A stretch of 64,000 nt of DNA from an uncultured Gemmatimonadales bacterium (GTDB lineage: Bacteria; Gemmatimonadota; Gemmatimonadetes; Gemmatimonadales; GWC2-71-9). The notes beneath the pieces were generated by a model. The model worked only from the letters and a program-made list of their open reading frames with translations. It was not told the DNA's origin and did not search any database. The DNA lies in NCBI GenBank assembly GCA_963705985.1, contig CAVPLK010000002.1, forward strand, positions 39,855 through 103,854, read 5' to 3'. This document shows, piece by piece, positions 1-64,000 of this stretch (the first letter of the stretch is position 1; the number at the start of each line of letters is the position of its first letter). A program made the position numbers and the translations under genes.

Positions 1-45
1 CTGCATCCCCTGGCGAATCGCCTCGAGGTACGTCACCTCAGCCAT
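1..45 (-). CDS. 2-oxoacid dehydrogenase E1 component beta subunit (first 15 codons only; gene runs off the window start)
   Basis: Reverse complement of 1-45 reads MAEVTYLEAIRQGMQ, a typical E1-beta N-terminus. Its ATG (45..43) overlaps the end of the E1-alpha gene, the usual coupled alpha-beta layout. Confidence 0.55.
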   Translation of the reverse strand, partial: MAEVTYLEAIRQGMQ

Positions 46-1093
46 CGGTCCTCCGGTACCATTCGAGCTCGGCGCGGGCCGGGTCGGCCAGCACACCGTC
101 GAGCGCCGTCATCGCCTCGGGCATCGGCTCGTTCTCGCAGTGCCCGACCGCCTCGTCGAGCAGCGCCTCGACGCGGGCGTCGATCTCCGCCAGCTCCTCG
201 GCCGTGGCCCATCCCGCCGCGGAATAATCGCGTATACACCGGTCGATCGGGTCCTTCGCCTCCCACTCCGCGATTTCCGCCTTGGACTGGTAGGACTGGT
301 TGTCGTGCTCCGCATGGCCCTTGCGGCGGTAGGTGACCAGCTCGATCAGGGTACAGCCCCCGCCCTGCCGGGCCCGCTCCACCGCCGGCTTGGTCACGCC
401 GTACACCGCCACCACATCGTTCCCGTCGGCCCGTTCGCCCGGAATGCCGTAGGCCGCCGCCTTGTCCACCAGTTGCGTCACGGCGGTCTGCTTCCGCATC
501 GGCGTGCTGAACGAATACCCGTTGTTTTCGCAGACGATGACCATGGGCAGGCGCTGCACGGCGGCGAAGTTGATCCCCTCGTGGAAGGCGCCGGTGCTCA
601 TGGCGCCGTCGCCCACGTACACCAGCCCGACCCGCGGCTGCTTCCGCATCTTGAACGAGAGCGCCACCCCGGCCATCACGGGCACCATGTCGCCGAGCTG
701 GGAGATCTGCCCGATGAAGCCGCGGTCGAGGTCGCCGTAATGAATGTTGAGCTCGCGGCCGCGCGTCGGGCTCTCCGCCTTGGCCATGTACTGCCGGAAA
801 ATCTCCAGCGGCTTGGCACCCTGCACCAGCATCGAACCGAGGTTCCGGATGAGGGGCGAGAGGAAGTCACCCTGCGTGCGGTCGAGCGCGTAGGCACTGC
901 CAACGCTGTCGGCTTCCTGGCCCAGCGAGCGGAACAACCCGCCGATGACCTTGGTCTGGCGGTACAGGTTGACCAGCCGCTCCTCGAGGGAGCGGGTCAA
1001 TCGCATGTAGTAGTACATCTCGTGCAGCTGGGCCCGGCTGAGCCCGTGCGGCGGGGCGGCCGGGGTGGTGCTCGGCGCAACGGTCGGTGTCAT
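38..1093 (-). CDS. Thiamine-diphosphate-dependent 2-oxoacid dehydrogenase E1 component alpha subunit (pyruvate or branched-chain type)
   Basis: 351-aa ORF with family blocks YRQTKVIGGLF, VYVGDGAMSTGAFHEGINFAAV (TPP-binding GDG..N region) and TYRRKGHAEHD. An E1-beta start follows directly. Confidence 0.9.
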   Translation of the reverse strand: MTPTVAPSTTPAAPPHGLSRAQLHEMYYYMRLTRSLEERLVNLYRQTKVIGGLFRSLGQEADSVGSAYALDRTQGDFLSPLIRNLGSMLVQGAKPLEIFRQYMAKAESPTRGRELNIHYGDLDRGFIGQISQLGDMVPVMAGVALSFKMRKQPRVGLVYVGDGAMSTGAFHEGINFAAVQRLPMVIVCENNGYSFSTPMRKQTAVTQLVDKAAAYGIPGERADGNDVVAVYGVTKPAVERARQGGGCTLIELVTYRRKGHAEHDNQSYQSKAEIAEWEAKDPIDRCIRDYSAAGWATAEELAEIDARVEALLDEAVGHCENEPMPEAMTALDGVLADPARAELEWYRRTDG

Positions 1094-1102
1094 ATCGATC
1101 CG

Positions 1103-3550
<2,448 letters not shown>

Positions 3551-3592
3551 GACTCGGTATCTCCGGAAAGGGTGCCGCCGGCGTGCGGCGGC

Positions 3593-3883
3593 TCAGTAGG
3601 CGCCCCGCGGCTGATGCGCGGGGTCCGCCATGGTGTGGACGACGGTCAGGAATCGCTTGCCGAGCTTGTCGAGTTCGCTCTCCCCGGGCTGGTCGGTCTC
3701 GACGGTGATCAGGGTGTAGTGCCCGCCTTCGGCCTGGACCGTGACTGTGACCTGGCCCAGCGTGCCGCCGAACCGGCGGCGGCGCGGAGCTTCCTCGATC
3801 GGGGTCAGCAGCGCGCCGAAGAATTCAGCTGCGCGGCCAACGGCGGCGTCGGGGGAGACGCTGGTGCGGTGGAAGTACTTCAT
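3593..3883 (-). CDS. Hypothetical small protein (96 aa) translationally coupled to the inositol-phosphate synthase gene
   Basis: High GC3 ORF whose ATG overlaps the upstream stop (TGATG). I recognise no family. Confidence 0.5.
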   Translation of the reverse strand: MKYFHRTSVSPDAAVGRAAEFFGALLTPIEEAPRRRRFGGTLGQVTVTVQAEGGHYTLITVETDQPGESELDKLGKRFLTVVHTMADPAHQPRGAY

Positions 3884-5211
3884 CAGTCGTTCTCGTAGTA
3901 CTCAATGCCGAGGTGGGTGATCTGGTCCTCGCCCTTGAGATAGCGGAGTGTGTTCTTGAGCTTGGTCAGCTGGATGAAGAGGTCGTGCTCCGGGTAGAGC
4001 CCCGGGCCCACCTGCGGGCTCTTGAAGTAGAACGAGAGCCACTCCTGGATTCCCGAGAGGCCCGACCGGCCGGCGAGGTCGAAGAAGATGGCGAGGTCCA
4101 GCACCAGCGGGGCGGCCAGGATGGAGTCGCGGCAGAGGAAGTCCACCTTGATCTGCATCGGATAGCCGAGCCACCCGAAGATGTCGATGTTGTCCCAGCC
4201 CTCCTTGTTGTCGCCCCGCGGCGGATAGTAGTTGATCCGCACCTTGTGGAAGATGTTCCCATACAGCTCGGGATAGAGCTTCGGCTGCAGGGTGTGCTCC
4301 AGCACGCCGAGCTTCGACTCTTCCTTGGTCTTGAAGCTCTCGGGGTCGTCGAGGACTTCGCCGTCGCGGTTGCCCAGGATGTTCGTCGAGTACCACCCGG
4401 CCACGCCGAGCATCCGCGCCTTGAACATCGGCGCGAGCACGGTCTTGAGCATGGTCTGGCCGGTCTTGAAATCCTTGCCGCCGATCGGCACGCCCTTTTC
4501 GCGGGCCAGCGCCTCGAGCGCCGGAATGTCGCAGCTCAGGTTCGGGGCGCCGTTGGCGTACGGCACGCCCTCCATGATCGCCGCGTAGGCGTAGAGCATC
4601 GACGGGGCGATGGAGGGATCGTTGGCGTCCATCGCCTTCTCGAAGGTGGCCATGGTCTGGTGCGTCGGCCCCGGGGCGATGAACACCTCGGTCGACGCGC
4701 ACCAGACCATGACCAGGCGGTCGCACTTGTTGGCCGCCTTGAAGTCCCGAATGTCCTTGCGGAGCGCCTCGGCGAGTTCCCGCTTGGTCTTTTCCTTCTT
4801 CACGTTGGTGCCGACGAGCCGCTTCACGTAAAACTGGTCGAAGACCGCCGGCATCGGCTTGATGCCCTTCAGGAACTTGGCGATCGGCTCCACATGCTCG
4901 TGCTTGTCGAGCACGCCGCACTTGAGTGCCGACTCATAGGCGTCGTCCGGAATCGGGTCCCAGGCGCCGAAGACGAGGTCCTCGAGCGAGGCCAGCGACA
5001 CGAACTCCTTGATGAGCGGGGTCCGGGCCTCGGTCCGCTTGCCGAGCCGGATCGTCCCCATTTGGGTCAGCGAACCGATCGGCTTGGAGCGGCCCTGACG
5101 AATATTTTCGACGCCGGCCATGAAGGTGGTGGTCACCGCGCCGAGGCCGACGCAAAGGACACCGAGCGTGCCGTTGGCGGGCGTGATTGACCGGGCAGTC
5201 TGAGGCGCCAC
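3883..5211 (-). CDS. ino1: myo-Inositol-1-phosphate (inositol-3-phosphate) synthase
   Basis: 442-aa ORF with an N-terminal Rossmann-type LGVLCVGLGAVTTTF and family blocks ANGAPN, GGKDFKTGQT and CRDSILAAPLVLDL. GTG start preceded by AAGGAAG. Confidence 0.9.
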   Translation of the reverse strand: MAPQTARSITPANGTLGVLCVGLGAVTTTFMAGVENIRQGRSKPIGSLTQMGTIRLGKRTEARTPLIKEFVSLASLEDLVFGAWDPIPDDAYESALKCGVLDKHEHVEPIAKFLKGIKPMPAVFDQFYVKRLVGTNVKKEKTKRELAEALRKDIRDFKAANKCDRLVMVWCASTEVFIAPGPTHQTMATFEKAMDANDPSIAPSMLYAYAAIMEGVPYANGAPNLSCDIPALEALAREKGVPIGGKDFKTGQTMLKTVLAPMFKARMLGVAGWYSTNILGNRDGEVLDDPESFKTKEESKLGVLEHTLQPKLYPELYGNIFHKVRINYYPPRGDNKEGWDNIDIFGWLGYPMQIKVDFLCRDSILAAPLVLDLAIFFDLAGRSGLSGIQEWLSFYFKSPQVGPGLYPEHDLFIQLTKLKNTLRYLKGEDQITHLGIEYYEND

Positions 5212-5235
5212 GGTGGTCTTCCTTTCGGGAATAGT

Positions 5236-5922
5236 TCAGTTCAGGGCGTCGGGGCGCACAGCGGTGCGCTCTGACGAGCCCTGAGTTGCACGATAGACGA
5301 AATGAAACCGCTGCACGACGGTGATGATGGAGGCGATGGCCAGCAGCGCAACGATGCCCTCCAGCACGAGGGCCCGGGGTCCCGCCCCAACAAGCAGGGA
5401 GGCGAGCCCGAGCCCGATGATCCGTTCCGCCCGTTGCGCAATCCCGACCTTGCAGTCGACCCCGATCCCCTCGGCGCGGGCGCGGGCATAGGAGACGACC
5501 AGCGAAGCCAGGGTCGCGACCATCGCGAGAATGACGGCGAGGTTCCGATGCGCCACGTCGGGGGCGTGCAGCAGATACGCCGCGATCCCGATGAAGGTAG
5601 CGCCGTCGCTCACCCGATCGAGGGTCGAGTCGTAAAAGGCGCCGAACTTGGTCGCCGCACCGCTCAACCGCGCCACTGCCCCGTCCAGGGTGTCCATCCC
5701 CCCGCTCAGCAGGAGCAGGGCGCCGCCCAACCGGATATGCCCGAACCCGTAAAACACGGCGGAGGCCACGACCAGCAGCGTGCCGACGGTCGTGATGGTG
5801 TTCGGCCGGACGCCGGAACGCACGAGCCACCGGACCAGGGGACCGGTGGCCGAGTAATACGCACTTTCGACCCCGGGGGAGAAGAGCTTCACGGACCGGT
5901 TCGACCTCGTCAACGTCGCCAC
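5236..5922 (-). CDS. CDP-alcohol phosphatidyltransferase (phosphatidylinositol-phosphate synthase-like)
   Basis: Contains the CDP-alcohol transferase signature DGAVARLSGAATKFGAFYDSTLDRVSD (D-G-x2-A-R-x8-G-x3-D-x3-D) and several TM segments. The start is uncertain: GTG at 5922 or 5892. The track ORF start at 6036 lies inside an intergenic repeat and is rejected. Confidence 0.8.
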   Translation of the reverse strand: MATLTRSNRSVKLFSPGVESAYYSATGPLVRWLVRSGVRPNTITTVGTLLVVASAVFYGFGHIRLGGALLLLSGGMDTLDGAVARLSGAATKFGAFYDSTLDRVSDGATFIGIAAYLLHAPDVAHRNLAVILAMVATLASLVVSYARARAEGIGVDCKVGIAQRAERIIGLGLASLLVGAGPRALVLEGIVALLAIASIITVVQRFHFVYRATQGSSERTAVRPDALN

Positions 5923-5983
5923 ATTTTCGCCATGTTCAGAGCGGCGAAAAGTTAACCGGGAGAAGGCGTTAGGGCAATTCGGC

Positions 5984-6100
5984 GGGTGGGCAGCGGGGCA
6001 GCGGGGCAGCGGGGCAGGACGGTGCGGGGTCGTCATCCCGGCGCAAGCCGGGATCCATTGGCTTCAAGGGGAATGGACCCCGGCTTCCGCCGGGGTGACA
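5984..6100. repeat. Composite intergenic repeat locus: (GGGGCAGC)n tract plus two GTCAYCCCGGC-loop-GCCGGGRT hairpin modules in opposite orientation
   Basis: 5984-6017 reads GGGTGGGCAGCGGGGCAGCGGGGCAGCGGGGCAGG. Hairpins: ATCCCGGC gcaa GCCGGGAT (6035-6054) and CCCCGGC ttcc GCCGGGG (6078-6095). The same modules recur at 12 other loci. Confidence 0.85.
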
Positions 6101-7350
6101 GCGCCGCGCGGATACAGCAGTGCCGGCTGCCGGCGCTGAACAAACGCCGCGAGCTCCGCCGGCCACTCCTCCATGACGGAGTCCGGCGCCTCCCCCGATT
6201 CCAACCCCTTGCGGAGGCTGGAGTTACCCGCGAGTCGGTCGAACTGGCCCGGGGTCCACTTGAGCCGGGTCGGATGGACCGACCGGATCACCGCCATGAT
6301 GGTCACGGCTGTGACGGTCGGATCGTAGCGGTCACGATCGGTCATGGTGAGCCGGATGCCGAACAGCCTGGTGTCCGCAAACTTGTCGTCGCCCGGCTTC
6401 CTGGGGCGAAATCTCACCCCGGCAAAGGTCACTCCCGGGAGCTTGGCGGCCCGCAGACCCGCCAGCACCTTCGTGGTGTCCAGCCAGGGGGCGCCGATCT
6501 GTTCGAACGGATGATCGGTCCCCCGCCCGACGCTCAGGTTAGTGCCCTCCATCAGGCAGAGACCGGGATAGTGGAACAGCGCTTCCAGCGAGCGCAGGTT
6601 GGGGCTGGGCGGCACGAAAGGGAGGCTGGTCTCGGCGAGATCCATGGTGGGAGACCACCCCGCCACCGGGATGACGGTCAGGTCGGCCCCGATACGGAGC
6701 TCGGTATTGGCCAGGCGGGCCAGTTCGCCGAGTGTCATGCCATGCCGCATCGGGATGGGCATGATGCCCACGAACGAGGTGTACGCGGTGTCGAGGACAT
6801 TGCCCTGGACGGTGCCCCCGATCGGATTCGGCCGGTCGAGGACCACGACGCGCTTGCCGCTGCGCACGGCCGCCCGCATGACGGCCACGGTGGTGCTGAA
6901 GTAGGTGAAGTACCGGGCACCCACATCCTGCAGATCCACCAGCACGAGGTCGATTCCCGTTAGCGTGGCGGCGATGGCGGCGGTATTCTGGAGGTAGAGA
7001 CTGTAGATTGGGAGGCCGGTGGCGCTGTCGGTCTCGTGCGGCACGGCCGCACCGGGATCCGCGACACCACGATACCCGTGCTCGGGGCTGAAGAGCGCCA
7101 CCAGGTTCAGGCTGCTGGCCCGGATGCGGTCCACATCGCTCATCCCGGTGGCATCGATGCCGGCCGGATTCGTCACCAGCCCCAGGCGGAGTTGGCGGAC
7201 CAGCGACACGGAGTCGGAGAGCAGGACGTCGATGCCGGGCCGCACGGCGGCCTCAACGGGCAGGGGCTGAGGCGCCACGGCGGGCCGCGGACCACCGCAG
7301 GCCGCCACCACACCTACCATCGCAACCAGGATCGTCTGCCGGTGATTCAC
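6064..7350 (-). CDS. namZ: DUF1343 family protein, exo-beta-N-acetylmuramidase NamZ-like
   Basis: 428-aa ORF with DUF1343 blocks LGLVTNPAGID and LFSPEHGYRG. GTG start. The last about 12 codons (AVTPAEAGVHSP) and the stop lie inside the intergenic hairpin repeat. Confidence 0.85.
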   Translation of the reverse strand: MNHRQTILVAMVGVVAACGGPRPAVAPQPLPVEAAVRPGIDVLLSDSVSLVRQLRLGLVTNPAGIDATGMSDVDRIRASSLNLVALFSPEHGYRGVADPGAAVPHETDSATGLPIYSLYLQNTAAIAATLTGIDLVLVDLQDVGARYFTYFSTTVAVMRAAVRSGKRVVVLDRPNPIGGTVQGNVLDTAYTSFVGIMPIPMRHGMTLGELARLANTELRIGADLTVIPVAGWSPTMDLAETSLPFVPPSPNLRSLEALFHYPGLCLMEGTNLSVGRGTDHPFEQIGAPWLDTTKVLAGLRAAKLPGVTFAGVRFRPRKPGDDKFADTRLFGIRLTMTDRDRYDPTVTAVTIMAVIRSVHPTRLKWTPGQFDRLAGNSSLRKGLESGEAPDSVMEEWPAELAAFVQRRQPALLYPRGAVTPAEAGVHSP

Positions 7351-9109
7351 GCCCGCCTCGCCCAGTATTCAGTGGTCCTGCTCGCCTGCGCTGCGTCCGC
7401 CGCGCCGGCGCCCTCCCCTGTGCCCGTCCCCGTCTCCGCTTCCACCGTGCCGGTACCGCCGCCGATCGATCCGACCCAGCGCCTGCTCGACAGTCTCCCG
7501 CTCCGGGCCAAGGTCGGCCAGCTGGTGATGCCGTGGATACCGGGCACCTATACCGCGGACGACGACCCGGGGTTTCTCCGGGCGCAAGCGTGGGTGGATT
7601 CCCTGCAAGTCGGCGGGATCATCGTCTCGATCGGCTCGCCGCTCGATATCGCCGCCCGGCTGAACTCCCTGCAACAGCACGCTGGCATCCCGCTCCTCAT
7701 CGCGTCCGACCTCGAGGGCGGGACGGCGATGCGCTTCAATGGCGGCACCGCCTTCCCCACCAATATGGGGGTGGCCGCCACCGGCCGGGAGTCGGACGCG
7801 TACGACATGGGCCGGATCACCGCGGTCGAGGGGCGCGCCGTCGGCATCCACCTGGTCTTCGCGCCCGTGGCCGACGTCAACAACAACGCCGCCAATCCGA
7901 TCATCAACACCCGTTCCTTCGGCGGCGACCCCTCCGCCGTTGCGGCCCTCGTTTCCGCCGAGGTGCGCGGGCTCCAGGACAACGGGATGCTGGCCACCGC
8001 GAAGCATTTCCCGGGGCACGGAGACACCGGCACCGACACCCACATCGAGCTTCCCGGTCATCGACGCGCCGTGGAGCCGGCTCGACTCGGTCGAACTGGT
8101 CCCCTTCCGGGCCGCCATCAAGAGCGGTGTGGCCGCCGTCATGTCCGCGCACATCGCGCTGCCCGGGGTCGACAGCGGCAAGGTGCGCCCCGCCACCCTG
8201 ACCCCCACCCTCCTGACCGGCGTGCTGCGCGACTCCCTCGACTTCAAGGGGCTCGTGGTCACCGATGCCCTCGACATGGGCGGCATCGTGAGGACCTATG
8301 GACCGGGGGAGGCGGCCGTGCTCGCGCTGCTCGCCGGCGCCGACCTCCTCCTGCAGCCGCCCGACGCCGGTGTCGCCATCGACGCGGTGGTGGCCGCCGT
8401 CGAGCAGGGCCGGATCAGCCGGGCGCGGCTCGACGAATCGGTGCGGCGCGTCCTCGAGATGAAGCGGCGGGTCGGCCTCTTCAAGCGGCGGGGCGTGGCC
8501 CTCGACCGCGTGATGGGCCGGGTCGGCACCGCGGAACACCAGGCGGCGGCGCGCGACGTGACCGCCCGCTCGCTGGTCCTGGTCCGGGACAGCGGCGCGG
8601 TGGTGGCGACGCTCCGCGCGACCCCGCAGCCGATCTCCCTCCTGACCTACGCCGACGACCCGTCGAGTACCCTCGGCGTCTCGCTGGCCGGTTCGCTGCG
8701 CGCCGCGGGGTACACCGTCACCACCTACCGGCTCTGGCCATCGAGCGGGCCCGCCAGCTACGACTCCGCGCGCGCGGCCCTCGCCGCCTCGCCGGTCGCC
8801 GTGGTGGCGGCATCGATCCGGGTGAGCGCCTGGAGCGGCACCATCAGCCTCCCGCCCCTCGTGGCGGAGCTGGTCAACGCCACCGCCGCGGCCCAGCCGA
8901 CGGTCCTCGTCTCGTTCGGCTCGCCCTACCTGCTGACGCAGGCGCCTGGCGTGCAGGGGTACCTCCTCGCATGGGCGGCCCGCCCCATCAACGAACAGGC
9001 GGTCGCGGCGGCGCTCACCGGCACCGCGGACATCGGCGGACGGTTGCCCATCGCGCTCGATTCCAGCACACCGATCGGAACCGGGCTCCACCTCGGAGCC
9101 ACCCACTGA
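7342..9109 (+). pseudogene. nagZ: Glycoside hydrolase family 3 beta-N-acetylhexosaminidase (two-domain NagZ-like lipoprotein), frameshifted as sequenced near 8056
   Basis: Frame 1 carries a signal/lipobox (VVLLAC) and the GH3 blocks ASDLEGG and KHFPGHGDTGTDTHIELP. The family continues in frame 2 as VIDAPWSRLDSVELVPF...VVTDALDMGG up to the stop at 9109. One extra base within CCCGG (8053-8057) separates the two frames. Confidence 0.85.
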
Positions 9110-10293
9110 AGCCGAGCACGGCCGGGGCGGCCCTGCTCCTGGCCCTGCTCGGTTGTGCCCCACGGATCGCGCCCGGGCCGGTCCCGCTGTACAACAAACC
9201 AGACTGGAAACCGCTTCGGCACTTCCTCGACAGTGCCGTCGCCGCAGAGGCCGCCCCCGGGATCGTCGTCGCCGTGAGCTGGGCGGGGCATCGCTACATC
9301 TACGGCACCGGGCATCTTGGCGACGGCATCCGCCGCCGCCCCAATCACGAGACGGTCTACGACCTCGCGTCGCTCACCAAGGTGGTCGGACTGACCACCG
9401 CGATGATGTGGGCGGTGGACGAAGGGCGGATCGAGCTCGATGCCCCGATCACGCAGTACGTCCCGGCCTTCGAGGGAACCGACGCCGAATGCGTCACGAT
9501 GCGCCTCCTGCTGGCCCACGCGAGCGGCCTCCCCCCGTGGCGACCTCTCTACCTGCTCGGTTACAGCCGCCCCGCCGTCTTCGCCGTCGCCGACTCCACC
9601 GTGCTCGACACGCTTCCCGGCTCGCGGTTCGCCTACTCCGACATCGGCGCCATTCTCCTGACGCAGGCCATCGAGACGGCATATGCCGAGCGAATCGACT
9701 CCCTCCTGACACGCCGGTTGTTCGTTCCCCTCGGCATGCGCTCGACCACCTTCAACCCGCCCGCCACCTGGCTGCCGCGGGTCGCGCCCACCGAGTTCGA
9801 CTCCCTGCGGAACCGGATCGTCCGGGGGCAGGTGCACGACGAGAACGCCTGGCGGATGGATGGGGTGTCGGGGCACGCCGGGATCTTCTCCACCGGAGAC
9901 GACCTGCTGGCCTTCGGGGAGTGGTGGATTGCCCAGAATCGGGGGACGGTCCCCCCGCCGGGCCAGCCGACGGTGACCGATTCGCTGCTGCGGGCCTTCA
10001 CGGTGCCCCAGGACCTCCCGCCCGGATCCACCCGGGCACTCGGCTGGGAGACCCCGACCGCGGACAATACCGGCAGCGGGTTCCTCTCCGCCGGGAGTGT
10101 GGGGCATACCGGGTTCACGGGGACCAGTCTCTGGATGGACCCGGAGCGCGGGGTGGTGATCGTGGTCCTCTCCAACCGGGTGCATCCGACCCGGGCGAAC
10201 GGGCGGTTCGCCGGCGTGCGCCGCGGGGTCGGCGACCTGGTGCTGACCGCCCTCGACCCACGACTGCAAACGACTGCATCGGCCGCGCGTTGA
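9106..10293 (+). CDS. Serine hydrolase of the beta-lactamase family (AmiE-like; possible MurNAc-L-Ala amidase), lipoprotein
   Basis: SxxK motif in DLASLTKVVG and an HTG box in VGHTGFTGTS. The N-terminus KPSTAGAALLLALLGC is a lipoprotein signal. No ATG, GTG or TTG is available in frame. The best start is CTG at 9106, overlapping the nagZ stop (CTGA), with GGAG 7 nt upstream. Confidence 0.8.
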   Translation: MKPSTAGAALLLALLGCAPRIAPGPVPLYNKPDWKPLRHFLDSAVAAEAAPGIVVAVSWAGHRYIYGTGHLGDGIRRRPNHETVYDLASLTKVVGLTTAMMWAVDEGRIELDAPITQYVPAFEGTDAECVTMRLLLAHASGLPPWRPLYLLGYSRPAVFAVADSTVLDTLPGSRFAYSDIGAILLTQAIETAYAERIDSLLTRRLFVPLGMRSTTFNPPATWLPRVAPTEFDSLRNRIVRGQVHDENAWRMDGVSGHAGIFSTGDDLLAFGEWWIAQNRGTVPPPGQPTVTDSLLRAFTVPQDLPPGSTRALGWETPTADNTGSGFLSAGSVGHTGFTGTSLWMDPERGVVIVVLSNRVHPTRANGRFAGVRRGVGDLVLTALDPRLQTTASAAR

Positions 10294-10345
10294 CAGGTGC
10301 GGGGCGAAGTCCCTAGCTTTGATGGGTCACCCAAGGAGCACGACC

Positions 10346-10705
10346 ATGACGACCGACGCCCAGTCGACCCAATTCCAGCTCACGCTCACCGACAAGGCCG
10401 CGGAAGAGGTGCGTAAGTTCATTGCCGCCGAGGACGTCCCTGCCGAGTCGGCGGGCCTCCGCATTTCCGTCCTGCCGGGCGGATGCAGCGGGTTCAAGTA
10501 CAGCCTGAACGTCGAAGAGAAGGCGCTGGAAGATGACGTCGTCCTGGACCTGAACAGCGTGCGGGTCTTCGTGGACGGATTCAGCCTCCAGTACCTCGCG
10601 GGCGTGACGGTGGACCACGTCTCCTCGATGCAGGGCAGCGGGTTCACCTTCACGAACCCGAACTCGACCGGCGGCTGCGGCTGCGGGAGCAGCTTCACCG
10701 CATAA
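10346..10705 (+). CDS. Iron-sulfur cluster insertion/assembly protein, IscA/ErpA/HesB family
   Basis: Conserved cysteines in GGCSGFKY and the C-terminal GGCGCGSSF. AAGGAG lies 8 nt upstream of the ATG at 10346 (the track ORF starts earlier, at 10319). Confidence 0.9.
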   Translation: MTTDAQSTQFQLTLTDKAAEEVRKFIAAEDVPAESAGLRISVLPGGCSGFKYSLNVEEKALEDDVVLDLNSVRVFVDGFSLQYLAGVTVDHVSSMQGSGFTFTNPNSTGGCGCGSSFTA

Positions 10706-10720
10706 CAGCGGCGGGGCTGC

Positions 10721-12199
10721 ATGACACCTCTCGATCTCACCGTCATTGTTGCGTATTTCACGCTCACCCTGGGCGTGGGGCTCTGGGTATCCCGCTCCCA
10801 GTCCACCGCCGGCGACTATTTTCTCGGCGCGCGCAACCTCCCCGCCTGGGCCATCCTCTTTTCCATCGTCGCAACCGAAACCTCCGCCATCACCGTCATC
10901 TCGGTGCCGGGCCTCGGCGCGCGTGGCGACCTCACCTTCCTCCAACTCACGTTCGGCTACCTCCTCGGCCGATTTGGCGTGGCGCTCTGGCTCCTTCCCG
11001 GCTACTTCCGCGGCGACCAGGAAACGGCGTACCAGCGGATCGAGAGTCGCTTCGGGCCGACGAGCCGGCGCCTCGTGTCGGTCGTCTTTCTCCTCACCCG
11101 GCTGCTGGGTGACGGCGTCCGGATCTTCGCCGGCTCGATCCCGCTCGCGCTGCTGACCGGCTGGTCGGTGCCCACCGCCATCGTGGCGATGGGCACCATC
11201 ACCCTCGTCTACACCCTCCTCGGCGGATTGAAGGCGGTGGTGTGGTCGGACGTCATCCAGCTCGCGGTCTACGTGACGGGCGGCATCGCCGCGCTCGGGA
11301 TCGCCTGGCACCTCGCCGGCGGCGCCGACCAGGCGCTTGCGGCCGCTGCGGCGGCGGGCAAGCTCCGGATCTTCAACCCGGTCATCAGCTTCACCCAGAC
11401 CTACACCCTGCTCGGGGGCCTGATCGGCGGCGCCCTGCTCTCCGCCGCGTCGCACGGCACCGACCAGCTGATCGTGCAGCGCCTGCTCGCCACGCGCTCG
11501 CTGCGGGACGCGCGCATCGCCGTCGTCGGCTCCGGTGTGGCCGTCATCCTCCAGTTCGCGCTCTTCCTGCTGATTGGTTCCGCGATCTGGGCGGCGGGAC
11601 TCGCCCCCGATGACATGCCGGCCGACCAGATCTTCTCGCGCTTCATCCTCGACCAGCTACCCGCCGGGCTGGCAGGACTGATGGTGGCCGGAATCCTGGC
11701 CGCGGCGATGAGCACCATCAGCTCGTCGATCAACGCCCTGGCCAGCTCGGTGACCCACGACCTCTACTCGTCCTGGACCGGCGTGAAGGATCCCGTCCGG
11801 CTGCTCCGGCTCGGCAAGCTCTTCTCCGCCGGCTGGGGCATTGCGCTGATCGGCGCCGCCCTCTTCTTCGATCAGCTCTCCCGCGGCGGCGACACGCCGG
11901 TGGTGGTCCTGGCGCTCTCCATCGCGTCCATCACCTATGGCGCGCTGCTTGGCACCTATGTCCTTGCGGCCCGGGTGACGCGGTCCCGCGGCCGGGACGT
12001 GGTCGGCGCCGTGCTGCTGTCGGTGACGGTCATGCTCTTCGTGGTCTTCTCGGCGCCGCTGTCGGGGTCCCCAGGACTCGGGTGGCTGGCGCCGGTGGGC
12101 AGGCTGGCCTGGCCGTGGTACGTTCCTGCGGGCACCGCCCTGACCATCCTGGCAGGCTGGCTCCTCAGCACCCTTCCTCACGCGGAGAGCAGGCGATGA
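10721..12199 (+). CDS. Sodium:solute symporter family transporter
   Basis: 492-aa polytopic ORF with an SSF-type N-terminus (DYFLGARNLPAWAILFSIVATETSAITVISVPG). Its stop overlaps the next start (ATGA). Confidence 0.88.
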   Translation: MTPLDLTVIVAYFTLTLGVGLWVSRSQSTAGDYFLGARNLPAWAILFSIVATETSAITVISVPGLGARGDLTFLQLTFGYLLGRFGVALWLLPGYFRGDQETAYQRIESRFGPTSRRLVSVVFLLTRLLGDGVRIFAGSIPLALLTGWSVPTAIVAMGTITLVYTLLGGLKAVVWSDVIQLAVYVTGGIAALGIAWHLAGGADQALAAAAAAGKLRIFNPVISFTQTYTLLGGLIGGALLSAASHGTDQLIVQRLLATRSLRDARIAVVGSGVAVILQFALFLLIGSAIWAAGLAPDDMPADQIFSRFILDQLPAGLAGLMVAGILAAAMSTISSSINALASSVTHDLYSSWTGVKDPVRLLRLGKLFSAGWGIALIGAALFFDQLSRGGDTPVVVLALSIASITYGALLGTYVLAARVTRSRGRDVVGAVLLSVTVMLFVVFSAPLSGSPGLGWLAPVGRLAWPWYVPAGTALTILAGWLLSTLPHAESRR

Positions 12200-13092
12200 C
12201 CGCTCCCCTGATCGGCGCCGACGTCGGCGGTTCCAAGACCGCGGTGTCGGTGGGCGAGGCCAGCAATGTCCGGGGCCGCGCCCTCGGACCCGGCGCGGCG
12301 GTCCGTCCCGGGCGCGCCATCGCGTCGGCGGCCACCATCGCGGAAACGGTGCGCAGGGCGCTCGCGGCCGCCGGGGCGATGCGTGGGTCCGTGCTGGTGG
12401 TCGGGGCGGCCGGGACCGGGCGGGAATCGGAGCGGAACGAGCTCGAGCAGGCGCTTCGCACCGAGGCGCTCGCCGACCGCGTGAAGGTGACGACCGACAT
12501 CGAGATCGCGCTCACCGCCGCGTTCGGCGAAGGGCCGGGCATCGTCGTCGTCGCGGGGACGGGCAGCGTGGTGCTGGGGCGGGACCCGGAGGGGCGGATG
12601 CTCCGCCGGGGAGGGTACGGCTGGCAGATGGGCGACGAAGGCAGCGGCTACGCCATCGGGCGCGCCGCACTCGGCGCGGTGAGCCGCGCCAGGGACAGCC
12701 GGAGCCCCGAGACGGCGATTACCCCGGTGCTCATGGAAGCGACGAGGAGCCTCGATTTCGATGCGCTGGTGCGCTGGGCGGCGTCGGCGGGGCCGGCGGA
12801 GGTCGCCTCACTCGCGCCGCATGTGCTGCACACTGCGGAACGGGGCGATGCCGTGGCCCAGGGAATTGCCGACTACGCGGCGCGGGAGTTGAGTGCCCTC
12901 GTACTGCAGTTGGCGGATGAATTCCCGACCGGTGAACGGGTGGGCGTCGCGCTGATGGGCGGGATGCTCGCCGAGGAACGCTCGCTCCGGAGCGCCGTCC
13001 TGGAAAAGCTGGGGACGGAATCCACGCTGCGTCCGCTGGCCACCATCGTGGACGCCACGCTTGGAGCGCTGGCCATGGCGGCTCGGATGTGA
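12196..13092 (+). CDS. BadF/BadG/BcrA/BcrD-type ATPase, N-acetylglucosamine/MurNAc kinase-like
   Basis: ASKHA-fold motifs IGADVGGSKTAV, VVAGTGSVVLG and GWQMGDEGSGYAIG. The ATG at 12196 overlaps the transporter stop. Confidence 0.8.
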   Translation: MTAPLIGADVGGSKTAVSVGEASNVRGRALGPGAAVRPGRAIASAATIAETVRRALAAAGAMRGSVLVVGAAGTGRESERNELEQALRTEALADRVKVTTDIEIALTAAFGEGPGIVVVAGTGSVVLGRDPEGRMLRRGGYGWQMGDEGSGYAIGRAALGAVSRARDSRSPETAITPVLMEATRSLDFDALVRWAASAGPAEVASLAPHVLHTAERGDAVAQGIADYAARELSALVLQLADEFPTGERVGVALMGGMLAEERSLRSAVLEKLGTESTLRPLATIVDATLGALAMAARM

Positions 13093-13121
13093 TCTCCGCG
13101 ATGGCCGGAGGCCGATAGGCC

Positions 13122-13266
13122 GTCACCCCCGCGAACGCGGGGGTCCACTCGGATTGCAGATGGATTCCCGCTTTCGCGGGAATGACAATGCTACTGCCCC
13201 GCTGCCCCCTCTCCCTCCGGGCGTAGACCCCTCACCCCCTACCCCCTCTCCCTCCGGGAGAGGGGG
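13122..13266. repeat. Composite intergenic repeat locus (four modules) between convergent genes
   Basis: Hairpins: CCCCCGC gaac GCGGGGG (13126-13143), ATTCCCGC tttc GCGGGAAT (13164-13183) and an 11-bp stem CCCCCTCTCCC tcc GGGAGAGGGGG (13242-13266). A CTGCCCCGCTGCCCC tract sits at 13194-13215. Spurious ORFs here give the tell-tale peptides SRFRGND and PLSPSGRGG. Confidence 0.85.
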
Positions 13267-13273
13267 CGTTCTG

Positions 13274-14833
13274 TTACTTCTCCGCCGCCTCGCGCTCCGC
13301 GTCATCCTTGATCCGCAACCGGCTGTGCCGCACGCTGTACAGGAAGTAGATCGCCAATCCCACCAGCAGCCAGATCCCGAACCGCTCCCAGGTGACCTTG
13401 GGCAACTTGAACATCAGGTACACGCAGGCGACGATGGAGATCATCGGAGTCAGCGGCACGAGGGGCACCCGGAAGGGGCGCACCCGGTCCGGCTCCTTGT
13501 ATCGCAGCACGATGACCCCCAGCGACACCAGCACGAAGGCGAAAAGGGTGCCGATGTTGGTCAGGTCCACCACCTCGGCGATGTTCGCGAAGGCGGCGAA
13601 GATGCCGACGAAGAGGCCGGTCAGGATGGTGCCGACGTACGGCGTCTTGTACTTCGGGTGCACCTTGGCCAGGAACGGCGGGAGGAGCCCGTCGCGGGCC
13701 ATCGACATGAAGATCCGCGGCTGGCCCAGCTGGAACACGAGCAGCACGCTGAACATGGCGATGACCGCACCCAGCGAGATGATGAACCGTGAGGCGTTGA
13801 TCAGCTTCGGCGGTCCGTCGGCAAAGGCCAGGGCGGTGATCATCGGCTCCGCGGTGCCGAGCTGCTGCCAGGGCGCGATGCCGGTCATCACCGCCGAGAG
13901 GGCGATGTAGAGCACCGTGCAGATGGCCAGGCTCATGATGATGCCGAAGGGCATGTCCCGCCCCGGGTCCTTCGCCTCCTCCGCCGCCGTGGACACCGCG
14001 TCGAAGCCGATGTAACTGAAGAAGATGATGGCTGCGCCGGCGCCGATGCCGGAAATGCCGTTGGGGGCAAAGCCGCCGGTGGCCGGGTTGGTCCAGTTGT
14101 CCGGCTTGAGCAGGGTGAGGCCCACCGCAATGAAGAAGAGGATGATGGCGATCTTGAGGACGACCATCGCGTTGTTCGAGTTGGCCGACTCCTTGATGCC
14201 GTACACCAGGAGGATGGTGATCAGCATGACGGCGATGAACGCGGGAACGTTGGCAATGAACGGAAGCCCGAAGACCTCCGGCGCGCCCGTCACTGCCGAG
14301 GCGAGGTACACCGTATTCGGGTCGGCGGCACCGGCCGCCAGCGCCTTGGCGGCGTCGTAGGCGGTGCGATAGTCGGTGGCGAGCCACGCCGGCAGCGACA
14401 GCCCGAAGTGGCTGATGAGTTCCCGGAAGTGCCCTGACCACCCGATGGCCACGCCGATGTTGCCGACGGCGTATTCGATAATCAGGTCCCACCCGATGAT
14501 CCAGGCGATGAACTCGCCGAGCGAGGCGTAGGCGTAGGTATAGGCCGAGCCGGCAATCGGCACCATCGCGGCAAACTCGGCGTAGCAGAGCGCCGCGAAT
14601 CCGCAGGCCACGGCGGTGAGCAGGAAGGAGAGGATGATGGCCGGCCCGGCCCCGGGCCGCGCCGCGTCACCGACAATGGCGGTACCCGTGGTGGCGAAGA
14701 TGCCGGCGCCGATCGTGGCACCGACGCCGAGGGCGGTCAGGTGCCACTTGCCGAGGGTGCGGCGGAGGCCGCCGCGCGAGGCGAGATCGTCTTCGCAGTC
14801 CTGGACCGACTTGAGGCGGAAGAGCTGGCTCAT
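13274..14833 (-). CDS. APC-superfamily amino acid permease (cationic amino acid transporter-like)
   Basis: 519-aa ORF with about 12-14 TM segments and the typical N-terminal block LKRTLGKWHLTALGVGATIGAGIFATTG. Confidence 0.9.
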   Translation of the reverse strand: MSQLFRLKSVQDCEDDLASRGGLRRTLGKWHLTALGVGATIGAGIFATTGTAIVGDAARPGAGPAIILSFLLTAVACGFAALCYAEFAAMVPIAGSAYTYAYASLGEFIAWIIGWDLIIEYAVGNIGVAIGWSGHFRELISHFGLSLPAWLATDYRTAYDAAKALAAGAADPNTVYLASAVTGAPEVFGLPFIANVPAFIAVMLITILLVYGIKESANSNNAMVVLKIAIILFFIAVGLTLLKPDNWTNPATGGFAPNGISGIGAGAAIIFFSYIGFDAVSTAAEEAKDPGRDMPFGIIMSLAICTVLYIALSAVMTGIAPWQQLGTAEPMITALAFADGPPKLINASRFIISLGAVIAMFSVLLVFQLGQPRIFMSMARDGLLPPFLAKVHPKYKTPYVGTILTGLFVGIFAAFANIAEVVDLTNIGTLFAFVLVSLGVIVLRYKEPDRVRPFRVPLVPLTPMISIVACVYLMFKLPKVTWERFGIWLLVGLAIYFLYSVRHSRLRIKDDAEREAAEK

Positions 14834-14839
14834 CAGGTC

Positions 14840-15769
14840 CTATTTCGATGGGAGAGTAAAGGTCATCGTCGCCACTCCAGGCACGGCCACGCCCTCGGTG
14901 TTCCGCGCGGGCTTGAACCGGTAGGTCTCGGCGCGCTCCGCAAACCGGGCGGCGAATTCGCGATCGTCGATCTTCGGTTCGGTCTCGACCCGGGCCACCC
15001 GGCCGTCGGCCCGGACGTGGAAGGTGACGCGGAGGGTCTGCCCCCGCAGCTCCTTGGGTGGCTTCTCGAAGAAGAATGTCCCGTAGGTCCACTGTGGCTC
15101 GCGGCCCGACCCGCCGCCGCCCCCGCCGCCACTGCCGGGCCCGCTCCCCGCGCCGGTGCCGGTCCCCACCCCGCCGCCGGAGCCGCCCCCACTCCCGCCA
15201 CCGCTGCCAGGCCCCGATCCCGGGCCTCCGCTCCCTGCGCCGGGCGCCGTCACGCTATCCACCGACGACGCGACCACCGTCGGGGTGGGTTGGGTATCGG
15301 CTGGCACAGGGGTCGGCGCGACGACGTCAGGTGGCACCACTTCGGGCGGGGGAACGGCGAGCTGTTCCGCCGGGGCCGACACAGCGGGAGGCTGCAACGG
15401 CGGGAGCGAAATATACCGGACCCTCTGGCCCCCGCCACCCCCACCACCACCGCCGCCGGGTGCCAGCGAAGGGTTGCCCGCCGCGGGCGTCTGGATGAAC
15501 GTGTCGACAGCGCCCCGGATGATCAGGACGAGGATCGCCGCATGGAACAGCAGCGAGACCGCGGCCCCGACGAGGGAGCGCAGATCACGCTGGCGTTCCA
15601 GCAGCGGGTGCGGGGGGAGAGGGGTCTGGCTCACGGCTCCATGATACACCCGACGGGCGTCGACACCACCGCCAGAGGCGGGGGCCGGCGCCCGTCGAAT
15701 TGGGCTGAAGATGTTGGCGACACCGGCATCCGGGAGACGTCCGGGAGGCCTGGGTGCCGCACCACTCAC
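14840..15769 (-). CDS. TonB-family energy transducer-like protein with long Gly/Pro-rich linker
   Basis: One TM segment (LVGAAVSLLFHAAILVLII), Pro-rich and (GGS)n spacers, and a TonB-C-like end (TLRVTFHVRADGRVARVE...RFKPARNTEGVAVPGVATMTFTL). The start is uncertain; GTG at 15634 or 15649 are alternatives. Confidence 0.7.
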   Translation of the reverse strand: MSGAAPRPPGRLPDAGVANIFSPIRRAPAPASGGGVDARRVYHGAVSQTPLPPHPLLERQRDLRSLVGAAVSLLFHAAILVLIIRGAVDTFIQTPAAGNPSLAPGGGGGGGGGGQRVRYISLPPLQPPAVSAPAEQLAVPPPEVVPPDVVAPTPVPADTQPTPTVVASSVDSVTAPGAGSGGPGSGPGSGGGSGGGSGGGVGTGTGAGSGPGSGGGGGGGSGREPQWTYGTFFFEKPPKELRGQTLRVTFHVRADGRVARVETEPKIDDREFAARFAERAETYRFKPARNTEGVAVPGVATMTFTLPSK

Positions 15770-15776
15770 CCTGCGA

Positions 15777-16196
15777 TTACTGGCCTGCGTCTCTCGGCGT
15801 GAAGCCGATGACCTGGACTCCGGCCCCGCGGGCGATATCCATCGCCTCGACGACGTCCTGGTAGATCCGGTTCGGCCCCGCCTTGATGAACATCAGCTTG
15901 GCCGGCCGCTCATCATAAATCGCGTGGAGCTGCGCGTCGAGCTGGTCCTTCGGGTACGGCTGCGTGTTGATCGCGTACGAGCCGTCATCCAGCAGTTCCA
16001 GCACGATCTGGAACGAGGGCTGCTGCGTGGTGTTCGGCGTATCGGGGGGCGGGACCTGGATGTCCATCGCCATCCGGTTCAGCGGCTGCGTGATCATGAA
16101 GATGATCAGCAGCACCAGCAGCACGTCGATCATCGGCGTGACGTTGATTTCCGAGGAGACTTCCCCCGGGTTCGCGCCGCCAGCGGACATGGACAT
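15777..16196 (-). CDS. exbD: Biopolymer transport protein ExbD/TolR
   Basis: 139 aa with the signature INVTPMIDVLLVLLIIFM and a periplasmic domain. Confidence 0.9.
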   Translation of the reverse strand: MSMSAGGANPGEVSSEINVTPMIDVLLVLLIIFMITQPLNRMAMDIQVPPPDTPNTTQQPSFQIVLELLDDGSYAINTQPYPKDQLDAQLHAIYDERPAKLMFIKAGPNRIYQDVVEAMDIARGAGVQVIGFTPRDAGQ

Positions 16197-16199
16197 GGG

Positions 16200-16640
16200 C
16201 TACTCCTTCTTCTGCAGCAGCCCGGTGTTCTCGGGCTCCGTGATGGCGGCGAGGACCCGCACACCGGCGCGCCGCGCCAGTTCCACAGCGTCCTGCACCC
16301 GGCTGTACTTCAGGTTGTTGTCGGCCTTGAAGTACAGGATCTTGTCCTCGGTCCGGGCCGCGTAGACGGTGCGGAGGTAGTCCTCCAGGACCGCCTCGTC
16401 GACCGGCTTGGTGTCGAGGAAGAACTTCCCGTGCATGTCGATGCCGAGGATGACGTCGGTCTCCTCCTCGGGGCTGGGATCCAGGTTCTTGCCCTTGGGC
16501 AGGGTAGCCTGGAAGCCGGCCGCGATGAGGGGCGTGACGATCATGAAGATGATGAGGAGCACCAGCATCACGTCGATCATCGGCGTGACGTTGATGTCCG
16601 CGTTCACCTTGCCGCGGCCACTACCCGTGGAGATGGCCAC
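16200..16640 (-). CDS. exbD: Biopolymer transport protein ExbD/TolR (second copy)
   Basis: 146 aa with the signature INVTPMIDVMLVLLIIFM. Confidence 0.9.
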   Translation of the reverse strand: MAISTGSGRGKVNADINVTPMIDVMLVLLIIFMIVTPLIAAGFQATLPKGKNLDPSPEEETDVILGIDMHGKFFLDTKPVDEAVLEDYLRTVYAARTEDKILYFKADNNLKYSRVQDAVELARRAGVRVLAAITEPENTGLLQKKE

Positions 16641-17370
16641 TGCCGGTCACCGCTTTCTGGGCCTGGAATTCCTTGGTGAAGATCGACCGGCCCTGTGACG
16701 CGCCCACGTTCTTGATGAGCTGGTCGATGAGTTCCTTGGAGGCGTAGGTCATCTCGACGGACAGGTTCTCGATCTTGGTGGTGAAGTAGTTGTAGAACCA
16801 GACCGCGGGAATGGCCACGAGCAGGCCGAACGCCGTGGTGATCAGCGCTTCGGCGATACCGGCCGAGATGCCGGCCAGGCCGCCCGAGGCGCCGGCGGCC
16901 GCCATGCCGGTGAAGGCGTTGACGATACCCATCGTGGTGCCGAGCAGTCCGACGAACGGCGCGGTGGACCCGACCGTGCCCAGCACGCCGAGGCCGCGGC
17001 GGAACTCGGAGAGCAGGATGAGCATCTGGCGCTCAATGGCCCGCTCCGACGAGTTGATGTCGGCGGCGGTGATGGTGGCCCGGTCGCTGATGAGGGGCTT
17101 CATCTCGCCGAGGGCGCCACCGAGGACGCGCGAGATATGGCCGATCTTGTGCTTCTCGGAGAGCTGGATGGCCAACTCGAGGTTGTCCTCCATGATCGCC
17201 TTGGAGAGCTGCGGCGCGAACTTGCGGGTCGCGTTGGTGCTGCGCTTGATCTGGATGAGCTTCGTCACCGCGATCGTCAGCGAGTAGATGGACATGATGC
17301 CCAGCACGATGACGACGCCCTTGGCGAAGGCACCGGATTGGGTCCACAGTTCGAGCATGGAAACGTTCAT
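16621..17370 (-). CDS. exbB: MotA/TolQ/ExbB proton channel protein
   Basis: 249 aa, three TM segments, conserved block GTVGSTAPFVGLLGTTMGIVNAF. Confidence 0.9.
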   Translation of the reverse strand: MNVSMLELWTQSGAFAKGVVIVLGIMSIYSLTIAVTKLIQIKRSTNATRKFAPQLSKAIMEDNLELAIQLSEKHKIGHISRVLGGALGEMKPLISDRATITAADINSSERAIERQMLILLSEFRRGLGVLGTVGSTAPFVGLLGTTMGIVNAFTGMAAAGASGGLAGISAGIAEALITTAFGLLVAIPAVWFYNYFTTKIENLSVEMTYASKELIDQLIKNVGASQGRSIFTKEFQAQKAVTGSGHLHG

Positions 17371-17437
17371 CGGTCGAACCTCCTGAGAGCGTGCTGCGAG
17401 CCGCCGGCGGCGCCGGCGGCAGGGTTGAATTCAAGGG

Positions 17438-18130
17438 CTACGGATTAAACGAGACCGCCTGCTGGACCTGCACGCGCACCGCCTGCCCGCGCACCCTGCC
17501 GGGCCGGAAGACGCTCTTCATGATCATTTCCCTGGCCGGCTCGTTGAACGCCGCATTCGTGGTGCTGATGACGCGGAACCCGGCCGATTCGGGATGACCG
17601 GTGGTATCGATGACGAACGACGCGACCACCCGGCCACCGATGCCGGCCCGCTCGAGGACCGGCGGGTAGCGGCGGGGACCAGCGGAAATCAGGTCCGGCG
17701 GATCGTCCACCTGGGCCTCGAGATAGGTCTCGCCGGTCACGGGGCCGGTGCCGCCGACCACGCCGACCGCCACGCCACCCTGCACGCCGGTGCCGGTGAA
17801 GTCCTTGGGGTCGAACCGCTCGTTCAGGTTGATCGGCGGGATTTCCGTGGGGATGTCCTGCACGGCGACCACCGTCTGGAACCCGCGCGGCGGCGGATTG
17901 GCACTCACGATGGCGTCCGGCGGCGGGGCCTCGGGCGGCGGCGCCTCGGGCTTGGGAGGCGCCAGGAACACCAGCGTGGTGTCCGCCAGCCGCTCCCGCA
18001 CGACCTCGGCCGCGCCGGTCGTGGCGATGACGGCACCCGTGATCAGAATGGCGTGCAGGACGACCGAGACCACGAACTGGCCGGCGGTGCGCTGCTTTGC
18101 GGGCTTGGATTCGACCAGAACCTCGAACAC
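17438..18130 (-). CDS. tonB: Energy transducer TonB
   Basis: N-terminal anchor (VVSVVLHAILITGAVI), a PPKPEAPPPEAPPP spacer and a TonB C-terminal domain (YPPVLERAGIGGRVVASFVIDTTG). The preferred start is GTG at 18130, preceded by GGAGG (the track ORF starts at 18205). Confidence 0.82.
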   Translation of the reverse strand: MFEVLVESKPAKQRTAGQFVVSVVLHAILITGAVIATTGAAEVVRERLADTTLVFLAPPKPEAPPPEAPPPDAIVSANPPPRGFQTVVAVQDIPTEIPPINLNERFDPKDFTGTGVQGGVAVGVVGGTGPVTGETYLEAQVDDPPDLISAGPRRYPPVLERAGIGGRVVASFVIDTTGHPESAGFRVISTTNAAFNEPAREMIMKSVFRPGRVRGQAVRVQVQQAVSFNP

Positions 18131-18237
18131 GGTCCTACCTCCGTGGTGAGTCAGGCGTGTGGTGCAACCTACGCAACCCGCCTTGCCTCCGTGTGGCCCT
18201 TGCATGACAAATCGATAACAACGGAATGAGAAGTCCC

Positions 18238-18261
18238 GTCACCCCGGCCAGCCGGGGACGG
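18238..18261. repeat. Single copy of the GTCACCCCGGC..GCCGGGGAC hairpin module
   Basis: GTCACCCCGGCCAGCCGGGGAC lies just downstream of the kinase stop (minus strand). It may double as a terminator. Confidence 0.7.
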
Positions 18262-18269
18262 TCGTGAAC

Positions 18270-19730
18270 TTACCCCGCAGCGGCCCCGCCGCCACCCCCC
18301 GCCCGGGGCAAGGTCACCACGAAGCTCGACCCCCGCCCCGGCCGGCTCTGCACCGCGAGGGTCCCGCCGTGCGCCTCGGCGATCCACTTCGTGATGGCGA
18401 GCCCCAGCCCGACGCCGGGACGGTCGCCGGTGCGGGACCGCGCCGGGTCGGCGCGCCAGAACCGGTCGAAAATATGGGGCAGGTCCACTGACGCGATGCC
18501 AATCCCGGTGTCCCGCACCACCAGCCGGACGTCGTCCCCCTCGTCGTCGAGCACCACCGAGACCGACCCCCCTGCCGGCGTGTACTTGACGGCGTTGGTG
18601 ACGAGGTTGAGCAGCAATTGCTGCATCCGGTGCAGGTCGACCTGCACCTCCACGGCGTGCTCGGGCACCACCACCTGGGTGGTCAGCCCATGCTGCTCAG
18701 CCAGCATCCCCGCCGTCTCGCCCACATCGACCACCAGGGCGCGGAGGTCCCTCACTTCCAGCGCCAGCGGCGCCCGGCCCTCGTCCGCACGGGCCAGCAT
18801 CAGCAGGCTGTCGACCAGTTCGTTGAGCTGGTTCAACTGCCCCAGCGTGGTGTCCAGCGCCTCGAGCACCTCCGGTGGGGTCCCTGGGTGGACCAGCGAC
18901 CGCTCCACCCCGGCGCGCAACACCGTCAGCGGCGTCTTGAGTTCGTGGCTCGCGTCGGCCGTGAACCGGCGCAACTGGCTGAAGCTCTGTTCCAGCCGGC
19001 TGAACATCGCGTTCAGGGTGACGGCCAGCCGGGCGAGCTCGTCGCCGGAGGTCGGCACCGCCACCCGGCGGTGGAGGCTTCGGCCGTCTGTGACCTCCTG
19101 GACTTCGTCCATCAGCCGTTCGACCGGGCGCATGGCCCGCCCCGCCAGGAACCAGCCGAGCACGGCGGAGGCGAGGAGAATCAGCGGCACCACGAGCACC
19201 ATCGACTGGACGAGGTCGGCGGGCCCGAACGCGACGGCGGACAGCGGGGCGGCCACGATGACCGCCCCGACCTCGGTGCCCGCTCCATCGACGGGCAGCG
19301 CTGCGTACCGCATCGGTTCTTCGCCCGCGGGGAGGACGGTGGTGCCGATGGACGAACCGACCGGTGCGGGACCGGCCAGCGCCACCAGGCGCTCAATCGC
19401 CGCAAAATTGAGCTGTCGGACGGGATCGTTCAGGTAGAGGGTGCGCCCCGCCCGGTTGAAGACGAGGAGGAGGTCGCGTACGCCCTCGAAGTTGGCGGCC
19501 ACCCCCGGCTGGATTTCCTGCGGGTCGTCCGGTCGGAGCACCGTGGAGAGCACCTGGTAGGATTCGTTCAGCCAGCGGCGGGCGAAGTCGGCCTCGAGCG
19601 CGAGTCGCTGGTCGAGTTCGCGCACGCTCGACTGCCGGCGCTCGAGATAGAGGGCGGTGCCGAAGACCAGCACCGTCGCCGTCAGGGCGACGGTGTACCA
19701 GAAGGTGAGGCGCCCGCGAATGGTGTTCAC
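18270..19730 (-). CDS. Sensor histidine kinase (two TM segments, HAMP, HisKA, HATPase_c)
   Basis: H-box ASHELKTPLT, N-box LLNLVTNAVKYT, and G-boxes DTGIGI and GVGLGLAI. The GTG start at 19730 overlaps the regulator stop (GTGA). The upstream 270 aa of the 759-aa track ORF are an out-of-frame overlap with the regulator gene. Confidence 0.88.
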   Translation of the reverse strand: MNTIRGRLTFWYTVALTATVLVFGTALYLERRQSSVRELDQRLALEADFARRWLNESYQVLSTVLRPDDPQEIQPGVAANFEGVRDLLLVFNRAGRTLYLNDPVRQLNFAAIERLVALAGPAPVGSSIGTTVLPAGEEPMRYAALPVDGAGTEVGAVIVAAPLSAVAFGPADLVQSMVLVVPLILLASAVLGWFLAGRAMRPVERLMDEVQEVTDGRSLHRRVAVPTSGDELARLAVTLNAMFSRLEQSFSQLRRFTADASHELKTPLTVLRAGVERSLVHPGTPPEVLEALDTTLGQLNQLNELVDSLLMLARADEGRAPLALEVRDLRALVVDVGETAGMLAEQHGLTTQVVVPEHAVEVQVDLHRMQQLLLNLVTNAVKYTPAGGSVSVVLDDEGDDVRLVVRDTGIGIASVDLPHIFDRFWRADPARSRTGDRPGVGLGLAITKWIAEAHGGTLAVQSRPGRGSSFVVTLPRAGGGGGAAAG

Positions 19731-20395
19731 GCCTTGACCACGTACCCCACGCCGCGCACCGTGTGGATCAGCTTCTCGTCGTGCCCGGAGTCGACCTTCT
19801 TGCGGAGGCGGTTGATCACCACGTCGACGATGTTGGTGCCGGGATCGAAGTGGTAGTCCCAGGCGTACTCGGTAATCAGCGTCCGGCTCATGACCCGCCC
19901 CGCGTGCCGCAACAGGTACTCGAGCACCGCGTATTCCTTGGGCGTCAGGTCGAGCAGGTCGCCCCCGCGCCGGACCTCGCGGGCGCCGGTATCCAGCGAC
20001 AAGGTGCCCACGACCAGCGTGGGGGGGGCCACCTGCTTGGGCCGCCGCCCGATGGCCTCGACCCGTGCGAGGAGCTCCTCGAACGCGAACGGCTTGGTCA
20101 CGTAGTCGTCGGCGCCGGCCCGCAGCGTTTGCACCTTGAAGTCCACCGCGTCCTGGGCCGTCAGGATCAGGATCGGCGTCGTGACACCGCGGTCGCGCAG
20201 GGTGCGGACAATTTCCAGCCCGGTCATGCCCGGCAGGCGGAGGTCGAGGACCAGCAGGTCGTAGAGGCCGCCGGAGGCCAGCCGCAGCGCCTCGAGGCCG
20301 TCGTCCACCAGGTCGACCTGGTTCTGGTGCTCCTCCAGCCCGCGTTTGACGTAGGGGCCGACAGTCGGGTCGTCTTCGACGACAAGAATCTTCAT
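19727..20395 (-). CDS. OmpR/PhoB-family response regulator
   Basis: 222 aa with a receiver domain (DLLVLDLRLPG, VTKPF) and a winged-helix output domain (LTPKEYAVLEYLL...VRGVGY). Confidence 0.92.
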   Translation of the reverse strand: MKILVVEDDPTVGPYVKRGLEEHQNQVDLVDDGLEALRLASGGLYDLLVLDLRLPGMTGLEIVRTLRDRGVTTPILILTAQDAVDFKVQTLRAGADDYVTKPFAFEELLARVEAIGRRPKQVAPPTLVVGTLSLDTGAREVRRGGDLLDLTPKEYAVLEYLLRHAGRVMSRTLITEYAWDYHFDPGTNIVDVVINRLRKKVDSGHDEKLIHTVRGVGYVVKA

Positions 20396-21912
20396 GGGAT
20401 GGCCGGCAGGTAGACGCGGAAGGTGGCGCCGAGTCCGGGCTGGCTTTCGACCTCGAGCCGGCCCCGGTGGTCCTCGACGATACCGTAGCAGATGGACAGA
20501 CCCAGCCCGGTGCCTCGACCCTGGGTCTTGGTGGTGTAGAAGGGTTCAAAGATCTTGGTCAGCTCCGCGCGCGGAATCCCCACGCCCGTATCCTGCACCT
20601 CGATGACCGCCTCCTCCCCGCGGTGCCCCCCCATCCGGCTCCGCACCGTCAGGCGGCCGTTGCCCGCCTCCATGGCGTCGAGGGCGTTGAGCATCAGCGA
20701 CATCAGCACCTGCACCAGCTGCTCGGCGTTGGCGAGGACCTGCCGCAGGTCGTCGCCGAGTTCGCGCTGCACGGTCAGTTTCTTGAACCGGGTGTGATGC
20801 TTGAGGAGAAAGAAGGTGTCCTCGATGACCGCGTTGACGTTGACCGCAGCCTTCTGCATCCCCTTGGGCCGGCTGAAGTCGAGGAGCCCGTCCACGATAT
20901 TGGTGCACCGCTCGACTTCCTTGTCAATGATGTCGATGTATTCGCGGAAGGCCGCCTGTGCCGATTCCGGCACCTCCGGGACCCGGCCCTCCATGGCCGC
21001 GGCGCAGGCGCCGATGGTGGCGAGCGGATTGTTGATTTCGTGCATGATCCCCGCGGCGAGCTGGCCCACCGCCGCCAGCTTCTCGTTCTGCATGATCCGC
21101 CGGTGGATCCGGTACCAGTCGGTGACGTCTTCCCCGATCGTGATCACGTGGGAAATCTGGTCGCCGCCGAGACGCATCGGGATCTTGCTGATCCGGTAGA
21201 AGCGCCCCCCCGCAGGGTCGTCCACCTCGATATCCATCTGGGACATCTGGCCGGACTCGAAGATCTGGTCGAACTCCGCCTTGAGTTGCTCGGCCGACTG
21301 CCGGGTGAGCACCTCGAACACCGGCCGGCCGACCACTTCGTCGCGGTGGACGCCCTGGGTGCCGGTTTCCCGCTTGCGGTTCCAGATCTGGATGCGGTAC
21401 TCGCGATCCACGACGTACAGCCCCACGGGGAGGGAATCGATGACGAGTCCGGTGAACCGGCGCTGCTCCTCGATTTGCCGGGCGCGCACGGCGACCTCGA
21501 AGGCGAGGTCCTCGGAGAGTTCGATCAGCGCGATGTGCGGCGCCAGCAGGTCCGCCACGATCGCGGCGGCGATGCGGCCCGATCCGGCGGCGATGCCCTC
21601 CAGCGAGAGCATCCCGACCACCGTGCCGTCGTGCTCCAGCGGGAGGCGGAGTCCCGCGCCGTCGACCGGCGGCAGCGCGTCGAGGGTCGGCAGGACGAAG
21701 GGCGGGGTTGCGGGGACGGGCGAGACGAAGGGAGAGAACGCCGCGCCGCTGGGCTGGCGGACCCAGATCGTGACCGACGAGGCGGGCACGCCGCGACGGA
21801 GGAGATCGGCCACCTGGCCGATCGCATCCTGGGACTCGCTCCCGTTGAGGAGCCGAGCGACGGCACCGACCAGGTCGAGCGCCCCGGCGGAGCCGGCGGT
21901 GGCTTCGGTCAC
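20392..21912 (-). CDS. GAF-like/PAS sensor histidine kinase (soluble)
   Basis: A PAS block (GLYVVDREYRIQIWN), H-box MHEINNPLATI, and the boxes LMLNALDAM, DTGVGI and GTGLGLSI. Its stop overlaps the regulator start. The start is set at GTG 21912 (TTG 21915 is possible). The upstream 130 aa of the track ORF are low-GC3 and Pro/Arg/Cys-rich, and are rejected. Confidence 0.8.
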   Translation of the reverse strand: MTEATAGSAGALDLVGAVARLLNGSESQDAIGQVADLLRRGVPASSVTIWVRQPSGAAFSPFVSPVPATPPFVLPTLDALPPVDGAGLRLPLEHDGTVVGMLSLEGIAAGSGRIAAAIVADLLAPHIALIELSEDLAFEVAVRARQIEEQRRFTGLVIDSLPVGLYVVDREYRIQIWNRKRETGTQGVHRDEVVGRPVFEVLTRQSAEQLKAEFDQIFESGQMSQMDIEVDDPAGGRFYRISKIPMRLGGDQISHVITIGEDVTDWYRIHRRIMQNEKLAAVGQLAAGIMHEINNPLATIGACAAAMEGRVPEVPESAQAAFREYIDIIDKEVERCTNIVDGLLDFSRPKGMQKAAVNVNAVIEDTFFLLKHHTRFKKLTVQRELGDDLRQVLANAEQLVQVLMSLMLNALDAMEAGNGRLTVRSRMGGHRGEEAVIEVQDTGVGIPRAELTKIFEPFYTTKTQGRGTGLGLSICYGIVEDHRGRLEVESQPGLGATFRVYLPAIP

Positions 21913-21977
21913 CAAACCCTCGTCATGAACGAAATAGAACCCGCGAAGGGACGCGGCGCCAATGGTCCCGCGCGCGC

Positions 21978-22303
21978 CTAGGGCCGCTGGCGGGAGGGCG
22001 ACGCCTGATAGTCGACCGTCCACCCGGCGGCATCCCGCCGGAGGACCAGCAATCTGGTGCGTTCGCCCTGCCCCTCGTTGGAGGGGGGGAAGTGACGACC
22101 CACGCCGAGGCGAGGTCACGATCCTGGCGCACATCGGTCCGGAGTACCTGCGCCCACGGCTCGGCCTTGGCGAGCCAGGCGGACACGGAGGAGCGGATGG
22201 CCGCTTCATCGGCCGGCACGCCCGGGGGTGGATGCGACTCCAGCCGGCATCCGGCGACGAGCAGCAGGGCCAGGGCAAGGGCGGGTGGAAATGGGACGCG
22301 CAT
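21978..22303 (-). pseudogene. Small lipoprotein (possibly NTF2/DUF4440-like), frame broken in a G7/C7 homopolymer
   Basis: MRVPFPPALALALLLVAGC (lipobox) ...DLASAWVVTSPP runs in one frame. After the run of 7 G at 22083-22089, the sensible high-GC3 continuation NEGQGERTRLLVLRRDAAGWTVDYQASPSRQRP-stop (stop at 21978-21980) is in another frame. One extra C on the coding strand would restore it. Confidence 0.55.
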
Positions 22304-22330
22304 GCGATCATGGCTCACGAAAAGAGAAGC

Positions 22331-24709
22331 TCAGGAATGCCAGGTCAGCGCGTGGGTCCCGTCGGCCTCGAAGGCCACCCGGGCGCCCCGCAGCGTCACA
22401 TCGTCCACCTGCACGGTGGCGTCGGCCGGCGTGCCCTGAAGGAAGAACTCGACGTGGATGCGCGGGCCATGCACCCGCTCGACGCGGGCTGTGACTTGCC
22501 CGAACCGGCGACGGAGCCGGACGGTGAGGACCGTCCGCCCCACCCGAACCCGCTCGATCGACATGGCGTCCCAGTCGGGGGGGAACCAGGGCGCGAACCG
22601 CACCGCGCTCTCGAGCGCGTTCGGCCGGATGCCCCAGAGTCCCTCGACGCCCAGACTCGCGACGGCCGCCGATGAGGACAGATCGCCACCGCGCTCCACC
22701 ACCCGGCCCGCAAGCTGACGCCACCGCTCGAAGCCCTCGGCGCACCGGCCCTCCTGAAAGTCCACCAGTGCCGCGGACCCAGCGAGGAAAGTAGCGGTGC
22801 CGGCCGCCGCCTGTGCAGCCCCGACCGAGACCGCCAGACCCTCCGCGACCTCCGGGTGACCAAGCGCCTCGGCCAGCGGCAGCAGCGACTCCAGCGCCAC
22901 GGCCCAGGCCGCTGCGGTGGGAGCATCACGATCCCACGATTGCGTCGCCCTTCCCAGGTCATAAGCCCGGCGAATCGCGGCCCAGCGCCGCCCCAGGAAG
23001 TCGAGCTCGCCGGTCCAGGCGGCGTACCGCGCCGCCAGCAATAAATAGAGGGGGACGACGGGCATCGTCTCATACGTGGCGAGCCCGCTGGTGGAGCACC
23101 CCTCGATGATCCTGCCGTCGACGTCCTGGGTGAGCGAAAGAAACTTCAGGGTGTCGCGAGGGGGGCCACGGTCGCCGGCGGCGAGCTGCGCGATGGCACC
23201 GAGGCAGCCGTCCCGCCCTGCATACCAGACGGCACCGGGCCGCTCGGGGCCCGCCGACTCAATCGCCAGGCAGCGACCGACACCCGGTGTGCCTGTCAGC
23301 GCGCCGTCCAGTGCGCGCTTGGCCCGCTCGAACGCCTCCGCCAGGATCGGATCCGGCGTCTCGATGGATGTGGCGTAGGTGGCCAACTCGCGCTGGTGCT
23401 CGGTGCGCTGTTTCCGGAGGCCGGCCAATCCCCGGCGGGTCAGCACTTCTCGCGAGCGATCGAGGTCGGCGGCGTCGGCGGCCCCGGTGAAGCGGATCCG
23501 GCACCGGCCACTCCCGCGCAACGCAAACCGCACCGCAGGCCCGTCCACCGGCGCCGCTTCGAGCGTGCCACCTTCCACGTCGATGATCAGCCGGAAGGGA
23601 TCGCCGACCGACCCGAGCACGGCGCGGCGTCCGCCGGGGGCCACCACCAGCTCGAGGTCGCCCGCACACCCGGCGGGATAGGGCCAGGCGCGACGGAGGT
23701 CGCTGGTCCATTCGACCAGCAGCGCCGATTCGGCGGCCGCCGACACCTCCCAGTACACGACAGGATGCTCGAGCGCCGCCATCCAGCGTTGCGATGTGCT
23801 GCCGTCGGCAGGTTGCAGCAGGGCACCCCGCGCCGACACCGAGGCCTCACGAACCACGGACCAGGGATGTATCCACGCCTCTCGAACGCCGCCCCCCTCG
23901 CCACCCGCCAGCGAGGCCCGGCGACCAGTGACGCGCCACTGCGCTGCGAGGGGCGCCGGCGAGCCGTCGAGCCAGTCGCCGCTCAGGGCAGGGAGTTCGG
24001 GAACCGGGGCGAGATCGTTCCGCAGCACCCGCTCGGCCGGGAGTGGCCAGTGCTGAACGGCAAGTGCTCGGTCGCGATGGGGAATTCCCTGCCCGACGAG
24101 CGCATTCCCGATGAGGGTGCGCAGCTGCGGTGCGCACGGCTGGTCGGCCTGTTCCGGGTGAATGCCGCTGCCGAGGCAGAGCAATCCGCCATTACCGACG
24201 GGGTACTCCCACGCCACGATGCGTGAGGAATTGAGTTCGAGGCCGACCCGTTCGACCGCCACGACTCCCGCGGCGGCCGGCCGGCCTGCGGCGTAGACCG
24301 CCCACCGATACGGCGTCCCGACCCCCGGCGACCAGGTGCAGGTCCCCTGCTGCAGCCCTGCGAAGAGGGGGTGTGGTCCGAAGCCCGCCATCCCGCGCAG
24401 CGAGGGGTCGGCGGCGCCCGCCTCCCAGAGCGTGTCGCGCACATCATCGGGGGCGATGCTCTCCACTCCGAGCGTCACCGCCACCTGCACCGCGCTGAGC
24501 GTGGCGAGCAGGCGGCCGCCGGAGAGGAGCCAGGGCTGGAGGTCGGGAGGAATCAGGGAAACGTCGTGCAGCCAGAGGCAGGCGATGTCCTGCAGCGTCA
24601 CGTCATCGAGCGCCGTCGTGACGCGTGCGCTGACGCCGGGCAGCGCGACAAGCCACTCGCGCAGCTCGCCGACCGCGCCTTCGCGGGCCACCACCACGAC
24701 CCGCCTCAC
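22331..24709 (-). CDS. Large hypothetical protein; C-terminal part resembles (alpha/alpha)6 six-hairpin glycosidase-like proteins (debranching-enzyme or rhamnosidase type)
   Basis: Uninterrupted 792-aa ORF with high GC3 and a GTG start. The C-terminal half has a helical-repeat character (PLYLLLAARYAAWTGELDFL..., AAWAVALESLLPLAEALG) followed by a beta-rich tail. The functional call is inference only. Confidence 0.6.
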   Translation of the reverse strand: MRRVVVVAREGAVGELREWLVALPGVSARVTTALDDVTLQDIACLWLHDVSLIPPDLQPWLLSGGRLLATLSAVQVAVTLGVESIAPDDVRDTLWEAGAADPSLRGMAGFGPHPLFAGLQQGTCTWSPGVGTPYRWAVYAAGRPAAAGVVAVERVGLELNSSRIVAWEYPVGNGGLLCLGSGIHPEQADQPCAPQLRTLIGNALVGQGIPHRDRALAVQHWPLPAERVLRNDLAPVPELPALSGDWLDGSPAPLAAQWRVTGRRASLAGGEGGGVREAWIHPWSVVREASVSARGALLQPADGSTSQRWMAALEHPVVYWEVSAAAESALLVEWTSDLRRAWPYPAGCAGDLELVVAPGGRRAVLGSVGDPFRLIIDVEGGTLEAAPVDGPAVRFALRGSGRCRIRFTGAADAADLDRSREVLTRRGLAGLRKQRTEHQRELATYATSIETPDPILAEAFERAKRALDGALTGTPGVGRCLAIESAGPERPGAVWYAGRDGCLGAIAQLAAGDRGPPRDTLKFLSLTQDVDGRIIEGCSTSGLATYETMPVVPLYLLLAARYAAWTGELDFLGRRWAAIRRAYDLGRATQSWDRDAPTAAAWAVALESLLPLAEALGHPEVAEGLAVSVGAAQAAAGTATFLAGSAALVDFQEGRCAEGFERWRQLAGRVVERGGDLSSSAAVASLGVEGLWGIRPNALESAVRFAPWFPPDWDAMSIERVRVGRTVLTVRLRRRFGQVTARVERVHGPRIHVEFFLQGTPADATVQVDDVTLRGARVAFEADGTHALTWHS

Positions 24710-24730
24710 GGTGTGTGCCGACGCGGCGGG

Positions 24731-25336
24731 CTACTTGCCGTAGCGCCCCGCGACGACATCCCAGTTGACCACGTTCCACCACGCCGCCATGTAGTCCGGG
24801 CGCCGGTTCTGATACTTGAGGTAGTAGGCGTGTTCCCAGACATCGCAGCCGAGGAGGGGGGTGCGGCCGGAGGAGAGGGGGCTGTCCTGGTTCGGCGTGC
24901 TCTCGACGACGAGCTTGCCGGAGGTATCCATCGAAAGCCAGGCCCAGCCGGACCCGAAGCGGGTCGCGCCGGCCTTGGCGAACTGTTCCTTGAAGGTGCC
25001 GAACGCCCCGAAGGTGTCCTTGATCGCCGTGGCGAGCGCGCCGCCCGGTTCGGTGGCGCCGCCCGGCGTCATCATTTCCCAGAAGATGGTGTGGTTGTAG
25101 TGCCCGCCGCCGTTGTTGCGGACCGCCGTCCGGATCTCCTCCGGGACCATTTCGAGATCGGCGAGGATCGCCTCGATGGCCTTCCCGCTGAGGGCAGCCT
25201 GGCCGTCGAGCGCCGCATTCAGGTTGTTGACGTAGGCGGCGTGATGCTTGTCGTGGTGGATCCGCATCGTCGCTTCGTCGATGTGGGGCTCCAGCGCGGT
25301 GTAATCATAGGGGAGGGGGGGCAGGGCGAACGTCAT
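24731..25336 (-). CDS. sodA: Fe/Mn-family superoxide dismutase (Mn-type residues)
   Basis: 201 aa with [28 protein letters not shown] and [18 protein letters not shown]. The TPNQDSPL block is typical of the Mn form. AGGAG lies upstream. Confidence 0.95.
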
Positions 25337-25409
25337 AATGGACTCCTGATAATGGCGAGCGAATAGGTCCGGCTTGACTCCCGCAATATGGACGGCCCTC
25401 GGGGGAGGG

Positions 25410-26288
25410 TCAACGCGAGTCGGATTCCTCCCGCGACGCTTGCGAGGCGAGCTGTGCCAGCAACCCGGTGACCGCCGCGGTCAGGAGCACGGTGAATACG
25501 ACTTCCTGATCGAGCAAGGCGGGCCAGACGAGAAAGGTGCCGAAAGCGGCGGCGAGGGCGACCACCCGGGGCCGCGCCTGTCCGCCGAGCGCGGCGGCAG
25601 ACAGGACCAGCCAGCCGCCGATGGTCGCGTCGGGAGCGGAGAATGTCGCCGCACAGGCGATGGCACCGAGTGCCAGCGAAGCCCGGCCGGTTGCCGCTGC
25701 CCAAATGACGCCGAGGACGGCGATGCCGACGCCGATCGGTTGCCAGGAGAGCACCCAGAGGGGCCAGAGGAACCAGGCGACATGCAACAGGATGGCGCCT
25801 GTGATGAACGCCAGGGCGCCCCAACTGTATTTGCCGCGGAGCGCAGGGATTCGGCGGTCCAGCCACCGGACCCCCCGCCCCAGTCCGAGCCCCTCGGCCA
25901 CCATCCAGTAGAGGAGAGCGTCGAAGGCGAGGGCACCGGCGCTGAGCACCGCCGGGAGCGCCCCTCCCCTGTCCAGCGTGGGCCAGGCGGCAGCGAGGCC
26001 CGCCACGACCGCAACCCCGCCGGACCAGAGCGCCACACCGCCGACGCTCAGACGGGTGCGTGCCCGCCAGGCCGCGATCCCGAGCAGCGCGGGTCCGAGG
26101 AGGAGCAGCGCCCCGCTGACCCAGACGGTCAGCGAGGGGCCGTGAAAATCAGGGAGGAAGGGGAGGCTCGCGGCGCCGAGCAGAAAAGCGGGGATGCCGA
26201 GCGCGCCGCGCAGACGGTCCGCCCGACCGGGGAGGAGGAGCGCCGCCGCCACCATCGCGGCGTAGGCGATGGGCACGATGCTGGTCAC
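25410..26288 (-). CDS. Hypothetical polytopic membrane protein
   Basis: 292-aa ORF with about 8 hydrophobic segments and high GC3. I recognise no family. Confidence 0.6.
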
Positions 26289-26312
26289 CGGCGCTCCCTC
26301 CTTCGGGCGGCG

Positions 26313-28097
26313 TTACTTGCCCGTCATGATCCCCTGCCGAATCTGGACCGCACTCGGCGAGGCATCGGGATCGACCACGAGGCGGTAGCTGACGATCGTC
26401 ACGAAGCGGAGCGGCATCTGCAGGGTGAGCCGGTTCTCGCCGCGCTGCACCATCACCGGAATGATGGTCCCGTCGGCGCCAGTGCCGTACTTGGCCCGGA
26501 ACTCGGCGGCCCAGTTCGGCTTCGCGGCGTCGAATTCCCCGACTCGGACCAGTTCGTCGCCCGCGAGCCCACCCGCTTCGCTGTACGCGGAACCCGGCGC
26601 GACCGCAATCACGGCGGCCGCGTTGTCGTTCGAACTCTGGATGCCGAGCCGCGCGATGCGGTTGCTGTCCACCAGCGCCGAGAGGCCCGCGAGGGCAAAG
26701 TCCGCGGCGTAGGGAAACGGGTCTCGCCCGTCAATATAGCGGGCGTTGAACTCGGTGAAGGAAACGCCACCGGCCGCGGTGGAGACCGCCTCCCACCATT
26801 CCTTGCCGGTGAACCCCCTGCCCTTTTCGTAGGTCGACCGATAGAGCGACGCCATCACGTCGTCGAGCGACTTCCGGTTGCCGCTGGCGGCGCGGATGCG
26901 GATGTCGAGCAGCATTCCGGCCAGCGACCCCTTCGGATAGTAGATCGACCCCGTCCCGTCCGTCATCCCGATCCACGCCGACAGCGAGGCGTCTTCGAGC
27001 GACACCACCGGAACGTCCGCCACTTCCTGCATCTTCCCGGCGGTCAGCGCCAGAAACTCCGCGGCATCGATGACGCCGGCGCGCACCAGGGCCACATCGG
27101 CGTAGTAGTCGGTGATGCCCTCGCTCACCCAGAGCCAGGGGGTCGGCATCCAGCGGTCGTACGCGTAGGGCACCATGTCCGCCGGCCGGAACCGCTTCAC
27201 GTTCCAGAGGTGGAAGATCTCGTGCGCGGTGATGGAAGGCAGAACCGGGTTGCCGATGAGCAGCGGCGTGTAGATGCCCACGTGAGAGTTCTGGTGTTCG
27301 AGGGCGCTGCCCCCGCCGTACTCCTCGTCGAAGATGAGCAGGTTGGTATAGCTCTCGTAGGGGGCGACCCCGAACACCGCGATCTCGACCGGGAGGTACT
27401 GCTTCAGCTCGGTCCAGAACGTCGCGCGCGGCGCGCCGGCCAGGGTACCGGCCGGATAGCTCGCCAGGCGGACCCACTTCCCCTCCACCTGGGCGCTGTC
27501 GAAATCGAATTGCCCGATGAAGAACGGCATGTCGACGAGGTCGTGGTAATTGGCGGCGCGATACGCGCGGGGGGCACCAGCCGGAGTCATGCCGGTGGCC
27601 ACCCGCCAGGCCGGCTCGGTGGTGACCGTGACCGTCGCCGGGAACTCGAGGCTGCGGCCTTCCGGATAGAGGAACACGTTGGTCCCGTTGACCAGCAGGA
27701 AGTCGGATCGGCTCCACGCCATGGCGTTGTCGAGCTGATTGGCCAGGAAGTCGAAGGTGATCGTGACCTCACCGCGCCCGGAGGGCCGGATCCGCCAGGT
27801 GTCGGGATCGGCCTTGTCCCACGAGAGGGGGGCGCCGCCCTGGGTGACGTGGAGGCTCGAGACCCGCCGCGCAAAATTGGAGATCTCGTAGGCGCCCGGC
27901 GTCCAGCTCGGCAGCGAAAGGAGCACCGGATCGCTCCCGGCCACCTGGAACCGGGTGGTGACGGTGAGGCTCTGCGCCTGCGCCGTCGTGCGGGTGAAGG
28001 TCAGGTCATAGCGGATGTCAGTGACAGGCGCGGACTGCTGGGCCAGGGCGGCGGTGGGCAGTGCCGCGACGGCGAGGAGAGTCAGAAGGCGACGCAT
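26313..28097 (-). CDS. M61 family glycyl aminopeptidase with C-terminal PDZ domain
   Basis: The HExxH site HEIFHLWNVKRFRP is typical of M61. A PDZ-like segment (EAGGLAGDELVRVG) is present. The signal peptide MRRLLTLLAVAALPTAALAQQ starts at ATG 28097; TTG at 28112 is an alternative. Confidence 0.85.
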   Translation of the reverse strand: MRRLLTLLAVAALPTAALAQQSAPVTDIRYDLTFTRTTAQAQSLTVTTRFQVAGSDPVLLSLPSWTPGAYEISNFARRVSSLHVTQGGAPLSWDKADPDTWRIRPSGRGEVTITFDFLANQLDNAMAWSRSDFLLVNGTNVFLYPEGRSLEFPATVTVTTEPAWRVATGMTPAGAPRAYRAANYHDLVDMPFFIGQFDFDSAQVEGKWVRLASYPAGTLAGAPRATFWTELKQYLPVEIAVFGVAPYESYTNLLIFDEEYGGGSALEHQNSHVGIYTPLLIGNPVLPSITAHEIFHLWNVKRFRPADMVPYAYDRWMPTPWLWVSEGITDYYADVALVRAGVIDAAEFLALTAGKMQEVADVPVVSLEDASLSAWIGMTDGTGSIYYPKGSLAGMLLDIRIRAASGNRKSLDDVMASLYRSTYEKGRGFTGKEWWEAVSTAAGGVSFTEFNARYIDGRDPFPYAADFALAGLSALVDSNRIARLGIQSSNDNAAAVIAVAPGSAYSEAGGLAGDELVRVGEFDAAKPNWAAEFRAKYGTGADGTIIPVMVQRGENRLTLQMPLRFVTIVSYRLVVDPDASPSAVQIRQGIMTGK

Positions 28098-28112
28098 GGG
28101 GCTCGAGAGCAA

Positions 28113-28177
28113 GGGGTGGGCAGGGAGGCAGGGCGGCAGATCGGCAGGGCTGCGGGGCAGCGGGGCCGGGCTGCGGG
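28113..28177. repeat. G-rich (GGGCAG/GGGGCAGC)n tract
   Basis: GGGGTGGGCAGGGAGGCAGGGCGGCAGATCGGCAGGGCTGCGGGGCAGCGGGGCCGGGCTGCGGG. Confidence 0.8.
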
Positions 28178-28312
28178 AATTTCGTCCCTACGACCCCGAT
28201 CGATCAATGGTGTCAACCTGAGTTCGAGGCCGCATCGCGGATGCGACACGGCCGCCGGCGTGCGGTGTTCCGCACGCCGACGGCCGCTGCAGCCAGGGGC
28301 TGCCAGTCGGTG

Positions 28313-29506
28313 CTACAGGCCGTAGATCGAGGCCGGGACCTTCAGCAGGTAGCTGTTGTAGTTGAAGGCCTCGTCGTAGGCCGTCCCGACGATCACCGTG
28401 CCGTCGGCCGACGCGGCCACGACGGACTGCCACCAGTAGTTCGCCGGCAGCGTGATCCCGTTGGCCGTGGCGATGTCGAGCAGCGACACGACTCCACCGG
28501 CCTGGGTCCAGAAGAACGGGAAGGGGACGCCGAAGAAGCCTTCCTGCATGGTGCCGTAGATCACCTGGCCGTTGAGGGCGGTCGCCTGGCCGTACCCGAA
28601 GTACCCCTCGTAGCTGCCCGAGGCGACGTTGATGGTGCCGAGCGCCGAGCTCCAGACGAACGGCATCTGGTTCCAGACGCCAGTCACGACCAGGCCGTTG
28701 CCGGAGATGGCCAGCACCTCGCCTGGGCTGTCGTCGGTGAAGACCCCGCCGCCGGGCACGAAGGAGCCGACCCCGTTCGCGGTCCACATCGCCGGGCGGC
28801 GGTCGATCCAGTAGGTGTAGCCGCCGACGTTCGCGTACTGCGAGGCGAACCCGCCGACCATCGTGCCGTCATCCGAGATGACGGTGGCGCGGTTGCTCGC
28901 CGGATTGCCTTGCGCCGTGTCGGCGTCGCCGATCAGGTCGAGCGCGATGAAGCCGCCGGGGCCGGCCGCGTCCGTCCAGAGGAACCCCTCGGCGTTGCAG
29001 AGGTTCCACATGAGGCCGACCGTGGTGTGACCCGCCGTGTCGATGTCCCAGGCGCCGCTGAGGTCCTGCGCCCCGGTCTCAGAGTCAAACTCGCAGCCGT
29101 CCGTGTAGATGCTGCCCAAGTCCAGCCAGCCGGTGCCTTCCTGCCAGAGGCCGGCGATTTCCGGCTTGCCGTGGATGGCGCTGACCCGCTTGCCGTTGGA
29201 GATGCCGGTGGTGAAATCCCACAGCCCGTCCCCGGCGGACCCCTTCAGGGTCGTGGTGCCGGTGGCCACGTCGAAGAAGTAGAACTCCGCGGTGATCGAC
29301 TGGTAGTCGCTGAGGAGCACGGTGGTGCCGTTCGGCGTCGATGTCTTCGGCGCGCAGGCTCGGGATCACGACGAGGCTGGCATCGGGAATCGGGGTCGGT
29401 TCGGTGGGGTCGTCGCTGCAGGCGGCGACGGTACCGGCCAGCAGGCCGACGACGAACAGCGAGCGCAGGGCGCGCGCCGACGGGTCCAGCGGTGGGTCTC
29501 GGTCAC
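28313..29506 (-). pseudogene. Secreted lipoprotein with repeated beta-propeller-like units; needs two frame changes near the 5' end as sequenced
   Basis: The body (335-aa ORF) has repeated G-x-V-x-G..W units. The GTG at 29506 has GGAG 5 nt upstream and gives MTETHRWTRRRA. The next segment, LRSLFVVGLLAGTVAACSDDPTEPTPIPDASLVVIPSLRAEDIDA, is in a second frame (change near 29469-29476). The body resumes, as TPNGTTVLLSDYQ, in the first frame (change near 29330-29350). Confidence 0.6.
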
Positions 29507-29782
29507 TTGCACTCCGGTGGTAATGTGTGGGGCGTGGCAATGCCACATCTCGCGACCCATCACGAGGGCGAGACTGGAAGGGTTGGAGCACAGAGTCAGG
29601 GGGACTCGGGCATGCGAACCAGCGGGGGGGCCTGCCGTGCGCTGCGGGCACAAGGATAGACGGGGGTCCCGGAACTGTCAATCGGGGGCGGGCGGGGTGC
29701 CAACGGCCCCCGATGGGGCTATTTTCTGGGCATTCCCCGCCAGCACGACGGCGCCCCTGCAGCCCCAGTTGAGGTGCACGAG

Positions 29783-30406
29783 ATGACCCGTTCCCGAACC
29801 CGCTCCACCCTGTTCGGCCTCGCCCTGACATCGGGCCTCTTCGCGGCCGCCTGCTCCCCGCCGAGCATCACCTCTGAGCGGAACAGCGCCATCCCGATCC
29901 CGGCCGCCGCGACGGTCGCATTCGTCGGCGGGACCGCCGAGGGGAACACCCAGGTGAACCCGGCTGTGTCGAACGACATCATGCACGCCCGGATCCAGGC
30001 GGCCATCCAGGCCCAGCTGCAGAAGAAGGGCTACACCGTCGTCGACAGCACCGCGACCGGGCTCTTCAACATCCGCTATTACGTCGGGGTCAAGCAGAGC
30101 ACCTCGTACGTGACCACCACCACCGGCGTCGGCGTGGGCGGCCCCTACTACGGCGGCTACGGGCCCTACGGCTACGGCTATGGCTACGGGTACGGGTACG
30201 GCTACGGCGGCTACGGCGTCAGCACGACGACCCCGGTCACCAACAGCAACGTCTCGTTCGTCGTGGACCTGGTCGAGGTTTCGAGCGGGAAGGTGGCCTG
30301 GCGCGGCATCTACAATGGCGAGGCCTCGAGCTCACCGCCCAGCGACTCCAAGCTCAACTCCCTGGCGACCTCGATCTTCAGCACGCTGCCGAAGGTGCCG
30401 CAGTAA
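29783..30406 (+). CDS. DUF4136-like lipoprotein with internal (Gly-Tyr)n low-complexity insert
   Basis: Signal and lipobox MTRSRTRSTLFGLALTSGLFAAAC, with GAGGTG 6 nt upstream of the ATG. It is paralogous to the next gene (shared TSERN-A-PIP, KGYTVVDS and VAWRG blocks). Confidence 0.75.
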   Translation: MTRSRTRSTLFGLALTSGLFAAACSPPSITSERNSAIPIPAAATVAFVGGTAEGNTQVNPAVSNDIMHARIQAAIQAQLQKKGYTVVDSTATGLFNIRYYVGVKQSTSYVTTTTGVGVGGPYYGGYGPYGYGYGYGYGYGYGGYGVSTTTPVTNSNVSFVVDLVEVSSGKVAWRGIYNGEASSSPPSDSKLNSLATSIFSTLPKVPQ

Positions 30407-30407
30407 G

Positions 30408-30479
30408 GCGGGGCAGCGGGGCAGCGGGGAAGCGGGGAGCCAATCGAAGTTCGTCACCCCGGCGAAAGCCGGGGTCCAG
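30408..30479. repeat. Composite repeat: (GGGGCAGC)n tract plus GTCACCCCGGC gaaa GCCGGGGTCCAG hairpin
   Basis: 30408-30440 reads GGCGGGGCAGCGGGGCAGCGGGGAAGCGGGGAG. Hairpin stem at 30457-30474. Confidence 0.85.
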
Positions 30480-30502
30480 TCCAAGCAGGCGAGGCTATCC
30501 AA

Positions 30503-31100
30503 GTGTCCATCAACCGAACAGACTGCACGACTCGCGCCTGGCCGGGGCGCTGGTGGCCCTCGCTGGCCAGTGACCGCGTGCAGCGCCAGCACCACCTCGG
30601 AGCGCAACGACGCGGTCCCCATCCCCGGCGGCGCCACCGTGACCCTCCCCATCTCAGGGTCGCGGGCCGGGCCGGACGTGTACCCCAGTGTGTCGAACGA
30701 CAGCATCCGTCACATGATCGCGCGAGCGCTCACGGCCCAATTCAGGGCGAAGGGGTACACCGTCGTCGACAGCGGCCAGCCGGCGATGTTCGTGGCGCGC
30801 TTCTTCCTCGGGGTGCAGGCCACGACCCAGTACGCCCCCACCGGGGGCGGAGTCAGCGGACCGCCGATCCAGGGCATCGGCAACGGGTATGGCAGGACGC
30901 AGGACACCCAGCTGTCGTCGCTACCGCCGCCGGATCAGGCCCAGAACGTGACGTTTGAAGCGTCGCTGGTGGATGAGAAGGCGGGGCGGACGGCCTGGCG
31001 CGGCACGTTGGAGCGCCAACCGAAGAGTACGGCGCCGGACCAGGCGCGGATCAACTCGGTCGTCGCCGAGGTGATGAAGTCCCTGCCCCGCGTGCCCTGA
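30503..31100 (+). pseudogene. DUF4136-like lipoprotein paralog; signal-peptide region split over three frames as sequenced
   Basis: The GTG at 30503 (GAGG 8 nt upstream) gives MSINRTD... The hydrophobic core SRLAGALVALAG is in a second frame, which ends in TGA. The lipobox and mature part, VTACSASTTSERNDAVPIPG... up to the stop at 31100, are in a third frame. Confidence 0.6.
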
Positions 31101-31106
31101 GCCGCC

Positions 31107-32356
31107 GTGCCGCAAGATCTCTCGTACGTCCTGCTGCTGTTCGTCCTGTTCGTCGTCCCGCGGTTCCTCCAGCGCTACCGGCTGCCGGGGGCGGTGACGG
31201 CACTCGCGCTCGGCGTCGCCGCCACGGCGCTCGGCCTCTTCCAGCACGACGAGACGATCGCCCTGATGTCCACCTTCGGCATCGTGGCGCTCTTTCTCTT
31301 CGCCGGCCTCGACGTCGACCTCGAGGCGCTCAAGCCCGACGCGCGGGTGCTGGCGCAGCACCTGGCCATCTGGACCGTCACCCTCGCCCTCCTCACCTGG
31401 GCGGCCACCTGGATCTTCGCCCTGGCCTTCCGGGAAGGGGCGCTCGTCGCCCTCGCGCTGATCACCCCGTCGACCGGCTTCATCCTCGACTCCCTCGGCC
31501 TCTTCGGGCTCTCCGACAGCGAACGACGATGGACCAAGGCCAAGGCCATCGCGTCGGAGATCCTCGCCCTGACGGTGATGTTCCTCGCCCTCCAGTCCAA
31601 GTCCGCCGAACAACTCGGACTCAGCGTGCTCGCGATGACCGCCCTCATCGTGATGCTGCCTCCCATCTTCCGGTGGTTCGCCGGCCGCATCGCGCCCTTC
31701 GCGCCCGCGCTCGGAGTTCGCCTTCCTGCTGATGGTCGCGGTCGTCGCCGCCTCGGCCACCCAGCGCCTGGGCGTCTACTACCTCGTCGGCGCGTTCATC
31801 GTCGGCCTCGCCGCCCGTCAGTTCCGGGCGCGGCTGCCCGCCATGTCGTCGGAGCGCATGCTGGGTGCGGTGGAGTCCTTTGCGTCGTTCTTCGTGCCGT
31901 TCTACTTCTTTCACGCCGGGGAGTACATCAGCCCGGACGAGCTGAACTGGGGAGTGCTGGCAATCGGGGTGGCGTTCCTGGTGGTCTTCGCCTCGCTCCG
32001 GCTCGGCGAGGTCATCCTGCACCGGTGGGTCGCGCTGCGGGAGGCGCCGAAGAAGAGCCTCCGCATCGGCGTGGCACTCCTCCCGACCCTGGTGTTCACG
32101 CTGGTGATCGTGGATATCCTGCGGGGCCGTCCCGGCGTGACCCCGACCCTCCTGGGGGCGCTGGTCCTCTACACCACGCTCATCACACTGCTGCCGGGCC
32201 TCATCCTCCGGATGCCCGCCGATCGACTACGCGACCATCCACCTCGACCCGATCACCCCCGCCCTGGACTCCGGGGTCGGCGGATCGGCGCCGGAGTGGC
32301 GGGGTGCGGCCTCGACCGACCCTCCACAGCCCCCACCGCCCGCCGCGCCCGAGTAG
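31107..32356 (+). pseudogene. Cation:proton antiporter (CPA2/Kef-NapA type), two frameshifts as sequenced
   Basis: Frame 3 gives MPQDLSYVLLLFVLF...FRWFAGRIAPFAP. It continues in frame 1 as RSEFAFLLMVAVVAASATQRLGVYYLVGAFIVGLAA...LILRMP (break near 31704-31708). The high-GC3 tail PIDYATIHLDPITPALDSG...AAPE-stop (32354-32356) is in frame 2 (break near 32215-32221). Confidence 0.72.
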
Positions 32357-32389
32357 AAGCGGTCACGACCCCGCCCCGGCACCCTCCGA

Positions 32390-34722
32390 TCAACCGGCGC
32401 CGCTGCCCCCCGGCTCCCCGGCCCCGCGAACATCCGGCGCACCCTGTCCTCCCGCCTCGGCGGCAAGCTCCCGCAGGGTCAGCGCGAGGCCGCGCCCATC
32501 CGCCGCCGCGATCCAGCGCGGGAGGAAGCCGTCCAGTGACGCGACCGACGAGATGGCCCAGAGCAGGTACAGGTAGGGCTTCCGCCGCCGCGGGTCGCTG
32601 GCGATCGCGAAGAAGGCGTGGACCGGCGGGTGCCCCTCCGCGAAAATGATCCCCTGCCGGCACCGCCCCACGACCACGACCGGCTGGTCCAGCCCCGGCA
32701 CCAGCGCGTGCGGCACGGCGATGCCGGGCGCCACGACCGTCGTCATCGTCTGTTCGCGTTCCCGGAGGAGCGCGTCCAGTTCCGTCTCGGGACGGGCCGT
32801 GGCGGCGGCGAGCCGCGCGGCCAGCGACCGGACCACCGCATCGGCGCTCTCCGGCTGCTGCAGGTCCACCACCTCCGCCTCCCGCAGCAGGTCGAGCGCG
32901 CGCGCGCGGGGCTCTGCCAGCTCCGCCCGGGCCTGGCGCCTCAGCACCCAGACCGTGGAGCCGGGGTGCAGCGTGGCGCCGTGGAAGAGCGGCTGGGTCA
33001 GTCCGTCCTGGCGGAACCCCAGCGGGATCGCCTCACCGTCCGGGGCGAAGACCAGCAGCGTCTCCTCGCCGGTCATGAGGTCCGGCGCCACCTCCTCGCT
33101 CAACTCATAGCGGTCGAGGTCGCTCCGGAACTGCACCCGTGCGAGCTCGTCCTTCGTGAGGAGGAGGCGGCGAATCCCGAGCCGCTGTACCTCGGACTCG
33201 GTCGCCGACTCCTTCCTCGGGGCCCCGAGCAGGTAGGACTCCGGCACGCCGAACTCCACGAGGGCGTACCGCGCCAGCGCCACCGACACCGGCTCCTCCC
33301 CCAGCAGCGACAGGATTGTCCGCGCGTCGGCCGCTCCCGCCTCGGCCAGGACGTCGCGATCCAGCACGTCCCCGTGGACCGCGCGGAACCCCTCCCGCTC
33401 GGCCTCGTGGCAGCTGACCGCGTGGCGGTCAACGAAGGTCACCGTCTCGCCCCCGGCACGTACCACCACCGCCAGCTTGAGCCCCACCCCGGTCACCGGG
33501 GTGATGATCACGCCGCGCCGGCCGGTGGCCGCCGGGACCAGCTCGTTCCGCCCCCGAAGCCAGCGGACCATCCAAGTCAGCATGAACGGCACCGACAGGG
33601 TGGTCAGGAACGCCATCACGACCAGGATCGAGAACACCTCCTGCGAGATGAGCCCCATGGCCAGCCCGATCTCGGCCACGATCACCTCGACCGCGCCCCG
33701 CCCGTTCATCCCGGCGCCGACGGTCAGCCCTTCCCGCCACCCGTGCCCGCTGGGGAGGTAGAAGAGCGTCGTGCCGATGATCTTGCCGACAGTGGCCAGC
33801 ACGACCACGAGCGCCAGGAGTTCCCAGTTGGCGGCCACCGCGGTGAGCGAAATGTGGAAGCCGGCGGACACGAAGAACACCGGCGCCAGGAACCCAATGG
33901 AGAGATCGTGGACCACGTCGGTGATCTCGTACGACCACTTCCGCTGGAGGATGCCCTCCTTGAGGAAGAGACCGGCGATAAACGCGCCGAGGATGGCGTG
34001 GAGCCCGTTACCTCGGCCAGCTCCCCGAACATCAGCGCCACGATCAGGACCATCGTGAAGTTGCTGGTGCGCTTCCCCAGCTCCCACCGGGCGAGCAGCC
34101 GTCCGATCCATGGAAAGACGCGCATGCCGACGAAGCCCGCGACGGCGAAGAAGACGACCGCCTTGCCGACGGTGAACGCCACGCCCGTCCAGGCGCCGCC
34201 CCCCAGCTCCTGCGAGGAGAGCGCCAGGATCGCGGCGAAGGTCATGAGCGCCAGCGTGTCGGCAAAGACGGCGCCCACCAGCAGGACGCTGGCGATGCGG
34301 GTGCCCAGCAGGTTGAGGTCGATGAGGATCCGGGACTTGGTGGCGAGGGAGGTGACGCCCATCGCCATGCCCATGAAGAGGGCGGCCGGGGTGGAGTAGC
34401 CGAGCGCGAGCATGAGGCCGACACCGGCACCGAACGGCACCACGAAGCCGCCGAGAGCCGCCAGCATCCCTGCCCGCGACGCCGAGAGGAGCGTCCGGGG
34501 CTGGATCTCCATCCCGATGTAGAGCATGAGGAGGTAGACGCCGAGGTCGGCGAGCACCTTGACGGAGGCGTTCGGCTCCAGCCAGCCGAGCAGCGCCGGA
34601 CCGAACACGACGCCAGCGGCCAGCTCGCCCAGGATCGCGGGGAAGCCGAGGCGGACGGCGAGGAGCCCGCCGCCCCAGGCCGCCAGCAGGATCATCAGGA
34701 GGTGGATCAGATCGAGGCTCAC
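32390..34722 (-). pseudogene. CPA2 cation:proton antiporter fused to an RCK/TrkA-N-like domain and a PTS EIIA(Ntr/fructose-type) domain; one frameshift as sequenced
   Basis: The N-terminal transporter half MSLDLIHLLMILLAAWGG...MVLIVALMFGELAE is in one frame. The continuation NGLHAILGAFIAGLFL..., the RCK-like VIITPVTGVGLKLAVVV... and the EIIA block VAPGIAVPHALVPGLDQPVVVVG are in another frame. The break is near 34006-34014. Confidence 0.75.
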
Positions 34723-34822
34723 GCCGTCCCCCTCAACGAGCTACGGTGGATCCTCAGACACGAAACGCAGCCGAGGGCCGCGTTCCTGAAGATACACCCG
34801 CGGTCGCCATCGGGGGGCTCGC

Positions 34823-36712
34823 CTACGCCGGCCCCGCCTCGCCGCCCCCCTGCCCCGCCGCCCCACCGGCCTCCGGTGCCCCCGCGAGGATCCTTCCGTA
34901 GAGGCTCAGCACATCGCTGCGCCGCAGCAGGCCGACGAAACGCCCCGACTCCGGGTCCACGACCGGCAGCGCGGCGGCGCCGCGCGCCCCCATCCTCCGG
35001 GTCGCCTCAAGGAGCGAGTCCTCCGGCGCCAGCGACTCCGTCGGCTGCGCCGCCTCCGCGGCGATCAGCAGCTGGTGGAGTTCCCGCGGCTCGTTGGCGA
35101 TGCGGGCCAGGTCCGCGATCGTCAGCACGCCGCTCAGCTCGCCGTACTCCGTCACCACCGGGAAGACATCCTGGGTCCCGGCGCCGAGGTGGGTCAGAAA
35201 CTGCGCCGCGGGGGTGCGTTCCAGGATGACGATCGGCTTCCGGTGGTACGCCTCCGCCACGCGGAGGCTCGCGAGCACGTCGCGATCGGTCCCGTGCACG
35301 ATGTGTTCACCCTGGCGCCGCAGCCATCCGCTGTAGAGCGAGTCGCGCTCCAGTCGCCGCGCCACGAAGTGGCTCACCACCACCGCCAGCATCAGCGGCA
35401 GCATGATGGCGGAGTTGTCGGTCATTTCCCAGACCATCAGGATGCCGGTCATCGGCGCGTCGAGCGCCGCCGCCACCACCGCGCCCATCCCCACCAGCGC
35501 GTACGGTTCGACCGTCAGGTTGAGCCCGGGAAAGAGGACGATCAGCACCGCGCCGAACGCCGCGCCGGCGGTGGCGCCGACGTAGAGCGACGGGGTAAAC
35601 AGCCCGCCCGACCCGCCGGTATTGAGGGTGATGGAGGTGGCGAGGATCTTCATCCCCGCCAGCGCGAGGAGGAGATACCAGGCCAGGTCGTCGAAGCGGT
35701 CGAGCGGAATGGCCAGGTGCCCGAAGCCGACGAGCAGTCCGCTGGAAAAGAAGGCCAGCCCGCCGACGGCGGCCCCGCCCGCGAGGGCCAGCAGGACCGG
35801 CATCCGCCGCCGGAATCGTTCCGCCCAGGTATCGACGCCGAAGTAGAACCGGACGAAGGCCACGGAGGCGAGGCCCGCGACGAGCCCCAGCAACGGGTAG
35901 AAGAGGACGACCTCGCGGGTCAGGCCGTAGCCCTGCTCGAAGGGCACCGGAAAGACGGGATGGTTGCCGAACACGGAGCGGGAGACGACGGCGGCCACGA
36001 CGCTGCTGACGACGACCGGCGCAAAGGCGGCGATGCTGAACGACCCGAGGATCTCCTCGAGCGCGAAGAAGGCGCCGGCCAGCGGTGCGTTGAACGCCGC
36101 GGAAATGCCGGCCGCGGCCCCGGCGCCGACCAGGATGATGGTGCGGTTGCCGGAGAAGCGGAACGAGCGCCCCAGCCGGGAGCCGACGGCGGCGCCGAAG
36201 ACGGCGATCGGGCCCTCTGCCCCCGCCGAGCCGCCGCTCCCGATCGTGATGGCGCTCGCCGCCGTCCGCACCATCACTGCGCGGCTGGGGATGACCCCCT
36301 GCCGCCGCACGACCGCGAGCTGGACGTCGGGGATGGTCAGCCCCTTCTGCCCTGGCGCAAAGCGCCGCATCGTCCACCAGGCGGCGACCGCCCCGGCGCC
36401 GGTCAGGAGCGGACGGTACGCCAGCTGCCCCAGCTCCGGCAGGTACGACTCGGGCCAGCTGAAGAAGACCAGGTGCGCGAGGTCGATCAGCTTGTAGAAC
36501 CCGATGACGCCGAGGGCCGCGGCGAGGCCGATCACGACGGCGAAGCCGAGGAGAATGGTGTTCTCGCTCAGCCCGAGGCCGTTGAACCAGTCCACCACGT
36601 CGTCCCAGACGCCCTGGGCGACGTTGACGGGCCCGTACGTCGTGCGGCGCGCCTGCGCGGCGAGCCGGCGCAGGTGCCAGCGCAGGGTGCGAAGGATGTC
36701 GACGGGTTTCAC
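34823..36712 (-). CDS. ClC-family voltage-gated chloride channel/antiporter with C-terminal CBS pair
   Basis: 629 aa with ClC selectivity blocks GSGGSAGAEGP, GAFFALEEILG and GGLFTPSLYVGA. The C-terminus has tandem CBS-like segments. Confidence 0.9.
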   Translation of the reverse strand: MKPVDILRTLRWHLRRLAAQARRTTYGPVNVAQGVWDDVVDWFNGLGLSENTILLGFAVVIGLAAALGVIGFYKLIDLAHLVFFSWPESYLPELGQLAYRPLLTGAGAVAAWWTMRRFAPGQKGLTIPDVQLAVVRRQGVIPSRAVMVRTAASAITIGSGGSAGAEGPIAVFGAAVGSRLGRSFRFSGNRTIILVGAGAAAGISAAFNAPLAGAFFALEEILGSFSIAAFAPVVVSSVVAAVVSRSVFGNHPVFPVPFEQGYGLTREVVLFYPLLGLVAGLASVAFVRFYFGVDTWAERFRRRMPVLLALAGGAAVGGLAFFSSGLLVGFGHLAIPLDRFDDLAWYLLLALAGMKILATSITLNTGGSGGLFTPSLYVGATAGAAFGAVLIVLFPGLNLTVEPYALVGMGAVVAAALDAPMTGILMVWEMTDNSAIMLPLMLAVVVSHFVARRLERDSLYSGWLRRQGEHIVHGTDRDVLASLRVAEAYHRKPIVILERTPAAQFLTHLGAGTQDVFPVVTEYGELSGVLTIADLARIANEPRELHQLLIAAEAAQPTESLAPEDSLLEATRRMGARGAAALPVVDPESGRFVGLLRRSDVLSLYGRILAGAPEAGGAAGQGGGEAGPA

Positions 36713-36809
36713 TTCAGCAGAATCTTTCCGGTTGCGAATTCGTCTGACAAGGTAGCACTATTCACGCCCTCGTCACAGCGACGCGCCACCACCCACGTTG
36801 AGAGATGTC

Positions 36810-39238
36810 ATGCGGTCTCCCCTCCGCCGCTTCACCGTCCTGCGGCCCTGCTCCCTCGCCCTCGCCGCCAGTCTCGCCTGCATTCCCGCCGCAGCCGTCG
36901 GCCAGTCCATCGGCGCCTACACGCCGCCGGTCCAGTGGCCGGAGCGGCCGCCGCGGTTCGACCTCGTCAACCAGCGCATCGAGCTGAGCGTCGACTGGGC
37001 GCGGCTGGCCATCACCGGCAGGGTGACCACGCTCGTGACGCTCACCACGGTCACCGACACCGTGCGGCTCGACGCCGACCATCTGACCATCACCGGCGCC
37101 ACCGACGCGACCGGACGCAAGCTCCGCTTCCAGGCGGATTCGACCCACGTGACGGTCAGGCTCCCGCGGCGCATGCAGCCCGGCGACGCGGCCGAGTTCA
37201 CGCTGACCTACACCGGCGTCCCCGAGCGCGGCCTCTACTTCGTGCCGCGGAGCCACGTGGTCTGGACCCAGGGCGAGGCGATCGAGACCCGGAGCTGGGT
37301 CCCGACCTACGACTTCCCCAATGACAAGGCGACCTGGGAGTTCCTGGTGACCGCCGACTCCGGGCATGTCGGTCCTCTCCAACGGCACGCTGAAGGACGT
37401 GACGCCGGCGGCCGGGGGGCCGGCAGGTCTGGCACTGGGTGCAGGAGCAGCCCGCCTCCACCTATCTCTATTCGGTCGTCATCGGGCCGTTCACCGTGCT
37501 CCGTGACCAGTGGCGCGGCCGCCCGGTCGACTACTGGGTGGCGCCGGACACGGTGCCCGCCGGCTGGCGCACCTTCGGCGAGACGCCGTCGATGATCGAG
37601 ATCTACTCCCAGGTGCTCGGCGTCAACTACCCCTGGCCCAAGTACAGCCAATCGGTCATTCCCGACTTCACCTACGGTGGAATGGAAAACGTCTCGGCCA
37701 CGACGCAGACCGACCAGGTCCTGCACGGCGCCGAGGGGGAGCCGGAGGAGAGCGGCCGCGGCCTGGCCGCCCACGAGCTGGCCCACCAGTGGTTCGGCGA
37801 CTACACCACCACCGCCACCTGGTCGCACGCCTGGCTCAACGAGGGATTGACCACCTACATGGAGTCGGTGCAGAACGAGAAGAGCCGCGGGTGGCCGGCC
37901 GGTCAGCGGTCGTGGTACAGCCAGCAGCAGCAGGCGATGCGCGCCGATCTCCGGCAGGAGCGCCCGCTGGTCTGGGGCGACACGCTGGCCGACCCGATCC
38001 AGCTCTTCTTCAGCGGGCACATCTACCCGAAGGGTGCCCAGGTGGCGCACCAGCTCCGCCGGTTGCTCGGTGATTCGCTCTTCTGGGGCGGCATGCAGCG
38101 CTTCCTGGTGGACAACGCCTACCAGCCGGTCCGGACCGAGGATTTCGCGGTCGCGTTCGAGCAGACCGCCAATCGCGACCTCGACTGGTTCTTCGACCAG
38201 TGGGTGTACGGCATCGGGTACCCGAAGGTGAACGTGACGCGGCACTGGGATGCGGCGGCAAGGCAGCTGCACGTCACCGTCACCCAGACCCAGAAGATCG
38301 ACTCCACCCATCCCCTCTTCCGCTTCCCAGTCACCATCCGGCTGATCACCCCCGACTCGGTGCTGCGGAAGGAGATCATGGTGACGAAGCAGGCGGAGAC
38401 CTTCACGCTCCCGGTCTCGCAGCAGCCGCTCTCGTTCCGGTTCGACGAGGGGGCATGGCTGCTCGGTACGGTGGCCACCGACCAGACGCCCACCGAGTTG
38501 TCCGACATGGCGAAGCACGATCTGGACTACGGCGCGCGGAACTGGGCGCTCCGGGCGCTGGCCGGGAACACCACGCCGGTGGCCGACAGCGCGCGGCGGT
38601 TCATCGTGTTGAATGAGCGAGAGGCCGCGCTGCGCGAGATCGCGCTGGCACAACTCGCCGAGCGGAAGGACACGGCGGACCTGCCGCTGATCCAGTCGGC
38701 GCTGCGCGACCCGCCAGCGGCGTGCGCGGCGGCGCCATCGAGGCGTGGGCCGCCTTCGACTCCCTGACCGTCCAGTGGCAGGCGCGCCAGATGCTGCTGA
38801 CCGACCCCAACTCGGCGGTCCGGCAGGCGGCGATCGGCGTCCTCAACCCTGCCGACCTCGAGGTCCGCACGCTGCTGACGACCAGCACGGAGCCGAAGTG
38901 GCCGCTGGGCATCCGCCAGTCGGCGGCCTACCAGATCCGGAACCAGGACGATCCGGCGGTCGTGGCGGCGCTGATCGCGCTCACCGATCCCTCGAACCCG
39001 CGCAACCTGCGGCAGGCGGGGCTTCGCTACCTGGCCGGGCGGAGCGACAAGGCGCCGGCCATCGCCACAGCCACCACGTACCTCAGCGATCCCGATCCGC
39101 TCTTCGCGGTGAGCGCCGTGCAGACGCTGGCGCGGGTCGGCGGTGCCGGCCGGCACGGCCACCCTGACGCAGCGGCTCAAGGTGGAAAAGCGGGTGACGG
39201 TCGATGACGCGATTCGTGGAGCGCTGACGTCGAAATAA
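36810..39238 (+). pseudogene. M1-family aminopeptidase (aminopeptidase N-like) with C-terminal HEAT/ARM repeats; four frame changes as sequenced
   Basis: Signal peptide MRSPLRRFTVLRPCSLALAASLA. The exopeptidase motif YGGMENV and the zinc site HELAHQWFGD...WLNEGLT are present. Frame path is 3 > 1 (about 37365) > 2 (G6 run 37414-37420) > 1 (about 38717-38722) > 2 (about 39151), ending at TAA 39236-39238. Confidence 0.8.
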
Positions 39239-39257
39239 GCAGGCTCGCCGGGGTCGC

Positions 39258-39336
39258 CTCACCCCCTGACCCCCTCTCCACCATGTGGAGAGGGGGAACA
39301 CCGACAGCACTCACCCCGGACCCGGCCTTCGCCGGG
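39258..39336. repeat. Composite repeat: CTCACCCCCT..CCCCCTCTCCA-loop-TGGAGAGGGGG hairpin plus CCCGGC cttc GCCGGG hairpin
   Basis: An 11-bp stem at 39270-39296 and a second stem at 39321-39336. Same family as 13242-13266 and 53915-53941. Confidence 0.85.
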
Positions 39337-39438
39337 GCATGCTCGCAGGGGTCCATGTCGATGCCGCCAGGCCCAACCCTCTTAACGCCTCCATGCATTG
39401 GCCGTCTCCCCTGTGTACATCAACCAGGGGAGCACCGC

Positions 39439-40134
39439 ATGCGCCGCCTTGCCCCGACCGCCGCGGCGGTCGTCCTCATCCTCACCATCGCCGCCCTTCC
39501 CGCTGCCGCGCAGGGTACCGCCGCTCAGCATGACATGGCGATGATGGGCACCACCGATGTCGCCAGCAAGCACCTTACCGTCACCCCACGCCGGCCGACG
39601 CAGCCGGGCGACTCGGCTCGCGCCGACAGCATCGTGCAGGTCGCCGAAGCGGCGCTGGCCAGGTATGGGGACGTTTCGGTAGCCGAGGCGGACGGCTTCC
39701 GGATGTTCGCGCCGAAGGTCAAGAAGCAGAAGATCTATCACTACAGCCGGCGCATGAACGCCGTGAAGGCACGCTGGACGTTCGACGCCACGGCGCCAAG
39801 TGCCCTGCTGTACGAGCCGCAGGCCGATGGCACCGTACGACTCATCGGCGCGATGTACACCGCACCTCCCACATTCACACTTGACCAGCTCGATGCGCGC
39901 ATTCCCCTCAGCATTGCCCAGTGGCATCAGCACACCAGCATCTGCCTCCCGCCAGGCGCGAACGAGGAGATGGGGCTCTTCACCCGTGACCCGCGATTCG
40001 GCCCGCGGGGCAGCATCTCGACCGAGGAAGCGTGTCAGGAGGCTGGGGGCACCTTCAAGCAGCGGATGGCGGGGTGGATGGTGCACGTGAACATGTTCGA
40101 GGCGCCGGACCAGGTGTGGGAGCACAGGCACTGA
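39439..40134 (+). CDS. Hypothetical secreted protein
   Basis: The ATG at 39439 follows GGGGAG. The signal peptide is MRRLAPTAAAVVLILTIAALPAAAQG. 231 aa with high GC3 and no family I recognise. Confidence 0.6.
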   Translation: MRRLAPTAAAVVLILTIAALPAAAQGTAAQHDMAMMGTTDVASKHLTVTPRRPTQPGDSARADSIVQVAEAALARYGDVSVAEADGFRMFAPKVKKQKIYHYSRRMNAVKARWTFDATAPSALLYEPQADGTVRLIGAMYTAPPTFTLDQLDARIPLSIAQWHQHTSICLPPGANEEMGLFTRDPRFGPRGSISTEEACQEAGGTFKQRMAGWMVHVNMFEAPDQVWEHRH

Positions 40135-40142
40135 CATGAAGA

Positions 40143-40185
40143 GGCAGGGCAGCGGGGCAGCCGGGCAGGGCTTGGTGTGGGGATT
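40143..40185. repeat. G-rich (GGGCAGC)n tract
   Basis: GGCAGGGCAGCGGGGCAGCCGGGCAGGGCTTGGTGTGGGG. Confidence 0.75.
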
Positions 40186-40271
40186 CGAGGCCGGGTCGTC
40201 CATATTGATGTCGGCGCGACGTTGCGCCGTGGCAACGCCGACCAGACTCACCTCCCAGCGCGAGACCTCAC

Positions 40272-40946
40272 GTGATACTCACGACACTCCTTCTGGCGGC
40301 GCTCCAGGGCCCGGCTGTCGCGCCGTCCGACACCGCCCGGACCGTCTTCGGGGCGTGGCAGTTCAACAAGGTGGACAGCGACAATCCCCAGCCCTACCTC
40401 GGCGGTCCCAACCAGGGCGGGTACGGTGCCGGAGGAGGCAACGGGGGCGGCCAGCGTGGCGGGGGCGGTCAGGGTGTCCAGGGTGGTGGCGGCGGGGGTG
40501 CTGGATCGGGTGGCGGCGGGATGGGCGGCGGACGGGGCGGCCCCCCTCCGGGAGGAGCTCAATCACCCTCGTCCTCGCAGATGGCAGGGCACCGGGAACT
40601 CACGGCCCTTGCCCTGCGGGCCCCCGAGTTGCTCGTGCTTCGCGAGTGGGGAGATACCCTGGCCGTGACTGCTGACAGCGCGGCCACGATCACTCTGCGG
40701 ACCAGTGGGAAGAAGGTAAAGTGGCTCACGACTGACAGCGTGAAAGTCGAGACCCGCGCCGAATGGGAGAATGGGCGCCTGGTGCTCACCCACGACGTGA
40801 AGGACGCCGGAAAGGTCTCGTATACCTTCTACCTCTCGCCGAAGCGCACCCAGCTGTTCGTGGCGGTGCGGGTCTACCCGAAGGGTGGACCCACCGATCC
40901 GGTTCCATTCCGTCGCGTGTACGACGTGGCCGAAGGCAGCCGCTAG
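40272..40946 (+). CDS. Hypothetical exported protein with a long Gly-rich linker
   Basis: 224-aa ORF with a GTG start and a hydrophobic N-terminus (ILTTLLLAAL), about 60 residues of G-rich low complexity, then a beta-rich C-terminal domain. The start is uncertain. Confidence 0.5.
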   Translation: MILTTLLLAALQGPAVAPSDTARTVFGAWQFNKVDSDNPQPYLGGPNQGGYGAGGGNGGGQRGGGGQGVQGGGGGGAGSGGGGMGGGRGGPPPGGAQSPSSSQMAGHRELTALALRAPELLVLREWGDTLAVTADSAATITLRTSGKKVKWLTTDSVKVETRAEWENGRLVLTHDVKDAGKVSYTFYLSPKRTQLFVAVRVYPKGGPTDPVPFRRVYDVAEGSR

Positions 40947-40982
40947 CCCGTCTGACCGGAGGTTCGCCGCCTCCCCCCGCCG

Positions 40983-43900
40983 TCACCTCACGCGCACCTC
41001 GATGACGGTGGTCGCCAGCGCGAGGGGCTTGTATCCCGCAATGTGCTGGAAGAACCAGGGACGGCGCAACTGGCCACGCGCGTTGGCCTCCGCCACCTCC
41101 GCTCCGGAGAGGTCGGCCAGGTCGTTTCCGTCGTCCCACATCGGCGTCCCCACCGCCCAGTTGGTCCCCGACGCGATCCACCGGGCATCGGTCTCGGCGG
41201 CGAACGACAGCACCAGATGGTACTCACCCGGGGTGTCCGGCCCGCGGAGGGCGAGCGTGTGGCGTGAGACGGCTTCCACGGCCGGCGTCGCGAGGGCGGA
41301 GACGGTGAGGTAGCTCTCGCGCTTGTCGCCCCAGCTCGGGAAGGCACCGAGAATGACCGAGGCGGCCGGCCAGTAGGCGGAGTAGCGAAGCGTGACCTCC
41401 CCCCGAATCATCTCCCCCGGCTGCACCATGAGCTGCCGATGCTCCGGGAGGAGCGTCTGCCCGTTCAGGTCCGCGCGGTCGAGCCAGAGGGTGGCGCCGC
41501 CGGGCGGATCGAGCACGACGGTGACTGCGTCCAGCCCCTTGGCCGAGAATCGAAGCTGCGTTCCCCCCGGCGCGGACGCGCCGAGCGCGACGCGATTGAA
41601 CGTCGCCAGCCCGTCCACCGCCGTGACCGAGGTGGATCCGACGACTCGCGCGGAATCACCCACGGCCTCGACCAGCACGTCGATGCTCCTGTTGCGCACC
41701 CGTCGGCCCGAGCCGTCCTGAATTTCCACGATGGGAACTGGAACCAGCGCGGACTGGTTGCCGGAAATCGGCGCCTGCAAGACGACCAGGCGCGCCGGAC
41801 GGTCGGCGCCCTGGTTCGCGAGCACCGCCAGGGCGGAGACCACCAGGAGCCCGGCCCCCGCGGCGCTCCACCGCCTGGGGCGAGTGTCGAGTCCCAGCCG
41901 CCGATGAACCGGCCGCACCCGCAGCACCCGGCGGAGGCGATCCGACGTGCCCGCACTCCCGAGCAGCGCCCGCGCGAGCTCCATGTCACTCCGCGGATCG
42001 CGCCTCCGATGCGCCGACGCCAGCCATCGACGGTAGAGGGGGGCGAGCGTTTCCTCCGCTCCCCCGTGGATCAGCAACTCGGCGGCGCGCTGATGGTCGA
42101 AGGGCGAGATCGACGGCTCGAGGACGAGCGCGACGCCGAGCCGGCGGGCGAGGTCGTGCACGGCCTCCGGCGTGGCGTCCTGGAGGGCGACCTCGGCCAG
42201 CTCGTCGTGCCCCAGGCGCCAGCGGTCCTCGACGAGCGCGACGAAGCCGCGGAGTTCGAGCGAAGCGAGGAGGGCGGCCACCTCCTCCTCGGGCAGGATC
42301 GCCGCCCAGGCGAGGACTCGCGCGCCCATCGGGGCGGCGGCGGTCGCGAGGAGCGAGAGGAGCAGCCGCGAACGCGCCTCGAGCGCTTCCACGCGTCGGC
42401 GAAGCGCGTCTCCTGCCGGGAGTTCCGCCGCAATGCGGCCGGGGTCCGCGCAACTCCACCCGCGATCGTCGAGCCCCAGCCACCCCCGGTCGAGCGCCAG
42501 TTGCAGGCTCTCGAGGATCAGGTGCGGCGATCCCGCGGAGGCGCCGTGGAGTCGATCGACCAGCAGCGACGACCATGCTGCGTCGGGCAGGGCACCGACG
42601 CTCATGACCAGCGCCTCGACCTGGGCCGCCGTCAGGGCCGCCAGCGCGAGGGTCTCGGCGTCGGCCTCGATCGATTCCATGCCCCGGACCGGCCGCCCGG
42701 CCGTCACCACCAGCATCCTCGAACCGGTCGCCCTGGCGCAGAGCCCGGCGAGGACCTGCAGCGACTCGCGATCCATCCAGTGGACATCGTCGAGCAGGAG
42801 CGCCAGCGGGGCTTCCTCGCTCAGCGCCAGCAGCAGGTCGGAGAGCGCGAGGGTGCGGCGACGGAGCGCCTCCGCCCCCTCGCTGGTGTCGGCGGTTCCC
42901 TGGAATCCGGTGGCCAGCGAGGGATCGAGCGCCTGGAGGGTGGCGAGCGCGGTCGGTGACACCCCCGAGGCGCCGGGGAGCACGAGGAGCGCACGGGCGA
43001 GCTCGGCGGCGAAGACGTAGGCGATCTGGCGGGACCCCGGCGGGGCGCGCAGGTAGAGGATTCGCCCGCCCATGGCGCGGAGCCGGCGTTCGGCGTCGCG
43101 CAGGAGGCGGGTCTTGCCGATTCCGGCGGGCGCGGAGAGGTGCAGGTGCCCCCCCTGCCCGGCACGGGTGCGCTCCCACGCCTGCGTGATCCGACGAAAC
43201 TCCCCCTCCCGTCCGATCAGTTCCCCGGTCAGCACGGTGGACGCCGATCGCGTCGCGGCGGGAGGCATCGCGCGAACCCGCGCCAGGAACGGCACTGTTT
43301 GCGCTTCGGGATCGCGCCGCTCCTCGAGGAGCATCGTCTCCAGCGCATCGGCCTCGATCCCGGCGCCGATCGGGTCGCCGGCGAGCAACAGGGTGTCGAG
43401 CAAGAACCTCCACACCGCCTCGTTGGACGGGTCGGCGTCCCGGTGCTGGCGGGCCAGCGCGATCGCTTCCCGCACCGCACCGCGGTCCAGGCGCTCCCGG
43501 GCGAGGGCGTCGAGCGCGCGCATCCAGCCGGAGCGCAGACGATCCCTCGTCTTGTCGGCCCAGTGCTCAAACCCCGCGCCCCCCGGGACGCCGAACTCGC
43601 CGAGGAAGTCTCCCTGGTAGCGGCGGACCGCCTCCTCAAAGCGGGACGCGCGCAGCGCGTCCCCCACCTCGGCATAGTCGGAGACGAGGGGGAGCCGAAG
43701 GGTGAGCTGTTCCCCCTCACCGGCAAGGGTGGACTCGCCGAGCTTGCTTCGGATCTGCCAGATGGCCTGCCTGAGAGACTGACGGGCGCGTTCCAGGTCG
43801 GCATCGGTCCAGAGGAGGTCGGTCAGGTGCACCCGGCTTGCCGTCCGACCGGCGGCCATGGTCAGGTAGATGATGATGGCGAGCGGCTTGCCGGGGCCGA

Positions 43901-44000
43901 AGATCAACGTCTCCTCGCCCCCCTCCCCGACCTGGACAAGGCGTGGCATGGGTCCAAGCGTTCTGAGACGAAGGTCGGCGTCCGGCAATTCGGCTGTCAT
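40983..44000 (-). CDS. Membrane-anchored SARP-type regulator: OmpR-like winged helix + BTAD + AAA/STAND ATPase + helical region + TM segment + extracytoplasmic Ig-like and C-terminal domains
   Basis: wHTH/BTAD region (LHLTDLLW...ARQSLRQAIWQIR; YQGDFLGEF...ADPSNEAVWRFLLDTLLLAGD), Walker A APAGIGKTRLL, Walker B LALLLDDVHWMD, a TM segment WSAAGAGLLVVSALAVLA, then an Ig-like unit (VPVPIVEIQDGSGRRV...VDGLATFNRVALG). The start is set at ATG 44000 (the track ORF starts at 44159). Confidence 0.75.
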   Translation of the reverse strand: MTAELPDADLRLRTLGPMPRLVQVGEGGEETLIFGPGKPLAIIIYLTMAAGRTASRVHLTDLLWTDADLERARQSLRQAIWQIRSKLGESTLAGEGEQLTLRLPLVSDYAEVGDALRASRFEEAVRRYQGDFLGEFGVPGGAGFEHWADKTRDRLRSGWMRALDALARERLDRGAVREAIALARQHRDADPSNEAVWRFLLDTLLLAGDPIGAGIEADALETMLLEERRDPEAQTVPFLARVRAMPPAATRSASTVLTGELIGREGEFRRITQAWERTRAGQGGHLHLSAPAGIGKTRLLRDAERRLRAMGGRILYLRAPPGSRQIAYVFAAELARALLVLPGASGVSPTALATLQALDPSLATGFQGTADTSEGAEALRRRTLALSDLLLALSEEAPLALLLDDVHWMDRESLQVLAGLCARATGSRMLVVTAGRPVRGMESIEADAETLALAALTAAQVEALVMSVGALPDAAWSSLLVDRLHGASAGSPHLILESLQLALDRGWLGLDDRGWSCADPGRIAAELPAGDALRRRVEALEARSRLLLSLLATAAAPMGARVLAWAAILPEEEVAALLASLELRGFVALVEDRWRLGHDELAEVALQDATPEAVHDLARRLGVALVLEPSISPFDHQRAAELLIHGGAEETLAPLYRRWLASAHRRRDPRSDMELARALLGSAGTSDRLRRVLRVRPVHRRLGLDTRPRRWSAAGAGLLVVSALAVLANQGADRPARLVVLQAPISGNQSALVPVPIVEIQDGSGRRVRNRSIDVLVEAVGDSARVVGSTSVTAVDGLATFNRVALGASAPGGTQLRFSAKGLDAVTVVLDPPGGATLWLDRADLNGQTLLPEHRQLMVQPGEMIRGEVTLRYSAYWPAASVILGAFPSWGDKRESYLTVSALATPAVEAVSRHTLALRGPDTPGEYHLVLSFAAETDARWIASGTNWAVGTPMWDDGNDLADLSGAEVAEANARGQLRRPWFFQHIAGYKPLALATTVIEVRVR

Positions 44001-44082
44001 GGGGTCAGGTGGAAGGATACCATCCGTCGGAGCTTCCGGGAGGGGCAACTCATTTTCCGCCAAACAATTGCGACGATTTCGC

Positions 44083-44104
44083 GGGGGATTGACGGGGGAT
44101 TGAC
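44083..44104 (+). promoter_or_regulatory. Two perfect tandem 11-bp direct repeats GGGGGATTGAC in the divergent promoter region (candidate SARP operator)
   Basis: GGGGGATTGAC (44083-44093) is followed directly by GGGGGATTGAC (44094-44104), then a degenerate third unit GGCGGGGTGCT and a TAnnnT hexamer TAGCGT at 44115-20. This lies 67 nt upstream of the 44171 ATG. Confidence 0.45.
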
Positions 44105-44170
44105 GGCGGGGTGCTAGCGTGGACGGACTCACTGCCACGCCGCCCGGGGCGGCCTTCAAGGAGTTCGGTC

Positions 44171-46009
44171 ATGCCGCGATTGCCGATGCACCTGCTGGTG
44201 CTTGGGGTCACCGCCCTGCTCACTGCCGTCGCCGGCTGCGACTCGACCGCCCCGTACGAGCCAGCGACCAGACTGGGATTCTCCCAGCAACCGACCCCGA
44301 CGACGGCGGGAGCGGTCGTGTCCCCCGCGGTCACGGTCTCCGTCCTCACGGCGGGGGGAGACCGGTCCACCGGATCTTCCGTCACCATCACCGTGGCCAT
44401 CACGGTGGGCACCGGTGCGGCCGGGGCCATCCTGGGAGGCACGACCACGAGGACGGCGGTCAACGGGGTCGCGACCTTCAACGATCTCACGCTCGACAAG
44501 GCGGGAACCGGGTACACCATCACGGCCACGAGCAGCACCCTGACAGCGGCCACCAGCACGGGCTTCGCGGTGACGGCAGGGGCGGCGAGCGCCTTGACCT
44601 TTCGCACGCAGCCCGCGACGGCCGAGGCCGGGGTACCGATTTCGCCGGCCGTCGAGGTGCAGGCGCTGGATGCGTACGGCAATCCCGCCTCGGGCAACGT
44701 CACCATCGCCATCGCCCCAGGCACCGGGGCGGCCGGCGCCGTCCTCGGCGGCACGCTCACGAAACCGACGGCGAACGGGATCGCCACCTTCGATGATCTC
44801 ACGGTGGACAAGGCGGCGGGTGGGTATACGCTCGCGGCAACAGGGGCGGCTGCGCCCACGGCGACCAGCGACCTCTTCGGCGTGATGGCCGGCCCGCCCG
44901 CCGTGCTTATTGCGCTGGCGGGGGATGGTCAGTCGGCACCCGTCGGCACTGCACCACCTGTCATGCCCTCTGTCGAGGTTCGCGACCAGTTCGGCAATCT
45001 CGTTCCGAGTGCCGCCGTCGTGTTTACGGTCACCCAGGGGAGCGGCATCATCATCGATACCTTTCATGTGACCGGCGCGGACGGGCGCGCCACCCTCGGA
45101 GGCTGGGAGGTGGACGGGCTCGGCATCAACCGGGTGACCGCGCTCACCGCCGGCGGCGCGATAACGACCCCCTTCACCGCCACCGCCAGCAATTTGAGTT
45201 TTGCCTATACGCCGGATGTCATCGGCGGAGGCTGGACGCTCTGGGCGGCCAATGAGGACACCATTTTTGTCGGGGGCGGATTCCAGTTGCTGCGGTACTT
45301 CAATGGCACCACCTGGAGCAGCATGACCTCGGCGCTGGGAGCCAACACCTACGGGATCTGCGGGCGCGCCAGTACTGACGTCTACACCACCGGGCAATGG
45401 GGCGTCCAGCACTACGCCGGCACGAGCTGGGCCTCAATTCTGGGCGGAACAGACGAGATCATCGACTGCTGGGCCGGGACGAGCACCGTCTATGCGGTCG
45501 GCGATGGCACGCTGCGGGTTTACGCGAACGGCAGCTGGACGAGCATTCCAACGGGGCTGTCCCAGGCCTTCAACGTGGACCGCCTCGAGCAGGTCTGGGG
45601 CACCGGGACTGGTGTGGTCTACGCCGCCGGCAGGCCGGGCGTGCTCAAGTATGACGGTGTGGCCGCGGCGCTCGTCCCCGGCCTCCCGGCGAACATGGTC
45701 GGCATCCACGGGAGCTCGGCCGATAACGTGTTCGCCGTCGGATCCAACGGCGCCATCTGGCGCTACGACGGCACCTCCTGGGCCCCGATGAACAGCGGCA
45801 CGACTGAAACCCTCACGGGCGTGGCCGCCTTGTCCCCCAAGAACGTCTATGTCGTCGGCAACACCGGACTCCTGCTTCGCTACGACGGCATCGATTGGCA
45901 GCCGGTCAGCACGGGAAACACCTCGGCCTGGTATTCGGAGATTCAGGCCCTTTCGGCGACCAGTCTTCTGATCACGGCCCCACCGGGCATGCTGGCGGGG
46001 AAACCATGA
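44171..46009 (+). CDS. Lipoprotein with three tandem Ig-like repeats and a C-terminal beta-propeller-like domain
   Basis: AAGGAG lies 8 nt upstream of the ATG. The signal and lipobox are MPRLPMHLLVLGVTALLTAVAGC. Three units of about 95 aa each end in GVATFNDLTLDKAG / GIATFDDLTVDKAA. Then come six blades with the pattern h-h-R-Y-D/N-G-x-x-W. Confidence 0.75.
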   Translation: MPRLPMHLLVLGVTALLTAVAGCDSTAPYEPATRLGFSQQPTPTTAGAVVSPAVTVSVLTAGGDRSTGSSVTITVAITVGTGAAGAILGGTTTRTAVNGVATFNDLTLDKAGTGYTITATSSTLTAATSTGFAVTAGAASALTFRTQPATAEAGVPISPAVEVQALDAYGNPASGNVTIAIAPGTGAAGAVLGGTLTKPTANGIATFDDLTVDKAAGGYTLAATGAAAPTATSDLFGVMAGPPAVLIALAGDGQSAPVGTAPPVMPSVEVRDQFGNLVPSAAVVFTVTQGSGIIIDTFHVTGADGRATLGGWEVDGLGINRVTALTAGGAITTPFTATASNLSFAYTPDVIGGGWTLWAANEDTIFVGGGFQLLRYFNGTTWSSMTSALGANTYGICGRASTDVYTTGQWGVQHYAGTSWASILGGTDEIIDCWAGTSTVYAVGDGTLRVYANGSWTSIPTGLSQAFNVDRLEQVWGTGTGVVYAAGRPGVLKYDGVAAALVPGLPANMVGIHGSSADNVFAVGSNGAIWRYDGTSWAPMNSGTTETLTGVAALSPKNVYVVGNTGLLLRYDGIDWQPVSTGNTSAWYSEIQALSATSLLITAPPGMLAGKP

Positions 46010-46425
46010 GCGAACCGTCGCCGAGGATGCAGAGCCCAGTCCTCTCGCCGCTTGAAGACACCGCCAAGGCCTCGCGTGACCATCTCGACGACTTCGCTGA
46101 TTCCGTACTGGTCACCACCTCCCCCGGCGTCAACCGCTTTCGGATCGAGCGGCAGGTCGGACAGGAGCGCATCGAGTTCGTGACCGAAGGGGGGCTGATC
46201 TCGGAATTCACCGCGGAGTTCTACAGCCTGCTCGGCCAGCGCACCGATGACACCCACGGCCCGCTCCGGTCCAAGCGCCACCCCGCCATCCGGGCGCTGA
46301 TGCTGCGCGCCGCGCGGCAGGGCGCCAACGCCGTCATCAATGTGGAGCTCGACTACGAGGGACATACGGGCGAGCGGGCGCGGTACGTCCTCAGCGGGAC
46401 GATGGTGGTCTTGGTACCGATGTAA
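46006..46425 (+). CDS. YbjQ/DUF74-family protein
   Basis: The ATG overlaps the upstream stop (ATGA). The C-terminal block RQGANAVINVELDYE...SGTMVVL is typical of the YbjQ fold family. Confidence 0.65.
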   Translation: MSEPSPRMQSPVLSPLEDTAKASRDHLDDFADSVLVTTSPGVNRFRIERQVGQERIEFVTEGGLISEFTAEFYSLLGQRTDDTHGPLRSKRHPAIRALMLRAARQGANAVINVELDYEGHTGERARYVLSGTMVVLVPM

Positions 46426-46945
46426 GCGGGGAGGCGGACTGCCCCCGGAGGAACGCGACCGTGGTAATGACCTGGCCGGCATGCCGCTGCGCGTGCTCGC
46501 CGGCGTGGGCCAGCAGTCCCAGCACATTGCTCGGCCGCTGAGCGCGCCCGACTCCGCGGAACTCGAGGAGGGTGTCCGGAGACGTGGCCCGGAGGACGGC
46601 GAGCGCCGCATCCACCGTCGCCCCGAGCGCGGCGAGAAGCTCCCCGGCCGATGTGTCGGACGGACCAGGCGCCTGCTCGTGCGTAAGGGCCTCACGCTGC
46701 CCCTCCGTAAGCGGCACGCCCCGCGCGTAGGTGACCAGCCGGTCAATGCTGCCGGCGATGTGACGCAGGTGAAATCCCACCGACGCCGCCCCGCCCGGCC
46801 GGGCCCAGAGTTCGTCGGCGGTCAGGTCGCTGGCGACGCGCTCGACGTCCCGCCGCGCCTGGAGCAGCCCGTGGGCCACCGGCATCAGGAGCGGAGGCAC
46901 TCCCTCCACCGGTCCGGCGAGCCAGGCGTCGATGGCGGTACTCAT
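46391..46945 (-). CDS. DinB-superfamily protein
   Basis: 184-aa four-helix-bundle-type sequence with the DinB histidines (FHLRHIAGSIDRL, LAHAGEHAQRHAGQ). Its 3' end overlaps the convergent YbjQ gene by 35 nt. Confidence 0.8.
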   Translation of the reverse strand: MSTAIDAWLAGPVEGVPPLLMPVAHGLLQARRDVERVASDLTADELWARPGGAASVGFHLRHIAGSIDRLVTYARGVPLTEGQREALTHEQAPGPSDTSAGELLAALGATVDAALAVLRATSPDTLLEFRGVGRAQRPSNVLGLLAHAGEHAQRHAGQVITTVAFLRGQSASPLTSVPRPPSSR

Positions 46946-47037
46946 GGTGCCTCCTGGTGATTGGATCGTCAGTATGATGCGCCAGAGATTGCTTCGTCGG
47001 CCACTGCGTGACCTCCTCGCAATGACAGAAGGGACGG

Positions 47038-47166
47038 CGCTGCCCCGCTCCCCCGCCCCCTGCGGTCACCTCACAAGGACCGAAGTCCATTCGCTCGCGT
47101 CGCTTTAGCGACATCAGCCGAGCCGCGGCTTCAGCCGCGACTCGCGCTGCCCCCCTGCCCCGCCCC
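47038..47166. repeat. Composite repeat: C-rich tracts flanking the double hairpin GTCGC ttta GCGAC - ATCAGCCGAGC - CGCGGC ttca GCCGCG
   Basis: Hairpins at 47099-47112 and 47124-47139. The whole 41-nt unit recurs inverted at 51361-51401 with one base difference. Confidence 0.85.
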
Positions 47167-47249
47167 AATAGCATTCCCTCCCCGGCCGGATAAGTTACGA
47201 AGGTCGCACGCACCCCCCTGCATTTTCGCGGCGAATCGGAGACTAAATA

Positions 47250-49007
47250 GTGAGAGCACGCCCGATCATGGCTGTCGTCGTACTTCTGGCCGGAATCTCG
47301 GTGCACCCAGCCTCGGCCCAGGCCCCCTCTACCGGCTACCAGAACGCCGCCGCCCTCCAGAAGGCCATCGACCAACTGGGCCGGGACTATCGCAACGTGG
47401 TGACGCTGTCCACCGTGGCACAGTCGCCTGGCAAGCGGCCGGTCCGAGCAATACGCCTCGGCGCGGGCAACGATCCCGACGGCCGCCCCGCGCTGCTGGT
47501 GCTGGCCAACGCGTTCGGGCCCCACGTCGTGGGGAGCGAGATGGCCATCCGGGTGGCCACGCAACTGGCCAACGGCTATGGCAAGGACAGCTCGGTCACC
47601 TCGCTCCTCAACACCCGCACCATCTATATCATCCCCCGCGTCAACCCGGACGCGGCCGAGGGATTTTTCCAAACCCCGCTCTATGAACGGATCCGGAACG
47701 ACGGCACCGCCGACGACGATCACGACTGGGAAGCGGACGAAGACGGCCCGGAGGACCTGAACGGCGACGGCCTGATCACCATGATGCGGGTGCGCGATCC
47801 GGCCGGAGAATGGATGGCCGACTCCGCCAACCCGGCACTGCTCCGTAAGGCCGACCGCGCCAAAGGCGAGATCGGCGTCTATCGCCTCTACACCGAGGGG
47901 CGCGACAACGACCACGACCAGGCCTGGAACGAGGACCCCGTCGGCAGCACCGCCGTCAGCGCCAACTTCACCTATCAATATGATTTCTTCGGCGACGCCA
48001 CCGGACTCTACCCGATGTCCGCGCCGGAAACAAAAGGCGTGGCCGACTTCTTCATTGCCCATCCTAACATCGCCGCCGTGTACGTCCTCGGCCCCCAGGA
48101 CAACCTGCTGACCCCGTGGAAGCACACGAGCGGCCGCGGGCTCGGTGGCAAGGACGAGGGCACCTCGGCGGGAGGGCCCTACACCAGCATCCTGGAGGCC
48201 GACCAGCCCTTCTTCGAGGAGATGGCCACCCGCTTCCAGGCCGCGACCGGACGGAAGGCCGGACCGGCCTCGGACGCGCTGAGCGGCGACCCCCTCTCGT
48301 GGGCCTATTTTTCCATGGGCCGCTGGGCGTTCGGCTCGCGTGCCTGGTGGATTCCCGAGACACCCGCGAAGGACACGACGGCGACGGACAGCCTCGCTCC
48401 GACAAAGGAGGCCAAGCCGGGCGACGGCAAGAAGACCGCCGCGTACCCCGACTCCCTCAAGGCGGAGTCGAACGCGTACCGCTGGGTCGCGGCGAACAAC
48501 GCACGCGGCTTCGTCGCCTGGACTCGCGTGGATCACCCCGATTTCCCGGGTCGCGAGGTGGAGATCGGGGGCTTCGCGCCGTTCGTCGGCATCAACCCGC
48601 CCGCCGCGATGCTCGACTCGCTCTCGCGCGGCCAGCTGACGTTCGTGACCGGCCTGGCCGGCGCCCTCCCGCGCGTCACCCTGCGCAACGCGCACGTCAC
48701 CCGGGTCGGCGATCGGACCTACCGGATCGAGGTCGAGGTGGCCAACGACGGGTACTTCCCGACGCTGGCCGCCATCGGCGTGAAAGCGTTCTGGCCGCGA
48801 CGCATTCGACTCGCGCTCGACAAGGGGAAGACGGAGATCGTCGGGGGTCGCGCCGTACAGCTGGTCGGGCCAATCCCCGGCAGCGGGGCGTCGGAGAAGT
48901 TCCGGTGGGTGGTGGTGGGGGACGCGGGGGCCACCGTAGACGATCACGGCCACGAGTCCGGTCGCGGGGTCCGCGTCCGAACCCCTGACGCTGCGTTGAG
49001 GCGATGA
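47250..49007 (+). CDS. M14-family carboxypeptidase-like protein (zinc-binding HxxE apparently not conserved)
   Basis: 585 aa with a signal peptide, paralogous to the next gene. Where the neighbour has IDGNIHANEIQGSE, this protein has VLANAFGPHVVGSE. Confidence 0.75.
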   Translation: MRARPIMAVVVLLAGISVHPASAQAPSTGYQNAAALQKAIDQLGRDYRNVVTLSTVAQSPGKRPVRAIRLGAGNDPDGRPALLVLANAFGPHVVGSEMAIRVATQLANGYGKDSSVTSLLNTRTIYIIPRVNPDAAEGFFQTPLYERIRNDGTADDDHDWEADEDGPEDLNGDGLITMMRVRDPAGEWMADSANPALLRKADRAKGEIGVYRLYTEGRDNDHDQAWNEDPVGSTAVSANFTYQYDFFGDATGLYPMSAPETKGVADFFIAHPNIAAVYVLGPQDNLLTPWKHTSGRGLGGKDEGTSAGGPYTSILEADQPFFEEMATRFQAATGRKAGPASDALSGDPLSWAYFSMGRWAFGSRAWWIPETPAKDTTATDSLAPTKEAKPGDGKKTAAYPDSLKAESNAYRWVAANNARGFVAWTRVDHPDFPGREVEIGGFAPFVGINPPAAMLDSLSRGQLTFVTGLAGALPRVTLRNAHVTRVGDRTYRIEVEVANDGYFPTLAAIGVKAFWPRRIRLALDKGKTEIVGGRAVQLVGPIPGSGASEKFRWVVVGDAGATVDDHGHESGRGVRVRTPDAALRR

Positions 49008-50782
49008 CCATGACGATCAGATACCGAGCCACCGCACTCGCGCTGACCCTTGCCGCCCTGACCCTTGCCGGCGCCGGACGCGCCGCGGCCCAGGATGTCC
49101 TGGCGGCGATGGGGTCGCCGCCGAACCCCAAGGTGGCCGTCTCCTGGGACCGGTACTACGACCACGCCGCCATCGGCGACATCGGACGCCGGCTCCAGAA
49201 GGCGTATCCCGACCGCTGCCGCCTCGGCTCCATCGGCACCTCCCACGGGGGCCGCGAACTGTGGCTCCTCACGGTCACCAACTTCACGACCGGCAATCCT
49301 GACGACAAGCCGGGGATGTACATCGACGGCAACATCCACGCGAACGAGATCCAGGGCTCCGAAATCTCGCTCTACACCGCCTGGTATCTCTGCGAAATGG
49401 CCGACCGGGTCCCGTGGGTGGACTCGCTGCTCGACGCGCGGGTGTTCTACATCGTGCCGACCATCAACCCCGACGGGCGCGACGACTTCATCCACAACCC
49501 CAACAATCCCAGTTCGCCGAGGGCCGGCATCGTCCCCCGCGACAGCGACGGCGACGGGGTGGTGGACGAAGACGCCTACGACGACCTCGACGGCGACGGC
49601 AGCATCACCCAGATGCGCCGCCGCAACCCGAACGGGCGGTGGATCACCTCCCCCGTGGATTCGCGCATCATGATCCGCGCCGACGCCGACCAGCCGGGCG
49701 AGTACGAACTGCTCGGCGAGGAGGGCATCGACAACGACGGCGATGGCCTCGTGAACGAGGACGGGGTCGCGTTCTCCTACGACCCGAACCGCAACTGGCC
49801 CTGGAACTGGCAGCCGCGGTACGTCCAGGGCGGTGCCGACTACTACCCGGGCTCGCTGCCGGAGACCCGCGCCGTCATGCAGTTCATCATCGGCCATCCC
49901 AACATTGCGGGCGTGCAGACCTACCACAATTCCGGCGGGATGATCCTGCGGGGCCCCGGCGTGCAGAGTGACGAGTACCAGGCCGCGGACATCGCGGTCT
50001 ACGACGCCATCGGCAAGGTCGGCGAGACCATCCTGCCGGGGTATCGCTACATCGTCATCTGGAGCGGGCTCTACACCACGTGGGGCAACGAACTGGACTG
50101 GACCTACGCCGGCCGCGGGATCATCAGTTACAGCAACGAACTGTGGACCCCGTTCAAGTACTTCGAAAAGCAGCCGGAGCGGGACAAGTACGACCGGCCG
50201 GAATACCAGTTCGACCGCCTGGTGCTCATGAAGGAGGCGGTGGTCCCGTGGACGCCGTACAACCATCCCCAGTACGGCCTGATCGAGATTGGCGGAGTCA
50301 AGAAGCAGTACACCCGGGCCATTCCCGGCTTCCTGCTCCCCGCCGAGGCGCACCGGAACATGGCCTTCACGCTCTATCAGGCGAGCCAGATGCCGCTGGT
50401 CACCGTGGACTCGATTGCCACGAAGGCACTGGGCGGCGGATTGACGGAGGTGACGGCCATCGTCGCGAACAAGCGGCTCGCGCCGACGCATGTGCAGCAG
50501 GACATCAAGAACCACATCACGCGCCCCGACTGGGTGACGATCGAGGGGGGCGAGGTGGTCGCGGGCTTCGTGGTCGAGGACCCGCTGTCGGGCCGGGCGC
50601 GCGAGCAGGAGCGCAACCCGCGCCGGATCGAGGTGGACAACATCCCCGGCATGGGAACGGCGGTGGTGCGGTGGGTGGTTCGGGGAAAGGGACCCTTCAC
50701 GGTGACGGTGGATTCGGAGAAGGGCGGGATTGGACGGCAGGGCAGCGGGGCAGCAGGGCAGCGGGGCAGCGAATCTCACTGA
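49004..50782 (+). CDS. M14-family zinc carboxypeptidase
   Basis: 592 aa with a signal peptide and the HxxE motif in IDGNIHANEIQGSE. The start is ATG 49004 (ATGA overlap) or ATG 49010. The last about 15 codons and the stop lie in the (GGGGCAGC)n repeat. Confidence 0.82.
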   Translation: MTMTIRYRATALALTLAALTLAGAGRAAAQDVLAAMGSPPNPKVAVSWDRYYDHAAIGDIGRRLQKAYPDRCRLGSIGTSHGGRELWLLTVTNFTTGNPDDKPGMYIDGNIHANEIQGSEISLYTAWYLCEMADRVPWVDSLLDARVFYIVPTINPDGRDDFIHNPNNPSSPRAGIVPRDSDGDGVVDEDAYDDLDGDGSITQMRRRNPNGRWITSPVDSRIMIRADADQPGEYELLGEEGIDNDGDGLVNEDGVAFSYDPNRNWPWNWQPRYVQGGADYYPGSLPETRAVMQFIIGHPNIAGVQTYHNSGGMILRGPGVQSDEYQAADIAVYDAIGKVGETILPGYRYIVIWSGLYTTWGNELDWTYAGRGIISYSNELWTPFKYFEKQPERDKYDRPEYQFDRLVLMKEAVVPWTPYNHPQYGLIEIGGVKKQYTRAIPGFLLPAEAHRNMAFTLYQASQMPLVTVDSIATKALGGGLTEVTAIVANKRLAPTHVQQDIKNHITRPDWVTIEGGEVVAGFVVEDPLSGRAREQERNPRRIEVDNIPGMGTAVVRWVVRGKGPFTVTVDSEKGGIGRQGSGAAGQRGSESH

Positions 50783-50834
50783 ACGTCACCCCGGCGAAAG
50801 CAGGAGCGTCACCCCCGCGAAGGCCGGGGTCCAG
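50736..50834. repeat. Composite repeat: (GGGCAGC)n tract, a truncated hairpin module and a complete one
   Basis: 50736-50770 reads GGCAGGGCAGCGGGGCAGCAGGGCAGCGGGGCAGC. GTCACCCCGGCGAAAGC (truncated) is at 50785-50801, and GTCACCCCCGCGAAGGCCGGGGTCCAG is at 50808-50834. Confidence 0.85.
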
Positions 50835-50874
50835 GGCCAACGAAGCAATCTCACCACATCGAAAGGGAGCAATC

Positions 50875-51321
50875 ATGACTGGGTCACAGGCAGGCACGAC
50901 CGGCAAGATGCCCTGGCACTTCTGGGTGATCGGCGTCCTGGGGACGCTCTGGAACGCCTTCGGGTCCCTCGACTATTACATGACGGAAAGTCGCAACGAG
51001 GCGTGGTTGAGCGCGGCCCCGCCCGCCCAGCTGGAGTTCATCTATGCGGCGCCGAGCTGGGTGGTGGCGATGTGGGCCATCGGAGTCTGGGGTGGCCTGG
51101 TGGGATGCCTGCTCCTGCTGCTCCGGAAGGGGGCCGCCGTGCCGGTGCTCCTCGCCTCCCTGGTCGGCGCGACACTCCTCTTCGTCCACAACTTTCTCCT
51201 CTCCACCGGCCTCGAGGTCTCGGGCACGGGTGGGGCCGTCTTCGCCGTGTTCATCATCGCGGTCGCGTTCGGGCTGTGGTGGTACGCGCGGGGGTTGAAG
51301 CAGAAGGGGATGCTGGTCTAA
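50875..51321 (+). CDS. Hypothetical membrane protein (4 TM segments)
   Basis: GGGAG lies upstream of the ATG at 50875. 148 aa with hydrophobic segments and high GC3. The remainder of the 413-aa track ORF is read-through of the repeat and an antisense shadow. Confidence 0.65.
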   Translation: MTGSQAGTTGKMPWHFWVIGVLGTLWNAFGSLDYYMTESRNEAWLSAAPPAQLEFIYAAPSWVVAMWAIGVWGGLVGCLLLLLRKGAAVPVLLASLVGATLLFVHNFLLSTGLEVSGTGGAVFAVFIIAVAFGLWWYARGLKQKGMLV

Positions 51322-51438
51322 AGCGGGGAAGCGGACCGAAGATCGTTACCCCCGGCGAGGCGCGGCTGAAGCCGCGGCTCGGCTGATGTCGCTGAAGCGA
51401 CACGGGCAAGAGTCACCCCGGCGAAGGCCGGGGTCCAG
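51322..51438. repeat. Composite repeat: inverted copy of the double-hairpin unit plus GTCACCCCGGC gaag GCCGGGGTCCAG hairpin
   Basis: CGCGGC tgaa GCCGCG (51361-51376), GTCGC tgaa GCGAC (51388-51401), and a stem at 51416-51433. Confidence 0.85.
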
Positions 51439-51473
51439 TGCAGATGCATCGACCTCCCCTTGAGGAGTTTTTC

Positions 51474-53852
51474 ATGACTGATCGGTCCCGAGCCCTCCTG
51501 CTCGCCGCCTCGTTTGCGCTCACTCCGACCCTCGCGGCATCCGCGTCGGCGCAGGAGGTCCTGCCCTTTCCGCCGAAGCCCTCCGGCAGCACGGCCGGGA
51601 TCACGATGCAACAGTCACGGTACAGCCCGCTGCCGCCGGAGAACCACCTGCCGGCGGGCGCCCCGAACATCCTGATCATCCTGATCGACGATGTTGGGCC
51701 GGCCCAGAACGACACCTATGGCGGCGCGATTCACACGCCCACGCTGAGCAGGATCGCCGCCGAAGGGATTTCCTACAACCGGTTTCACACCACCGCCATG
51801 TGTTCCCCGACGCGGGCCGCGCTGTTGACCGGCCGCAACCAGCATCGGGTCCACAGCGGCCAGATCACCGAGCTGGCCAACGACTGGGACGGCTACATGG
51901 GGGTCATCCCGAAGTCGAGCGCCACGGTGGCCGAGGTGCTCAGGAACTACGGCTATCACACCGGCGCGTGGGGGAAGTGGCACAATTCGCCGGCCGAACA
52001 GACCACGCAGGCTGGCCCCTTCGACTACTGGCCCACCGGCTACGGCTTCGAATACTTCTACGGCTTCCTCGCGGGCGAGGCCTCGCAGTACGAGCCGATG
52101 ATGGTGCGCAACACCACCTACGTCGAGCATCCCCACACCTCCGGGGGACATGAATACTACCAGCTGAGCGAGGACCTGGCCGACGACGCCATCTCCTGGC
52201 TGCGGCAGCACAAGGCCCTCGCTCCCACCAAGCCCTTCTTCATGTACTGGGCCACCGGCGCGTCGCACGGCCCGCACCAGGTCCCCGCGGCCTGGGCCGA
52301 CAAGTACGCCGGCAAGTTCGACGACGGCTGGGACGCCTATCGGGCGCGCGCCTACGAAGGGGCCAAGCGGAAGGGGTGGATTCCGGCCAACGCCCAGCTG
52401 ACGCCGCGCCCGGCCACCCTCGCCTCGTGGGCCTCCATCCCCGAGAGCCAGAAGCCGTTTCAGCGCCGGCTCATGGAGGTGTTTGCCGGCTTCACGGAGC
52501 ATGCCGACGTCCAGGCGGGGCGGGTGGTGGACGAGATCGACCAGCTGGGCTACGGCGACAACACGCTGATCTTCTACATCTGGGGCGACAACGGCGCCTC
52601 GGCCGAGGGGCAGAACGGCACCATCAGCGAACTGCTCGCGCAGAACGGCATCCCGAGCACCACGGAGCAGCAGATCAAGGCCCTCGACGGTCTGGGCGGC
52701 CTGAGCGCGCTGGGCACGCCCAAGACCGACAACATGTACCACGCCGGCTGGGCCTGGGCGGGGAGCGCGCCATACAAGTACACCAAGCTGATCGCGTCCC
52801 ACTTCGGCGGCACCCGCAATCCGATGGCGGTGCGCTGGCCGGCGCGGATCCAGGCCGACCCGACACCCCGCGCGCAGTTCCTGCACGTCAACGATGTGGT
52901 GCCGACGATCTACGACCTTGTCGGCATCACGCCACCAAGGGTCGTCAACGGCATCCCGCAGGACCGGTTCGACGGCGTGAGCTTCGAGGCGAGCTTCGGC
53001 GACGCCACGGCCAGGGTCGGGAAGCCCACACAATACTTCGAGGTGATGGGCAGCCGGTCGATCTATCACGACGGATGGATCGCCTCGGCGTTCGGCCCGC
53101 GCTCGCCCTGGATTCCCGGATTGCCCCCGGGGATCGCGAACTGGGACCCCGAGAAGGACACCTGGGAGCTCTACAACCTCGACGACGACTGGTCGCAAGC
53201 GAACGACCTGGCGGCCAGGATGCCGGACAAGCTCCAGGAGATGAAGGACTTGTTCCTGGTCGAGTTCGCCCAGAATAGCGGGCTCCCCGTCGGCGGCGGG
53301 CTGTGGGTCATGGCGTTTCACCCTGAGCTGCGGCTGGTTCCGCCGTACACCTCGTGGACCTTCCCCGGCGCCATCACGCGGATGCCGGAGGTCGCCGCAC
53401 CGGCGTTGGGCAACAAGCCGAACACCGTCCGCATAACCGCCGATATCCCCCCCAATGCGAACGGCGTCCTCTACGCGCTGGGCGGTTTCTCGGGCGGCCT
53501 CGCGCTATATGTGCAGGATGGCGCGCTGTCCTACGAGTACAATCTCTTCGCAATGACCCGCACCCACATCCGGGGGGACGGCACGCTCCCCACCGGACGG
53601 GTCACGATCGAGGTGGTCACGTCGTATGTGGAACGGAAGCCGGCCGGACCGCTGCGGATCGTGCTGAGGGTCAACGGGCGGGAGGTCGGATCGGGCGTCG
53701 TCCCGGTCAGCGCTCCGCTGGCGTTCACCGCGAATGATGCCCTGGACTTCGGTATTGATCTCGGCTCGCCAGTCAGCATCGACTACTATGACCGGGCACC
53801 ATTCAAGTTCACTGGCACGATTGCCGGGGCGACGGTGGAGTATGCACGGTAG
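51474..53852 (+). CDS. Arylsulfatase (Cys-type, formylglycine-dependent)
   Basis: The sulfatase signature CSPTRAALLTGRN is present. The signal peptide MTDRSRALLLAASFALTPTLAASASAQ follows GAGGAG. About 790 aa uninterrupted. Confidence 0.9.
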   Translation: MTDRSRALLLAASFALTPTLAASASAQEVLPFPPKPSGSTAGITMQQSRYSPLPPENHLPAGAPNILIILIDDVGPAQNDTYGGAIHTPTLSRIAAEGISYNRFHTTAMCSPTRAALLTGRNQHRVHSGQITELANDWDGYMGVIPKSSATVAEVLRNYGYHTGAWGKWHNSPAEQTTQAGPFDYWPTGYGFEYFYGFLAGEASQYEPMMVRNTTYVEHPHTSGGHEYYQLSEDLADDAISWLRQHKALAPTKPFFMYWATGASHGPHQVPAAWADKYAGKFDDGWDAYRARAYEGAKRKGWIPANAQLTPRPATLASWASIPESQKPFQRRLMEVFAGFTEHADVQAGRVVDEIDQLGYGDNTLIFYIWGDNGASAEGQNGTISELLAQNGIPSTTEQQIKALDGLGGLSALGTPKTDNMYHAGWAWAGSAPYKYTKLIASHFGGTRNPMAVRWPARIQADPTPRAQFLHVNDVVPTIYDLVGITPPRVVNGIPQDRFDGVSFEASFGDATARVGKPTQYFEVMGSRSIYHDGWIASAFGPRSPWIPGLPPGIANWDPEKDTWELYNLDDDWSQANDLAARMPDKLQEMKDLFLVEFAQNSGLPVGGGLWVMAFHPELRLVPPYTSWTFPGAITRMPEVAAPALGNKPNTVRITADIPPNANGVLYALGGFSGGLALYVQDGALSYEYNLFAMTRTHIRGDGTLPTGRVTIEVVTSYVERKPAGPLRIVLRVNGREVGSGVVPVSAPLAFTANDALDFGIDLGSPVSIDYYDRAPFKFTGTIAGATVEYAR

Positions 53853-53941
53853 GGCGGCGGGGTGGCGGGGCGTGAGTCGCGGCGGAAGCCGCGCGATCTC
53901 ACCTCACCCCCTGTCCCCCTCTCCATGAGATGGAGAGGGGG
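53852..53941. repeat. Composite repeat: G-rich tract, CGCGGC ggaa GCCGCG hairpin, CCCCCTCTCCA-loop-TGGAGAGGGGG hairpin
   Basis: Stems at 53878-53893 and 53915-53941. Confidence 0.85.
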
Positions 53942-53983
53942 AACGCCGCACTTGGAACAGTCTATCATTCTGGAGAACTGTCT

Positions 53984-54337
53984 ATGCGCTACGTCGATGC
54001 CTATGTCATTCCCATTCCCAAGCGGAAGCTCAAGGCCTACTGGGCCATGGCGCGCGTGGGGAAGAAGACGTGGATGAAGCACGGCGCACTCGCCTACTAT
54101 GAGTGCGTCGGGGACGACCTGAAGGCGTCGTGGGGCCAGGGCTTCCCGAAGATGGCGAAGTTGAAACGCGGGGAGACGGTCGTCGTCGCCTTCGTGGTGT
54201 ACAAGTCGCGGGCCCATCGCGACCGGGTCAACGCGAAGGTGATGAAGGAGTTCGCCGCGGCAGAGGCCCCGATGGAGATGCCGTTCGACATCAAGCGGAT
54301 GGCGAACGGCGGGTTTACGGTGGTCGTGGGGACGTGA
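53984..54337 (+). CDS. DUF1428 family protein
   Basis: 117 aa: MRYVDAYVIPIPKRKLKAYW...KSRAHRDRVNAKVMKE. It is about 60-65 percent identical by eye to the paralog at 59524. Confidence 0.85.
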   Translation: MRYVDAYVIPIPKRKLKAYWAMARVGKKTWMKHGALAYYECVGDDLKASWGQGFPKMAKLKRGETVVVAFVVYKSRAHRDRVNAKVMKEFAAAEAPMEMPFDIKRMANGGFTVVVGT

Positions 54338-54360
54338 ACCACCGTCCGGAGCAGTCTCCC

Positions 54361-54906
54361 ATGGCGCTGAGCTCGACCATCTACAACTTCGACATCGAGC
54401 TCGCCGACGTGGACCGGGGCGTCTACGAGTCGCTGGCGCTGCGGGTGGCGCGCCACCCGTCGGAGACCACCGAGTACCTGCTCACCCGGGTGCTGGCCTA
54501 CTGCCTCGAGTTCGCCGAGGGGATCAGCTTCGGCAAGGGGTTGTCGGAGCCGGACGAGCCGGCGCTCACGGTGCGGGACCTGACCGGGGCGCTGGTGGCC
54601 TGGATCGAGGTGGGGGCCCCCGACGCTCGGCGGCTCCACAAGGCGAGCCGGGAGGCGCCCCGCGTCGCCATTTACACCCACAGGGATCCAGCGTTCCTGG
54701 TCCGGCAACTCGCGGGAGAACGCATCCATCGCGCCGAGGACATTGAACTGCATGCGGTGGACCGGGAGTTCCTGGCGGTGCTGTCCGGGAGACTGGAACG
54801 CCGGATGACCTTCGGGCTCTCGGTGAGTCACGGCCACCTCTACGTCACCCTCGACGGCGAGACGATCGCCGGCGCGGTGGAGCGGCACGGGCTGGGGGCG
54901 AGGTAG
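54361..54906 (+). CDS. yaeQ: YaeQ family protein
   Basis: The N-terminus MALSSTIYNFDIELADVDRGVYESLALRVARHPSETTEYLLTRVLAYCLE matches the YaeQ family pattern. Confidence 0.85.
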   Translation: MALSSTIYNFDIELADVDRGVYESLALRVARHPSETTEYLLTRVLAYCLEFAEGISFGKGLSEPDEPALTVRDLTGALVAWIEVGAPDARRLHKASREAPRVAIYTHRDPAFLVRQLAGERIHRAEDIELHAVDREFLAVLSGRLERRMTFGLSVSHGHLYVTLDGETIAGAVERHGLGAR

Positions 54907-54925
54907 ATCCGCTTCCCCGCCAGCC

Positions 54926-56116
54926 TCAGTTGTTCCAGTCGTCGCCCGGCATGATCCGCCGCATGAACTCGTCGAAGAGCGGCACCGTAAAGGCGGTGTC
55001 GCCGTGGGCCGGGCTGTAAATCATCCCCTTGGCAATCAGGGAACTGCGGATGGGGCCGAGCGCGGTCACTCGCCGCTCGAGGATGTCGGCGATGTCCCCC
55101 GACCGATGGGGACCCGCACCCAGTTCCGACATCGCGCGGAGGTAACGCTTTTCCGACGGGGTCAGCCGGTCGAACCGCACCCGGAAGAAGCTCTCGTCCA
55201 GCGCCGCCACCGCGGACCGGGACGCCCTGGCCACGTCGTCCGCGGTGATCGGCGACGCGTCTGCGACGTCCCAGGCATGCTTGCCCCATTCCTGCACGAA
55301 GTACGGATAGCCCCGGGTTTCCTTCGCGATGCGATCGAGCGCCTCCGGCGTCACCACCACCCCCTGCTCCAGCGCCGGCTTGGCGATCGCGCTCCTCGAG
55401 GCGGCCTCGGTGAGCGGCCCGACCTCGGGGAAATCGAACAGCCGCTCGGCGTATGACTTGGCCCGCCCCATCCGGCCGCGGAGCTGCGGCAGGCCCGCCC
55501 CGACCAGCACCACCGGGAGCCGGCGCTGCGCGGTCCGGTGCAGCGCCGTGATGAGGGCCTCGAGCTGTGTCTCGGGGACGTACTGCAGTTCATCCACAAA
55601 CATCGCCAGGGCGGTGTCCCCAGCCTGGGCGGCCTCGCCCGCCACCTCGAGAAGCGCCTGCAGGTCGTGCTCAAGGTCGCCGTTGTCGGCAAGGCCGGGT
55701 TCCGGCTCGAAATCGAAACCGACCTCGATGTCGGAAAATTTCAGCTTCAGCCCCTTGGCAAAACCAGCCAGGCCACGCAGCGCGCGCACCGCCAGGTCCC
55801 TGGCCTTGGCACTGTGCGACAGGCGCAGGAGACCCTGGCGCAGTTGCGGCGCCAGGATGGCGGGGAGCGAGCGATTTTCCGGCGCCTCCACCCGCAGGGT
55901 CTGGATGCCGGCGGCCTCGGCGTCGTCCCGCATCTGGTCGAGGAGGACGGTCTTCCCCACCCCCCGGAGCCCAACCATCAGGACGCTCTTGGTGGGCAGC
56001 CCGCGCCGCACCCGGGCGAGCGCGATCCGGACCGTCTCAAGCAGGTCATCCCGACCGGCAAGCTCGGGAGGCGGGGCTCCGGCGCCAGGAGCGAAGGGGT
56101 TGGAGACAGGATCCAT
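54926..56116 (-). CDS. AAA/STAND-like ATP-binding protein with C-terminal winged-helix region
   Basis: N-terminal NPFAPGAGAPPPELAGRDDLL, Walker A GLRGVGKTVLL, Walker B AMFVDELQYV, and a C-terminal LTPSEKRYLRAMSELG. Confidence 0.8.
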   Translation of the reverse strand: MDPVSNPFAPGAGAPPPELAGRDDLLETVRIALARVRRGLPTKSVLMVGLRGVGKTVLLDQMRDDAEAAGIQTLRVEAPENRSLPAILAPQLRQGLLRLSHSAKARDLAVRALRGLAGFAKGLKLKFSDIEVGFDFEPEPGLADNGDLEHDLQALLEVAGEAAQAGDTALAMFVDELQYVPETQLEALITALHRTAQRRLPVVLVGAGLPQLRGRMGRAKSYAERLFDFPEVGPLTEAASRSAIAKPALEQGVVVTPEALDRIAKETRGYPYFVQEWGKHAWDVADASPITADDVARASRSAVAALDESFFRVRFDRLTPSEKRYLRAMSELGAGPHRSGDIADILERRVTALGPIRSSLIAKGMIYSPAHGDTAFTVPLFDEFMRRIMPGDDWNN

Positions 56117-56121
56117 GCGCC

Positions 56122-56150
56122 ATTATAGTGAGTTTAGTCAGTTTATGCAA
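56122..56150 (-). promoter_or_regulatory. Near-consensus sigma70-type promoter placed for a leaderless transcript of the ATPase gene
   Basis: The minus strand reads TTGCAT (56150-56145), a 17-nt spacer, TATAAT (56127-56122), then GGCGC and the ATG (56116). It sits in a strikingly AT-rich patch of about 65 bp. Confidence 0.55.
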
Positions 56151-56167
56151 ATGTCATAATATCGCAA

Positions 56168-56177
56168 ATATCGATAT
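56168..56177. promoter_or_regulatory. Perfect 10-bp palindrome ATATCGATAT next to a direct ATATCG half-site (possible operator)
   Basis: TAATATCGCAAATATCGATATAAA lies immediately upstream of the -35 element. Confidence 0.35.
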
Positions 56178-56240
56178 AAACCTGCCCTCCAGGGCGGCCG
56201 TCCTCCTCTCTGCCCTCGGCCCACCTTTCCGCCGCAGACC

Positions 56241-57713
56241 CTACTCGGTCACCAGCACCGGCACCATGCGGGCATCGAAGGTCGAGTCGCCGAGTTCCCC
56301 CTGGCCGTTGCTCCCCCAGCAGTAGAGCACCTGTTTCGTGGTGATGCCGCAGGTGTGGTCCCACCCCGCCCGAACCGAGGCGAACGTGTGGCCCCCCGCC
56401 ACGGCGACCGGAGTGGTCCGCGGAGTGGTGCTGCCGTCCCCAAGGGCGCCTTCCCAGTTGTCCCCCCAGCAATAGCCGGCGCCGTCCACGGTCAGACCGC
56501 AGGTGTACTCGAGCCCGGCGCTGATCCCTGAAAACCGCAGCCCGCCCGCCGCTGCGACCGGGGTCGGCCGGATGGTCGTCGACCCGTCGCCGAGCTGGCC
56601 CTTCGCGTTCCCACCCCAGCAATAGGCGGCGCCCGTCCCGGTGAGTCCGCAGGTGAAGTTGAGGCCGGCACTGATGGCGGTGAAGCTCCGCCCCCCCGCC
56701 ACCGGCACGGGAGAGGTCGCGTCGAGGCCCGAGCCGTCGCCCAGCTGCCCGACCTGGTTGTTGCCCCAGCAGTGGGCGGCGCCGGCGGCAGTCAACCCGC
56801 AGGCGTGCCAGGCACCGGCGGTCACGGCGGTGAACGTCAGCCCTCCCGTCACCGGCGTGGGCGTCGAGCGATTGGTGGTCGTTCCGTCGCCGACCTGGCC
56901 GGCGCTGTTGTCACCCCAGCAGTACGCCGCCCCGGCCGTGGTCACCGCGCAGGTCAGGTGCATGTACCCGAGGCTCACGCCGGCGAAGCTCAGCCCCCCC
57001 GCGACGGGAGTCGGCAGGGCCCGGTCGGTCGTGGTGCCGTCACCCAGCTGGCCGCTGCTGTTGTAGCCCCAGCAGTAGAGGAGGGACGCGGTGGTGAGGC
57101 CGCAGGAGTGCAGCACCCCGGTGCTGATCCGTCCGAAGGTCAGGGTGCCCGAGACGATCCGGGCGTAGGGTTGTGCCATGGCAGTACCGTTGCCGAGTTG
57201 TCCGGCGGTGTTGTCGCCCCAGCAGTAGGCGGTCCCGGCGAGGGTGAGCCCGCAGCTATGGGACATCCCGCCGGGGCTGACACCGGCCATCGCGAGGGTG
57301 ACGGCAAAGGAAGAGCTGGAGGCGATCTGGAGCTGGTCGGCGTTGGCGGCGAGGGAGTAGCCGCGCCCCCGCACGGTCATGCGCAAATCGGAAAATGTGG
57401 CGACGCCCTTCACGGCCGAGACCGTCCTGGTGCCGGCGAGGGCGGTGCCGGACCCACCCGACCAGATCGAGAGCGAGACGGGATTGGTGGCGGTCGTCAC
57501 CGTCGCGCCCGATTCGTCGAGCACGGCGACGCGGACCGCGGGCGAGATCACGGTCCCGTCGGGACCGGTGGACGGCTGGACGGTGAACGCCAGCTTGCTT
57601 GGAACCCCGGTACCGTCGGGCCCGCTGCCGCCATTTCCGTCGCTGCAGGCGAGGACGACGGCGAGAAGTCCCGGAAACAGCCGGGACAGCTGGTGAAGCG
57701 TTGGTGCACGCAT
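56241..57713 (-). CDS. RCC1-repeat (beta-propeller) lipoprotein with N-terminal Ig-like domain
   Basis: Seven CWG-x-N-x-x-GQLGDG repeats. The N-terminal unit ends in GVATFSDLRM, like the Ig-like units at 44171-46009. The signal and lipobox MRAPTLHQLSRLFPGLLAVVLAC start at ATG 57713. Confidence 0.85.
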   Translation of the reverse strand: MRAPTLHQLSRLFPGLLAVVLACSDGNGGSGPDGTGVPSKLAFTVQPSTGPDGTVISPAVRVAVLDESGATVTTATNPVSLSIWSGGSGTALAGTRTVSAVKGVATFSDLRMTVRGRGYSLAANADQLQIASSSSFAVTLAMAGVSPGGMSHSCGLTLAGTAYCWGDNTAGQLGNGTAMAQPYARIVSGTLTFGRISTGVLHSCGLTTASLLYCWGYNSSGQLGDGTTTDRALPTPVAGGLSFAGVSLGYMHLTCAVTTAGAAYCWGDNSAGQVGDGTTTNRSTPTPVTGGLTFTAVTAGAWHACGLTAAGAAHCWGNNQVGQLGDGSGLDATSPVPVAGGRSFTAISAGLNFTCGLTGTGAAYCWGGNAKGQLGDGSTTIRPTPVAAAGGLRFSGISAGLEYTCGLTVDGAGYCWGDNWEGALGDGSTTPRTTPVAVAGGHTFASVRAGWDHTCGITTKQVLYCWGSNGQGELGDSTFDARMVPVLVTE

Positions 57714-57783
57714 GATCCCTCCCTGGTCGAGTGCCGGCCGCGGTCCGCAACGGCATGGCCACACGATCGGAAGGTGGCGTCAA

Positions 57784-57840
57784 GCGGGGGTCAAGCCGGA
57801 GTCCAGGTTTTCTGGTGCCGCCCTGCCCCCCTGCCCCGCC
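57784..57840. repeat. Degenerate hairpin module plus C-rich (GCTGCCCC-type) tract
   Basis: GCCGCCCTGCCCCCCTGCCCCGCC at 57818-57840. Confidence 0.65.
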
Positions 57841-58556
57841 TACATCAGCCCGAGCTTCCTGAGTCCTCCGGCGTCCACTCGGCGCGGGCCGCCGTCGAGG
57901 CCGTAGACCACGGCCTTGGCTTCTCCGATCAGTGACAGGTCGCTGCCTTCCAGCCGGAGTCCGGTGCCCTCAGGCAGGCCGACCACCGGCATGCCGGGGT
58001 TGGCGTGGGCGAACTCATTCAGCCGGTCCACCCGGGTCTCGCCGCCGTGGTCGCCGAGGCGGGCTTCGGTGTAGTGAGCGTTGATCTGGAAGGGGATCAG
58101 GCTCAGCGCCGACAGTCCTGGTGGTTCGACGATCGGCATGTCGTTGGTGGTACGGATGGTGGGACAGGCCACGTTGGAACCGGCGCTCCAGCCGATGTAG
58201 GGCATCCCGTTGCGTGCCGCGGCACGGATGGCGTCGAGCAGGCCGGTGTCGTACATCTGCGCGAGGAGCTGAAAGGTGTTGCCGCCCCCGACGGCGACCG
58301 CGTCCGAATCGGCCAGTGCGGCCACCGGATCGTCAGGCTCGTGGGCGCCCACCACCTCGTAACCGAGCGCGCCGAACACCTCGCGCACCGCCTCGGTGTA
58401 CTCGTCCCAGGGCTTGGTCACGCCGGCATACGGCACAAAGAGCACCCGGCACACCGAAGAGCCCAGGAAATCGTGGATGTGCGCCCGGGCCCAGGCGAGA
58501 TAGCCCTGACCGGGGAGCATGGAGTTGCTGAGCAGGAGAAGGCGGGGGTCGGGCAC
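57840..58556 (-). CDS. pepE: Peptidase S51, dipeptidase E-like
   Basis: PRLLLLSNSMLPGQGYLAWA... and GGNTFQLL, with the nucleophile context IGWSAGSN. GTG at 58556 is preceded by GAGGA (the track ORF starts at 58652). Confidence 0.8.
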   Translation of the reverse strand: MPDPRLLLLSNSMLPGQGYLAWARAHIHDFLGSSVCRVLFVPYAGVTKPWDEYTEAVREVFGALGYEVVGAHEPDDPVAALADSDAVAVGGGNTFQLLAQMYDTGLLDAIRAAARNGMPYIGWSAGSNVACPTIRTTNDMPIVEPPGLSALSLIPFQINAHYTEARLGDHGGETRVDRLNEFAHANPGMPVVGLPEGTGLRLEGSDLSLIGEAKAVVYGLDGGPRRVDAGGLRKLGLM

Positions 58557-58675
58557 AGTGTCCTCGGTGGTGCGGGTGGGGGCAGCGACTGAGGATAGCC
58601 TTTCAAGGCCCGGTGTGGGAAGGACGAGGCATGAGGAACTCTGTGTTGGCACCTCAATCTGTGCACGCCGGGAAC

Positions 58676-59203
58676 CTACCCGCCTGCTGGCCGTTGAAAT
58701 CCGATCTGTTTCGCTGGCTTGGCATTTTCGTGAAGGAGTGCGCGGATCGCATCAAACACAGCCCTGAACTGCTGGTCGTACCGGGCCTCCATCGCATCGA
58801 GCTTCCGGGCCAACTCGGCGTGGGTCCCCAGTGCGACCCGCAGCTTCACAAAGGCCCGAACCACCTGCACACTCGTCTCCACGGCCACCTGGCTCTTGAG
58901 CACACTGGCCAGCATCACCGCGCCGTGCTCGGTGAAGGCCATAGGCACATGTCGACGCCCGCCCCACGCCCCACTTGAGGTCGCAATTTGCGACCTCAAG
59001 TTGGCGGCTTCCTCCGGCGTCAGTTGGAACGCAAAGTCGCCCGGAAATCGCGCCCGGTTCCGCCTGACCTGCTCCTTGAGCCGCTTGGTCGTTACGCCGT
59101 AGAGTGCGGCCAGGTCGGAGTCCAGCATCACCCGGTGCCCTCGCACCTCCCGGATCAGGCTGGCTACTCCCTCGACCACCACCGGATTCTCACTCTCGGG
59201 CAT
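58676..59203 (-). CDS. ORF6N (KilA-N-related) domain DNA-binding protein
   Basis: IREVRGHRVMLDSDLAALYGVTTKRLKEQVRRNRARFPGDFAFQLT...HVPMAFTEHGAVMLASVL matches the ORF6N family pattern. Confidence 0.8.
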   Translation of the reverse strand: MPESENPVVVEGVASLIREVRGHRVMLDSDLAALYGVTTKRLKEQVRRNRARFPGDFAFQLTPEEAANLRSQIATSSGAWGGRRHVPMAFTEHGAVMLASVLKSQVAVETSVQVVRAFVKLRVALGTHAELARKLDAMEARYDQQFRAVFDAIRALLHENAKPAKQIGFQRPAGG

Positions 59204-59312
59204 CTCACCCCCGCCTCGCTCGGTGGGAATGAAGGATGGCTCGCGTGTTCAGGAACCCAGTCATCCAAATCCTGCGAGCTAGACCCCGCAATCGCGAGGG
59301 TGAGAGGAAGGA

Positions 59313-59339
59313 CTGGACCCACGCTTTCGCGGGGGTGAC
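59313..59339. repeat. Inverted, slightly degenerate copy of the GTCACCCCCGC gaaa GCGTGGGTCCAG hairpin module
   Basis: CTGGACCCACGCTTTCGCGGGGGTGAC. Confidence 0.75.
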
Positions 59340-59523
59340 GGCCATGCAGAAAGCCCCACCGCAGAAGTCGCAGTGAGGCAGTGAGTTACTGAGCGGAGCG
59401 GAGAGCGCGGGGTCGGGGGGGAGCGACCGTCTGGGGCCGACTTGCAAAACCATCGGGCTCCGGGGCTGGCGGCTCGTAACGTAACTCTTAGGATACAGGC
59501 TCACCACAAACCGAGGGGTTCCA

Positions 59524-59877
59524 ATGCGCTATGTCGACAGCTTTGTCCTGCCGATCCCCACCAAGAACCTCAAGAAGTACCTGGGCATGGCACGGCTGGG
59601 GAAGCGGCTGTGGATGAAGCACGGCGCGCTCGCCTACATGGAGTGCGTCGGAGACGATCTCAAGAACGCGTGGGGCGCCACCTTTCCCAAACAGATGAAG
59701 CTGAAGCCGCGCGAGTCGGTGATTGTCGCCTATATCGTGTTCAAGTCCCGGGCCCATCGCGATCGAGTCAACGCCAAGGTGATGAAGGAGCTGATGGGCG
59801 ACGGCGTCGAAATGGAGATGCCGTTCGATCCGAGGCGTGGGTTGTACGGCGGGTTCAAGGTGATCGTGGGGAGTTGA
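59524..59877 (+). CDS. DUF1428 family protein (second paralog)
   Basis: MRYVDSFVLPIPTKNLKKYL...KSRAHRDRVNAKVMKE. Confidence 0.85.
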   Translation: MRYVDSFVLPIPTKNLKKYLGMARLGKRLWMKHGALAYMECVGDDLKNAWGATFPKQMKLKPRESVIVAYIVFKSRAHRDRVNAKVMKELMGDGVEMEMPFDPRRGLYGGFKVIVGS

Positions 59878-59994
59878 GGGGGGGGCTGAGTTGATCTTCG
59901 GGCAGTGAGATCGGATATGGTAAGGCGACAGGCGAAGCCGGCATTCTTGCCCTTGGCACGAGCACCCATCCCGCAAGTCCCCCACGGAGGTCCC

Positions 59995-60942
59995 GTGCGA
60001 GCGACAATCTTGGCCTGCCTCCTATTGGTAACGGCGACCCCTGCGGCGCCCCAGGCCTCCCGGGTCCCCCTGCGCAAGGGAGATCGCGTCTACCTGCGAG
60101 TCCCCCTTCACGAGTTCCACCACGTCCCCACCAAGTTCCGGCTCTGGCTCGCTGAAGCGGCAGTCAGGGATTCGGTCGTGGTGGTCAATGGCGATCCGAA
60201 CTGGCAAAGCTCCGGCTTCCTCTACCCGAACGCGGTGCGCGTGTCTGACATCAGGATCGATGCGCGCAATCACCTCTGGCGTGCTCGATTTGCCCGCGGG
60301 CGGGAGCCTGACCTTACGCTTACGGTGCCCCTTTCGGATACCGCCGCTGTGATCCCCCGATTGGTCGCCGACTCCGCCGACTCCGCTGCGGTCGTCGCAG
60401 AATCCTACGCCGCCATCGGGCGGCGCATCTTCCCGGGAGCCGCTGACTCGCTGCCCGCTCCCATTCTGAGTCGACTCCTGGGCGTCATCGACTCCCTCCT
60501 GGGGGGCGACTCGCTTCGCCTCGTCGACTTCCAGGGCGTGCCGTACGTCGAGATCCCGGCGCCGTCGCCTGAAGGAGTCTACGTCTACTCGAACCTGCCA
60601 CCGCCCCGGCAACGTGGTGCGGTGATGAACAAGCTGGTCATTCCGATCGTCTGCCATCTCGGGCGTGCCGACACGAGTTTGCCCCGATCGCTCCGGTTCA
60701 GCATTCCGGTTCGAGTGACGGTGTACGACTACGTCCCGACGGGGATCGTGGTCGCAGACCTGTTGCTCGGAACGGGAGCCACGACGTCACGTGGGAAGCC
60801 GGCGTATCAGGACGTGACCTTCTACTTTGACGGAGAACTGGCCTCTCGGTTTGCCGCTGGTGCCATTTCGAGCCAGGAGCTGGTGGATCAGTCCGTGGCG
60901 ATCCTGAAGGGCAGTTATGTGGGGGTGGACCTCTCCCAATAG
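59995..60942 (+). CDS. Hypothetical secreted protein
   Basis: GGAGG lies 4 nt upstream of the GTG at 59995. The signal peptide is VRATILACLLLVTATPAAPQAS. About 315 aa with no family I recognise. Confidence 0.55.
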   Translation: MRATILACLLLVTATPAAPQASRVPLRKGDRVYLRVPLHEFHHVPTKFRLWLAEAAVRDSVVVVNGDPNWQSSGFLYPNAVRVSDIRIDARNHLWRARFARGREPDLTLTVPLSDTAAVIPRLVADSADSAAVVAESYAAIGRRIFPGAADSLPAPILSRLLGVIDSLLGGDSLRLVDFQGVPYVEIPAPSPEGVYVYSNLPPPRQRGAVMNKLVIPIVCHLGRADTSLPRSLRFSIPVRVTVYDYVPTGIVVADLLLGTGATTSRGKPAYQDVTFYFDGELASRFAAGAISSQELVDQSVAILKGSYVGVDLSQ

Positions 60943-61056
60943 GGCGTACGCCCATCGCGTGGGTCGTGCCCTGGGGCCCGTTTGGCTGGAATTATCGGAG
61001 GGGGAAGATTTTGCCAAAGTCCCGCAAGGCCTTGGCGCAGCCGAAGGTGAACGAAG

Positions 61057-61098
61057 TGGAGCGGAGGGGGATCGAACCCCTGACCCCCTGCTTGCAAA
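61057..61098 (-). other. 3' fragment of a tRNA-Ala(UGC) gene (anticodon loop to discriminator); putative attachment-site remnant
   Basis: The minus strand reads TTTGCAA (loop, anticodon TGC) GCAGG GGGTC AGGGG TTCGATC CCCCT CCGCTCC A. This gives a perfect T arm, a 5-nt variable loop and a 3' acceptor with U70 (Ala identity). No D arm or 5' acceptor exists upstream (CCAAC replaces CCTGC and the homology stops there). Confidence 0.7.
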
Positions 61099-61174
61099 GT
61101 TGGATCGTAAGTCATTGTCCTGCAACAACTTGTAGCACTCACGCGTCGTTCTGGGCATCGGTGTTGTGAGTCGG

Positions 61175-61199
61175 GGGCCCGAAAGGGCCCTTTTGTTGT
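61175..61199 (+). terminator. Rho-independent terminator-like hairpin
   Basis: GGGCCC gaaa GGGCCC (a perfect 6-bp GC stem) followed by TTTTGTTGT. Confidence 0.6.
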
Positions 61200-61205
61200 C
61201 CTGGA

Positions 61206-61636
61206 CACACAACAAAACACACAACAGGGGCCGATTTCGGCTGAAATCGTGGTTCGTTCGCCACATTCCATTTGCAGGCCGGAAGAAGAATTCCGCAACG
61301 ACTGCCAGTGCAGTTAACTTGTTGTCTTGTCTAGCGTTACTGGTCACTTCAGCGCCCCTCCATTTCACCCAACTCACAACAGACTCACAACGGTTACCCC
61401 CTTTGGATTTCGTAAGCAGGGGGTCGAGCTGATTCCAATAACTGAAGGCAGGGGGTCAGCGGTTTGATCTGAACTCACAACAGAAAGCCTGGTTCTCCCG
61501 CACCAACTCATGACAGAAGGGCTACTCCGCCGCCCGAACTCACAACAAATACGCAACGCTGATTCCATTTCGCCGAGGAAAGCAGGGGGTCCGAGGAAGG
61601 CAGGGGGTCGGAATGTTTGAGTTGGGCTCGCAACAG
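61206..61636 (+). repeat. Phased array of short direct repeats C(T/A)CACAACA(G/A), with companion motifs GCAGGGGGTC (x4) and GCTGATTCCA (x2)
   Basis: Direct copies start at 61206, 61218, 61372, 61383, 61473, 61506 (degenerate), 61538 and 61627 (CTCGCAACAG). Inverted copies are at 61163-61171 and 61618-61624. GCAGGGGGTC is at 61416, 61448, 61582 and 61600. GCTGATTCCA is at 61428 and 61558. The hairpin GATTTC ggct GAAATC is at 61233-61248. Confidence 0.75.
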
Positions 61637-61773
61637 GGACGCCTGCCGAGGTATTTTGGACCTGAGGGCGGTATCGTGGAAAACTGGGAAATCCCCACCA
61701 CGCGTTCACGATGGCAGCCCAACGGACGTTCGTCCGGGCGTATCTGAGTCTTGTACTGACCCTGGAGTAAGAC

Positions 61774-62157
61774 ATGGCCCCGCGTCGCACAGTGCTATTG
61801 CTTCTTCCACTCGCGGTGCTGGCGATCGCGGCTTGTGCTTCCGGCTCCGCCATCGTTACAGGCGACACGAGGCCAGCGGTCCCTCAGGAGCAAGTGAAGA
61901 TCTATCTCGAACCACCAGACACGTTCGAGGTGATTGGCCTCGTCAGTGCATCCAGCGACGCCGGATGGACGGATCAAGGATCACTGAACTATGCGATTGC
62001 AGAGTTGAAGAAGCAGGCTGCGAAGCTTGGAGCGAATGGAGTGCTCATAGTCGCCACTGGCGAGACGACGACAGGTGTTGTTAATGGGAAGTACTATTCC
62101 ATCCCTGTCACCGCGAAGACCGTTCAAGGCAAGGCCATCTTCGTCAAAGAGCAGTAG
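61774..62157 (+). CDS. Small lipoprotein (127 aa), cassette-like ORF 1
   Basis: GGAG lies 7 nt upstream of the ATG. The signal and lipobox are MAPRRTVLLLLPLAVLAIAAC. The C-terminal part (AIAELKKQAAKLGANGVLIV) resembles the small DUF4156/YbjQ-like lipoprotein fold families; this is inference. Confidence 0.65.
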   Translation: MAPRRTVLLLLPLAVLAIAACASGSAIVTGDTRPAVPQEQVKIYLEPPDTFEVIGLVSASSDAGWTDQGSLNYAIAELKKQAAKLGANGVLIVATGETTTGVVNGKYYSIPVTAKTVQGKAIFVKEQ

Positions 62158-62225
62158 GCAGTGACGTCAAAGGTGCGGTCTTACCAGCACGTGCAGCTGC
62201 GGAGTACGCGCTGGCTCTGGCGGCC

Positions 62226-62318
62226 GCCGCACCGTAGGTTCTAACTGAGGGCGACGCGGCGGCTGCCACGCAGCGCCCTCGCAGCTGATACGCCAGTCGG
62301 TAGGCAGCTCAGTTCACA
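62226..62318 (+). repeat. attC-like GC-rich imperfect palindrome, copy 1
   Basis: GCCGCAC..AGGTTCTAACTGAGGGCGACGCGGCGGCTGCCACGCAGCGCCCTCGCAGCTGATACGCCAGTCGGTAGGCAGCTCAGTTCACA. GAGGGCG (62247-53) pairs with CGCCCTC (62274-80). It is alignable to copies 2 and 3. Confidence 0.45.
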
Positions 62319-62336
62319 TCTTCGTGCAGGCGGCCA

Positions 62337-63251
62337 GTGGACCTTTCCCAGGTGTTTCAGCTCTTCAGCCGGCGCCAAGCGCCAGCGGTCAAAGGCCTCA
62401 AGACGCTCACCGAAGAATTCCGGAATAGAGTTCTGATGAGGGTGCGCGACACATTTGGACACTCGGGATACGATCTTCACCTTTGGACGGAGGTTCATCA
62501 GAAACTCACCTACTTGGTCGGAAAGCTAAGCCTCACTGGCATTCCGGCCTCTCAAGGCCACCAGGTGGACGTGCTGCGATTCCTCGCGACCTGCTCAGAT
62601 GCCCATTTCCTAGATTTTATCGAGGCGGTGTTTCAGACTAGCGCGATCGATCGCATCACCAATACCGCCCAGCTGGCGCTGGTCCGTGATATCAACACAT
62701 TCTTCAGCATCGACGATCTACCATACGCCCTCACCGATTTCGTCTGGGTGACTGGCACATCCGTCGTCCACGGCTCTACCCACACGGTGATGACCCGGAC
62801 CGCCATTCCGCAGGTTCTCTTGAAGGAGTCTGGCTCCATTCACGAGACCATCGTCAAACCGGTACTTGAACTGATCGCCGACCCGCGCTTCAGTGTCGTG
62901 AACACCGAGTACAGGGAGGCGTTGCAGGACTATCGCAAATTGGACTATGGGGATTGCCTTACCAAGTGCGGGAGTGCCTTCGAGAGCACACTCAAGGTGA
63001 TCTGCAGCGCCAATAGGTGGCCCTTTTCACCAAACGACACTGCTGCGCCACTGCTCAAGACAGTTGTCTCGAGGTCAAGCCTCGATGGGTATTTTGAACA
63101 GCCGTTAATGTTGATCGCAACGGTCCGGAACCGCTTGAGCAAGTCTCACGGCGGTGGGACCGTCCCTCGGGAGGCAGAAAAGCACGTCGCTGAATGGGCC
63201 ATGAACGCAACGGGTGCTGCCATCCTATTGCTGGTCCAAGAATGTTTGTAA
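62337..63251 (+). CDS. AbiJ-like abortive-infection protein (AbiJ N-terminal domain + C-terminal HEPN-type RNase domain)
   Basis: The N-terminus VFQLFSRRQ...LTEEFRNRVLMRVRDTF matches the AbiJ N-terminal pattern (FS-x-R ... LRNRLW). The C-terminus has the HEPN R-x4-6-H signature in ATVRNRLSKSHGGG, preceded by a conserved acidic helix (GSAFESTLKVI). Confidence 0.6.
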   Translation: MDLSQVFQLFSRRQAPAVKGLKTLTEEFRNRVLMRVRDTFGHSGYDLHLWTEVHQKLTYLVGKLSLTGIPASQGHQVDVLRFLATCSDAHFLDFIEAVFQTSAIDRITNTAQLALVRDINTFFSIDDLPYALTDFVWVTGTSVVHGSTHTVMTRTAIPQVLLKESGSIHETIVKPVLELIADPRFSVVNTEYREALQDYRKLDYGDCLTKCGSAFESTLKVICSANRWPFSPNDTAAPLLKTVVSRSSLDGYFEQPLMLIATVRNRLSKSHGGGTVPREAEKHVAEWAMNATGAAILLLVQECL

Positions 63252-63265
63252 TCGCTAATGGAGCC

Positions 63266-63352
63266 GCCGAACCAGCGCATGCAGGTGACGAGGGCGCATG
63301 TCTTGCGGCCGCGCCGCCGGCGCCCTCGCCGCTGATGCGCGTTTCGTTAGGC
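63266..63352 (+). repeat. attC-like GC-rich imperfect palindrome, copy 2 (best preserved, 87 bp)
   Basis: It begins GCCGAAC (63266-72; compare R'' RYYYAAC) and ends GTTAGGC (63346-52; R' GTTRRRY); these are complementary at 6 of 7 positions. The arms CAGCGCATGCAGGTGACGAGGGCG and CGCCCTCGCCGCTGATGCGCG pair with bulges. Confidence 0.5.
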
Positions 63353-63395
63353 CGCCCGCGTCAGATGTAATTTCATCTCGCCATTGGGAACCCGA

Positions 63396-63917
63396 ATGCC
63401 CAGGAAACATGCGTTATCGCAATACCACTGTGGCGTGGCGGCGGAAGCGTTTGCAGCCGGCTTGCTGGCGCGGTGCGGCTGCGACGTACTGGTGCAATAC
63501 GGCGCCAATCAGCCCGAATACGACCTCGTGGCAAAGCGTGCACAGCAGGCTCTATGGATCTCGGTAAAGGGTAGCCAGGACGGCGGCTGGGGCTTAACCC
63601 AGTCGTTCAAGAAACCAGGCGTGTCGTACGCTGAGGCCGCCAAGGCGTGGGCTGCGAAGCATGATCCGCGAATCATTATGTGCTTTGTGCAGTTCAAAGA
63701 CGTGGCAATCGACGCATGTCCCGAAGTCTATCTGGCACCAATCGGGGACGTAGCGAAGCAGATGGTCAAAGCGCGGAACGGCCTCGGAGATACCACGATC
63801 CAGACATTCCACACTTGGGCCACTGGCCAATGTGCAGGTTGGACTGACGCGATCCCTTCCTCCTGGAGTTTCTCTGCCAAACGGCTTGATCAGATGTTTG
63901 AATGGGCGGCGGCCTAG
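63396..63917 (+). CDS. PD-(D/E)xK nuclease-fold protein (hypothetical)
   Basis: The order of elements is AAEAFAAGLL (helix with Glu), EYDLVA (Asp strand), then WISVKGS (S-x-K strand). This is the classic restriction-endonuclease-like core. The start is ATG 63396 (TTG 63384 is possible). Confidence 0.5.
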   Translation: MPRKHALSQYHCGVAAEAFAAGLLARCGCDVLVQYGANQPEYDLVAKRAQQALWISVKGSQDGGWGLTQSFKKPGVSYAEAAKAWAAKHDPRIIMCFVQFKDVAIDACPEVYLAPIGDVAKQMVKARNGLGDTTIQTFHTWATGQCAGWTDAIPSSWSFSAKRLDQMFEWAAA

Positions 63918-63940
63918 CCAGCGCATACCGCTGGCAAGGG

Positions 63941-64000
63941 CGCGCTGGCTTGGGCGGACGCCACGCCTTAGGTTGTGAACTGAGGATGCCGCGGCGGCTG
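63941..64000 (+). repeat. attC-like element, copy 3 (left arm only; truncated by the window end)
   Basis: GCGCTGGCTTGGGCGGACGCCACGCCTTAGGTTGTGAACTGAGGATGCCGCGGCGGCTG aligns base-for-base with the left arm of copy 1. TGTGAAC (63974-80) is the exact reverse complement of GTTCACA at 62312-18. Confidence 0.45.

Follow-up and report, generated by a model that had tools for sequence, protein, structure and literature searches.

Neighbouring genes for an AbiJ-like HEPN protein and a PD-(D/E)xK-fold protein in a Gemmatimonadales genome are probably separate single-gene integron cassettes

The window, that is, the whole stretch of 64,000 nucleotides that was analysed (positions 39,855 to 103,854 of contig CAVPLK010000002.1 from an uncultured Gemmatimonadales bacterium), ends in a low-GC island. 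The GC content is 0.56–0.60 beyond position ~61000 and 0.69 in the remaining window. The left edge of the island, where the GC content falls, is marked by a tRNA/tmRNA-type fragment; an intact tRNA is not found by ARAGORN. Inside the island lie three co-oriented open reading frames (Table 1), which code for a predicted lipoprotein, an AbiJ-like protein (ORF-A), and a small PD-(D/E)xK-fold protein (ORF-B). The 3' end of each is followed by one copy of a repeat (IG1, IG2, and IG3, respectively), and the repeats share the orientation of the ORFs. ORF-A and ORF-B are carried by the same strand and are alike in GC content (0.56–0.59). No sigma-70-type promoter is found in the island, the sigma-70 pattern being uninformative for this host. 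For ORF-B, we use the ATG start of the public gene call; an alternative TTG start at 63384 gives a 177-aa protein (63384–63917) that begins 132 nt after ORF-A. The same three-gene order, with identical proteins, is present on one other short public contig, which is probably from the same strain.

Table 1 Features of the low-GC island at the end of the window
Feature	Position	Strand	Description
tRNA/tmRNA-type 3' fragment (T-arm and acceptor 3' strand)	61054–61088	−	Rfam tmRNA/tRNA clan, 17 bits, E 4.5e-4
Cassette 1 ORF	61774–62157	+	127-aa predicted lipoprotein; signal peptide and lipobox IAAC; family matches weak
attC IG1, long form, degenerate	62178–62305	+	R'' GTCTTAC (consensus RYYYAAC), R' GGTAGGC (consensus GTTRRRY); model R1 18.2 bits, E 0.005
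ORF-A cassette leader	62308–62335	+	Inverted copy (22/29 positions) of attC-internal segment 62222–62249; contains GTTCACA
Cassette 2 ORF-A	62337–63251	+	GTG start, 304 aa, AbiJ-like
attC IG2, short form, canonical	63266–63352	+	R'' GCCGAAC, R' GTTAGGC; model R1 52 bits, E 4e-12
Cassette 3 ORF-B	63396–63917	+	ATG start, 173 aa, 144 nt after ORF-A
attC IG3, long form, 5' part (site cut by window end)	63912–64000	+	R'' GCCTAGC; nhmmer E 1e-25

ORF-A consists of an AbiJ_NTD4-type N-terminal domain (approximately residues 1–180) and a C-terminal HEPN domain (approximately residues 185–304). It contains the motifs FSRR, EEFRNRVLMRV, and VRNRLSKSHGGG, and its R-x6-H motif corresponds to R264 and H271. 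Residues F10, S11, R13, R264, N265, and H271 are invariant among 29 family sequences. Pfam DUF7014 is the only model whose curated threshold is passed by ORF-A (42.2 bits; cut-off 27). The thresholds of AbiJ_NTD4 (23 bits; cut-off 34), Abi_C (15.3 bits; cut-off 24), the PADLOC AbiJ model (E 0.023), and NCBIfam STM4504/CBY_0614 (103.7 bits, E 1e-29; cut-off 150) are not reached. In the family as a whole, DUF7014 matches 29/29 sequences, Abi_C 27/29, and AbiJ_NTD4 26/29 (E ≤ 0.01 for the latter two), while the PADLOC models AbiJ and PDC-S32 match 23/29 (best E 4.9e-7) and 13/29 relatives, respectively. The AF2 model (pLDDT 87) retrieves the HEPN structures 3o10, 1ufb, 1o3u, and 1wol in Foldseek with a probability of 1.0 and target-normalised TM-scores of 0.62–0.74. 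Judged from these profiles and the fold, ORF-A is an AbiJ-family protein, part of a large AbiJ-like family; the NCBI threshold makes it a relative of STM4504/CBY_0614 rather than a member. The N-terminal domain would hold the HEPN RNase latent until infection is sensed; the HEPN dimer would then cut cellular or phage RNA, leading to growth arrest, that is, abortive infection.

ORF-B contains the motifs AAEAF, EYDLVA, and WISVKGS, and E17, D43, S56, and K58 are invariant in its family. The AF2 model (pLDDT 93.4) has the element order H-E-E-E-E-H-E-E-H, and its top PDB and viral matches are all PD-(D/E)xK nucleases. Foldseek matches in the PDB include Hjc, I-Ssp6803I, the SPARDA nuclease domain, RecU, and DpnI, and the matches among viral structures are PD-(D/E)xK proteins and resolvases. 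A profile match to the UPF0102 structure 3fov (E 0.002) aligns S56-V-K58 with E-V-K of 3fov, placing Ser at the position of the second acidic residue. PDDEXK_5 matches 29/30 relatives weakly and ORF-B itself with 13.8 bits (cut-off 26.1), and the NCBIfam YraN models score 13–19 bits (cut-offs 81–124). No PADLOC model matches ORF-B, and no gathering threshold of Pfam is reached. Relatives are abundant in metagenomes (2687 matches at E ≤ 0.001). We are confident that ORF-B, as modelled, is a small Hjc/YraN-like PD-(D/E)xK-fold protein. Since Ser takes the place of the canonical Asp/Glu, its catalytic activity is putative. We infer that it would be a metal-dependent DNA endonuclease and a stand-alone defence or conflict effector.

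The initial annotation had described an AbiJ-like protein with a HEPN C-terminus, next to a nuclease-fold protein with the order Glu, Asp, S-x-K, and had placed both genes in a low-GC island, in a cassette context beside a tRNA remnant. The profile and structure matches and the invariant residues of both proteins bear out the first part, and the GC drop, the tRNA/tmRNA-type fragment, and the attC repeats described below bear out the second.

The three repeats are mutually homologous, with no further copy in the 64 kb. IG3 and IG1 share 73% identity over 66 nt, and the repeats align at both conserved ends with the 16-site cassette array of another locus (L075). A covariance model (R1), which was trained on 22 attC sites from elsewhere and includes no sequence of the window, matches the window only at IG2 and IG1, in both cases in gene orientation. 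The inverse core sites RYYYAAC and GTTRRRY are present in IG2, which is an imperfect hairpin with one extra base in L'' (CAT[G]CAG vs CTGATG). IG1 and IG3 depart from them, so that two of the three sites carry core-triplet substitutions (TAC and GGT in IG1, AGC in IG3); in the model alignment, the R'' and R' substitutions of IG1 are not compensatory. With such core triplets, the cassettes may no longer be individually mobile. The stop codon of ORF-B lies inside or overlaps the R'' of IG3. The fold z-scores of the attC sites are weak (−0.6 to −2.1). IG2 is also recovered by the relaxed version of a heuristic attC scan, which has a background of ~0.03 sites per kb and was later replaced by the covariance model; it is missed by a stricter scan, in which the minimum-energy fold must pair R'' with R'.

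IG1 follows the lipoprotein ORF, which counts as cassette 1. IG2 is sited between ORF-A and ORF-B and forms the boundary of their cassettes, indicating that each gene is a separate single-gene cassette. No IntI homologue is found in the 64-kb window by tblastn with an IntI1 query, which clearly matches three other loci (L020, L023, and L035). No intI or attI is found in the 61 kb that precede the array on its 5' side, and the window ends inside the array. Therefore, the array looks like a CALIN (cluster of attC sites lacking an integrase) or like one that has been separated from its integrase.

The motifs GTTCACA (62312–62318) and TGTGAAC (63974–63980) had been taken as the complementary ends of a single mobile unit that carries both genes. 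A complement of this length is at chance level, with at least 7 nt in 1049 of 2000 shuffles. It extends to 11 nt (CTCAGTTCACA at 62308–62318 and TGTGAACTGAG at 63974–63984), a length above chance (3 of 5000 shuffles). However, TGTGAACTGAG is located in the central variable arm of IG3, and the same segment is present in the upstream IG1, whereas GTTCACA belongs to the ORF-A leader, which is an inverted attC segment (shuffle tests, 20/2000 against IG1 and 2/2000 against IG3). The motifs are thus parts of attC-derived sequence and not unit ends. An inner attC around a two-gene cassette, with TTCTAAC or TGTGAAC paired with GTTCACA, was also considered and rejected: the segment does not have the R/L-box hairpin fold, the motif sits in the variable arm, and an inverted copy of that arm accounts better for the leader.

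Two sets of loci, both samples from pattern-seeded searches and not exhaustive, show how the two families occur elsewhere. No ORF-B relative is detected within 10 kb on either side at any of 71 genomic loci with an ORF-A relative (120 ORF-B-family queries, all 120 of which match the window as a positive control), and no ORF-A relative is detected at any of 80 metagenomic loci with an ORF-B relative (524 kb in total; 120 ORF-A-family queries). Among the loci are large arrays, with 24 or more sites in L002 and 16 in L075. As a cassette, either family is found without the other: ORF-A at no fewer than 12 of 72 loci and ORF-B at no fewer than 8 of 83. Matches to attC bracket ORF-A relatives in L002, L012, L015, L020, L022, L023, L026, L027, L029, L035, L057, and L065, and ORF-B relatives in L072, L073, L075, L082, L110, L112, L136, and L151; IntI homologues adjoin the ORF-A relatives in L020, L023, and L035. 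Operons for type I restriction–modification (R-M) likewise contain one family without the other, ORF-A at ~11 of 71 loci and ORF-B at ~10 of 80, and the neighbouring HsdR, HsdM, and HsdS are confirmed with Pfam. Separate recruitment to integron arrays and to type I R-M operons indicates that the two families are alternative stand-alone modules, not partners.

Taken together, ORF-A and ORF-B are most likely separate single-gene integron cassettes, that is, independent cargo made neighbours by chance of the array (probability roughly 0.85). The region from 61.8 to 64.0 kb would be the start of an integron-type cassette array, set in a low-GC island by a tRNA-type att fragment, and the array would comprise three single-gene cassettes (small lipoprotein, ORF-A, and ORF-B), each closed by its own attC. 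Both genes are thus best seen as common cassette cargo; they do not make up a new two-gene defence system. The initial annotation had proposed such a system, in which a HEPN RNase and a DNA nuclease cooperate and move as a single unit bounded by TGTGAAC and GTTCACA. We regard this as very improbable. The genes are indeed adjacent, on the same strand, and alike in GC content, their order is repeated on the second short contig, and the 11-nt complement between the leader of ORF-A and the site 3' of ORF-B is improbable by chance. In addition, the core triplets of the outer IG1 and IG3 are damaged and those of the inner IG2 are intact, and the two genes may thus now move or stay together. However, a canonical attC separates ORF-A from ORF-B, the complement targets an attC-internal segment that the upstream IG1 has too, and either family is solitary as a cassette and in R-M operons. 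The absence of a conserved gene neighbourhood, which the initial annotation had named as refuting its module, is what the two sets of loci show even in their large arrays and with a working control; the proposed module is thus not upheld.

It is likewise very improbable that the repeats belong to a genomic island as generic palindromes or terminators and the three genes form an ordinary operon. A window that has no integrase or attI, the AAC/GTT core that is missing from IG1 and IG3, and the weak fold z-scores are in line with this explanation. Against it stand the boxes of IG2 (GCCGAAC and GTTAGGC) and its score with a model from attC arrays of other organisms, the end-to-end alignment of the repeats with bona fide arrays, their restriction to the 3' side of each ORF in ORF orientation, and the occurrence of relatives of both genes as cassettes beside IntI elsewhere. 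The genes could also be separate cassettes that do not act against phages: toxins, stress or dormancy effectors with a stabilising effect on the array, or accessories of repair and recombination, with ORF-B as a resolvase. A function as stress RNases has been suggested for HEPN cassettes of integrons (PMC3710099), Holliday-junction resolvases are the closest folds to ORF-B, and ORF-B is without a PADLOC match. However, both families recur in type I R-M operons, ORF-A relatives match PADLOC AbiJ and PDC-S32, and an AbiJ-like cassette is validated as anti-phage (10.1101/2024.07.02.601686). We consider a role other than defence unlikely.

ORF-A resembles the AbiJ family (Lactococcus Abi-859/AbiJ; NTD4 type CBY_0614) in its α+β N-terminal domain followed by a C-terminal HEPN domain, in the conserved R-x4-6-H, in being a single-gene system, and in its occurrence in R-M operons and mobile elements. 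It differs in falling below the curated cut-offs of the family models, DUF7014 excepted, and in sharing only ~50% identity with its closest named relatives. CBY_0614 typifies AbiJ-NTD4, and AbiJ solos are found in R-M operons (Anantharaman et al. 2013, PMC3710099). Taranis, an AbiJ-like cassette of the Vibrio cholerae chromosomal integron, confers phage resistance (bioRxiv 10.1101/2024.07.02.601686). Compared by architecture, Taranis and ORF-A are both single-gene integron cassettes that combine Abi_C/HEPN with an AbiJ-type N-terminal domain; the N-terminus is NTD5-like in Taranis and NTD4 in ORF-A, and the hosts and the attC families differ. The array itself is like integron arrays and CALINs in that one promoterless ORF per unit is followed by an attC, units are co-oriented, attC sites are alike within the array, the stop codon lies in R'', and the cargo is low in GC. 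It is unlike integron arrays in having neither intI nor attI within 61 kb upstream, in the core-triplet substitutions of two of its three attC sites, and in abutting a tRNA-type att fragment.

ORF-B is comparable to YraN/UPF0102 and archaeal Hjc (the PDDEXK_5 neighbourhood) in size, in the α-β-β-β-α-β core, and in the order of the helix Glu, the strand Asp, and the x-K strand. However, it has Ser for the acidic residue of (D/E)xK and an extra C-terminal subdomain of ~60 residues, it scores far under the family cut-offs, and its family is found in cassettes and hsdR-hsdM operons, not in housekeeping loci. PrrC, the latent ABC-ATPase–HEPN anticodon nuclease of the EcoprrI type I R-M locus, offers an analogy only: its gene lies within a type I R-M operon, as do the R-M-embedded relatives of both families, whereas the window copies of ORF-A and ORF-B are outside any R-M operon. 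By this analogy, the R-M-embedded relatives of ORF-B could serve as a second-line nuclease, as PrrC guards EcoprrI.

A tempting false positive is thereby discarded: each attC site bounds a unit, and adjacency in an integron array does not show that two genes function as a pair. The array is a further environmental case, in a high-GC host, of integron cassettes that store defence-type genes. Both families move between cassette arrays and type I R-M operons, in agreement with the published view that defence islands are a source of systems for integrons. Taranis already validates AbiJ-like cassettes as active against phages, and the only discovery potential here lies in the uncharacterised ORF-B family. 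Tentatively, this family may represent an undescribed stand-alone conflict effector of ~170 aa with an unusual Glu/Asp/Ser-x-Lys site, repeatedly taken up both by integrons, as a cassette, and by type I R-M operons, as an insert that overlaps the hsdR end.

An attC site lies between ORF-A, the AbiJ-like gene, and ORF-B, the small gene downstream, and one follows each gene; each is therefore a separate single-gene cassette. The regions after the lipoprotein gene (IG1), ORF-A (IG2), and ORF-B (IG3) are mutually homologous, and the 64-kb window contains no further copy. The integron boxes of IG2 are canonical (GCCGAAC for R'' and GTTAGGC for R') and enclose an imperfect hairpin. All three regions can be aligned, at their two conserved ends, to the attC sites of a 16-cassette array on a metagenomic contig (L075), the boxes of which are GCCTAAC and GTTAGGC. 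A covariance model of 22 attC sites, all taken from other loci, finds exactly two matches in the window, both on the + strand; IG3 is incomplete, cut by the window end. IG1 (GTCTTAC/GGTAGGC) and IG3 (GCCTAGC) are probably decayed copies, because their core triplets are substituted.

Coordinates of the principal features in the window
Feature	Position	Strand	Remarks
AAA_16/STAND-like ATPase	54926-56116	-	adjoins RCC1-repeat gene
RCC1-repeat (beta-propeller) protein	56241-57764	-	507 aa
ORF6N-domain protein	58676-59203	-	KilAC/Rha-type phage regulatory DNA-binding domain; just outside low-GC island
tRNA/tmRNA-type 3' fragment	61054-61088	-	adjoins GC drop
IG1, attC model match	62178-62305	+	18.2 bits, E 0.005
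ORF-A	62337-63251	+	GTG start, 304 aa
IG2, attC model match	63266-63352	+	52 bits, E 4e-12
ORF-B	63384-63917 or 63396-63917	+	TTG or ATG start, respectively

A tblastn search of the window with an IntI1 query finds no IntI homologue, although this query recovers IntI from three related loci. So far as the window shows, the array is an attC cluster that lacks an integrase. Gene cassettes are normally promoterless. Neither a promoter nor an integrase-side Pc promoter can be seen, a sigma-70-type search of the island being uninformative for this host, and expression of the cassette genes is uncertain. The first cassette (61774-62157) encodes a 127-aa predicted lipoprotein with weak matches to DUF4156, YdgH/BhsA-like proteins, and the Leptospira LA_1841 salt-regulated family.

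The initial annotation had proposed ORF-A and ORF-B as a novel two-gene defence module, but the two families do not co-occur in the loci sampled elsewhere. In samples seeded by pattern searches and not exhaustive, tblastn with 120 ORF-B-family proteins finds nothing at E ≤ 0.001 in 71 loci with ORF-A relatives (many phyla, ±10 kb, from a scan of GTDB species genomes), and 120 ORF-A-family proteins find nothing in 80 loci with ORF-B relatives (metagenome scan). As a positive control, 120/120 ORF-B-family queries match the window. The lack of co-occurrence extends to large co-oriented arrays, namely CAVYWA010000014.1 (L002; at least 24 attC matches in 20 kb) and WNGN01003762.1 (L075; 16 in 10 kb). 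The two families act as alternatives to each other at shared hotspots. Each also occurs singly as a one-gene cassette: attC matches bracket ORF-A relatives in at least 12 of 72 loci and ORF-B relatives in at least 8 of 83, and IntI adjoins ORF-A relatives in three loci (L020, L023, and L035). In type I R-M operons, with neighbours checked by Pfam, ORF-A relatives without ORF-B lie between hsdR and hsdS/hsdM (~11/71 loci), and ORF-B relatives without ORF-A lie directly after hsdR, overlapping its 3' end by ~10 nt, and before hsdM (~10/80 loci).

The R-M operons holding either family are EcoEI-type (L010, L133, L145, and ~20 other loci); in L010, the ORF-A relative is preceded by a short ORF that looks Fic/Doc-like by eye. 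In the region 4464-6933 of L152, the closest ORF-A relative (59% identity) starts 49 nt past a 204-aa gene, with a SLFN_AlbA_2 protein and an rve transposase nearby. The attC scan detects no attC in this locus, and the relative could occupy a different, operonic context.

Defence genes in integron cassettes, AbiJ-like ones included, are already published, and that literature treats genes as a single system only if they share the same cassette. Therefore, the pairing is not supported, and the cassette type is already known.

The complementary sequences GTTCACA (62312-62318) and TGTGAAC (63974-63980), previously taken as the ends of a single mobile unit, are part of an 11-nt complement, a length unlikely by chance. 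They are not ends: TGTGAAC belongs to an attC-internal segment in the variable central arm of IG3, away from any boundary. The IG1 counterpart of this segment (62222-62249), corresponding to the central arm's left half in long-form attC sites, recurs in inverted form (22/29 positions) as the ORF-A leader (62308-62335). The complement therefore reflects repeated attC-derived sequence rather than the termini of a two-gene unit. By pairing with the upstream attC, the leader could create an alternative hairpin and occlude the ORF-A start region.

The array was correctly placed in a low-GC island beside a tRNA att remnant: GC drops from 0.69 to 0.56-0.60 at ~61 kb, at the tRNA-type fragment. GCAGGGGGTC, with 0.5 copies expected in the window, occurs four times on the + strand in 61350-61620 (61416, 61448, 61582, and 61600) and once on the - strand inside the fragment (61082-61091). 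By eye, 61448-61475 resembles a longer, decayed version of the tRNA 3' region in opposite orientation. Integrative elements may have left all of these as serial att remnants. The 670-nt non-coding stretch from the fragment to the first cassette also holds five copies of CTCACAAC (within 61163-61591) and two 58-nt direct repeats of 71% identity (61368-61425 and 61534-61591); no attI or integrase is recognised in it. Elsewhere, seven 150-nt tandem repeats (56286-57287) are explained by the RCC1-repeat protein, and two DUF1428 paralogues (53984-54337 and 59524-59877) lie 5.5 kb apart with 74-76% DNA identity.

The domain assignments hold for both proteins, and the peptide motifs quoted for them are present on invariant columns. 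In ORF-A, these columns are F10, S11, R13, R264, N265, H271, and G272 (29 relatives, 44-59% identity). Conservation of the N-terminus (F7, F10, S11, and R13) supports the GTG start; therefore, the 271-aa public annotation (P0001), which begins 33 codons too late and omits 62337-62435, is truncated. ORF-A scores above the Pfam DUF7014 threshold, with sub-threshold matches to AbiJ_NTD4 and Abi_C and a match to NCBIfam STM4504/CBY_0614 under the cut-off (1e-29). Across the family, DUF7014 matches 29/29 members, Abi_C 27/29, and AbiJ_NTD4 26/29; the PADLOC AbiJ model matches 23/29 and the candidate PDC-S32 13/29. In the AlphaFold model (pLDDT 87), the C-terminal domain is helical and matches HEPN structures at probability 1.0 in Foldseek. 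The architecture was already described, since the HEPN survey of Anantharaman et al. (PMC3710099) uses CBY_0614 to typify AbiJ-NTD4. By analogy with the AbiJ family and with Taranis, a validated AbiJ-like cassette (bioRxiv 10.1101/2024.07.02.601686), ORF-A would be a latent HEPN RNase, freed by its N-terminal sensor domain upon infection to cause growth arrest.

For ORF-B, the ATG start is the choice of the public gene call and agrees with most relatives. The invariant columns are H11, E17, D43, S56, K58, and Q99 (30 relatives). No family scores over threshold (PDDEXK_5 and YraN matches are weak), and no PADLOC model matches. The predicted structure is confident (pLDDT 93.4), and its top structural matches are all PD-(D/E)xK nucleases: Hjc, I-Ssp6803I, the SPARDA nuclease domain, RecU/PrfA, DpnI, and viral resolvases. 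In a profile search of solved structures, ORF-B matches the UPF0102/YraN structure 3fov (E 0.002), with E17, D43, and S56-x-K58 aligned on the YraN Glu, Asp, and E-x-K; the active site is non-canonical in that Ser replaces Glu. We infer that ORF-B would be a small metal-dependent DNase working alone; a toxin or stress role and a resolvase-type role are the alternatives. What the analysis shows is the cassette structure, both domain architectures, conservation of the predicted catalytic residues, that the two families are independent of each other, and that they occur in defence-type contexts. The uncharacterised ORF-B family is the sole part that deserves an experiment.
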